Positions 1-64,000 of a stretch of 64,000 bases of DNA are shown here, piece by piece (the stretch's first letter is position 1; every line of letters begins with the position of its first letter). The notes below the pieces were generated by a model, which saw only the letters and a list, made by a program, of their open reading frames with translations, did not search any database and was not told the origin of the DNA. A program made the translations under genes and the position numbers. Source of the stretch: Eledone cirrhosa (taxonomy: Eukaryota); assembly GCA_964016885.1 (NCBI GenBank), contig OZ024741.1:319362001-319426000 (forward strand), read 5' to 3'.

Positions 1-185
1 AGGGATAGGTGATACATATAGTTATTTGCCAAGTAGCGTATGCCAAAGGTGCTCGATACTAGTGCCGGCAGTATTAAATATTCGAAGTGTTAATATTTAG
101 TGGGCTAGAGAGTTAGCAGAGCGTAAGCACGTGGGAAAGTGAAAAATCGGAGAATAGACCGTTAAAACATGTTTATTGAAAATAT

Positions 186-224
186 CACCTACGTACGTTT
201 CGCCCAGTTGGGCTTCTCAAGGGC
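186..224 (-). ncRNA. Minimal hammerhead ribozyme motif, U3-A8 core variant, in the PLE 3' pLTR
   Basis: Minus strand reads GCCC TTGAGAA GCCC-AACT-GGGC GAAA CGTACG TA GGTG. Palindromic stem III, weak stem I. Confidence 0.75.
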
Positions 225-475
225 ATAAACAGTCACAAGTGTTCCTTATATAGTTTGGAAAGAGATTTGGGGGTTAAATCGACATCAAGATTCGTCGCTC
301 GCAAAAATATCTTGTTTTGATTTTGCAGCAGGTCAAGGGAGGTAACTTTGGCCGGTGTTAGGGCAGTCTTTCCCGGATAATTTTTGGTATGCAGGGATCG
401 TTTTCTGGGTGTTGTTTTGCTGCGCCTGCCCGCCGGGGTGTTAAGATTTGTTGCAGGGAGATCCAGTGTGTTATT

Positions 476-2360
476 TCACTCTCCATTCTTAACCCATCTA
501 AAGAAGGATATTTTTAAGCGATGTGTACAACTTATCGCTGTTTCAGCTCTGCTGTTGATGAGCTCGTGGGGTGCAGTTATGATGTGGTAGAGCTCCATGA
601 GGCAAAGATCGCATTTCCTCTTGAAGTTGTACGGTGCAGCCCTGTCGACAATCTCCCAGTGCGTGGAGAAGCTAATGTTTAAGTCCTTTAGTGATGTGAT
701 GTAGTCCGCGAGCGAGGTGGAGTGCCTTAATTTTCTATTTGTGAAAGAGTGGAGATGTGTTCGAAACCTAATTTTGAACGGGCCGGAGGTGGCCCCTATA
801 TAATGTTTAACGCTATTGTGGCTAGTAATAGTGCATCTATATATAACCCTATCGGTCAAGCAGTATCCTCTAAGGGGGCACCGTCCTCTGTCGCGGCAGT
901 TGCAATTTCTGTCGCTGTTCCGTCTATTTCCCACGATAAGGCTATCATTGTTGTTGCCTACGTTGTTAGCTGTGATACCGCAGCTGTCGTTAGCACAATT
1001 ATAACCCACAGCACGCGGGATGGTGCGATTGTTATTCCGCACGCCATGTTTTGCATGCTCCCCAGTCACTTCGCGGTCATTCTGGTTGCGTCTGCGGATG
1101 CCGTTGCCAACACTATTGGATGCTGCCAGGGAGTTGTTAAGGCCAATACAGTTATTGTCAGGTGTAGGTGCGTCTGCGTCGAGGTGCTGTGTCTTGGTGA
1201 TCTTACTGTGGTTCGTTGTTCCTATGATGTCTGCTAGGTTAGGAGTAGTAGAGAAGGATATTTTTATATTGTTCCTATTAAGAATTTTTCTATACCTATG
1301 GTTGGGTGGGAAGTTCTTCTCTAAGGCTTCGAAGAATATCCGGGGTATGTTGGAGGCCACACTTCGAGAGTAGGGGGTGGGTGGGTGGAACTATAGGACG
1401 TTACGGTGGCGATTACGTGTCCTTGTACTTTTGCTACGGGTGGTTCCATCTAAGTGATCGCTCTTATGTGTGTTAATGCGCTGTCGCCCGTTCGGTGCCC
1501 CTTTCACTTTATGCTCGGGTGCACTCTTTCTACCACTTCCATGTTTATGTACACGAAGATGTTGGTTGGAAGGCGTTGGTAGTAGGCCGTCGCCTTTGTT
1601 GGTTTTGTAATAGGGGAATAGTTTGAGTAATCTACAGTATTCACCGTCGCCGGGGACGTGATCTTTGGTGCGGTTATCTATTCTATTATATCCGACTTTA
1701 CCGAGGTCGCCGCGTGATCGGTTATAGGTATGGCTTACTATAACGTTAGTTTTATGAGGGGGGTGGTTTCTAGAGCTAGCGTTAGGGATGTAGGAAATTC
1801 CTCGGTTAAAGCCGGCGCTTATCAGGGCCCTATTGTAGTAATCAGCCGCTTGGTTGAAGATATCCTCATTGGCGGATAGTCTCGAGATTCTATGTGAGAT
1901 ACTATAGACTATGGAGTTAAGAGTCTGCTTAGGGTGGTTGGAGGCATAATTAATATAAGAGAGGCACTCTCCAGGCTTATGGTATGGCTTGTATAAGCCC
2001 GTACTCAACTCCAGGGTCACGTCCAGGAAGTTGACAACCCTGTGGTTGAGGTCCATAGTTACGGATAGGCCGTATGACTTAAAGAACCTGTGTATATGTT
2101 TGTTAAGGTTCTCTATCCTACGGGGGCTATGGTTCCTAACGGTAAACAAGGCGTCGTCCCTATATACACCTCCTTGTAGAGCCGGTATTTCTTCCCTAAG
2201 CTTATGTAGGAGGTATATCCCAACCAGGTCGGTTGCTTGCGCTGAGTCGCTGGACCCCATCGTGACATCGAAGTTATCAGGACGGTTGGTTCTGGTCCAG
2301 TGGGAGCCTTCGAACTGGATAATGGTTCTACGTGCCGCTAGAATTATGTCTATTTCTTTT
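476..2360 (-). pseudogene. PLE RT-GIY-YIG ORF interrupted by one in-frame TAG (1391-1393)
   Basis: ORFs 1391-2260 and 476-1360 are in the same frame. RNVL*FHPP aligns with RNVTWFNPP of copy 2, i.e. TGG>TAG. Confidence 0.9.
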
Positions 2361-2383
2361 TATATATATATATCTGTCCTTAG

Positions 2384-2620
<237 letters not shown>

Positions 2621-2789
2621 ATAGTCGCTAATAATATGAGCTATGCGCAAAGGTATTTCAACTACAGATCTTCAATCGTGGTCACACACTAAACGAATTG
2701 TCTAACACCAAACACAACTCGAGTCCTAACTACTAATCATAACCAATTTCCTAACCAATCACCACCTTCACGATCATGATTACTGGTGA

Positions 2790-3190
2790 TGTTTTTTCCT
2801 CTGCTTTTCTTCCCCGCTTGCATGTATTGGACTGATCTTTTCCAGCACAACCTCCCTCCATCTACAATGTCCCTTCATCATCTCCTTTGTCGTGTTGAGC
2901 CTTTTGAGATCCACTCTTATTACTTCTTCTCGCTAGGTCTTCCTTGGCCTTCCACTACTGCAGCTTCCTTCAATTAGGAACTCATGGCATTTTTTCACCC
3001 AATAATCATTATCTATACGCAGCACATGTCCATACCAGCACATTCCTCTCTCTCGCACACTACATTTGATTATTTATATACCTAGTTTCTCTCCCAACCC
3101 TACCATGCTTTGCCGTTCATGCATATTAACATCAAACATCTATCTAAGCAGGCTCAATTTATTTCTCCCATGTCTCCACATATCCTCTGT
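2790..3190 (-). mobile_element. Decayed RTE-type LINE 3' fragment
   Basis: Minus-strand translation WYGHVLRIDNDYWVKK...GRPRKT, typical RTE C-terminus with stops. Confidence 0.65.
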
Positions 3191-3309
3191 ATAATAAATT
3201 TAATAAATTGTACTAAATTTTATTGCACATTACTGTATGCACTAACATACACGCACAAACAAACAACATAAAGCATACAAACAAACAAAATTAATAAATC
3301 TGATTTTCT

Positions 3310-3482
3310 AGTCTCCCTCACCATCCTCCGGGGAAACGCTTTCTCTATTCTGTCCGTCGGGGCCGAGCAGTGGCCAGCGCGTGGGCCCCCATTTGCTCAC
3401 AATAGTGAGAGATGAGGAAAGTGGGAGAGACGGAGGCAGTGGCAGTGAGAGTTTGGTTCTTTTGTGTTCGGATCTGGTGTAT
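3310..3482 (+). mobile_element. CRE-clade LINE 3' end fragment
   Basis: VSLTILRGNAFSIL (CRE RLE C-terminal xxQRGNA-type motif). Homologous to 30797-30995 on the minus strand. Confidence 0.6.
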
Positions 3483-3486
3483 ATGC

Positions 3487-3777
3487 AGGGGCCTAGCTTG
3501 CCTTAAAAATGTGTGGGACAAACCAACATTTGTTGATTCTTAAAGGAGCATAAATTACTTATGGTGCCTTTCCCGGACCCTATCACATAAGTAAAATTTT
3601 ACGCTAATTAAATTTTATATATTCAAATGAAGTTCAGATATAAAAAAATAAGCTTAAAAAAGAATTTATTATATCAAATAAACAAAAAATAAAATATAGA
3701 CGTTTGAAAAAGTGTGTGTGTGTGTGTGTGTGGGGAGGGGACTTGTCCCCTGGTACCTCCCCTGAAACAAGGCACTT
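3487..3777. mobile_element. Non-autonomous DNA transposon/MITE-like dispersed repeat
   Basis: About 210 bp recur inverted at 54250-54475. Imperfect terminal inverted ends (caggggcc..cttg / caaggcacttg). Confidence 0.5.
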
Positions 3778-4366
3778 GTGTATATGTATATGTTTGACGG
3801 ACACACACACACATCTTAGATATTAAGAATGTTGAAGTTAGTATTGAAACGGTAAAATACTAGATACACCAATTCTGATTTAGCTAAATAACAGTAAAAA
3901 AATCAACAAAAGCCTTAGGTAGTTGCAGTTTAGTGTTTACTATAAAGACAAATAATCCAAACCTAAAGACTCCACTGCTTTTGTTCTTATCTTCCATCTT
4001 CCCTCACAGCATCATTCCTCATCCATTATTGTCTGCCCAGAATTTGATCAATGGCGGCGAAACTTGATACCTTTTGCATTTTTTTCAACTTCCTTTCCTT
4101 TCTCTTTTCTTTGTATATATATTTTCTTTTAGTTTGTATATTTTTATAAATAAAATTTTATTTTAAATCCTCTCTTCCGCTTTATGTAGTCCGAATAAGT
4201 TGTTGCTGTTGTTATGATGATGACGATGATGATAATGGTGATGATGATGGTGATAATGATGATAGTGATGATATTAGAAGTGTTAAGTCGATTGCTGCTG
4301 ATGTTATTGTTATTGTTGGAGTAGATGACAATGGCGTCGTTGTTGTTAATTTTATCAATGATAATT

Positions 4367-4473
4367 ATTTCTACTTTTGGCACAAGACCAGCAATTATCC
4401 CAGTGCATTACTGGTACTTTATTTTATCGACCCCGTAAGGATGAAAGGCAAAGTTAACCTCGGCGGGATTTGA
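4367..4473 (-). mobile_element. tRNA-derived SINE family 1, partial
   Basis: Matches the full copy at 49045-49225 (gcctttcatccttacggggtcgataaaataaagtaccag core). Confidence 0.85.
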
Positions 4474-4692
4474 TCAATGAATTTTAACAATGATAATGAT
4501 GATAAATATGTTGGAGATGTTACGAACGTTGTTATTGTTGTTATTGTTGTTGTTATTGTTGTTGTTGATGGTGGTGTTGTTGATATTCTTAGGGTGATGT
4601 ACTTGTTCTTGCTGTCGTTATTGTTATTATAAATGTTGCTGATGATGTTGGTTTCGTTGTTGTTGTTGCTGTTGCTGCTGCTGTTATTAGTT

Positions 4693-6543
4693 TTATCTAG
4701 CCATTGAGAATATCCTGTCCAATTTGGCAGTCTCATTTATCTCCTTCGTGGCTCTATCAAGAGGTGGGTCCCCTTTCCTCAGTTTCGGTTGTTTTCGAAG
4801 GTTGGCGGATAGTTTCATAGAAGTAACTTCACCCCTGCTGTCCCCAGCAATGATGCTGTAATTCTGAGGGTTAAAAGCTATCCGGGTAACCTCAGTATCC
4901 TTCTTCCTCACCACCACTTGATCACACATCGGTTCGTAGCGGTTGAGATTCAAGTCATACACGAGGACATGACCTTTTGATGTGGAGGCAGCAAACACAC
5001 TAGCCGAATACGGTGCCCAAGCGACATCAGTTACCTTGGTACCCAGATCAAACGTAAACAAGGGCTCCTTGTAATCCTCGTCGTATTCCCATACCTTCAC
5101 ACTCCAGTCGTTACTGCAGGTAATGAATGTGTTAGGATGGAAGTAATTCCACTCGATTTTGTTTACGCCCATGCTGTGGGCATCCAGTGTGTACAAAACC
5201 TCATTACAGTACCTCTTTGAGCAGACGTGAACTTTGCCCGTTTGCGTGGCAAATAGATATAAATGGTCAGACTTTCGGTGGAAATCCAAAGTGCTGCCAC
5301 AACCAAACGGCAAAATGGGCACGTTGTTGTCCCAGAAAGAAAGAGGTTCCATTTCTAACTTCAAAAGTTCAACTTGAACTAATTCCTCTTTGATGAGACT
5401 CCATAGTAATACCCTTCCGTCGGTAGACACTGAACAGAAGATCAAATCCACATCTTCAGATTTTGGCTGCCATTTCACTTCTGTTACATCGTAGTGATGT
5501 TTCCCTGTATAACTAGAAGATTTTTTAACCAAAGCGTCCTGGCCTTTGCATAGGTTATACACTACAACATGGCCGTTGTAAAGCCCGACACATATGTAAT
5601 GAGGGAACTCAGGGTGAATATCCAAAGTCATAACACTACTATTTGTGTAAAATGTATACATCGGATATGACGGGTTTTTTAAACTATACAGCAGTATTGC
5701 ACCACCGTTTCTTTGCCGAAACACATTGTAGGAGCCGAAGCCGGCAGCGAAAAGATCTGAATAGTTATTGTTCCAACATACTGACGTCACACTGAAACCC
5801 AGAGTATTTTCGAATGTGAACTTCCACAGGGGTAACATAGTTCCGTAGGAAACGTGAAATTCATCTGATTCATCTTCGTAATATTTGTAATCCGTTGTAA
5901 TCTCGTCGAAAATATTTTGATTCACCATTCTTTCCATCATCATAACCGATTTTTTAGAATCCAAAAAATTAATGGTGGTTGTTTTTTTCCTCTCAATTTC
6001 ATGCTTTTTTGAATCATTTACATAGGAATCATAAATTTCCCACTGGTTAACATTGGCCGAAAACGCCGCTTTTGGAGGCGGATCCGTCAGAGTACCCTGC
6101 TCGCGAGGCCTGAAATTAAAGGTCTGGGTGCCGCGATCACCATAATTAAAAGCATTCACTAATTTTTTGTCTACAATTTTCACTGTAGATAATTCCTGTT
6201 CTTCATCGTCTAGTGTGTCAACTTTCAGTTTTGGGGCATCTAAAAGATCTTTGTGAAAAACGTGTCCTTCCAGCAAAGACAAAGTTAAAACTTGATCTGA
6301 TAATGGTACCGAAATGTATTCTGATTTTATGTAGTCAAAACGAACTAAATTCTCAAATTCTGGTATGAAAGTTGGTGTCAATATTAAACTTAATTCTTCT
6401 TTCAGTTTCATATCGCTTAGTTTTACATCTAACCATAATGATTTACGACGACTATAATTTTCCATTTTGATCATTTCATTATCAGTAGAGTCAATCACCT
6501 TCATACGACTCTCTTTTCTAAATGAGAGCCTCTTGGGAACCAT
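4693..6543 (-). CDS. DNAI1: Axonemal dynein intermediate chain 1-like WD40 protein, single coding exon, 616 aa
   Basis: Diagnostic stretches LVNAFNYGDRGTQTFN, FSANVNQWEIYDSY, MERMVNQNIFDEI..DYKYYED, LPLWKF, DLFAAGFGSY, LYSLKNPSYP, DVAWAPYSASVFAA, SMKLSANLRK; several WD40 repeats; no stops. Confidence 0.9.
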   Translation of the reverse strand: MVPKRLSFRKESRMKVIDSTDNEMIKMENYSRRKSLWLDVKLSDMKLKEELSLILTPTFIPEFENLVRFDYIKSEYISVPLSDQVLTLSLLEGHVFHKDLLDAPKLKVDTLDDEEQELSTVKIVDKKLVNAFNYGDRGTQTFNFRPREQGTLTDPPPKAAFSANVNQWEIYDSYVNDSKKHEIERKKTTTINFLDSKKSVMMMERMVNQNIFDEITTDYKYYEDESDEFHVSYGTMLPLWKFTFENTLGFSVTSVCWNNNYSDLFAAGFGSYNVFRQRNGGAILLYSLKNPSYPMYTFYTNSSVMTLDIHPEFPHYICVGLYNGHVVVYNLCKGQDALVKKSSSYTGKHHYDVTEVKWQPKSEDVDLIFCSVSTDGRVLLWSLIKEELVQVELLKLEMEPLSFWDNNVPILPFGCGSTLDFHRKSDHLYLFATQTGKVHVCSKRYCNEVLYTLDAHSMGVNKIEWNYFHPNTFITCSNDWSVKVWEYDEDYKEPLFTFDLGTKVTDVAWAPYSASVFAASTSKGHVLVYDLNLNRYEPMCDQVVVRKKDTEVTRIAFNPQNYSIIAGDSRGEVTSMKLSANLRKQPKLRKGDPPLDRATKEINETAKLDRIFSMAR

Positions 6544-6610
6544 TTTACTGCCCTTCGTCTTGTGTTATCAACACAACGATTTATGAATTCATATATCAAA
6601 TAAAATAAAA

Positions 6611-7240
6611 TGTATGTATGTATGTATGTATGTATGTATGTATGTATGTATGTATGTATGTATGTATGTATGTATGTATGTATGTAGGTATGTGTGTGTG
6701 TGTGTATGTATGTTTGTATGTATGTGTGTAAGTATGTATGTATGATATGTATGTAGTATGTATGTATGTGTATGTATGTATGTATGTATGTATGTATGTA
6801 TGTATGTATGTATGTATGTATGTATGTGTAAGTATGTATGTATGTATGTGTGTGTGTAAGTATGTATGTGTGTAAGTATGTATGTGTGTATGTATGTATG
6901 TATTTACGTATGTATGTGTGTAAGTATGTATGTATGTATGTATGTATGTATGTATGTATGTATGTATTTACGTATGTATGTATGTATATATGTATGTATG
7001 TATGTATGTGTAAGTATGTATGTATGTATGTGTGTGTGTAAGTATGTATATGTGTAAGTATGTATGTGTGCAAGTATGTATGTATGTATGTATGTATGTA
7101 TGTATGTATGTATGTATGTATGTATGTATGTATGTATGTATGTATTTACGTATGTATGTATGTATGTATGTGTGTATATGTGTGTTTGTGTATATATATA
7201 TGTATGTGTGTGTGTGTTTGTGTGTATGTACGTGTGTGTA
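6611..7240. repeat. (TATG)n compound microsatellite
   Basis: Direct observation. Confidence 0.97.
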
Positions 7241-7959
7241 TGTTAGAAAATGTATATGTTAGAAAATATATAAACAGAGGCAAAAACTAAAGTTGATCTA
7301 CATACAGTTCCTCTGAACACTCTGGCCCCCGTTCCTCGTTGATTTAATTCAAAATTGTTTCTCTTTACTCGCTTTCTCTTCCTCTCTCTCCCCCTTTCTC
7401 TCTCTTTCACTATCTATCTTTCTATCTATCTACCTATTACGTAAAACAGCGTCTTTATAACAGAAACTGGTCACGTGATAATATTTTTTCATCGTTTGTA
7501 CTACAACCTTCTAAACACAATAACAATTGCTCTGAACCAGTGACATCATAAACAAACTACGTCGTTCAGAATATGGAGCGCCGGTAATCATTCGAATTAA
7601 CTTCACTTTTGCACGGAAAGAAAGAATTGCAAAATATATGAATCGAAATTAGGATTCGAAAATATATAAACTGTATGTATTATAAAGACTCGTAACCCTT
7701 GGTGGAGTCATCAAGGCGCCGTAGTTACATACAGTGTATCGTACACAATTTAAACCCGGCAGAACCCATACACCCTCCAGAGAGTAGGTCACGACTGGAA
7801 ATAAAAGAAAATATCGCATCGTATTACTTAAAAAAAAGAAGATATAGAGGAAGCGAGTACAGCAGTGGGCAGGTACGTCTCTATCTACCCCGAAATGGGA
7901 AGGCACCCCCCCCCCCCCCCCACAGCATGTTCATTTTATCATTACGTAAGTCAAGAAAA

Positions 7960-8500
7960 AAGTTTTCAAACATACATTGATATATACAGCACAAGAACGT
8001 CTCAACAAATATGTCTTAATCACTAAATTCGTAAAATCTGTCCAGCGAATCCTTCCTTAGACTACATGTTTGTAACATCGGAGCAGTAACCTCTGAATTC
8101 GGAGAAGTAGCGGCTCTACCTGGAGCGAGTCCCTGATCTCCAAGCTACGCATTTTATCGAGTAAGGTTAATCCAAAGACCCTTCGGAGGACCCCAGTTCA
8201 ACCGCTTTGTTCGCGATCATATTCTTTCGGTCATTACCCGAGATTCATGACCATAGGTTAAGGGTTGGCGCGAATAACGAGTTTGATTTTTACAGCTACC
8301 TCCCTTCGTCTGATGACCGAATGCTGAAGCTGGCGTGTTACGGCAGGCGACCCAGGGATAGACCCCGAGAAAGAAGGTTGGATTACAGCCATGAGCTCAG
8401 CTGGTCTCGCTTGGGAATCCAGCCAGATCAATTATGGAGAGTTACCTCTGATAGGACGCACTGGAAAGCGTGCTTGATGAATCTGTCTCCATGACCCTCA
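7960..8500 (+). mobile_element. Decayed RTE-type LINE 3' fragment
   Basis: GRRPRDRPRERRLDY..LWRVTSDRTHWK resembles the RTE C-terminus. Confidence 0.55.
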
Positions 8501-8634
8501 CAAGAATAAGTAGGCAAAGAAGAAGAAGACTAAATTCGTGACTTAATTTAAGCAAAAGAAATGTATATATTATTATATCTAGATTTTGAGTTAGACATAA
8601 AATATGTAATTCCTTACATAAAAACTTCACAGGT

Positions 8635-9090
8635 ATGTTAATTTACTCCTCGCCTTCTCTACCCTACTTCCTTTCTCTAGAAACGAACTATTCTCAAATT
8701 TGACTGTGTTGAAAAACCAAAATGACGGAGGTATTCGGTCTATCAGAGTTGGCAACGTCATCCTACGACTCGCTGCTAATATATGCTTGGAGTCAGCTGA
8801 GCAGAACCTCAGCGTGAAACTGAGCTTCACCCAACTCAGAGTCGGGGTGAAATGATGGTATTAGGTAGCTATTCCTGCAGGCAGATATTCTATTTAGAAA
8901 GTACTCGGCCACAACCACCCCGTCTCCTTGTAAAACTGGACATGTGAAACGCCTTTATTAGTGTTAGGAATTGCCATATCCTAAAGGGGAAACAGAGACG
9001 GGTCTCTTCGGCGCATCTCTCTCATGAGATATCAAACATGCTCATCGCTGCTTGCAAGATAATTACATCCACCTCCAGTAAATTCACGCT
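8635..9090 (+). mobile_element. CRE-like LINE RT fragment, decayed
   Basis: GGIRSIRVGNVILRLAAN..QLRVGV..LLVKLDM*NAFISV match CRE RT domains 1-3, with stops. Confidence 0.65.
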
Positions 9091-9099
9091 TCTCTTTTT

Positions 9100-9195
<96 letters not shown>

Positions 9196-9339
9196 TTTAA
9201 CTATCTCAATCATGTTGCTACAATTAGAAGTTCACTTTCCAGTCTTCTTCTTATGGTTTAGTCTCTCAAGACGTGGTTCACTTCGTTCCTGCAAGGTTGT
9301 TCTATTTTCACTGTTCAATCTTTTGCATTGAAATTTTGA

Positions 9340-12300
9340 TATTATTTTGAAGCTTAGTAAGCCAGTATACGTGTGAGCTGGTTCGTTTAGCTCCACTTGA
9401 AGCCCTTAGAGGCAAAATCTGTGTTTGTTTTTCTATGAAAATTGAGATAGCGGACAAAAGTATTGCGTCCGCTAAACAGAATGGCAGACTGTCCATAGAG
9501 TGGAACAGCCAAAATTCCGAAAATAATAACAGCAGCAACAACAACAGCAAGAACAGCAGTAACAGCAGCAACAGCGACCAAAATTTATTTCATAAAAACA
9601 AAGCGGACTTTCCAGCTCTGCCAATGATCACAACGCTGAATACCTCCACCGCCACCACAACGACGGTAGGCGTGGCCAACAGCACAGCCCCCCCCCCCCC
9701 CCACCACGAAACAACGGAAACTAAAAACAAAATGAACACACATGACAGCAACAACATAAATGATAACAACAATACCACCACCGCTAAACGGAATGACGGG
9801 CTTTCCATAGAGTGGAACAGCCAAAATTCTGAAAACAATAACAGCAGCAGCAGGGACAGTGGTAGCAGCGGTAGCAACAGCAGCAGTACCATCAGCAAGA
9901 CCAGTAGTAGCAGTAGCAGCAGCAACAACACCAAGAACACGACCAGTAGCAACAGTAGCGTCAGCAACAATGGTGCCCCTGAAAAAGGGACCATTTTTTT
10001 TGCGGAGGTGGCCCGGAATGTAGAGACAGTGATTGTCACGGAGGAGGAGATTGCGGTCACAAGGGCGATGGCGACTAGGAAAGTAAATAGAGTCTCCCTG
10101 AAATCTCCACCCGATTTTTTCAAAGACCAACAACTGCGTACGGTGACTTATCGTGCTAAACAAAAAATCACATCTGGAGAGAGCCACGGAGGCTCAAATT
10201 CGAAAGGCCTTGGGGTGCGTGTGGGCGCGCAAAACCCACATCAGCCGAGGCAAAAAATATGCCACCGTGAAAGTACTTTTTGCCACCCTCCAAGAGCCGA
10301 AGGCTCACTCTTTAGGTAACCCTAAAGAGTGAGCAGATAGTGTTGGTGTCCTCCTACTGCGGGCAGAAGATTTGGAGGGTCAAAGTGACCCAGGTCCCGC
10401 CCGATGTGCCCATATATTGGCTGGCCGCGTCTATCCGCACCGGAGTTGAGGAGAGGACGACCACACATCAAGTGCAGAGGATAGGGAGGGAGAACTGGTC
10501 AGATATTGGAATGCAAGTGCTAATCCAAACTGACCAGGAGTGCATCGAGACTATCCCAGACGTCATAGACCTCGAAGAAGGAGTTCAACTCCCCATAAGC
10601 GTAGAAGGAAGGCGCCCAAAGTACTTTCTCTGTGAGTCGAAGGTTCATCTCAGGGCCTTTTGCCCGTAGAAGACAGCAAAGGCGAAGGCCCCACCCTTCT
10701 TCCGACGCCTGGTCCGCTGCTACCAGGATCAGGGCAAGCAGTAGAGGCGTCAGGCCCTTCTGCGGTGAGTAGGAGGGCAACGTCGGTGGCATCCATATCA
10801 AGGTCACGGACAACTAAAACAATAGCAGCAGTGGCGGAAACACCAACAGTCGCAATAGCTACACCGGCGACAAAATCGCCGGAGAGGGCTCCACTACTAC
10901 CACCAACAGCCGTGGAGTTCCCTCCCAGACATGGAGTGTGAGGCGGGAGTGGATTGGCAAAAGCTCAGCCACAAAAAAAAAGGAAAAACATCTTAGCTTC
11001 ACACTCCAAAAGCAAGGGCAAACAAAGAGGGGTGAAGGCTGCAAAGCGATTGCAGCAACACCACCACCATCACCATCACCACCACAAGCATCACCACCAC
11101 CAACAACCACACCACCACCACCATCACCATAACCACCAACATCGCAAACACAATAAGGCGCACACCCAACAGCAGCAACAAGAAAACAGCCCCCCCCCCC
11201 CCAAAAAAAAATTAAGTAGCCATAAACATTGCAAATAAAGAACTTATGGAACATATAAAGCAGAAGCAGCACAGACATTACAGACAAAAATTACTACACC
11301 CCACCAACACCAAGAACTTTCCCGAAAAATATAAAACAAAACAAAAATTCCCCAACGCGTTGGGGACTTCAGAGGGTCGCTTACCAAGAGAATATATACG
11401 GACATTATCTTGGGGCAGGATGGCCAGATTTCTTCAGACTTCTAGAGACCTTTCTGGGAACGTCTCGCTCTTTAGTGTTTGTGGGCGACGCGAACGATAT
11501 ATTAGATTTACGCTGGGATTATGCGGGACTAGTAGATAGGGGAGGAGGGTGTAAAAGCCTCACCAACTTGCTCAGACGTTTTGAACTGTCTGACAGGTAT
11601 CGACTGGATTATTCGAATGTGCGAATGTGGACATTGGCAAACCGCATCGCGTCATCCAAATCGTATCTAGATAAGGTATTCTGTAGGGAAACAGATAAGG
11701 CTAGTGTAGGTTGTTCACAATTTACAGTAGTCGACTACACGGACCACAAATTTGTGATCTGTGAAGTCGACTTAGAGAGACTGCTTAGGCAAGGGCACAG
11801 TTACTGGAAGCTGAACGCGTCGTTCCCGGCGCGCAAAGCTTACAGAGACCGGATTAGCGAATTAGTTAAGCGTGCGTTGACGGGTGCGATCGTCAACAAC
11901 AGGTGGTGGTTTGCCTTGAAAAGGGAAATTAGAGTAGAATTGATAAGGTTTAGCAAAGGACTAGTGATAGAGGAAAATAGAGTAGAGAGAGAGCTAGTTA
12001 GAAAGCTAGAAGGGGCGTTTAGGACAGGCATCGTTTAGGACGTGCTTGCGGCGAGATTGGCACTCGGCCGATTCTTCAACGCAAAGCACGAAAGCTGCGT
12101 TGTCAGAGCTAGAACGCGTGCTCTGAGGTACGAGGGACACGAACCGTCCAATGGGCCCGGGTGGTGGAGGCGCGACGTGGCAACAAAGCCACAATTCTGT
12201 CTTTGCCTGATCAAAACGGGCGCATGTTGTTCGAACCCGAGCAGATGTGTGAGGCTTTTCAGCAGCACTTTGCTCAACTGTTCGGGAGCCAAGGCAGGCC

Positions 12301-12355
12301 GGACTTCGGTGCATACCCCGACAGACTGCCATGGCTCTCGACGACCGCATTGGTC
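9340..12355 (+). mobile_element. L1/Tx1-clade LINE, 5' portion: frameshifted ORF1 with Zn-knuckle and APE endonuclease of ORF2, truncated before RT
   Basis: VEGRRPKYFLCESKVHLRAFCP (degenerate CCHC); FVGDAN, SYLDKVF, TDHKFV, YWKLNAS (APE and the L1/Tx1 post-EN motif). Confidence 0.8.
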
Positions 12356-13084
12356 ATACAACTTCAACACTCACTCTAAGTATCACCATGTATTTAAGCA
12401 TTTATGCATTTACAAGAACCAATTACAACACACTACACCCTCTGCACTCTACAAAACAAAGCTGGAAAGGAAAACACTAGTGGACAATATATTCATAACA
12501 ACAATGAAAAAACAAAACAAAACAAAAACAATGCACGAAAAACAAAAAACAAAACAAAACAAAACAAAACAGTCGATTATCTTCTAAATCTGATGTTTTC
12601 CCCTTTTTCTATTAAATTGTAATTACATATATTTTTACACATAATAAAATATATGTATTCTTAGTAGAAAAAAAAATTAAGATTATGGAAGTGTGATATA
12701 TATGACGTCACAATACTGAAATAAACGCACAAACAACATACGTACGTCATAAACAAGCAAACACTTAACTGATGACATTTAACCTTTTAAACTTCTAGTG
12801 TTATTTTATGATGGGTTTAGGAAGTTTGTTGTTCTAAACGAACTGCAAAAAAAAGATACAGAAAATAAATGACTTATAAAAAGTAAAAATTGTATATCGA
12901 CGTTTTTTTAAATAATGTATGTATATATACATACGCATATATACGTACACATATATGCACATACACGTGTACATAAAGGCATACACACATACACACTCAG
13001 ACATAACAGGCATAAACATATATATATATTATATATATACACACACAGACACACACACACACACATACACACACACACGCACAC

Positions 13085-13160
<76 letters not shown>

Positions 13161-13207
13161 GTATATAGATAGGTTCCCGAGTATAGGCAACTTTATTTTA
13201 TATTGAA

Positions 13208-13262
13208 ATGACTTCTACAGCACTAGAACTGTCTCATCCATATGAAATCATTAGGAAAGTCT
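13208..13262 (-). ncRNA. Decayed hammerhead, family B
   Basis: GACTTTC CTAATGA TTTC..GGAT GAGA CAG TTCTAGTG CTG TA GAAGTC; two core mutations relative to 15298-15348. Confidence 0.55.
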
Positions 13263-13401
13263 AGGACATACGAATGGCACAGTTCTAGACCTTACAAGTT
13301 ATAAGAGATGTCAACATGAATGGACCTGTTATTTTTATCTAAATATATTTTTTCCAATTCCACCCCACCCGTCCTTTCAATCTATCTTATTTCTCATTCT
13401 T

Positions 13402-13437
13402 TCTTCTGATGAAGGACTAGCGTCCGAAACGTTAAGA
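13402..13437 (+). ncRNA. Minimal hammerhead ribozyme motif
   Basis: TCTT CTGATGA A GGAC TAGC GTCC GAAA CG TT AAGA; palindromic AACGTT stem III. Confidence 0.75.
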
Positions 13438-13546
13438 CCCTCTGCTATCTCAAGCGTTAACCTAATATATTCCTTCCATATACTGTACCGATTGTGTTGT
13501 TATTTTTGTTTACATTTTACACACGCCCCCCCCCCCCCCCCCACAA

Positions 13547-13606
<60 letters not shown>

Positions 13607-13629
13607 CCCCCCCCCCACACACAAATATT

Positions 13630-13870
13630 GTCTTTCGTCTCTTACTACTTTGGAAAGCGTTTGGCTTATGTCAGACGCTGTGACCCCGGATGGACCAGCA
13701 GTACCGTTGGTAAGGGTCAAATCTGCCAAAGTCCATCTCAGCGGCCGATGACCATGGAGTTCTGTGCCTTTCGTTTGTATATTTAACTTTTTAAGATTTC
13801 CCCTTAAAAAATTGTTTTTAGTTTTGTTTTATTTCCGTTCGTTGTTTTGTCGTTTGTTTGTTAATTTTCT
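13630..13870 (+). mobile_element. Dispersed repeat, probable LINE 3' end
   Basis: Homologous inverted copy at about 18830-19035. Confidence 0.5.
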
Positions 13871-14002
13871 TAAGTTTATATATATATATATATTGTGTGT
13901 TGGTTGTTTACCGACACGTCAGTACGCAGGTAGGAGGAGCACTCAACGAAGTGCGCAGGTTGCTTTGTTCACTTCGGAGTAACGTAAATAATTGTTCCTA
14001 CG

Positions 14003-14170
14003 TTTGGCACAAGGCCAGAAATTACCCAGTGCATTACTGGTACTTTATTTTATCGACCCCGTAAGAATGAAAGGCAAAGTTAACCTCGGCGGGATTTGAA
14101 CTCAGAATGGCAAGGGTTGTAACTCTATGCGTCAAAGCATGACGTCCGACCCTCTACCGATACTGCCAGT
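14003..14170 (-). mobile_element. tRNA-derived SINE family 1
   Basis: B-box-like GAGTTCAAATCC on the minus strand plus the shared core. Confidence 0.88.
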
Positions 14171-14199
14171 AAATAATAAGTGTAAGTCAAACATGTTAA

Positions 14200-14577
14200 A
14201 GTTGGCTTCGTTTATTCCAATTCGCTGCTATACATATTTCAGTGACAGCCATTATTGGTTGTGACCTCATCAGGCAGTAAAATTTTAGGCAGAAAAACAA
14301 GAAAACATGATGTTGTAATGGTTTCTACCCTGTTAATTCATCGATATGTTCATCTCATGGGTGTGTTGTTAGCCCTCACGTATGATTCCAGTTCCTTTGA
14401 GGACTAACAACACACCAAGGAGCTGGACATATCGATGAATTAACAGGGTAGAACCCATTACAACATCATGTTTTCCTGTTTTTTCTGCCTAAATTCTTAC
14501 TGCCTGATGAGGTCACAGCGAATAATGGCTGTCACTGAAATATGTATAGCAGCGAATTGGAATAAACGAAGCCAACT
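14200..14577. repeat. About 178-bp inverted repeat (fold-back), each arm with a hammerhead (14225-14277 minus; 14500-14552 plus)
   Basis: Arms 14200-14378 and 14398-14577. CTGC CTGATGA GGTCACAGC..GCTGTCACT GAAA TATGTA TA GCAG. Confidence 0.85.
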
Positions 14578-14599
14578 ATCAGTGATACAATTTATGGAG

Positions 14600-15400
<801 letters not shown>

Positions 15401-15404
<4 letters not shown>

Positions 15405-16003
15405 AAAGAATAGAGGTGTAACACACAAGTTATTATATATTGGTAAACGGAATAGAAAATGCTGACAAATTGTTCACAGGTTGAAAAATGGTTTAATTAG
15501 GAATAAAAGAGTATTAGTGATTGTATGGGTTAGTATTCAGTTGTGGTTTTAAGTTTTTAAGTTTTTACCGGTTGCGCATTTCTAAATGCTTTTCAAAAAT
15601 AATTTTGAGATAGAGTGTCCGTGCTGTTTGCTCTGATCTGATTAGTTTTGGGAATTCTACAACAGTCTTGGCGCAAAATCAATTTTTTACATTCACATGA
15701 CCTCTACCGACCAATCAAAATTGTTTTGACCACAAGAATTTTTGCAACACCAAAGTAACGCTGGAGCCACTTTTTTAACATAAAAACAGGTAGAATTCCC
15801 AAAACTAATCAGATCAGAGCAAACAACACGGACACTATCTCAAAATTATTTTTGAAAAGCATTTAGAAATGCGCAACCGGTAAAAACTTAAAAACTTAAA
15901 ACCACAACGGAATACTAACCCATACAATCACTAATACTCTTTTATTCCTAATTAAACCATTTTTCAACTGTGAACAATTTGTCAGCATTTTTTATTCCGT
16001 TTA

Positions 16004-16010
<7 letters not shown>
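15401..16010. repeat. About 225-bp inverted repeat with 130-bp spacer, flanked by (TA)n
   Basis: Arms about 15435-15660 and 15791-16010; left arm has a ~35-bp extension. Confidence 0.9.
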
Positions 16011-16044
<34 letters not shown>

Positions 16045-16049
<5 letters not shown>

Positions 16050-16159
16050 ACGTCAAAACGGCTGGTCGCAAAAGTGAAACTAAATTTTGACAGTTACGTA
16101 CGTCATTATTTTCAATTTGTATTGTGAAATTGTTTGTTTTTTTACAATATATATATGCC

Positions 16160-16231
<72 letters not shown>

Positions 16232-16268
16232 GAAAGTATAGAAATAATTGTGAGCGGGAAGCCAACAG

Positions 16269-16311
<43 letters not shown>

Positions 16312-16386
16312 TATATGTCTGTATATACATACATATATATTGTGTGTGTGTATATACATATATATGTGTGTATGTATATATATACG

Positions 16387-16418
<32 letters not shown>

Positions 16419-16579
16419 TGTATGTATGTATGTATGTATGTATGTATGTATGTATGCATATATATATATATATATAGGCATAAAAAACAAACAATTTCAC
16501 AATCCAAAATTAAAGTAATGACGTACGTAACTGTCAAAAATTAGTTTCACTTTTGCGACCGGCCGTTTTAACATATGCC
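16045..16579. mobile_element. Two inverted ~100-bp MITE-like copies (16045-16159, 16477-16579), each bounded by GGCATA...TATGCC in TA context
   Basis: Direct observation of inverted homology and 6-bp terminal inverted repeats. Confidence 0.65.
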
Positions 16580-16619
16580 TATATATATGTATATATATAT
16601 ATATATATATACACATTCA

Positions 16620-16900
16620 TTTAGGTTTGTTGGTTCACCACTGGATAGAACTGGTCATTCCGTATGGTCAACCTCGATGTAATAATAGGGAGAGCACTCG
16701 ACGTAATGCAACTCACTCGTCTTCGTTTGTGTTGGTGGTGGTGCGAGTACGGAGTTAATTATTATAAAATAACAGGAGGCTGGACTGGTGTAATTCCTTA
16801 AAGGTTTATTATACTTTGAGGATTTCAATGACCGGGTTCAGTTTGAATCCGGTGACATCATCAGGTATTCGAAATTTAACAAAGGAATATAATCCATGGG
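16620..16900 (-). mobile_element. PLE-type pLTR/tail fragment with hammerhead-like motif at 16811-16868
   Basis: ATAC CTGATGA TGTCACCGGATTCA AAC TGAACCCGGTCATT GAAA TCC TC AAAGTAT. Tail homologous to 58812-58910. Confidence 0.6.
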
Positions 16901-16956
16901 GCTGAAAAGGCAGAGAGACAAGAAGGCGGCCACACATTTAGCAGTTTCTAGTTCAT

Positions 16957-17040
<84 letters not shown>

Positions 17041-17459
17041 TGTTTACATGCTTCTATATTTATAAACACGTACACACGCACTCATAATATAAGTATAGTA
17101 TAGCATTCACACACACACATTGGTAGAGGTAACTATAAATAACTAGATCTTTAGCATTCCATTGCAGCAGCCAAAACAGACCTCACCTTGCTGTTTGAAG
17201 GTTGTTGGATTTGCGGAAGTAGGTAGTTTTAGTATTGGTATTGGTAGTGATGGTAGTGGCAGTTGCTGGTGGTTTGGTAGTGTGTTATGTTGGTGGTATG
17301 GTGGTTGTGTGTCATGGTGGAGTTAATGGTAGTAGTGCGTTACTGATTTATATATTGTTTGTAGGAAAGGCTTTGGTGTTCGTAGTGTCGGTAGTATGGC
17401 GATGCTTTGGTTTAGCCCGAGGTCTGCACTGATATCACTGTTCTTTATATTTTGGTATT

Positions 17460-17790
17460 GAGGTGGTCGTGAAACTACATGATTTATTGGGTAGAGTCTT
17501 GGGCCCACGATCGTAAAATCGTGAGTTCGGTTCATGAACCGGGTGGTGCGTTGTGTTCTTGTTCAAGACACTATTTCATGATGCTCCAGCCCATAAATGA
17601 GGTGAAAGTGTATTTCAAATAGCCAGCTTTATAACAGACTGTGTCACGCTGAATATCCTTCAGAACTATGTCAATCCTTTGACGTAGTTCTCACGTGGAA
17701 TGTTCAGTCACTCATATGTTAATTTCACTAGTAGGCTGTTCTGTTGTTCGAACAACCGAAATACCCGTCATTGGTCTCGACAGAGGTCTA
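17460..17790 (+). mobile_element. tRNA-derived SINE family 2, decayed
   Basis: tRNA-like head (gtgagttcggttc) and ttgtgttcttgttcaagaca core; homologous to 42333-42640 and 63625-63890. Confidence 0.7.
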
Positions 17791-18204
17791 ACACATATAA
17801 CTAATGTGGTAATATTGGCTTTGGTCATCTTATTTATTGAATAAAATTAACACAATGAACTGATGCCCCAATTTAAGAAAGAATACCATCCTTTCTGGGT
17901 GCGTTTCCATCGGCATATTTCAGACCTGCCAACCTCTAAAGACTCAAAGTACCATGAAAAAAAGTGCCCCAAAACGGGGAGAAATGAGGGAAAATGGGGA
18001 GATTTTACATAATGAAAGCTATACCAATTTTCACAAGAGAAGACACCTCTCACCTACCCCAAAGTGGGTGGAGATCTCCTCGTCGGACGGGGAGAGTTGA
18101 CAGATCTGATATTTAGTTAATATGTTTTTAGTGCCGCTATGGACCCTTTGACAACAACAATAACAAGAGAAAAAAAGAGAGAAACTAACTGCTTACTCAT
18201 ATCC

Positions 18205-18398
18205 AGCTGGATTGGTAGAATTGGTAAAGCTTTGGATATAATGCCACTGCAGTATTTATTCTGGCTCTTAACATTCTGAGTTCAAATTCTGTCAACTTTG
18301 CCATTCATTCTTCCGGGATTGATAAAGTATCAGTAAAATATTGGGGTAGATTTTCCCTCCCTTCAAATTATTGTCCTTGTGCCAATGTTAGAAACAAT
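18205..18398 (+). mobile_element. SINE family 1, decayed
   Basis: ttctgagttcaaattct..ctttgccattcattcttccgggattgataaa..ccttgtgccaatgttagaaacaat. Confidence 0.7.
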
Positions 18399-18490
18399 AT
18401 GTGGACAAAATTTCAGGACCATAATTCACATCAGCAATTCAAATAATTTTAGATACTTTTATATAATTATATTTTGGGAGATATAATATA

Positions 18491-18568
18491 CAGAGTGTCC
18501 CCCAAAATGTATACACACTTCAGTAAAATTCTAATAAAAGTGTGTATACATTTTGTGGCGACATCCTG
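18491..18568. mobile_element. Tc1/mariner-type mini-MITE
   Basis: About 30-bp terminal inverted repeats cagagtgtcccccaaaatgtatacacactt / aagtgtgtatacattttgtggcgacatcctg, 5' TA. Confidence 0.7.
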
Positions 18569-19130
18569 GATATTGAAATTAAATTTTCAGTGTACTCACA
18601 ATTTTCGAATAATCGTCCCCACCACCGCTTATTAAATTTTGCTAATCTATCTCCGGCGAAATTTTTCTTTATACATTAAAAAAACATTAAACATGAACAA
18701 AAAGTACATTACTAGAAATCCCATAAGTTACAAAATAAATAAGATGGGTTGGGGTTTCGATATTTAAACTAAATCAAAAGTTCTGATTTAAAAAAAAATC
18801 AACGGAAAATTAACAAAGAGAGGACAAGACAACGAACGGAAACAAGACAAAACGAAAAACAATTTTTTTAAGGGGAAACCTTAAAAAATTAATTAAAAAA
18901 ATAAAAATACAAGCGAACAGAACTCCAGGGTCATCGGCCGTTGAGATGAACTTTAGCAGTTTCGACCCCTACCAACGGTACTGCTGGTCCACCATGCCGT
19001 CTGACACAAGCCAAACGCTGTCCAGCGAAAGACAAAACATTAATTTATAGCAGTCAAGCTACAAGTACACATAGAATTTTATGTGACGCCAGGAAAAAAG
19101 TGTGGTGCCTCTTATAGCACGAGTGTAATG

Positions 19131-19256
<126 letters not shown>

Positions 19257-19286
19257 ATAGAATAGGAGACGAGATCATGTAGCAAC

Positions 19287-19376
19287 CATATCTGACGATC
19301 CTTGGATTACAGAGTCAGGTTCGATCTATAATAGGTCTTTCCTCGAGCTGATCGATAGTGAAACATATGTAATATG
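19287..19376 (+). ncRNA. Hammerhead motif with extended stem II region
   Basis: CATAT CTGACGA ..61 nt.. GAAA CATATG TA ATATG; perfect 5-bp stem I, palindromic stem III. Confidence 0.72.
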
Positions 19377-19444
19377 TTATTAAATATGTTATGATGCAAC
19401 ACTGAATCTTTGTTCCTTTACCCTTATAGTATATATATATATAT

Positions 19445-20190
19445 TTGAGTGAGTTGGAATTTGGCCGGAGTATAGCTAAAAGCTTTCTCCGATAATGTAT
19501 TTATTTATTTACTCTTGGTCCAACAGATATGAAATTCCCGATATAAGGTTTGACTCTCTTTGTTTATTTTTTTATATATGAATATTGATTGTTTCTTGTA
19601 TCTCATTCTGTTATTTTGCCCGAGAAAATATCTATGTGTGTCATCAAACGTTGTACACAGATATTTTTTCAAGTTCCAATTGAGTTCTAGCACGTGGCCT
19701 GAATTCCTTTTTGAATTCATTGTCCTGCGCATGTATTGTATTTTTGGCGGTAATATACTTCCTCATTTTTGAATCAGTTTGAGTATTTCTTTAGAACTGC
19801 TGGAGTAGCAACCTAACAGATACCTCAGGCAGTGATGGTGATTATCGCTAAATATTGATATTGGTTAGATTATCAATATTAGTATTATTGGGCACCCACT
19901 GAAGAATTATAAGAGCCCACTTGAATATATATCTGTTGATCTTATACAAGCTCCTACATAAATTGGTATAATTTCACCCAAATTGTAGGAATCTTATAAT
20001 GAAACAGACGTCCGTCTGGGAAGAGATATATTCGATATATCTCATATGAAATAATACAGCCAATTTTCCACACAATACAATTAGTTAGCACCCCGAACGC
20101 ATAATTGGGAATATACTCACTTATTTCCTAATGTTTGTTGAGTGAGTTGGAATTTGGCCGGAGTATAGCTAAAAGCTTTCTCCGATAATG

Positions 20191-20196
<6 letters not shown>
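19445..20196. repeat. 750-bp segment bounded by ~60-bp direct repeats (19446-19504, 20138-20196), flanked by (TA)n
   Basis: ttgagtgagttggaatttggccggagtatagctaaaagctttctccgataatgtatttat occurs at both ends. Confidence 0.85.
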
Positions 20197-20233
<37 letters not shown>

Positions 20234-20237
<4 letters not shown>

Positions 20238-20368
20238 AGCTGAGGATCCGCTAAGGTGAAACAATTGTTCTCGGTATGGTGAACTAACTGTTGTATAACC
20301 ACTTCTACCTAACTCGTCCCATGGACTGAGTGCTCTACCACTACGGATATTACTTTCCATTGTTCTAC

Positions 20369-20372
<4 letters not shown>
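20234..20372 (+). mobile_element. Family C short element between (TA)n tracts with minimal hammerhead at 20236-20273
   Basis: CGAG CTGAGGA TCC GCTAA GGT GAAA CAATTG TT CTCG; truncated homolog at 26309-26380. Confidence 0.78.
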
Positions 20373-20432
<60 letters not shown>

Positions 20433-20434
<2 letters not shown>

Positions 20435-20626
20435 CGAAGGAAGTGTAGTAATAAACCAGGTGGACCATAACGCACCAGAGTACTCAATACTTAGGGTAGT
20501 AGAGTGGGTAATAGGAAAATGTTCAAGACCCCAATGGCAGAGCTCAAGCCGTTCCGACGGCTATTTCTGGATTAAATTAATCGAAACGGCTTGAGCTCTG
20601 CCGTCGGGGTCTTGAACATTTTCCTA
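20433..20626. mobile_element. Family A mini fold-back (PLE copy-2 pLTR end + tail) in (TA)n
   Basis: Homologous to 59230-59370; inverted arm 20581-20626. Confidence 0.88.
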
Positions 20627-21156
20627 TATATATATATATATTGGGAACTCACAGTTTAGACTAGCAAGACCATTATTTAGCTTAGTACTCGAAATTTAAG
20701 AAAGTAGAGCAGATTTTTGCCAAAAGTCATTCCGGCTATGATAACACCGTTCGTATTTGTTTTAAAGATACAATGTTTTTATGGTCATATTGTCCAATAT
20801 GATCATAATTTGGTAGGATTTGAGAGAGATTTGGCTGCTATCTCGAGTAGGTCTCGTTGTTTCGGTGTTGTCGTTGGATGAAGTGTGTTACGAAAATAGC
20901 AACGTTTAATACTACTGAATATACTCTATGTCTCAACTCACAGACACCACCACCAACACCACCACCACCACCACTACCACTACCACCACTACTACTACTA
21001 CTACTAAACACGCAAAAGTGCAGCTGAGTAATAGTTTTCTTATCCAATTAACTGTTTGGCTGTTTGGCTGTCTGATTGCTTGTTTATCTCTCCTACTTCC
21101 TACCCCACCCCACCAAACATAGCATTATATGCACAAACATTGATATGCGTGTAACT

Positions 21157-21261
<105 letters not shown>

Positions 21262-21282
21262 GATATATATGTATATGTATAA

Positions 21283-21340
<58 letters not shown>

Positions 21341-21584
21341 ATCTTTAGAAGGGCCGTAAAGTGGCCTTAAAGTGCTGAACTGCCATACACAACCCCACCC
21401 TCCCAAAGTCTATATCATGCCTATGTCGCAGCTATACGAATTTTTATAGATTAGCTTCGTTAAACTAGATTTATATACTTATTAATATTACCCTCTGCTT
21501 AGTACAACCCCAAAGTACATACAGGAAACTACGCATCGAATGCTGACTTTGGTGAACCAACAGTAACTTGACGTTACAATCCTT

Positions 21585-21669
<85 letters not shown>

Positions 21670-21674
21670 TTAGA

Positions 21675-21817
21675 TAGGAAAAGAGTCAGGACCCCGACGG
21701 CTGAGCTCCGGCCGTTTCGACATCTAGCTGTCGAAACGGCCGGAGCTCAGCCGTTGGGGTCCTGACTCTTTTCCTATTACCCACTCTACTACTCCAAGTA
21801 TCGAGTACTCTGGTGCG
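21675..21817. mobile_element. Family A mini fold-back
   Basis: Near-perfect ~100-nt hairpin 21675-21776 plus truncated tail. Confidence 0.88.
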
Positions 21818-21849
21818 AAGCTAATCCATAATAATTCGTATAGATCTGA

Positions 21850-22135
21850 CACTGGCTTTCATTTCCTACATCATCATTCTCTTGTCATATAGTATTTGGT
21901 ATTCCCCTTTTCCTACCCCCTTCCACATTCATTTCCATCACTCATTTCACCCAGTTACTTTCACCCTTTCCCTACATATGACCCAATCATCTCATTCCAG
22001 TTTTCTTCACAACATCCATTACTGGCTCTATTCCCACCATCCTCTGCAATTCATTATTTGTTATCCTCACTCTGAGCAATATTCCACTCATCCATATTAC
22101 CTTTCTCATTTTTCTTCTTTCCATATGCATACCTT
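21850..22135 (-). mobile_element. Decayed RTE-type LINE 3' fragment
   Basis: MRKVIWMSGILLRVRITNNELQRMVGIEPVMDVVKK..R*LGHM. Confidence 0.65.
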
Positions 22136-22720
22136 TGCAATTGTTGAAGCTTAGGCTCATTTTCTGTGACAAACTGTGCCAGATCATCTAAATTGTAGGA
22201 AGTTTCTCGGAGAATTTCATGGCACAAATTTTGTTGTTGTCTGTTGGTAGATGGCAATCCATACTCATTTAGATCTTTCCCTCCCAAATGATGGAGTTTA
22301 TTCTCAAGCAGTATCAAAGTCTCATTGAGAATATAGTAATTTAATTGAAGGTCAAAGTTTGGATTTTCCATTTGAGCACGATTGAGAACATCCTTTCTTA
22401 GTTCATGCTTGTGATTCTCCCATAGCTGTTTAGGATGGGACAGGTCACATGTGTGAAGCATTATTGCAAATAAATTCTTAAGCTGAGTGGGAGAACTTGA
22501 AACGGCAGCTTCAGTTAACGTGTCATCCCAGTGAGAATCATTTTCTAACAGTCCTTGTCTGTGACACGATTCACGATAAGTTTCACATAGTTGACCATAA
22601 ACCATTCTCAGATCTTGAAAAGACTTTGGTCCTCTAACCACATGAAGTAATGTGCGAAGAAAATAGCATTCAAAGTTGTTTGAATGTATAGTATAGACCC
22701 TTCCAAGTGCACAATCTTTC
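22136..22720 (-). mobile_element. Helitron Rep/helicase internal fragment
   Basis: VRGPKSFQDLR..TYRESC..GLLENDSHWDDTLTEAA..QLKNLFAIML..HPKQLWENHK, the conserved Rep-helicase linker of Helitrons. Confidence 0.88.
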
Positions 22721-22916
22721 TTAATTCCAGGCCATCCTTCAACATCTCTCCCTCTTGCCCACCTCTTCCAAATCTTATTAGTTTGAATCTATATATAGAA
22801 GTTTGGGACTTGTTGGTAGAGAAATGTTGCAGCAAATGAGTTCTGATTACAAAGTTTAAAGAAAGCAGTAAGTGTTGTTTCTGTAGGAGTTTGCATTTAC
22901 TGCATAACCTGCTGGT

Positions 22917-24863
22917 GATTTTGTGTTTTTTTCTCTCTCTCTTACTGTTCCCCCATTCTCTCTGTTTCTCCCCCCCTGTCTTGTCCGTTAACTCTTCCTC
23001 ACACTTTCACTCACTCACTCACTGTTTTTCTCCCTCTTCTCTTCATTTCATCCTGCACTCACGAACGCTATTTTTTCTCTCTCTCAATAGCTTTCGTTTA
23101 TGTTGGTACTTTTCTCTCAGCTCTCATATATTCACCTAGCTTATGCTAAACGAATAATTTTTGAAGCTTGTCTCTCCCCTAAGGTATGCTATATTTTCTG
23201 TTGTTCTCCTGTCTCACTCGCTTTACGCGTTTTAATTGTCCTAATAACTTATTTTGGTTATTATTGCACCGAAGTGAGATATATGATTTTTAATGCAATG
23301 AAATATCTATGATCTTCGGCAAATCACTGATGAGGGACTTATTTTATTACATGTTACCATGTGCGACCTGCAGTATTTTTCTCTATATTTTAATACATAT
23401 ATTTACCACTGCGATTCTGTGTTTTTTTCTCTCTCTCTTACTGTTCCCCCATTCTCTCTGTTTCTCCCCCTCTGTCTTGTCCGTTAACTCTTCCTCACAC
23501 TTTCACTCACTCACTGTTTTTCTCCCTCTTCTCTTCATTTCATCCTGCACTCACGAACGCTATTTTTTCTCTCTCTCAATAGCTTTCGTTTATGTTGGTA
23601 CTTTTCTCTCAGCTCTCATATATTCACCTAGCTTATGCTAAACGAATAATTTTTGAAGCTTGTCTCTCCCCTAAGGTATGCTATATTTTCTGTTGTTCTC
23701 CTGTCTCACTCGCTTTACGCGTTTTAATTGTCCTAATAACTTATTTTGGTTATTATTGCACCGAAGTGAGATATATGATTTTTAATGCAATGAAATATCT
23801 ATGATCTTCGGCAAATCACTGATGAGGGACTTATTTTATTACATGTTACCATGTGCGACCTGCAGTATTTTTCTCTATATTTTAATACATATATTTACCA
23901 CTGCGATTCTGTGTTTTTTTCTCTCTCTCTTACTGTTCCCCCATTCTCTCTGTTTCTCCCCCTCTGTCTTGTCCGTTAACTCTTCCTCACACTTTCACTC
24001 ACTCACTGTTTTTCTCCCTCTTCTCTTCATTTCATCCTGCACTCACGAACGCTATTTTTTCTCTCTCTCAATAGCTTTCGTTTATGTTGGTACTTTTCTC
24101 TCAGCTCTCATATATTCACCTAGCTTATGCTAAACGAATAATTTTTGAAGCTTGTCTCTCCCCTAAGGTATGCTATATTTTCTGTTGTTCTCCTGTCTCA
24201 CTCGCTTTACGCGTTTTAATTGTCCTAATAACTTATTTTGGTTATTATTGCACCGAAGTGAGATATATGATTTTTAATGCAATGAAATATCTATGATCTT
24301 CGGCAAATCACTGATGAGGGACTTATTTTATTACATGTTACCATGTGCGACCTGCAGTATTTTTCTCTATATTTTAATACATATATTTACCACTGCGATT
24401 CTGTGTTTTTTTCTCTCTCTCTTACTGTTCCCCCATTCTCTCTGTTTCTCCCCCTCTGTCTTGTCCGTTAACTCTTCCTCACACTTTCACTCACTCACTG
24501 TTTTTCTCCCTCTTCTCTTCATTTCATCCTGCACTCACGAACGCTATTTTTTCTCTCTCTCAATAGCTTTCGTTTATGTTGGTACTTTTCTCTCAGCTCT
24601 CATATATTCACCTAGCTTATGCTAAACGAATAATTTTTGAAGCTTGTCTCTCCCCTAAGGTATGCTATATTTTCTGTTGTTCTCCTGTCTCACTCGCTTT
24701 ACGCGTTTTAATTGTCCTAATAACTTATTTTGGTTATTATTGCACCGAAGTGAGATATATGATTTTTAATGCAATGAAATATCTATGATCTTCGGCAAAT
24801 CACTGATGAGGGACTTATTTTATTACATGTTACCATGTGCGACATGCAGTATTTTTCTCTATA

Positions 24864-24870
<7 letters not shown>
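22917..24870. repeat. Tandem array of about four 492-bp units
   Basis: Identical ORF translations recur at 492-bp spacing (23100, 23592, 24084, 24576). Confidence 0.97.
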
Positions 24871-24947
<77 letters not shown>

Positions 24948-25254
24948 CATACATACATATATATATATAAACACACACACACATGTATATATAAATACAC
25001 TGTGTGCTGAGTTATGTAAGCGTATCTCTATATATATATTCTTACCTACAAGCTATATAAACACACATGACGACGTCATTTGTGATTACATAATGTTTAT
25101 AATTATCTATGTATTTATGTTAAAATCATTTTTACTCACACACACGTGTGTATAATACCGATGAAAGTCAGAAGATCACTGATGATGGACAGTCCTGTTT
25201 CTTGCTCTATTTTTCATTCATATGTATCGCAACAACGCAGCACGCCATTTTTCA

Positions 25255-25834
<580 letters not shown>

Positions 25835-25891
25835 TATATATATAATGGAAAAAACGAGGAAGTTTCGTTTACTTATAATATATATATAACA

Positions 25892-26076
25892 TGAAAAGAG
25901 TCAGGACCCCGACGGCTGAGCTCCGGCGGTTTCGTCAGCTAGATCTAGCTGTCGAAACGGCCGGGGCTCAGCCGTCGGGGTTCTGACTCTTTTCCTATTA
26001 CCCACTCTACTACCCTAAGTATAGAGTATTCTGATGCGTTATGGTCCACCTGGTATCTTACCACACCTTCTTTGTT
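25892..26076. mobile_element. Family A mini fold-back with full tail
   Basis: Hairpin centred on ctagatctag; tail ends tttgtt(AT)n. Confidence 0.88.
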
Positions 26077-26376
26077 ATATATATATATATATATATATAT
26101 ACAATATATATATATACATACATCAAATGTTTGTCTCCCCCCTCTCCCCCTCTTTCTCTCTTTCTCCCCACCTCTTTCTCTCTCTGGCCTTTTGTCTTTT
26201 ATAGCCTCCCTCTCTTTCTTTTTCTCAATGTTACGACGTTTTAAACAAATACTTTCTTTCCGATTCTCGTACACACTTTTCAAGAGTTTCGGCAATCATA
26301 TCGATCCCAGGTGAAACAATTGTTCTCGGTATGACTGAGTGCTCTACCACTACGGATATTATCTTCCAGTGTTCTA

Positions 26377-26477
<101 letters not shown>

Positions 26478-26822
26478 GTGTTAGAAGGTAAGGCGACACA
26501 AGCAAGAGATGGACAGTTTCCCTCCGTGAGTTGTTTACGGGTCGTGGTTGTTTCGGCGCATTATAAACAGAACATCTATCCATAACGCCCATAGCCTTTT
26601 ATCTATCAAAAAGCCACGAGGGAAAGAAGTGATAGAGAAGAGAGAGAAAAAGAAAGAAAAAAAAAGGTGAATAAAAAAAGTAAAAAAGGAAGTAAAGATA
26701 CCGATAGAAGGGGGAACAAAGGACAATGGCACATGAGTAACCGATTAAGTTAAAAAAAACCGTTGGGTTTACCTTCTAACACTCTTTATCAGTAACCACA
26801 CAGCCTCGCCTTCCTCAATCCA
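26478..26822. repeat. TA-flanked segment with 14-bp inverted ends and short 3' extension
   Basis: gtgttagaaggtaa (26478) / ttaccttctaacac (26769). Confidence 0.5.
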
Positions 26823-27073
26823 TATATATATATATATTATAATAATAACAAAGTGGAGATGTTACATAGCAGATTTGTTGTTCAATCCTGGTTACAAATG
26901 TTTCTCAAGCAGCTGGCTTGTGATCTGGGATGGCACCCCCAGATCAGACTCCAAATCTGCCTGATCCTCAGACCAGTGTTGACACAACAAAAATCACATG
27001 AAATCTGTGGTCGAACCATCAAAAACACAAACAAGGATATAGAATGACCAAACACGGGCCTAGAATTCAACGG

Positions 27074-27121
<48 letters not shown>

Positions 27122-27191
27122 TTATGTTACGGTCGGCACTCGCAAACGAGTATGATATTTATATATATATATATACCAATATATATATATA

Positions 27192-28403
27192 TAGTCAATG
27201 TTTTTCGGATTTTGACAGATTAATGTTTGATAACTTGTATCTCCATGTTATACCATTAATTTGATACAACTTCCAATTGTTGCGGAATTGTTTATTTCTT
27301 TTCATATATAACATATAAGCAGTAATGGTTTATTCTCGTGTTACAGTTTTGATAATGAGTGGTGAAAAATTGCAATTAGAACCATTTTAAGCTGCCTGTG
27401 GAGAAAAGGGCAGAGTGTAAGGGGAGCGACAAAATAAATCAATGATGCGGAAGGCGAAGGAACTGTCATCGAACTTGTGGTACAAAACTGGTTTAGATGT
27501 TTTAAAGAAGGTGACAGCAATCTCGAAGACAAACTAAAGCCAGAGAGACATTCTGTTGTGGAAGATGAACTCTTGCTTGAAATGTTTCAACAACCACCAA
27601 ACACAAGGACTCGTACATTGTCAACAGAACTTGGTTTTTCAGAAAGCGCCATCAATCGACACCTCTATAAGCTTGTGCTTGTGGACAGACGCTGTCGAGA
27701 AGTTTTTCATGAACTGACCAATGACAAGGCTCAACGACGTGTGGAAAAAACTGCTGGCAAATCCTGCGAAACCCGCTTTTGGCGTCGAACTGTAACTGTG
27801 GACGAAAAATAGATCTATTTTCGCAATCTTAATCAGAGAAACCAGTGGCTTCGTTCTGGCCAGGCTTCAGAAACTGTTATCAAATAAGGGCAGTTTGAGA
27901 AAAAGGTCTCGTTGTGTGTTTGATAGAATTTCGAGGAGGTATTGTACTTTGAGCTTGTCTCAGATGGTCATGCTGTGAACGTTGACCATTATGCTCAACA
28001 ACTGCAGCGAGTATATGATCCTTCGAAAGAGCGCTACCCGGAAATTGGTCAATCGAAAACGCACACTCGTACAGCATGACAAAGTTTCAACACACACTGC
28101 CAATATGAAGAAGCGTAAACTTGAGGAACTTGAGGAGCTGGACAAGTTGCCTCACCGTGCCTACAGCCCAGACCTTGCACTATCAGAATACCACATTTTC
28201 CGAGCCAAAGCTCATTTCCTCTGTGGACGGAGGTTCAACAATGTGAATGAGATTGAAAACGAGTGCAGAGAGTATTTTACCTGGAACCCAGCCAAATAAT
28301 ATAAGCGTGGAAGCACAATAGAATATGATGGAATATAGTTTCGTATGTAATTTGTTTGAACTATTAATTAAAGATTGAAATCAAACATTTTTTAATCAGC
28401 CTG

Positions 28404-28408
<5 letters not shown>
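27192..28408 (+). mobile_element. Decayed mariner transposon (frameshifted DD34D-type transposase)
   Basis: VQNWFRCFKEGDSNLED (HTH), VTVDEK, QHDKVSTH, LPHRAYSPDLALSEYHIF. Confidence 0.92.
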
Positions 28409-28443
<35 letters not shown>

Positions 28444-28445
<2 letters not shown>

Positions 28446-28699
28446 CGAAGGAAATGTGGTAAGGAACCAGATGGACCATAACGTACCAAAGTACTCAATA
28501 TTTAGGGTAGTAGAGTGGGTAATAGGAACGAGTAGGACCCCGACGGCTGAGCTCAAGCCGTTTCGACGGCTAATTCTGGACATGGGATATAGTTTCGTAT
28601 GTAATTTGTTTGAACTATTAATTAAAGATTGAAATCAAACACGAGTCCAGAATTAGCCGTCGAAACGGCTTGAGCTCAGCCGTCGGGGTCCTACTCGTT

Positions 28700-28703
<4 letters not shown>
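28444..28703. mobile_element. Family A mini fold-back with captured flanking DNA as spacer
   Basis: Arms 28522-28580 and 28645-28703; spacer 28582-28641 duplicates 28328-28387. Confidence 0.9.
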
Positions 28704-28754
<51 letters not shown>

Positions 28755-28760
28755 CGAGAG

Positions 28761-28853
<93 letters not shown>

Positions 28854-29343
28854 CGAGAGCTTAATTCGTTTTGTGATATTTTGCAATTTTGCAATAACCA
28901 CACATACTGAATTCATCCGCCAAAACTAGGGGTTCTCTCCCTTCCGACTCCTCACATGGGTTCAGATAACGGTCAGTTCCTTAGCTTTGATAGAACAAAA
29001 TGCCTGTTGAAAAAGTGACTTCCTTGTTCGATCATCATACCAAAAGCTTAGCATTATTTGTTTAAGCAGACATTACGTGATTTAGGAGTTGCAGAAACCC
29101 CATATTGGAGGGTCTGGGTAAATTTTTCAATCATATTTTATTATTTGTTTGATCCGAATAGCTTGCTCGCTTCTATGGGTTTGCGATTAATGGTTTAACC
29201 ATCGTCTCAGTGTGTTTGTCCTTTTAACGTATGTTTATTGCTCTAGTTCACTCGTTTCTATTGAGCGCTTGCCACACATTTCGGAAGTTGTTTTTCGCTA
29301 ATTTCCTCCAATAGCCGAAATGCGATTCTCGCTAATTTATATT

Positions 29344-29414
<71 letters not shown>

Positions 29415-29421
29415 GTCGATA

Positions 29422-29508
<87 letters not shown>

Positions 29509-29843
29509 CATGTTGGCAGCATAGCCACAGCGAGATCTCCGTCAAAATAGAAGGCATTCCATCCTTGATCATTTCATTTTTTCATACATAGAATGCGTTC
29601 AGTGTTATATTATGCAACTAATCCTTCTTTTTTAAGACGTTTGGATATATTTCTAGCAGAGCTAGCGACTGCGACCTTGTAAAGGATTCATACTTGGTAT
29701 GTGTTAGTGTAGAATTGGAATAGTGTTTGAATTTCTTACTCAGACATGAAACCGATTTCTGTAATCGAGTGGAACGATATCAATGTTTTTATTTAACAGA
29801 CTAGCTGCATAACACACATACAAACAAACAGACGCATACACTG

Positions 29844-29969
<126 letters not shown>

Positions 29970-30796
29970 ACACACGCACGCACACACAATCACGCCCATA
30001 CACTCACACACACACGCACGCACACACAAACACTCACCCCCCACACACTCTATCTCTCTCACTCACAAACACACACATGTACTCACACACATGTATACAC
30101 ACAAACTTCTTTTCTCCCAACATGCTTTTGTTTTCTTTCGTTTTCTTTATTTATCTATTTTGACAAAGGGCAAATTGTCTGAAACGTCGCAATACATTGA
30201 CTTCCTACTTATATTATTTACCAGGCTAGCTGGTTAGTACACATTCACACATACACACTTGCGAGCACACATGAACTCGCTCGTACACTCACATTTCTTT
30301 TTCTTAAAGTTTGTTTTCTTCTCTTCTATTTTAACAAAGGGTAAATTGCCTGAAATATCATTATCTCTCACCTTTCTTTCACGGCATAGTATATTAACTC
30401 TTTACTGTTACATTTGTTTATATATTTTATATTTGCGTATTTTAGTTTTGCCTTTGATTTGGTCTTTATATTATCAGGTGAGGGCCGATTAAAATGCTGG
30501 TTTCTCACATATTGGATTTCTTACATTAATGGTACTGTGTTGGCTCTGATAACGAAGACCAATGGTTGCTGCTTGATGCGCTGATACCATCAACAAGAGA
30601 TTGCTGGTCTTCGGTAATCAGTCTCAGTACCACTATACCATCGGGTACGTCGAACTGGTTTCAGTTATCAGACTACAGAATGTTGGGACACTTCCCTTAA
30701 AGGGATTTAGTCGATCATATCGATATCAACTTCATACTACAAACTGGAGTCGTGTCCGTATGTAACATTTGGTGCAGTAAATAGATATATACATAT

Positions 30797-30995
30797 ACAC
30801 CAGGTCTGAACACAAAGGAACCAAACACCCATTGTTACTGTCCCTGTCTCTCCCGCTCTTCCCATCTCTCACTAATATGAGCAAATAGGAACCCATGCGC
30901 TGGCCGCCTCGCCGCCCCGGCGAACAGAAGAGAGAAGGCGTTTCCTCGGAGGATGATGAGGGAGACGCGCTGGAAGAGCCATTCCACCTCGCGAG
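30797..30995 (-). mobile_element. CRE-clade LINE 3' end fragment
   Basis: REVEWLFQRVSLIILRGNAFSLL. Confidence 0.7.
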
Positions 30996-31184
30996 AAAAT
31001 TTAGAAAGTTTTTTGACTATTCATTCATTGCAAGGTATTTCTTCAACACGAGGACATTGACAATCGATGACAATGAAGTAGCTACTGCATGGTCACTTGA
31101 CATGTTAGAAATAGTAGCCAAGCTGTCATAAAAATCCCTATGGTTTTAAATCAGAATAGGTCATATTTATAATGGTTTCTTATT

Positions 31185-31365
31185 TAGGCACAATGTCAAC
31201 ACTTGTAGGGAAGGGGAAAGTCGACTAAATCGACCCCAGTGCATTACTGGTGCTTTTTTTATCGATCTCGTAAGGATGAAAGGCAAAGCTATCCTAGGCG
31301 GGATTTGAACTCAGAATCCAAAGGGACGTAACTCTATGTTGCAAAGCATGGTGTCCGACGCCTCT
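31185..31365 (-). mobile_element. SINE family 1
   Basis: Shared core and B-box-like head. Confidence 0.8.
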
Positions 31366-31769
31366 AAATATCCATAAAAAGTTAAGCTAGAATGTCTTCA
31401 ATTATAACTCCTCTTGATTAATCTTAACTGGGGCAAACAAGAACAAGAACAAGATCAATAACAATAACAATAACAAGAACAAGAACAAGAACAAGAAGAA
31501 GAGCAACAACAACAAACAATACCCCAATGCAACATGTGCTATAGAGTATTTGCGAGAGCATAAGTTTTAACTTATACATACAGGGCAAATGCAAACAAAT
31601 GCCTATACAATCTCAAGGAGATTGTATAGGCATTTGTCTTCTATCTATGGAGGAATTGTTGATATAGTCGCTTATACTTCCACTAAAGCAGAAAATAAAT
31701 TTGATTTGCATAAATAGTGCTTTGCTATCAACATGTTGCTTAGTGCATCATATTAACGATGTGTCTGTC

Positions 31770-31930
31770 CTTAAAGATGGCCACTATTTCTACTACACTG
31801 TACAACAGATCTAGCGAATCTTTCCTCTTTTAAAGATGGCCGTTATTTCTACAACACCATAATCTGATCTAGCGCGTTTTTCTTCTTTTAAATGTGGATA
31901 TTATTCCTCCCACACCGTACACCTGATTTT
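31770..31930. repeat. Diverged ~58-bp tandem repeat, about 3 units
   Basis: ttaaagatggcc..atttctac.acac..a..gatctagcg recurs. Confidence 0.7.
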
Positions 31931-32308
31931 GTAGTAGTGATACAGCTAGCGGTGCTTGTGCCATTTGTAGCTGTTTAGTCCCAGATCAATCTTACATAAG
32001 TAGATTTATAATTAAAAGTATTCTAACCGTGCACATCTCATCTATATCCAGGACGTCATTATCGAAGATGTCGTCAGTAAAAGGTGTTATTTAAGGAAAC
32101 TTGGCTCATATTTCCAGCATGTTGAATGATCACGTACAAGCTCTTTTACTAGCTCGTAGTGGTGGAGGTGGTTTTCGAGGGGTGTTGGAGGTGGTGTTGG
32201 TGGAAATCGGTAAAAGGATGGAAGAACGTTTCAAGGGTGTGGTCAGTATTAGCATCGAAGTTGGAGAGAATAGAGAGCGGGAGACATTGGAGAAATATAT
32301 GACGAGGC

Positions 32309-32376
<68 letters not shown>

Positions 32377-32619
32377 GACGAGGGCGAGCGAGAGAGAGGG
32401 TGAGTGAGAGCGAGAGAGGTGAGAAATAAACAGGTAGAGAAAGAATACGTGTGTATGTAGTCAGTTCTTTCAATGTCTTTTTCTCTTTTTCTCCTTCACT
32501 CTCTTCATATCTTGCCCTCATTTACGTTTTCCGCATACATCAGCATAGACTAGGAATAGCGTATCTCTCTGGCAAGAACTGGATGTTGTTCTCTGTGTAT
32601 ATGAGTGTGTAGTGTGGGT

Positions 32620-33430
32620 AGTGTGGTGCTGTTGGTGTGGTGTTGATGGTGTGGTGTTGTTGTTGTGGTGTTGTTGGTGTGGTGTTGTTGTGGTGTTGTT
32701 GTTGTGGTGTTGATGGTGTGGTGTTGTTGTTGTGGTGTTGTTGTTGTGGTGTTGTTGGTGTGGTGTTGTTGTTGTGGTGTTGTTGGTGTGGTGTTGATGG
32801 TGTGGTGCTGTTGGTGTGGTGTTGATGGTGTGGTGTTGTTGTTGTGGTGTTGTTGGTGTGGTGTTGTTGGTGTGGTGCTGTTGGTGTGGTGTTGATGGTG
32901 TGGTGCTGTTGGTGTGGTGTTGATGGTGTGGTGTTGTTGTTGTGGTGTTGTTGGTGTGGTGTTGTTGGTGTGGTGTTGTTGGTGTGGTGTTGTTGTGGTG
33001 TTGTTGTTGTGTTGTTGTTGTTGTGGTGTTGATGGTGTGGTGTTGTTGTTGTGGTGTTGTTGGTGTGGTGTTGTTGGTGTGGTGTTGTTGGTGTGGTGTT
33101 GTTGTTGTGGTGTTGTTGTTGTGGTGTTGTTGGTGTGGTGTTGTTGTTGTGGTGTTGTTGATGTGGTGTTGTTGTTGTGGTATTGTTGGTGTGGTGTTGT
33201 TGGTGTGGTGTGGTTGGTGTGGTGTGGTTGGTGTGGTGTTGTTGTGTAGTGTGGTTGGTGTGATGTTGTTGGTGTGGTGTTGTTGTTGTGGTGTTGTTGG
33301 TGTGGTGTTGTTGGTGTGATGTTGTTGATGTGGTGTGGTTGATGTGTTGTTGTTGTGGTGCTGTTGGTGTTGTTGGTGTGGTGTTGTTGTTGTGTGGTGT
33401 TGTTCGTGTGGTGTTGTTGGTGTGGTGGCG
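32620..33430. repeat. Complex (GTT/GTG) low-complexity satellite
   Basis: Direct observation. Confidence 0.95.
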
Positions 33431-34524
33431 TTGATGCTGTTATAGTTTAGACCCTGACCAAAACTGGTCCAGCATACCTATGATCAAAGTCACTCCATCC
33501 GTAACAATCACATCCTTTATTTAGGTAAAGTTTATCTAGGACAACGTTATCCAATGTACCTCTCCTTTATTTTTTTCCATAAGATAGTAGGGTGTGGATT
33601 GAGGAGAAAATTGGCTTCTATTTTCAGCATTTCGAGCGACCATGAGGCACCTTCCGTTGTTAGTGACATTGGTGTTGTAATATCAACAGAACTACCAACA
33701 CCACGTACACACAGTAACCCCCACCATTATCACCAATACAAACACCACAATAACAAACTCACCCCCCCCCCCCACACACACACACACCACTATCACCACC
33801 ACCATTGGCAGCACGGTTAGCACCAACACCACCATCACAACCAGCACCATCACCAGCATCACCATCACCAACACCATCACGACCACCACCATTACCAACA
33901 TCACCATTACAAGCACCACCAGCACCAGTAACAACACCACCACCACCACCACCACTACCACCACCAACACCACCAACAACATCACAATCATTATTGGCAC
34001 CACCGTCACCACAATCCCCAAACAGCAACTAACTTTACTCTCTCAGCCCTGGCTACCCTTCCCATCCATTCTTTATCTACGCGTTCCCCACCCCTGCCCA
34101 CCTGTAATAGCTCTAGCTCTCCCCACCCACCCATAAATCCCTCTCTCTCTCACCATCTCTTTTCTTCAGTGTTTCTCCCTCACACATTCCCTCACACATT
34201 CACACACAACCTCTGTGTGTGTGTATATATATATATATATATTTGTATATATATGTATATATATATCACAAATATGTGTGTACATACATGTACGTGTGTG
34301 TATGTATACATGAGCGCACGCACGCACACACACACACTCACACACACACGTATACATAAAAGCTATCAAGGTAAGTCAGCCCGAGTATTATAAAGCAAAG
34401 CAACAGTTGAGAACGGAAGAACTGACGAAGTTTTCTATTTCATAACAGACAACAGAGGTTGGTGCTACTTGCTTTCTCTACATCACATCTGCATCTGTTA
34501 TACACATACATCATACATACACAC

Positions 34525-34576
<52 letters not shown>

Positions 34577-34580
<4 letters not shown>

Positions 34581-34827
34581 AGTGTAACTTGGAATTACTG
34601 TAGGTTCACCCGGGTGAGCACTCGATGTTTAGGTTCACTTCTGTGTCGAGGTGTAGAGCTATACAGAGTGTATTATATTGAAAAGATAACAAGGAGGATT
34701 GGTTACTCCTTCATTACATTTATTGGTAGGTGACGCGTGTTTCGCCACTGATCAGCTCAAGGTTCGATCTGTATCGATCTTACCCGACTCTGTAATCCGC
34801 AGCTCGACGGACCCCTTAAAATGCTAG
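34577..34827 (-). mobile_element. TA-flanked element with decayed hammerhead (34727-34815), homolog of 19287-19376
   Basis: GGGGT CCGTCGA ..ggattacagagtc..gagctgatc.. GAAA CACGCG TC ACCTA. Confidence 0.65.
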
Positions 34828-34849
34828 TATATATATATATATATATATT

Positions 34850-34880
<31 letters not shown>

Positions 34881-34881
34881 T

Positions 34882-34933
<52 letters not shown>

Positions 34934-34976
34934 CAATGAAATTAAACAAAAAACGGTTAATTCATAGTAAAACTCA

Positions 34977-35102
34977 TTATTTTACAATCGTTTCTGGGGC
35001 GTAGTTTCCCTGTATGTCCATTCAATTATTGATATATGTAAAATATATTACAAAATATAGTAAGAAAAAATACATACGTCTTCACTACCCGCCGTCTTCA
35101 GA

Positions 35103-35107
<5 letters not shown>
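34977..35107 (-). ncRNA. Hammerhead motif with long stem II, between (TA)n tracts
   Basis: TTATTT CTGAAGA CGGCGGGTAGT ..~75 nt.. ACTACGCCCCA GAAA CGATTG TA AAATAA. Confidence 0.68.
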
Positions 35108-35192
<85 letters not shown>

Positions 35193-35799
35193 GCTTATAG
35201 ATATGTTTATATTTATATAGGGTGTTTTAATAAGCCGCTAGTATCCGTGCAACTTTAAGTAACGTCACCGTTAAGAAAAAAAAAATTACATTGACATCAT
35301 ATACAGTATGAGTCTTTAATTCAATGTATGTTTAGTGTGTTGATCACACGAAACTTTTACACACGTACACAAACATCACGCATAAACACCCTCCTCTCAT
35401 GCACTCACAAAATCACAAATGCACACATTCATTCATTCAATCATTCATTCATTCATTCGAAGGTGGAGTTTCACCCCTTCGTTACTCCGAGTATCTCATT
35501 TATATTGTTCACAGAACGTAACAGAAAGACAGGCATGAGGTAACTCGGTGTAGCTACGGTTATATGCTTCGGTTAAATGAATAAAATATGTTCGGATATA
35601 TGAATAAAACTTACTATACGTATTGAAAACTTTTCCCCTCTTCTCGACTCTACATCCAAACAGACACACTCACATCATGCGTGCTTACACACACACACAC
35701 ATATATATACACATGCGCACGCGTCACTTCGCAACCACTTGGATTCGGATTCAATCCTGTTGCGTATACATACACATCCAAAATCCCAAATCCAGGGCC

Positions 35800-36145
35800 T
35801 TCTCACTCCTGTTGGATGACCCTCCTCCTAGTCGACATCTCTGGCTTCCAATCTCTGGCCATATTGGGTTATATGGGTCTGCGGTATCGGGTCAGATCAT
35901 CTTGCTATCTTGCCTTTGGCCACTAGCTGGTTCGTCTCCACTACTTTAGTGCCCCTTCTGTCGCTTGAATAGTCTACCTGTTGTCTCTTAAACAACAGAC
36001 GTGACCAGTCCCTCTATGCTCGTCTTGATGTCCTTCTTGATGTCCTGCTTATGTTCTTCTTGCCAGTCTGTTCTCGAATCCAGATGTTGCTTTTCCTGTT
36101 ACGTAAAATATTGCCGAGCATGATTCATTCCATCTTACGTTGGCC
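35800..36145 (-). mobile_element. Decayed RTE-type LINE 3' fragment
   Basis: QRKME*IMLGNILRNRKSNIWIREQT. Confidence 0.6.
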
Positions 36146-36429
36146 CAGAACATACAGTATAGTTGGCAACATACCGTATGTTTAATTAAAAACATTTAGA
36201 AGACCATTCGCTATCACTTTTAAAGTAGTGACTATGTCACTTACTTATTTTCGACAAAAGCTGGGAAAGGCTACAAGAGGAGTACACACATATATATATA
36301 CATACACACACACACATATATATATATACATAAATTAATAAAAATAATGAATAAAAACAAAGAAATAGTTCCTTATATTAAAAAATTCATCATACGGATT
36401 GGACACTACCGTACATTTTGGTAGATTTA

Positions 36430-37830
<1,401 letters not shown>

Positions 37831-38028
37831 TATAATATGATACTTAGAGTCTGGTCTAGGAGTGCCAACCCAGATCACGAGTCAGCTGCTGGAGAAATAT
37901 TTGTAACCAGGATTGAGCAATAAACCTCCTATGTAACATCTCCACTTTGAACTTATTGTATACACTCTGCTCTGCATGGAGTGCTGACTTTGGTTCTCTC
38001 ACCGATTTTCTTCGGATTTACTGAACTT

Positions 38029-38147
<119 letters not shown>

Positions 38148-38282
38148 ACACACACATATATATGTATATTTGCTTTTACTTATTTTGATTTTCCCGTTTC
38201 TTTTTTTATTTCTATTTTTCCCGTCCTTTCATGTTTTTCCCATTAACTCCTCTCCTCACTCCGTCTCAGAGTTCCTCCCTAC

Positions 38283-38320
38283 TTTCCCGATGAAGGACTT
38301 ATGTCCGAAACGTCGTAAAC
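38283..38320 (+). ncRNA. Decayed minimal hammerhead, homolog of 13402-13437
   Basis: CCGATGA A GGAC TTAT GTCC GAAA CG TC; U4>C. Confidence 0.55.
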
Positions 38321-38425
38321 TCCTCACTCTCACCAAGCGTGAAGCTAATAACACTATGTACTATTCACTCCTGCGTTTGTTTGGTTGTCCTTTTGAACTC
38401 TCTTTCTCTCTCTCTCTATCTGTCT

Positions 38426-38527
<102 letters not shown>

Positions 38528-38562
38528 GTATATATATTTATTTATTAGTAGAGTAGATTAAA

Positions 38563-38612
38563 GTTTAAGCAAAGAATTTCTGCTTTCCCCCCATTACGGG
38601 ATCTTCTGAAAC
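38563..38612 (-). ncRNA. Hammerhead-like motif with one core substitution
   Basis: GTTT CAGAAGA TCCC GTAATG GGGG GAAA GCAGA AATTC TTTGC TT AAAC; all three stems pair. Confidence 0.55.
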
Positions 38613-38693
38613 AGAAAAATCAATCTATCGACGCATAAATAAATATTTTGAGCCCTCTTCTGATTTTGGCTTTCGTAATTGTTATTACTAATA

Positions 38694-38737
38694 ACCGTCG
38701 AAACGGCTTGAGCTCTGCCGTCGGGGTCATACTTTTT

Positions 38738-38741
<4 letters not shown>
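38694..38741 (+). mobile_element. Family A single arm ending TTCCTA(TA)n
   Basis: ccgtcgaaacggcttgagctctgccgtcggggtc. Confidence 0.8.
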
Positions 38742-38829
<88 letters not shown>

Positions 38830-39129
38830 CACACATTCTAATATATTCTAGTCCAAATTATCTTTTCCTCCTTTCTATTTCTTACACTTTTCGGCTAAGC
38901 TACTTCGCACCGCGTTTCTATCTCTTCCTTTTCAGTTGAGGTATTTTTTGTCGTTTCTCTTTGTCTTTACTTGTGTAATTCTGCGAAAGCACAGTTTGGG
39001 GGTCGGGGTGGGGCATTCCATATGCATTGGAATAAATAGTATTGATTAACCAAAACTATAAGGATTTCGAGAGGTTGACTGAAGAGAAGGGAGTGTTCAT
39101 TTTCCCGTTGTCTTCATCATATATATATA

Positions 39130-39507
39130 TCTTTATATATATAAAAGCGAGGATGTGTGTGTGTCTGTGTACAACTTGGCATGCATAAGGCTTTCACAAT
39201 TACCAACTGAATTTGACCAAATTGTCTGTGCACGTTGCACAGGTCGATAAGATTGTTACATCATAAACATTTTTCAAATCAACCCACGTTGAGCAATAAA
39301 CAATCGATATCAAAATTATCGGTAGAAAAATTGACAATCCTTATAAAAAAGGGAGATAACATTTTCACCAAATATATTCGTTTGCATTAATTATTGAAGA
39401 CTTCTGCTTATTTTGACAGGTTGGGGACAAATAATGTTCTTTTACTTCCTAGCTGTATATTCTTAGCATAATTTCAAACCCCGAGCAACGCCGGGTAAAT
39501 CTCCTAG
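39130..39507 (+). mobile_element. Complete non-autonomous Helitron
   Basis: A|TC 5' end (tctttatatatataaaag), subterminal hairpin cccgagcaacgccggg, 3' CTAG|T. Confidence 0.88.
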
Positions 39508-39521
39508 TATATATATATATA

Positions 39522-39652
39522 TAGGAAAAGAGCTACGACCTCGACGGCTGAGCTCCGGCCGTTTCGATAGCTAATACCCACTCTACTACCCTAAGTATCG
39601 AGTACTCTGGTGTGTTATGGTCCTCCTGGTTTCTTACCACACCTTCTTTGTT
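39522..39652. mobile_element. Family A element, one arm deleted, full tail
   Basis: Inverted arm 39522-39572 joined to tail 39575-39652. Confidence 0.82.
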
Positions 39653-39746
39653 ATATATATATATATATATATATAGTGTGTATGTGTGTGTGTGTGTATA
39701 CATGTGTGTGTGTATTAGAATGTATGTTTGTATGTGTATATATATT

Positions 39747-39813
<67 letters not shown>

Positions 39814-40020
39814 GTACACACACACAGTTGCAATACGTCACTTTTAAGTTGGCACATGTTCAAATGATCGGTGTAAACAACATGGATGTCATATTATACC
39901 GGAACAATTATGTGTCACAATATTGGAGTAAACATAAACAGGCACACACATACATGCGCACTCATATACTGACTGACACACTGTCTGACACTCACAGATA
40001 CAGACACACACAGACAAGCA

Positions 40021-40082
<62 letters not shown>

Positions 40083-40176
40083 CTTAGTCATTTTTGGATT
40101 TCCTGGTACTATACCTCTTACTATTATATATATATGTCAGATTGGAGGTGGTAAAACCCAGTTAGAGCATTACTCA

Positions 40177-40326
40177 TCTGAGTACTCGATAACTGGGGTA
40201 GTAGAGTGGGTAATATGAAAAAATTCAGGACCCCAACGGCTGAGCTCTGGGCGTGTTTTAACAGCTTGATCAGTTCGGATCTAGCTGTTGAAATGACAGG
40301 AGCTCAGCCGTCGGGGTCATGAATTT

Positions 40327-40330
<4 letters not shown>
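40177..40330. mobile_element. Family A mini fold-back, diverged
   Basis: ggaccccaacggctgagctct.. / ..ggagctcagccgtcggggtc. Confidence 0.78.
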
Positions 40331-40402
<72 letters not shown>

Positions 40403-40604
40403 GTATTTATATATGTAGGAAGTTTGACAAAATCGACCACTATCCAATGTTTCTTGTAAAAATATATTCTACCCTTGTTTAATTTTTATTGAGTGCTCCT
40501 TGTCTAGTTATACACAAAATACATTCATCTTAAATTCATAGCGAAAGGCCTTCAAAATGGTTTTAAATAAATATACAGTATATTATTAAATATACAAATC
40601 GTAC

Positions 40605-40721
<117 letters not shown>

Positions 40722-42332
40722 TCCACCCACTCACACCCCCACACCCACACACATACCCCCCCCCCCCCACATATATATTTATTTATTCTACTTTCGTCTT
40801 TTACTATGTTTCAGAACAGACTTTACCAATACTTGCAGTCACACACAGCCACACCGGAAGCACAGCAGTCAGTTTAACACCGAGAATCACGTGAGTCATG
40901 AAACTGTTAATTGTATGAGTGAAAGATTGTAGCTCTAGTTTACAACTCGGATAGTTTTAGGTATTGTAACAGTACCTAGCTCCATGCTCACACCCAATAA
41001 AGTCTGGAAATGTCCAGCATTAGACCATACTCCAGCAATGAGACACCCTAGCTATGATAATGAATTGGTACGGCATTAAATCTGGCATAGTTCAGCCTGA
41101 AACCATAATTTCAGCAACCAGGGCCCCTAGTCGTGATGATAAATAGGTATCACATCAAGATAGCAATATCTAGCTTCATTCTAGCTGGTATTTTCGTTCA
41201 GATATAGCAAATCAAAGACTACATTATCCAGTTCGTCCTTTACGCCCTTGTTTAAAACAAAATAATCTGAATGTAGGGTGAATATTAGGAAGATTTAGCT
41301 GATTTCTTTTCTTACAGCCAAGCGATCACCTCGAGGTTTCCTCATTAGATTGTTGTGATATGTAGGATGGAATGATGTAGTTCTACAAAAGAAGTTGGGG
41401 AACGCATTTTGAAAGTGTTATTGAGACGATAGTGGTGGGGCTACTGGAAAATACAGCGAACTCATACATCTGTAGTTTCAACGATGCTGTAAAGCTCCAC
41501 AGAAATTTGGTAAAATCAAATAGATTTCTAAGGTGAACTGAAACAAAGAGTTTGTGGGCGGTGGGAGCATTTATCAACACTGGTGCCAATAACAATGCCT
41601 GAGTGGCTATCGTATTCGACTGATCAAACTACTTTCCAGTTTAGGTCAGTGATCCCGGTTTTTAAGATATCACTTTCACTTTCTCTTTTGACGGAACCCT
41701 CCCAGTCAAGAATTGAAGCATTAAATGTAAATTAAAAGTTTCATTACATTAAATATTTTCAAATTTGGATTTAATTGAAATATTGACGAAACGCCATCCC
41801 TTTTCCCCTTCCCCACCACCCAAGTCAAGAAACGTCGTTCTCACTACACTACATCAATGGTAGTGTGTGATATATTTGTAGGAGTCAGGCAGAGGACGTA
41901 GTTCAAATATTAAATGGCCCACAGATGTTTCCTCACCTCATACATATTTTGTAACTTTTTTTTCTCTGGGACGCATTTCAATCTATATTTTGTTTTAGAA
42001 CTTAACTCCTGTTGATGTCGTAGGGGTGCTATCATTACATACAAATATCTTGGCTAATTAAACCAGGTGGAGCCAATCTCTCTTATATATATATATAGGG
42101 AAAGCGAGAGAGAAGTGAGAAAGAGATATAGAGGAAGAATCGTCGATTAGTATTGATCTGATACTTTATCAATTTCGAAAGGATGAAAGCAAAGTTGACC
42201 GTAGCAGGATTTGAGCTGAGAGCACAGAGATCCGGGGCAAATGGCACAAAGCATTATGTCCGACATTTTAACGACTCTGCCACTTCGCCATTACCAAACC
42301 ATTATAGGGTCCAAAGAAATATTACACCGAGA

Positions 42333-42640
42333 AGGAGCGTGGCTTAGTGGTTGTGGTGTTCGGTTCGTGATTGTAAGGTCACGAGTTCGATTCCTAGCCT
42401 TGTGTCCCTAGCTAAAATATTTTATTTCACGTTGCTTTAGTCCATCTAGCTGATAAAAAGGGTTGTACCTTTAATTCAAAAGGCAGTCTTGTAATACCTT
42501 GTGTTATGATGGATCTCCCTAATAGCTATGTTAAGGTCCACGTGTCTGTGGAATGCTCAATCATCTGCACGTTAATTTCACAAGCTGACTGTTTCGTTGA
42601 TCGCATCAACTGGAACCCTCGCTGTCTGAACCGGCGGAAA
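42333..42640 (+). mobile_element. tRNA-derived SINE family 2
   Basis: A-box gtggcttagtgg, B-box gagttcgattcc, then non-tRNA body. Confidence 0.8.
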
Positions 42641-42687
42641 TCTAATACAGATAAATTGTTTACTTTGCTATATCATAATAATTTCTG

Positions 42688-42838
42688 ATTTAGGCACAAG
42701 GCTAATTTATCGACCCCTTAAGGATGAAAGGCAAAGCTAACCTCGACGGGATTTGAACTCAGAACGTAAAGGGCCGTAACTCTATGCTGCAAAGCGTGTT
42801 GTCTAACGCTCTACCTATGCTGCCAATCAACCGCCCTC
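42688..42838 (-). mobile_element. SINE family 1 (another decayed copy at 42150-42290)
   Basis: Shared core. Confidence 0.82.
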
Positions 42839-43593
42839 ACTTTGCTGTATCATATATTGTCCATGCTAGTCTTCACTTTATTCTCTATGTATTTCATACA
42901 ATTTAAAGGCTCTAGAGAAATGGTCACTCCCTCCCACCAAACTTTATATTTTGTAAGCTTCTATCCTGTGGTTCTATTTGTTATTAATCCAACTTTCAAC
43001 CCTTTCTTTACCGCATTTCACATAAAATACACTGTGTTTGAATTAATCAATGAAGAATTTCAAAGGATAAACTTAAATGATTAATTATTCCATTGTTACG
43101 ATAGTATTTGCAACATAATTTAATAAAAAGCCCTTATATCAAATTATCCTGGAAGATTTTAATATAAATAACAATCCTTTATAATGTGCGGTTCTATTAC
43201 ATAGAACCAGAAGCAATTTTGAGCTGGTTGTTACCTAAAGGGTTAAAAGGTCAGATATGTCATCGACTTACCAATATTTTGTAAGTTTATTTGTGTAAGG
43301 GTAAATTTCACCAAACAATCAAGTAACTGGCCAGCTAAGAAAAGAGAGAAATATGAACTTTACACCAACTTCCCCTATTTCACTCTTTCATACTCACCCC
43401 TTCTTTCTCATCTCTCTTTTCTCTTTCTTACTTACTTTCCTTCTTTTTCTTTCTTTCTTTATTTATTTATTACACACGTATCTCTGCTTAGGTTGGTCTG
43501 CAGCTCGGGCGTTGCCATAACATTTGCTAAGATATGCCACACGATAGATCACGTGACTAGGTTCCTTTAACAGGCCTAGAAATAACCTGAACA

Positions 43594-43650
<57 letters not shown>

Positions 43651-43781
43651 ATATTTATTTAGGCTAATACATTGGGTAAAAACAACCCCGCTATAAATTG
43701 AGATTATCCAAGCAATTAAGTAGATATAAACAGATTCCAGAAGGGGATAACATGTAAAGAGAGCAAGCAAGGGACCCCCTC

Positions 43782-43847
<66 letters not shown>

Positions 43848-43849
43848 GA

Positions 43850-46768
<2,919 letters not shown>

Positions 46769-46963
46769 TTCGTTTCTGAATTTGTTTGGCAAGATTCTTT
46801 ATCTGAAATCGTGTGTTGAAACCGATATTGTTATACAACCAACCAGAAATTTATAAATTTATAAACTTGTAAATTTATAAATATATAATAAATTGAAGTG
46901 AAAGCAACTGGTGCGTGTGTTTTTTACATGACCCTCCCAAAGTATAACAACATATATATATAT

Positions 46964-47142
<179 letters not shown>

Positions 47143-47321
47143 TATGAAGGTGCAAATTAATTGCTTCCATAGGCGTTATGCCGAATGAGCACTCGATGCT
47201 CTTGTCAGGTAAGCAATATACTGTACTGATGAAGGGTAATCAACCAGAAACATTAGTGTCTGCAGTTCTGTTTATATGCCAACACAAGAGCAAGAATGAC
47301 GGAGTCATTTTACTGACATGG

Positions 47322-47770
47322 CTTTAAAGAGGCTGTTTGCATAATTGCAAACAAATCGATTATTATTATTAATATTAAAAAAACTCAGATTACATTTATT
47401 GTATTCAGCCATGTAGAGCGATAAACTATTTATTAGTTATTTGAATATGACAAAGCCGGCCATTAATCGCTCGTATACATGAAACTGACTGGCCTATCTG
47501 CTGATATGCAAATCTGGCTGATCAGTGGGTCTGCTAATATGCAGATCTGACTGATCAGGCATTCTGCTAATATGCAATTCAGGCCGATCAGTCACTGTAT
47601 ATTTTAGAAAATATAATATTTTCACTAGTTCTGGCAGTTGGCAGGTAAGCAGCATACTGTACTTTAAAGAGGCTGTTTGCATAATTGCAAACGAATCGAA
47701 TATTATTTTTAATATTCGAAAAACTCAGATTACATTTATTGTATTCAGCCATGTAGAGCGATAAGCTATA
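47322..47770. repeat. About 105-bp direct duplication around a ~33-bp minisatellite; partial inverted copy at 48415-48462
   Basis: tttaaagaggctgtttgcataattgc...gtagagcgataa occurs twice. Confidence 0.8.
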
Positions 47771-48006
47771 TATTCGAAGTTCAATCAGCAGCTAAGCCAA
47801 CGAATGCCTTCAGCAGTGGAGCCAAGCTCTCGACAAGGAATAAACCTCAGAGTAATAACATACAGTTTAAAGGGCTTTGCAAATTGAAAATAGCGACCGC
47901 TAATTCAGCCGCGTGATCTGTAGCAACGAAAGAACTGACTAGTGAGAAATAGAAATACACACACACACACACATATACACACACATATATATATACATAT
48001 AAAAAT

Positions 48007-48039
<33 letters not shown>

Positions 48040-48184
48040 TATATTATATATATATATATATATAAATACATACGTATAAATACATATATACTCCAGGTAG
48101 AAGGAGCAACGTAAAATAAAATGTCTTGGATATAACTCACAACCTCACGATTGCGAATCCAATTATCTTACCACTCAGCCTTCT

Positions 48185-48217
<33 letters not shown>

Positions 48218-48219
<2 letters not shown>

Positions 48220-48402
48220 GTTTCTACTTTTGACACAAGGCCACAAATTACCCAGTACATTACTGGTACTTTATTTTATCGACCCCGTAAGGATGAAAGG
48301 CAAAGTTAACCTCGACTGGATGTGAACTCAGACTGTAAAGGGACGTAACTATGCTGGAAAGCATGGCGTCGAACCCTCTACCGATACTGCCAATTCACCG
48401 CA
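48218..48402 (-). mobile_element. SINE family 1
   Basis: Shared head and core. Confidence 0.88.
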
Positions 48403-48463
48403 ATAACTAACAAATAGTTTATCGCTCTACATGGCTGAATACAATAAATGTAATCTGAGGTTT

Positions 48464-48532
<69 letters not shown>

Positions 48533-48766
48533 TAATCTATCTACCAAACTATCTATATCTCCTTCATTTGTGGCAAATAAAAGAAACATATCTATATCTC
48601 CTTCATTTGTGGCGCCTCCCCCCTATTGGGGATTTCGATTGTTGTAATTGTTTGTTTTTATATTTTTACACGACTGTATGTAAAATCCCCGGCATGTCTT
48701 TGTATTGTCTCCTTTTCTTGTGCGCCCTTGTGGCTAATAAAGAATATATCTATATCTCTTTCTCAG

Positions 48767-48822
<56 letters not shown>

Positions 48823-49044
48823 GGCATGTTTGTATGTATGTATGCATGTATGTACGTATGAATGTATTTATAAATATACATAATTCAGACATAGGCCCAG
48901 TCTTCGGCTTTCTGTTTATTTTGTTAGGAAGAGAGGAGCGTTTATTATTCGGATGCCTGTTCATGATTGGATACGAAGGAATATATAGTAAGCTGATGGC
49001 GCAACATAAATTATAATGCACCCACGAAATTTACACACTTCCTA

Positions 49045-49225
49045 ATTGGCAGTATCGGTAGAGGGTCGGACGCCATGCTTTGACGCATAGAGTTACGGCC
49101 CTTGCCATTCTGAGTTCAAATCCCGCCGAGGTTAACTTCGCCTTTCATCCTTACGGGGTCGATAAAATAAAGTACCAGTAATGCACTGGTTAATTGCTGG
49201 CCTTGTGCCAAAAGTAGAAACAATT
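49045..49225 (+). mobile_element. SINE family 1, best-preserved copy
   Basis: A-box-like tggcagtatcggt, B-box gagttcaaatcc, core gcctttcatccttacggggtcgataaaataaagtaccag. Confidence 0.9.
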
Positions 49226-49670
49226 ATATTTATATGTATAAACGTAAATTAAGGATGGTGGATTGGAAGATGTTGATAAAGCGTCGGATAATATAATATG
49301 GTATTTGAATACATATGAAAATGAGAAAACTCATCTCTAGAACAACTGTTAAAACAGCTAAATGCTACAAAGACAGCACACACATATATACACGTACACA
49401 CACACACACACACACATATATATGCACCTGTGTATATGCGTATGTGTGCGTGTTTGTGGTTACGACTACACCGATTAGCAACTGGTGCTGTTCGTTTATG
49501 TCCTGTAACTTGGCAGATCTACAAATAGACATCAATGAATTATATACCAGAATATCGATAATTGCACACACGCACGCACACACATACATACACGCATGTC
49601 CGCACCCATGCACAGACACACACACACACACACACATCATACACACAAACGCACTCACGTATGCACACAC

Positions 49671-49751
<81 letters not shown>

Positions 49752-50844
49752 TACATGTCTTCTGCGTCATTTACACTAGTTAAGTGCCAGGGATATGGGG
49801 GCCGCCATGACGTCTTAACACTATAACAATGTAACTGAATAATGGTATAGCGGAATAGCAGTATATCAGATTAACGGTGTAATGGTTGCGTTGTTGTCGG
49901 ACGTTTTCTTACGTAAAACTTAACTTATTTTCCTTCAATGAACAGCTGAGAATAGCTTATTTCTCAATCTTATCATACTCTCTCTCTCTCTGTTCCTCTC
50001 TCTTAATTTCTCACTCTCTCTATCTCTGTTCCTCTCTCTGTTCTTCTCTCTCCCTCTCTCTCTCCTACTTTCCTCGCTCTCTCTCTATCTCCTCTCTCTC
50101 TTCTCTTCTGTCTCTCTTGCTTTCTCTGTTTCTCCTTCTTTCTCTTACACCTCTCTCTCTCTCTTCCCCCTACTCCCGCTCTCTCTGTCTCTTCACCTCA
50201 GTCTCTCTCTTCTTCCCCCTCTCTCCCCTCTCTCTCACACTTCACCCCAGTCTCTCTCTTCTCCCCCCTCTCTCTCTTCCTTTTCACTCTGTTCTTTGTC
50301 TCCCTCCCTCTCTTTCTCACACACATACAGACACAGAAAGACAGACACACACACACAACCTCACTTACTCTTCCTATCACACAAATACACACATTATCCC
50401 TCTCAATGAAAGACACAAACACACACTCACACATACACACACACACTAACACATATACACACACACACACTCACGTATACATACACACACTCACACTCGC
50501 GCATACACACATACTCACGCATACACACACACAACCACGCATACACACACACAGAGCCAACGCATACACACAAAGAGTCACGCATACACACACACAGTCA
50601 CGCATGCACACACACTCACGCATACACACACGCATACACACACAGTCACGCATACACACACACAGTCACGCATACGCACACACTCACACATACACACACA
50701 CATACGCACACACTCACACCTTCTCACACATACACACACTTTCACACACGTACACACACATAAACTCTTTCCTGTTGTGTTTCTCTGAATGACGTATTAT
50801 TTTCCTTAGATCCTGTTAACCTGTACCTGATAATCTACACACCT

Positions 50845-51171
50845 GTATGTGTGGATATATATATATACATGCATGTATGTATGTATGTATGTATTTATGT
50901 ATGTATGTATGTATGTATGTATGTATGTATATATGTATGTATGTATGTATGTGTGTGTGTATGTATGTATGTATATATGTATGTGTATGTGTGTGTGTAT
51001 GTATGTATGTATGTGTATGTGTGTGTGTATGTATGTATGTATGTATGTATGTATGTATGTATGTATGTATGTGTGTGTATGTATGTATGTATGTATGTAT
51101 GTATGTGTGTATGTGTGTGTGTATGTATGTATGTATGTATGTATGTATGTATGTATGTATGTATGTATGTA

Positions 51172-51224
<53 letters not shown>

Positions 51225-51535
51225 ATGTATGTATGTATGTATGTATGTGTGTGTGTATGTATGTATGTATGTATGTTTGTATGTATGTATGTATGTATGT
51301 ATGTATATATGTATGTATATATGTATGTATATATGTATGTGTGTATGTGTGTGTGTATTATTGTATGTATGTGTGTATGTATGTATTATGTATGTATGCA
51401 TGCATGTATGTATGTATGTATATATGCATGTATGTATGCATGTGTGTATGTATGTATGTATGTATGTATGCATGCATGCATGTATGTATGTATGTATGTA
51501 TGCATGTATGTATGTATGCATGTATGTATGTATGT
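50845..51535. repeat. (TATG)n/(TG)n microsatellite
   Basis: Direct observation. Confidence 0.97.
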
Positions 51536-51810
51536 CAGGTCACCAGTTGGTGCTACTGGTAACATGTATCCCAGTACAACCTGTCTCATGGTCGGGTCGT
51601 TGGCGACTAAACTGGCAACCCCACCAAGGTTTCTTGGTGAGGAGGGTGACTTTGGACATCCTGCAGGACTAAAAACAAAACCTGTCAAAGGGCAAAGGAG
51701 CTCTTAAGAGTCAATGGCCATCCAAAACCACCGGGAGAGATGACCCCTTAGCCTTTGTCAAGGCAGAATTCTAGAAGGAGGAAAACTCTGATATAACACC
51801 TGCAACCCTG
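51536..51810 (+). mobile_element. Dispersed repeat, probable LINE 5' UTR
   Basis: Internally deleted inverted homolog at 63475-63570. Confidence 0.5.
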
Positions 51811-52329
51811 ATGGTATCCAATGATGTTGACTTGTTCTTCTTTTTGGTAAATATCATCTTGGTTAAGAGAGTGGGACTGGCTTTGTGCAGTGCCTTTGCT
51901 CACTATAAAAGCTTCACGGCACAGGCATTGCTTTATATCTGGAGATCTCTCTGCACTTGTCGTCACAGGGTACCATGGGCCCAGCACTATGTGTCAATAA
52001 TTGTCACAAGTGTAGTGTTTGTACCAGAGTTTTCAAGTCGCTGGCTGGACTAAAAAGTCACACTCGTTCAGCGCATCGGTAGGGGTTCTCCTACATGGAT
52101 ATAAAGTAGTGGCCGTACTCGAAAACGAGTTGGCAGCCACCATGTATGTATGTATGTATGTATGTATGTATGTATGTATGTATGTATGTATGTATGTATG
52201 TATGTATGTATGTATGTATGTATGCATGCATGTATGCATGTATGTATGTATGTATGTATGCATGTACGTATGTATGTATGTATGTATGTATGTATGTATG
52301 TATGTATGTATGTATGTATGTATGTATGT

Positions 52330-55300
52330 TCTTCTGGTTTTATAATTTCACAAAGTTTTACCAATAGAGAGAGAGTCGGTTTCTAACATAGACACAAGAC
52401 TCTCATTGGAATTTACACAACATCAACTAGGTAGATATGTATGCATGCATGCATGCATGTGTAGATATGGATGTTATTGTATGTGTGGATGTGTATATTT
52501 TGAGTTGTGTGTGTGCATGTGTATATGCTTTGTATCTGTACATGTGTATATGCAGTTATTAGATGCAACATTTTTGGAATGTTTTACATATTTTTACTGT
52601 TCCATTAATGGATTGTACTTGTAATTACCTAACTAGTTGTGTTCTTTCTGTTCCTGTGAAGCCTAGCTTCTCAAGATTTGTATGTATGTATGTATGTATG
52701 TATGTATGTATGTATGTATGTATGTATGTATGTATGTATGTATGTATGTATGTATGTATGTATTTACGTATGTACGTATGTATATATGTATGCGTGTGTG
52801 TGTGTGTGTATGTATGTATGTACATATGTACATATGTATATATGTATGCGTGTGTGTGTATGTATGTATGTATTTATGTATGTATATATGTTATCTCTTT
52901 CTCTTAATTTCGAGTATATTTTTTTTGACCGGCCACCTTCCTGGTGGCAAGGTTGTAAATGAAAAGAAATTGTCATCCCTTGAATCGCAGAATGTTTTGT
53001 AAATTTTGAAGGTACCAGATATCACGACACAGGCATTGCTTTATATCTGGAGATCTCGCTGCACTTTTCGTCACATGGTACCATGGGCCCAGCACTATGT
53101 GTCAATAATTGTCACAAGTGTAGTGTTTGTACCAGAGTTTTCAAGTCGCTGGCTGGACTAAAAATCACACTCGTTCAGCGCATCGGTAGGGGTTCTCCTA
53201 CATGGATATAATGTAGTGGCCGTACTCGAAAATGAGTTGGCAGCCACCATGTATGTATGTATGTTTGTATGTAGGTTTCTCTTTCTCTTAATTTCGAGTA
53301 CATTTTTGACCGGCCACCTTCCCGGTGGCAAGGTTGTAAAAGAATAGAAATTGTCATCCCTTGAATCGCAAGAATGTTTTGTAAATTTTGAAGGTACCAG
53401 ATATCACAGCCATTTGTAGTCTATGAATTAGGAAGTTGCACTCTTCGTCCACAAATCCAAGTTCAGTTATACTGTGGTCCAAGTGGGTTGGTATATAACC
53501 TGTAGCTCCAATAACGATGGGTATGAAGCTGAAGGTGTATCTTGGATACTGGATCTGCAAACTCCTCACCAATGGTCCATAGATGTCCTCCTTCTCTTGT
53601 ATTTTTCTTACAACGTTTACATCAAGTGGGCAGTTGATCTCTACAACAGAGCACGTTTTCAATGTGTGGTCCCAGACACCAATATCAGGCCGGTCGTGCT
53701 TTAAATTGGTGGCAGTTTTATATTTTCAGGTTCCTCCAGTATTCTTTAGTGCTATCTATCTCAACATATAGATCCTCCTCATTTGTTTTTAATTTTGTTT
53801 TCCTAAGTGCATTCCAGATGGTTCTAGCTATCACATCGTGTCTAATAAGGAAGTAGTAGCGAGACGACATTCTTTCGCAGTTGGCAACAATGTGTCTTAC
53901 ATCTTCGATTTTTGTTTTACATTTATTGTCGACTGATGGCCCTCCTCTTTTTTGTAGCAGATATTTGGTAGGGAGTTCTTATTCCTGTATTGCATAGAGA
54001 TATCCTTCAAGGTGGGGTGTCATAAACTTGTCGGAACTCCATGCCAGGCTTTCTGAATGATTTATTCCCTCTATGGTCCGTGTTTTTTGTCTCACGTACC
54101 TATGCACAATTTTCTCTGTAAATTGGTCTATTTTAAAAAATCTTGTTCGAACATTGAACAGGATCGTCCAGCTTCCCTGGAAGAGAGATTTATATCAGGC
54201 CTTATTCCATATCTCTCCTCCATATCAGTGGTTACCAAGAGCCTTGTTTCAGCGTCTATGTTTTATTTTTTGTTTATTTGATATAATAAATTCTTTTTAA
54301 GCTTATTTTTTTTTATATCTGAACTTCATTTGAATATATAAAATTTAATTAGCGTAAAATGTTACTTATGTGATTGGGTCCTGGAAAGGCACCATAAACA
54401 ACACTAACATGTTCCTTTAAAAATCAACAAATGTTGGTTTGTCCCCCTCACACTTTTGAGGCAAACAAGCCACTGGTGGCTATCCTAATGATATTTCCTT
54501 CATGCTCATAAACCTGGGCAAGATAGTTGCTGACCTTTTTTCGTCTGTTGAAGATGTTGCTTCAGTGTTACTATCCGGGTCTCGTATGATGTTAAGGAGA
54601 GAGAATCGGTTTGTAGCATAGAAACAAACTAGTTCATTGGAATTAAAACAAAATCAACTAGGTAAATATATATGTCTAGATGTGTGTATGTCTAGGTGTG
54701 TGTGTGTGTGTGTATGTCTAGGTGTGTGTGTGTGTGTGCACGAATATTATTGTATGTATGCATCTCTATGTTTTGAGTTATATACACCTGCATATGTTTC
54801 TGTATCTATACACGTATATGCAGTTATTACATGTTGAATTTCTAAAATGTTTTACATACTTTTACATTTTCATTAATGGATTGTACTTACAACTTCCTAA
54901 CTAGCCTTGCCATTAGTGGTTCTGTGAAGCCCAGCTTCTCAAGATTTGTACTGAGGCACTTAGTATCATATCCCAGCGCCCCAATAATCACAGGTACAAA
55001 TCTAAAGGTATAGTCAGGTTGGAGTATCTACAAGTTCCTCATTAGTTCAGCAAAATTGTTTTCCTTTTCGCTAATTTTTCACATTACACTGACATCTGTT
55101 GGGTAGCTGATTTCCACTACTGTGCATATCTTCTTTTCTCTGTTCCATATCACAATGTCTGATCTGTTATGTTTGCATTTTGTTGGCGTTATGACTGGAA
55201 CATTCCACCAATATTCTTTCATATTATGTGTGCATGTCTTTTACATCACTGTAACTTTCTATGTGTTTATTCTCAGAGTTATTCATTCTACGGATCGCAT

Positions 55301-55610
55301 TGTACAGTGTTATGACCACTACATCATTCCTCATAGGTAGATAGTATCGTGGTGATATATTTCGACAACTGCTTTTAATGAGAGGGACATCATCGATGTT
55401 TATTCCACAGAGTTTGCATCTGTTGTCACATCTAGGCGTTTTGCCCACATCCCTATCTCTTTTCTGCATCAGGTATTTTGTTGTTATTTCCTGTTCTTGG
55501 ATTGCAAAAGCATATCCTTCTAAGTGAGAGCCAATATACCAGTTATTGGTCCAAGACACATTACTTTACCTATCTATATTACTCTCTTTTTGAAGCTTTC
55601 TCGTTAGAGC
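52330..55610 (-). mobile_element. Cluster of R4/Dong-type (RLE) LINE 3' fragments (52330-52680, 52890-53025, 53275-54250, 54600-55610)
   Basis: HLEGYAFAIQEQEITTKY, CCHC-type CKLC..SSC, HNRSDIVIW..VVEISYP, FIPIVIGATG; ends abut (TACA)n. Confidence 0.82.
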
Positions 55611-56623
55611 TGTTCTGCTGGAGAATGGGATAGCCATACGGTCACCAGATAGGTTGGTTAGTTGCGATAAAAGTGGGTTCCTGCCGGACGAGTAAGTAAC
55701 CTCGGATAACGCAGCGGTATGCTACTATGAGAGATGTAGCAAGGGTGACACTCTTAACTCTCAAGAAAACACTCACAACCCAGTGATGTAGTTACAAGGC
55801 GAAAAAAGCAACCTTTAAAAAAGCCTAATCTTCCCAGGTCCGAGAAAATTGCCAAAAAGCAATCATATCACGTTTTTTTTTAATTTATATTTTCTTATTT
55901 TACATTCCATTCTTAAAATTTCACTAAAACGTAATTTGCTTATGATGTAAAAGTTTATAGAGAATTAGTATTTATTTAAAGAGAGCTTCACTATTTGAAA
56001 ATATTTCTATTATGACGCAATAATGGCCACATTCTCTTCCGTAGATCATCACACCGTCTGAGTACAACATAGTAACCCAGAGTTCCTTACGTAATTTATT
56101 TATTTTGATGACATCACTACTGCTCTCATTTTTTATTGTTGTTTGTTGTTTGTTGATTTACAAACTTTACCGTTCTACTTTGTCCCAAATAACACCATTT
56201 TCCCGCTTTTCAATCTGTTATTTTGTTTGTGACGCCATCAATTAGTCGTCACGCTGTTTGTAACTTTTTGTTACGTCACGTGATGTTTTCATTGTATCAT
56301 AGAATCTGAATCTTACATAACATAAGTCTCTTGTCAACAAATATATTGAATATCAACAGTAGCAAAAATAATAGCAGCAAAGCAACAACAACAACGACAA
56401 CGACGACGACAACGACAACGACGACAACGATGACAACAACAACAATAACAACAACAACAGCAACAACAACAACAACGCCATCAGTAAAAATAACAACAAA
56501 AGCAATATGAACAACAGCAAACTATTCGATGACAATAACATCAACATCAACAGTAACGATATAATCTAGAATGTTTGTTACACACATACACATACACACA
56601 CACACATACATATACGCACACAC

Positions 56624-56655
<32 letters not shown>

Positions 56656-57236
56656 TTATATATATATATTCTGAGTTAAGGCTCTATTGATTTTTCCCTG
56701 GATTTCACAATTCTATGGATAAATCTATGTCTTGATTTTTTTTTTAAATTGAGTTTGAATTATTTTTCCATTTTGACGTTATAGTCACTTATATATTATG
56801 AAATACTGTTGGTTTCACGCTCACAACAATTTCTATACTTATATATAAATATATAAATATATAAATATATAAATATAAATATAAATATAAATATGGCAGA
56901 AGCAGTAAAGCCAACGCAATTTAACGATTCACCTTTCTACAAACTTCTCTATGCAAGTTAAATCTCGCTGGAGAAAAACATGCTACGAAGCACATGATGT
57001 CGAATCGTTTGTAGGAATGATTCACCCATAATATATATATATATATATACAGATAAATCTACCACTCAATGGTAGGGTCTAAACCGTATAAAGAACTCAA
57101 TGTAATCCGTATGTAGATGTCGTGAAGCAAAGTTTAAAATAAAATTTTTTTTATCAACGATATAATTCAATTGGATACAGAGTCAAAATAGAAATATTAA
57201 AACAATGAAATTATATATTAAAACTATATATATATA

Positions 57237-59231
<1,995 letters not shown>

Positions 59232-59322
59232 CGAAGGAAATGTGGTAAGGAACCAGGTGGACCATAACGCACCAAAGTACTCAATACTTGAGGTAGTAGA
59301 GTGGGTAATAGGAACCAGTAAG

Positions 59323-59416
59323 ACCCCGACAGCTGAGCTCAAGCCGTTTCGACGGCTAATTCTGGACTAAATGAACATTTATCCTGGTATTTAAATAGCC
59401 GATCTTCTCAAGGGGT
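59323..59416 (-). ncRNA. Hammerhead ribozyme, U3-A8 variant, sense to the PLE ORF (family A master)
   Basis: Reverse complement of 62723-62816. Confidence 0.88.
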
Positions 59417-60514
59417 AATTCCATATATGGTCAAAGTGATTGTCAAAAATCAGTAGTAATTCTGTGGTTGCAGATTAGTAGGGGAGATGGTGGCTAAACC
59501 TGCCAGTAGGAGAAAGAGGGGAGGGGGTGGAGTAGACCCAATCAAGCGTTGGTAGTGCCAGCTACAGCTGGGCATGAGGTCAAAGAAGATACAGGGGAGG
59601 GGGAGGGGGAGGAAGTCGGAACGGTAGGTAGAACAATGGGGGGTAAAAATAGGAAAGAAAAAATACTGAGAGTGAAGAAAAGCAAATAAGTGTAAAGAAA
59701 AAATTAAATTCTACGACCTAGGTGTCAGGCTATTGTTAGGCGAGAATAAAATAAAGAAAGAAAGAAAGAAGTAAATAAATAAATAAATAAATAAATAAGG
59801 AAATAAGTAAAAGAACTAGGTGGGACGAATTAGGCGAGGACCCTTTTAAGAGGTATAAGTACGTAAATGATACGGTGACTGGTCAACAAAAGGGGCCAAA
59901 ATACTAAAGAGACTACCACGAAATAAACAATAAAGGTTTCCATCCCGGGCCAGCAACGACCCAGTGCAGCAAAGTGAACTTGTACGACATAATAATTCTG
60001 AGTCCCGGGAAAAATATATACTAATGCTAACTCTAAAAGATCTAAAACAAGCTACAAGAAAGTTCGTACGAAATAAAGGTAGAATACGGAGAAATAAGTT
60101 CAGAATCCACCCCGCCCAAAAGAAAAGCGAAGCAAGAAATACTGAAACGAAAAAATAAGGCATAAGTGCCACTAAGAAATATAGAGGGCACAGAGAATAG
60201 TGGGAGCGGTCGGAAAAGGGGGGCAAGTATCCGGGGTCTAAGCCAACTGCTATAAAGGGCGGAGTCCGCCAAATCTATCAAAGACTAGGGGAGGGGGGAG
60301 TGGGGGTACTAAGGCTACATGGGGCCAAAGGGCATCCTCGGGTGGGCGAGAAAAGACGCCGACAAAGGAGAAGAGCTGGGGTAGAAGGACAAAGGAGAGA
60401 GGGGGGAAGGAAATAAAGGATGCGATAAAAGAATACAAAGAAGATCTTACGTCTTCCTTGGCAAGCAGGGGTTACCCATTGCAAAATCGGCAACTGGGGT
60501 GTTATAGCCCTAGT

Positions 60515-62095
60515 CTACCCCCCCGGGTCATTATGGGGTTTGAGGGCGAGGTAAGTCCTACGCAATCTATGTTTACATGCAGTAACCAGTTCATCTTTCT
60601 TGTTTAGGAGTTGGTCCGTCGAAAACAGCATTTGTAAAGTTTCCTCCGAGCATAAATTGCACGGACGGCGTCCTCCCGTGTAAGAATTGGCTCTGGACAG
60701 TAATCTCCAAGTGAGATCATAGGTAATGTTGTTGTCCTTGAGGTCCCATATGTGGCCCGAAAGTGTAGTGGCGTGACGCCGGGCCGGGTTTCGGAAGGTA
60801 TGTCTATGTTGGTATAGCCGGGTCTTGAAGTCACATGCGGTAAGTCCTATATAGGCTTTGTTGGAGGTATCCGTCCTCACGTTGCACTGGTAGATCACAT
60901 TACGGTCTCTGCATCTATTGTCGAGTGGGCAAATAGATCTATCCGGGCAGTTACACCTCCTGGTCGGTTCTCCACTGCTATTTAGGTTATTTCTGCCATC
61001 GGGGTTGAGTTTTTTGTTGTTAGAGGAGACGATGTTTTGTGCGAAGTTTGGTGTAGTGCTGTAAGAGAGTTTGATGGTATTTTTGTTAATTATGTTGTGG
61101 TAGCGGTGTTGTAATGGGAAGTGTTTTTCAATGAGCCTAAAGAATAGTTTCCCGATGGGAGTAGTCACCTCTGCGTTGTGGGGAGGATTGAACCATGTTA
61201 CATTGCGTGAGCGGCGGTGTCTCCTGCTGGTTCCGCTAATGGGATCTGGACAGTAGGATATTTCCTCCCGGAAACCACTCCGCTTGAGGGCCTGGTTGTA
61301 ATAAGGCGCATGTTCATCGAATATCCGCTCATTAGCTGACAAACGGGATATGCGGAGGGAGATGTTTTTGACCAGGTTGTTTGTGATGTTCCTAGGATGG
61401 TTTGATCGGCGGTGGATGTAGTGCAGATTGTCATTAGGTTTCCTGTATGGGTAGTACAGGTCGTTTTCGAGGTCGAGGGTTACGTCCAGGAAGTTTACTC
61501 GGGTCAGGGACGTTTGTAGGGTTATTTTAAATCCCCAGTCGCGGAAGAATCTGATTAATTGTTTCCGGACCCGATCTGTACTACTGGGGTTGTACCCTTT
61601 AAGGGTAAGGAGCCCATCATCACGGTACAATCCACCACCGAATGCAGGAAACATATCAGTGAGTTTGGCTATTAGGAATAATCCTATAAGATCAGTGACC
61701 TCCGCCGAATCCGTGGCGCCCATGCTGACGTCGAAGGGTGAGTCGGGAGCTCTTTTTATCCATTTAGAGTCGTCAAAGAGTAAGACTGTCTTCCTGGCGT
61801 GGAGGATGATTTTTCTTTCCTGGTCGGTGATGGGCACAAGTGTTTCGGCGAAGTCCAAGGCGGCAGTAAGTAGCGGTAAGGTGATTGAAGCATAGTAGCT
61901 CTCTATGTCGAACTGTATGAATTTAGTTTCTCGTTTATCCTCCATATTGCTGAACCAGGAGATTACTTCCTGGGTGTTGATCCATAGGCTAAGTCGGGTG
62001 TCTTGCTTGACTTTTGGTATCACGCGGTCTAGGATTTTTTTGCTGATTCTCCCTATGTCGGACTTCGTTGGGTTAATAAGCCTGATGGAGGGTTT
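60515..62095 (-). CDS. PLE reverse transcriptase + GIY-YIG endonuclease, open frame, 5'-truncated (no native start)
   Basis: IRLINPTKSDIGRISK, FIQFDIESYY, MGATDSAEVTDLIG, GLYRDDGL, NFLDVTL, CNCPDRSICPLDNRC, VIYQC..YIGLT..FKTRLYQH, CNLCSEE, LLNKK. Confidence 0.93.
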   Translation of the reverse strand, partial: KPSIRLINPTKSDIGRISKKILDRVIPKVKQDTRLSLWINTQEVISWFSNMEDKRETKFIQFDIESYYASITLPLLTAALDFAETLVPITDQERKIILHARKTVLLFDDSKWIKRAPDSPFDVSMGATDSAEVTDLIGLFLIAKLTDMFPAFGGGLYRDDGLLTLKGYNPSSTDRVRKQLIRFFRDWGFKITLQTSLTRVNFLDVTLDLENDLYYPYRKPNDNLHYIHRRSNHPRNITNNLVKNISLRISRLSANERIFDEHAPYYNQALKRSGFREEISYCPDPISGTSRRHRRSRNVTWFNPPHNAEVTTPIGKLFFRLIEKHFPLQHRYHNIINKNTIKLSYSTTPNFAQNIVSSNNKKLNPDGRNNLNSSGEPTRRCNCPDRSICPLDNRCRDRNVIYQCNVRTDTSNKAYIGLTACDFKTRLYQHRHTFRNPARRHATTLSGHIWDLKDNNITYDLTWRLLSRANSYTGGRRPCNLCSEETLQMLFSTDQLLNKKDELVTACKHRLRRTYLALKPHNDPGG

Positions 62096-62722
62096 AGATC
62101 TTTTAGAGTTAGCATTAGTATATATTTTTCCCGGGACTCAGAATTATTATGTCGTACAAGTTCACTTTGCTGCACTGGGTCGTTGCTGGCCCGGGATGGA
62201 AACCTTTATTGTTTATTTCGTGGTAGTCTCTTTAGTATTTTGGCCCCTTTTGTTGACCAGTCACCGTATCATTTACGTACTTATACCTCTTAAAAGGGTC
62301 CTTGCCTAATTCGTCCCACCTAGTTCTTTTACTTATTTCCTTATTTATTTATTTATTTATTTATTTACTTCTTTCTTTCTTTCTTTATTTTATTCTCGCC
62401 TAACAATAGCCTGACACCTAGGTCGTAGAATTTAATTTTTTCTTTACACTTATTTGCTTTTCTTCACTCTCAGTATTTTTTCTTTCCTATTTTTACCCCC
62501 CATTGTTCTACCTACCGTTCCGACTTCCTCCCCCTCCCCCTCCCCTGTATCTTCTTTGACCTCATGCCCAGCTGTAGCTGGCACTACCAACGCTTGATTG
62601 GGTCTACTCCACCCCCTCCCCTCTTTCTCCTACTGGCAGGTTTAGCCACCATCTCCCCTACTAATCTGCAACCACAGAATTACTACTGATTTTTGACAAT
62701 CACTTTGACCATATATGGAATT

Positions 62723-62816
62723 ACCCCTTGAGAAGATCGGCTATTTAAATACCAGGATAAATGTTCATTTAGTCCAGAATTAGCCGTCGAAACGGCTTGA
62801 GCTCAGCTGTCGGGGT
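62723..62816 (+). ncRNA. Hammerhead ribozyme, U3-A8 variant, in the inverted pLTR
   Basis: ACCCC TTGAGAA GATCGGCTATT..AATTAGCCGTC GAAA CGGC TTGAGCTCA GCTG TC GGGGT; predicted cleavage after 62811. Confidence 0.88.
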
Positions 62817-62826
62817 CTTACTGGTT

Positions 62827-62865
<39 letters not shown>

Positions 62866-62871
<6 letters not shown>

Positions 62872-63003
62872 GAAATGGCTTCTACAGGACTGTACCATTC
62901 GGAGGAAATCACCAGGAAGCCATTTTATATAACACGCTCATACAACTCTGCTATGTATTAAGTACCTTACTTACTGTAGTTACATCCGATTGAACCCGAG
63001 ATA

Positions 63004-63006
<3 letters not shown>
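62866..63006. mobile_element. Family B element, decayed hammerhead (62877-62921 minus) plus tail
   Basis: GGCTTC CTGGTGA ... CTG TA GAAGCC; tail matches 59105-59165. Confidence 0.7.
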
Positions 63007-63066
<60 letters not shown>

Positions 63067-63565
63067 CGGCTGCCCCCTCGTTATCGAGTATGGTCATTGT
63101 ACGATATACCATTATTAATTCTATCGTGCAATGCTTGTGCGTGAAGATATTTTTTAAAGTGAGGAAAGACTGTGCACTGGGCTAATCCCACTCTCTGAGC
63201 GACAGTAGCTATAACCCGAAAAGAAGAAAAGATCAACATCATCGGTAACTACTGAGCCGCAGGTTTTATATCTGAGTTATTCCAGTTTCCTGAGTTGCCT
63301 TCTCCTAGAAGAATGCCCTGACAAATGCTAGGGGTCCTTCACTCCCAGTGGTTTAACCGCGCGATCGGGTGTCCAGCCCGACTATTTCTATGTCCCCGCG
63401 CATTTACATACACATGCACCCATGTATATATACATATACATACATATGTACATGTGTATATACATATTTACACACTTTTGGATGGCCGTTGACTCTTATG
63501 AGTTCTCCGCCCTTTGTCAGGTTTTGTTTGGGTTACATGTTACCAGTAGCACTCAAGAGTGACCC

Positions 63566-63613
<48 letters not shown>

Positions 63614-63624
63614 CATATATACTG

Positions 63625-63890
63625 ACACACTGAGGCGAATGTTTCAGCTGTTCGATCAACGGAACAGCCTGCTCTTGAGATTAACATGCAAGTAGCTGAG
63701 CATTCCACAGACATGTAGACCTTAATTTAGTTCTTAAGAAGATTCGATGTGACAAGGCTGGCCCTTTGAATCGCAAGTACAACTCGTTTTTGCCAGCTGA
63801 GTAGACTGAGACAGTATGAAATATATTGTTTTGCTCCAGGTCAAATCGAACACATGACTTTACTGTCGTAAGCTGAACACATTAGCCTTT
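63625..63890 (-). mobile_element. SINE family 2, decayed
   Basis: Reverse-complement similarity to 42333-42640. Confidence 0.65.
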
Positions 63891-64000
63891 AACCCCATCC
63901 TTGTCTTCAGGAAGTAATATGATGTTGAGTGCTAGAAGTGAATTGCATCCATATATACCGAATATATATATATCAGAATGGAGGCGGTAAAAACCAGTCA

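Follow-up and report, generated by a model that had tools for sequence, protein, structure and literature searches.

Natural covariation of hammerhead core positions 3 and 8 to a U3-A8 pair has been reported, with in vitro activity cited (Perreault et al. 2011, PMC3088659), and about 1,300 motifs of this type are described from Penelope elements of Schistosoma (Cervera and de la Pena, PMC4209133). The function of hammerheads in Penelope-like elements has been called unclear, and they are mentioned as possible parasites (PMC8557442). In one in vitro system, that of an anole element, cleavage was found to be unnecessary for insertion, and hammerhead mutants left insertion unaffected (PMC11167929). 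Within the Penelope-like elements, the Hydra clade is diagnosed by an RWK motif, a DKT motif, a CxCx5C linker, and the pair CxxC and CxH, together with the absence of a CCHH motif (PMC8557442).

Here we describe a locus in a 64,000-nucleotide stretch of Eledone cirrhosa DNA (the window) that holds a very young, 5'-truncated Penelope-like retrotransposon of Hydra type. This kind of element and the U3-A8 core variant of its hammerhead are already known, the latter also from Penelope elements (PMC3088659, PMC4209133), and the novelty that an initial annotation of the window had attached to U3-A8 is thereby lost. What is new is that a lineage which stayed active throughout lost the 3-8 pair and likely regained it, leaving about 1,900 C3·A8 sites. 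A literature search by title and the start of abstracts returned no C3·A8 hammerhead state, and a prior report is possible. The lineage provides a dated natural series, from U3-A8 through C3·A8 and back to U3-A8, on nearly one scaffold and with hundreds to thousands of copies of each state. The series makes it testable whether Penelope-like elements need the hammerhead cut at all: either a long run of master elements amplified with a crippled ribozyme, or the core tolerates a supposedly disabling mismatch.

A truncated copy and its family

The locus lies between two runs of the (TA)n target and consists of a main copy and an inverted second copy, with the following parts:

59171..59230: (TA)n target, left
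59231..62092, minus strand: main 5'-truncated copy, equal to positions 670-3531 of a 3,531-bp family unit
62093..62831, plus strand: inverted second copy, equal to unit positions 2716-3454
62832..62865: (TA)n target, right
60515..62095, minus strand: ORF remnant with RT, thumb, linker and endonuclease, residues 192-717, without the native start
61616..61627, minus strand: RT catalytic motif YRDD, residues 348-351, invariant in 97 of 97 aligned homologues
60911..60955, minus strand: Hydra-type linker CxCx5C-PL-x3-C, residues 572-586, each Cys present in 94-96 of 97 rows
60569..60898, minus strand: GIY-YIG-type endonuclease, called by motif (VIY..YIG, R617, E676, N689; CxxC and CxH; without CCHH)
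59231..60514, minus strand: 3' untranslated region / pLTR, 1.28 kb
59231..59307, minus strand: 77-nt tail, at one end only
59302-59277, minus strand: ACTC-N16-GAGT-AC hairpin-like motif inside the 77-nt tail

The inverted arms (59308-60046 and 62093-62831) are 739 nt each and differ by the single mismatch 59836/62303, in agreement with the nearly identical arms between (TA)n runs of the initial annotation; its call of a young Penelope-like element likewise holds. The main and inverted copies meet through four common bases, 62093-62096. Compared to a full unit in a tandem array (G000:C1:437.2 Mb), the main copy has 8 differences in 2,862 nt, and compared to other arrays it is 99.5-99.9% identical. 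A stop-free frame of 540 codons extends on the minus strand from 62137 to 60515; the inverted arm contributes the first 14 codons, and the earliest Met of the frame corresponds to family-protein residue 242. Truncated at residue 192 of 717, the window copy is non-autonomous: the 5' truncation leaves it without residues 1-191 and the start codon, without the promoter-side sequence upstream, and without the RWR and DKT motifs. The inverted arm is most plausibly a by-product of insertion and not a working LTR.

Tandem arrays set the family unit at 3,531 bp, with an ORF of 717 residues that begins at unit position 94. Of 416 candidate copies in the 3.0 Gb genome, 40 were scored, and these are about 100% identical; the genome contains 2,106 occurrences of a 29-mer that is specific for the window copy's subfamily. 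The family, as opposed to the window copy itself, is very probably autonomous, and its near-identical intact tandem units suit a first biochemical test of a Hydra-clade protein. Short repeats that match the 3' end of the element are stubs of older subfamilies, 76-95% identical, and were therefore made by ancestors. An RNA run (one of five sequencing runs listed; share 0.09) yielded a single 200-nt contig, which is uninformative on expression.

The predicted fold of the full 717-residue protein has a pLDDT of 92.9, and its best fold matches are telomerase RTs (TERT; Foldseek E 7e-9), a match also returned by a second fold comparison (VIA Z 17.4, rmsd 7.0, 315 aligned). Pfam gave no match for either the truncated or the full protein, and a PDB profile search with the family protein gave 0 matches. 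The GIY-YIG motifs (VIY-x-YIG, R, E, and N) are kept in 94-95 of 97 homologue rows; one homologue (P0001) matches Pfam PF01541, and the GIY-YIG call on the family protein itself is motif-based. Judged by defining motifs in the 97-row alignment, the element appears to belong to the Hydra-clade Penelope-like elements. The full unit carries RWR at residues 37-39, where 67 of 97 homologues have K (the RWK motif), and DKT instead of DKG at 117-119. C572, C574 and C580 of the linker, C670 and C673, and C698 and H700 are all conserved, and the same alignment holds no CCHH motif: no Cys pair follows VIY, and H639 is variable. The telomerase-like RT, the GIY-YIG domain in the same ORF, and tandem or inverted pLTRs with a one-sided tail are features of Penelope-like elements, and insertion into (TA)n is a feature of the Hydra clade; the likeness to Hydra and the TA targeting given in the initial annotation are supported. 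The element is a new Hydra-type family that carries a known core variant.

Hammerhead structure and the history of the 3-8 pair

Two hammerhead copies are present at the locus:

59323..59416, minus strand: first hammerhead copy (type I, same sense as the element), with the U3-A8 core at 59411-59405, a stem II arm of 54 nt and cleavage predicted after 59328
62723..62816, plus strand: second hammerhead copy, core at 62728-62734, predicted cut after C62811

The type I core (U4 G5 A6 A9 G12 A13 A14 A15.1-U16.1 H17) and three stems are in place, with stem I as ACCCC/GGGGU, the core UUGAGAA, GAAA, and stem III closed by UGAGCUC. The initial annotation had described a UUGAGAA core instead of the canonical one, with U3-A8 as the 3-8 pair, and a palindromic stem III, and both descriptions stand; U3-A8 in the window copy is a Watson-Crick pair. 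The three-way fold is the minimum-energy structure, yet it is no stabler than shuffles (z -0.51), and the reality of the hammerhead rests on family conservation. Stem III has a predicted probability of 0.75 versus about 0.2 for a competing hairpin that would bury GAAA, and we claim no switch. Two copies are predicted to be able to pair through the stem III palindrome (-63.3 vs 2 x -23.4 kcal/mol). No hammerhead occurs among the 150 Rfam matches listed of 220. In a 52-copy alignment (up to 14 per group from 104 found, several copies with deletions omitted, and the window copy standing for its own subfamily), 90.4% of hammerhead cells are paired. Three pairs of stem II change on both sides, each in about one event between subfamilies, and none do so in stems I and III.

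At the start of the window, a copy of another type (copy 1) has a minimal hammerhead whose stems differ but whose core, at 220-214, again reads UUGAGAA; between its protein type and that of the window family, identity is 45% in the RT part and 32% in the C-terminal part. The initial annotation took this recurrence as an argument for selection. The recurrence is real, but the shared G7 is not informative, since any of the four bases can occupy position 7 in the lineage. The flank also holds a second short family, whose core is canonical and whose sequence is unrelated to the window element.

A C3·A8 mismatch would be expected to impair a hammerhead strongly and to leave it nearly inactive. With positions 3, 7, and 8 left free, the lineage's core pattern has 7,440 matches in the genome versus 0 for a reversed control, and the core type of copy 1 has 2,041 versus 1; the core matches are not due to chance. 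Among the first 100 lineage matches, 74 have U, 25 have C and 1 has G at position 3; position 8 is A in all, and position 7 takes all four bases. The C3·A8 mismatch is found in 1,858 of the 7,440 cores, about 25 times as many as decay yields at a neighbouring site. It arises by substitution and not by slippage in a C run, and both arms of single insertions carry it, so C3 was already in the template RNA. Cores without A8 number 79 (A8 in 98.9%), including 11 of C3-G8 type, all dispersed. In the sister family, U3 is present in 32 of 32 distinct copies and A8 in 30. The hammerhead fold thus appears to be conserved, with all three stems and the rest of the core kept across the C3 grade, while the 3-8 pair seems not to be absolutely required for spread.

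These counts bear on the role that the initial annotation gave to the window copy, as an autonomous, recently active driver whose U3-A8 is held by strict selection for cleavage. Arms that differ at 1 of 739 positions, a remaining frame that is open, A8 fixed in nearly all cores, and U3-A8 in two families about 45% identical in RT would fit such a role. We nevertheless regard it as extremely improbable. The absence of residues 1-191 of the 717-residue protein rules out the window copy as an autonomous driver, its start codon and upstream promoter-side sequence being missing as well, and strict selection on the 3-8 pair is contradicted by the quarter of lineage cores that are C3·A8, whose subfamilies transposed.

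The order of these states comes from a tree of the ORF only (unit 1500-2247), built on 21 of the lineage's thousands of copies, all from few contigs and each retaining at least 450 nt of the region. It replaced an initial tree of the hammerhead region (44/83 rows), in which truncated copies gave long branches, and its root is the two sufficiently long rows of the older sister family. Position 3 changes twice among the 21 rows, and a single C3 clade is rejected (p-AU 1.4e-8). In the rooted tree, old U3 copies come first, followed by a ladder of C3 copies and then by a nested young U3 clade that includes the window copy (support 100/99). Three starred branches enclose this clade, and every other row in them is C3; the branch joining all C3 rows and the young clade has a support of only 82/75. 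Shared ORF changes at codon positions 1/2/3 number 31/16/79, and singletons 57/80/72; inside the C3 grade, the changes are 6/2/10 and 0/0/11. The third-position bias of the shared changes, which singletons lack and which also holds inside the C3 grade, implies that the C3·A8 masters were active elements with a protein under purifying selection. From these comparisons, the 3-8 pair was lost and then likely regained while the lineage kept transposing, and the U3-A8 of the window copy is likely the restored form of a pair that its ancestors transposed without.

Instead of back mutation, an older U3 subfamily might have donated the young U3 by recombination or gene conversion, given that older U3 copies are abundant and that template switching is frequent, as seen in complex junctions. 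In young copies, however, position 3 is flanked on each side by bases of the late C3 grade rather than of the old U3 group, so that back mutation is the favoured origin, and one locus (L185) has U3 on otherwise C3-type flanks. We consider an origin by recombination highly improbable. As the back change is one event, noticed post hoc, selection for the return to U3 is only suggested.

Insertion ends and the place of cleavage

In the window and in five of five arrays examined, one outer end lies at unit 3531 and the other at 3454. Among 182 end matches, 149 of the 158 TA-flanked ends are at 3454 or 3531, in a sample biased to 3531 because 30 loci were chosen for having that end; ends at 3532-3537 represent the 3531 end lengthened by shared TA letters. 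The predicted cleavage site is unit 3434, with both ends downstream of it, by 20 and 97 nt, and a 36-mer across this site occurs 9,523 times in the genome. The position of the ends beyond the cut site and the abundance of the spanning 36-mer therefore indicate that insertions were copied from RNA intact across the cut.

The one-sided tail of the anole element has been traced to two internal RT start sites (PMC11167929). For the present family, we propose that a full tandem unit would supply the protein that nicks (TA)n, and that cDNA would begin at two internal RNA sites 77 nt apart, one for each strand of the (TA)n cut. Both cDNAs would halt early and join head to head by microhomology, which would yield the inverted arms and the one-sided tail. 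As the cDNA runs across the cleavage site, its template would be RNA that is uncut or has been religated, and cleavage may be mildly useful, for example in trimming read-through transcripts. A cleavage that is dispensable for insertion yet mildly useful would explain both the transposition of C3·A8 masters and the return of U3. We think it probable that this explanation holds as a whole, with a truncated young copy, two RT events primed from the sides of the (TA)n cut, and a restored U3-A8.

The hammerhead could also have a more direct part, by cutting RNA and religating it into unit circles, from which rolling-circle reverse transcription would produce tandem arrays, as proposed in PMC4209133. 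With both RT starts behind the cut, by 20 and 97 nt, circularisation would be needed for a cut monomer to be copied; moreover, private variants are shared by units of the same array (at C2:51.28 Mb, 3 units have 4 in common), and in one array of four units position 746 reads C,T,C,T from unit to unit. The same patterns would, however, also arise from read-through transcription of tandem donors, one C3·A8 insertion (L166) is a partial tandem too, and unprocessed RNA was the main substrate in vitro (PMC11167929), so that we judge the rolling circle unlikely. Unit-length neighbours on the same strand formed 4 arrays among the first 100 young matches versus 1 among the first 100 C3 matches, a comparison made by eye on few cases and confounded by age.

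The amplification of C3 masters leaves two options: insertion can do without cleavage, or the C3·A8 form is still able to cut. Under the second, the element and its history would be the same and cleavage would always have been under selection, with cutting made possible by a C·A wobble, help from the protein, dimerisation, or a slipped register in which C3 pairs with G7. In 36 C3 copies, the rest of the core and the stems are intact (GAAA in 34, UC in 34), and G7 is present in 95 of the first 100 C3 matches as opposed to all four bases in U3 subfamilies. This integrity of core and stems in the C3 grade and the predominance of G7 fit continued function, against our favoured reading, and the anole hammerhead cut only when protein was present (PMC11167929). 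On the other hand, the C3 grade may owe its G7 to a single ancestor, and protein binding or the RT start may be what keeps the region conserved, as the tail beyond the ribozyme is conserved too. Single 3-8 mismatches in the anole element, C3G and G8C, abolished cleavage (PMC11167929), and no C3-G8 subfamily arose in the present lineage. Continued cutting by C3·A8 is in our view possible, though not the likely course. The more specific proposal that the middle subfamilies carry an active, undescribed core, in which C3 pairs with G7 or wobbles with A8, is decidedly improbable; if true, some 1,900 sites would preserve the passage of a ribozyme from one Watson-Crick-like state to another by way of a functional intermediate. 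Dispensable cleavage is the reading we prefer: as far as the genomic evidence goes, cleavage quite probably helps the lineage but is unnecessary for insertion.

Comparison with described Penelope-like elements

With the Hydra clade as described in PMC8557442 (Hydra-1_Obim, Penelope-13_HM), the element shares an RWK-type motif (here RWR), DKT, CxCx5C, and CxxC with CxH around E/N, as well as the absence of CCHH, a C-terminal endonuclease, (TA)n targets, and a 3' hammerhead; the resemblance to Hydra-1_Obim was judged by eye from the supplement text of that paper. An inverted 5'-truncated copy, as seen here, is also listed for Penelope-13_HM (PMC8557442). The unit of 3,531 bp differs from the "generally <3 kb" given for the clade (PMC8557442). 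The hammerhead sits at the 3' end as in the Hydra clade, but it combines a U3-A8 or C3·A8 core with a stem II arm of 54 nt, whereas 26 of the 26 Hydra hammerhead rows in File S2 of PMC8557442, where a canonical descriptor was used, have C3 and G8 with a short stem II.

The core swap U3-A8 is held in common with the Cercyon Penelope elements of Schistosoma mansoni (PMC4209133) and with variants in PMC3088659, along with the pLTR location and a palindromic stem III that permits a dimer fold. Those hammerheads are minimal, whereas that of the window has a stem III of 5-6 bp and a predicted monomer fold. The accounts drawn on here from these two papers describe neither the amplification of a C3·A8 state nor a reversion to U3.

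The Poseidon element PAc of Anolis carolinensis (PMC11167929) belongs to a different clade, and its RT start sites are inside the ORF, whereas here they lie before it. The tail is 77 nt here, versus 30-40 bp cited for Penelope in that work. In both PAc and the present family, two internal RT start sites lie downstream of the hammerhead, and a one-sided tail, AT-rich targets, and tandem donors are common to the two.

Arm lengths and older stubs of the lineage

Across the region of the 3,531-bp tandem family unit that holds the hammerhead (unit 3348-3438), the 3' half of the motif in the main element's subfamily has 9,523 matches genome-wide, whereas the 5' half has 2,106. Judged from these match counts, the majority of arms end within about 55 nt, inside the stem II arm, and many of these short arms take the form of tiny inverted twins. 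The window also carries eight stub insertions with 76-95% identity to the 3' end of the main element, which come from older subfamilies or a sister family of its lineage and are mostly arranged as inverted twins in (TA)n.

Stubs of older subfamilies or a sister family (window)
20434-20613
21690-21817
25905-26065
28445-28704
37231-37396
38692-38742
39534-39641
40148-40247

Other families in the window

Copy 1 belongs to another young Hydra-type family, the second in the window, and is truncated at its 5' end; a stop separates its frames at 1391 and 1390. Its intact relatives encode proteins of about 910 residues with two long insertions, and they have twin ends like those of the main element. 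A short (TA)n-associated family, distinct from the main element and with the canonical hammerhead core CUGAUGA, flanks the main insertion; additional canonical cores lie at 14273, 14504, 26971 and 47226. In a twin insertion of another family, core position 3 differs between the arms, one reading C3-G8 and the other U3·G8.

Insertions of these families (window)
130-2359 (-), copy 1
59039 (+), CUGAUGA-core family
57296 (-), CUGAUGA-core family
15304 (+), CUGAUGA-core family
25450 (-) and 25552 (+), twin insertion

End-site motif and tandem arrays

Downstream of both insertion end sites, no more than 3-5 nt from a TAT, lies a candidate motif, RCTC-N14/16-GAGY-AC, containing an inner CTAC hairpin at each site.

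Motif occurrences
Window 59302-59277 (-), first end site
Positions 7-30 of the adjoining downstream tandem unit (locus L031), second end site

Unit position 746 reads C,T,C,T across four full tandem units, an alternation that may reflect a dimeric template, DNA duplication or an assembly effect. A second array has at least seven 299-bp units derived from the main element's subfamily, each comprising a hammerhead with a shortened stem II arm, the tail and the first part of the unit that follows.

Arrays (genome searched, G000)
C1:437198051-437214409 (L031, L032, L036), four full units
C2:356029914-356031748 (L103-L109), 299-bp units

The 299-bp array looks like a retrozyme-type non-coding repeat born from the main element. 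An element origin of such repeats is argued in bioRxiv 10.64898/2026.07.22.740005, and the apparent origin of the L103-L109 array would be the one argued there.
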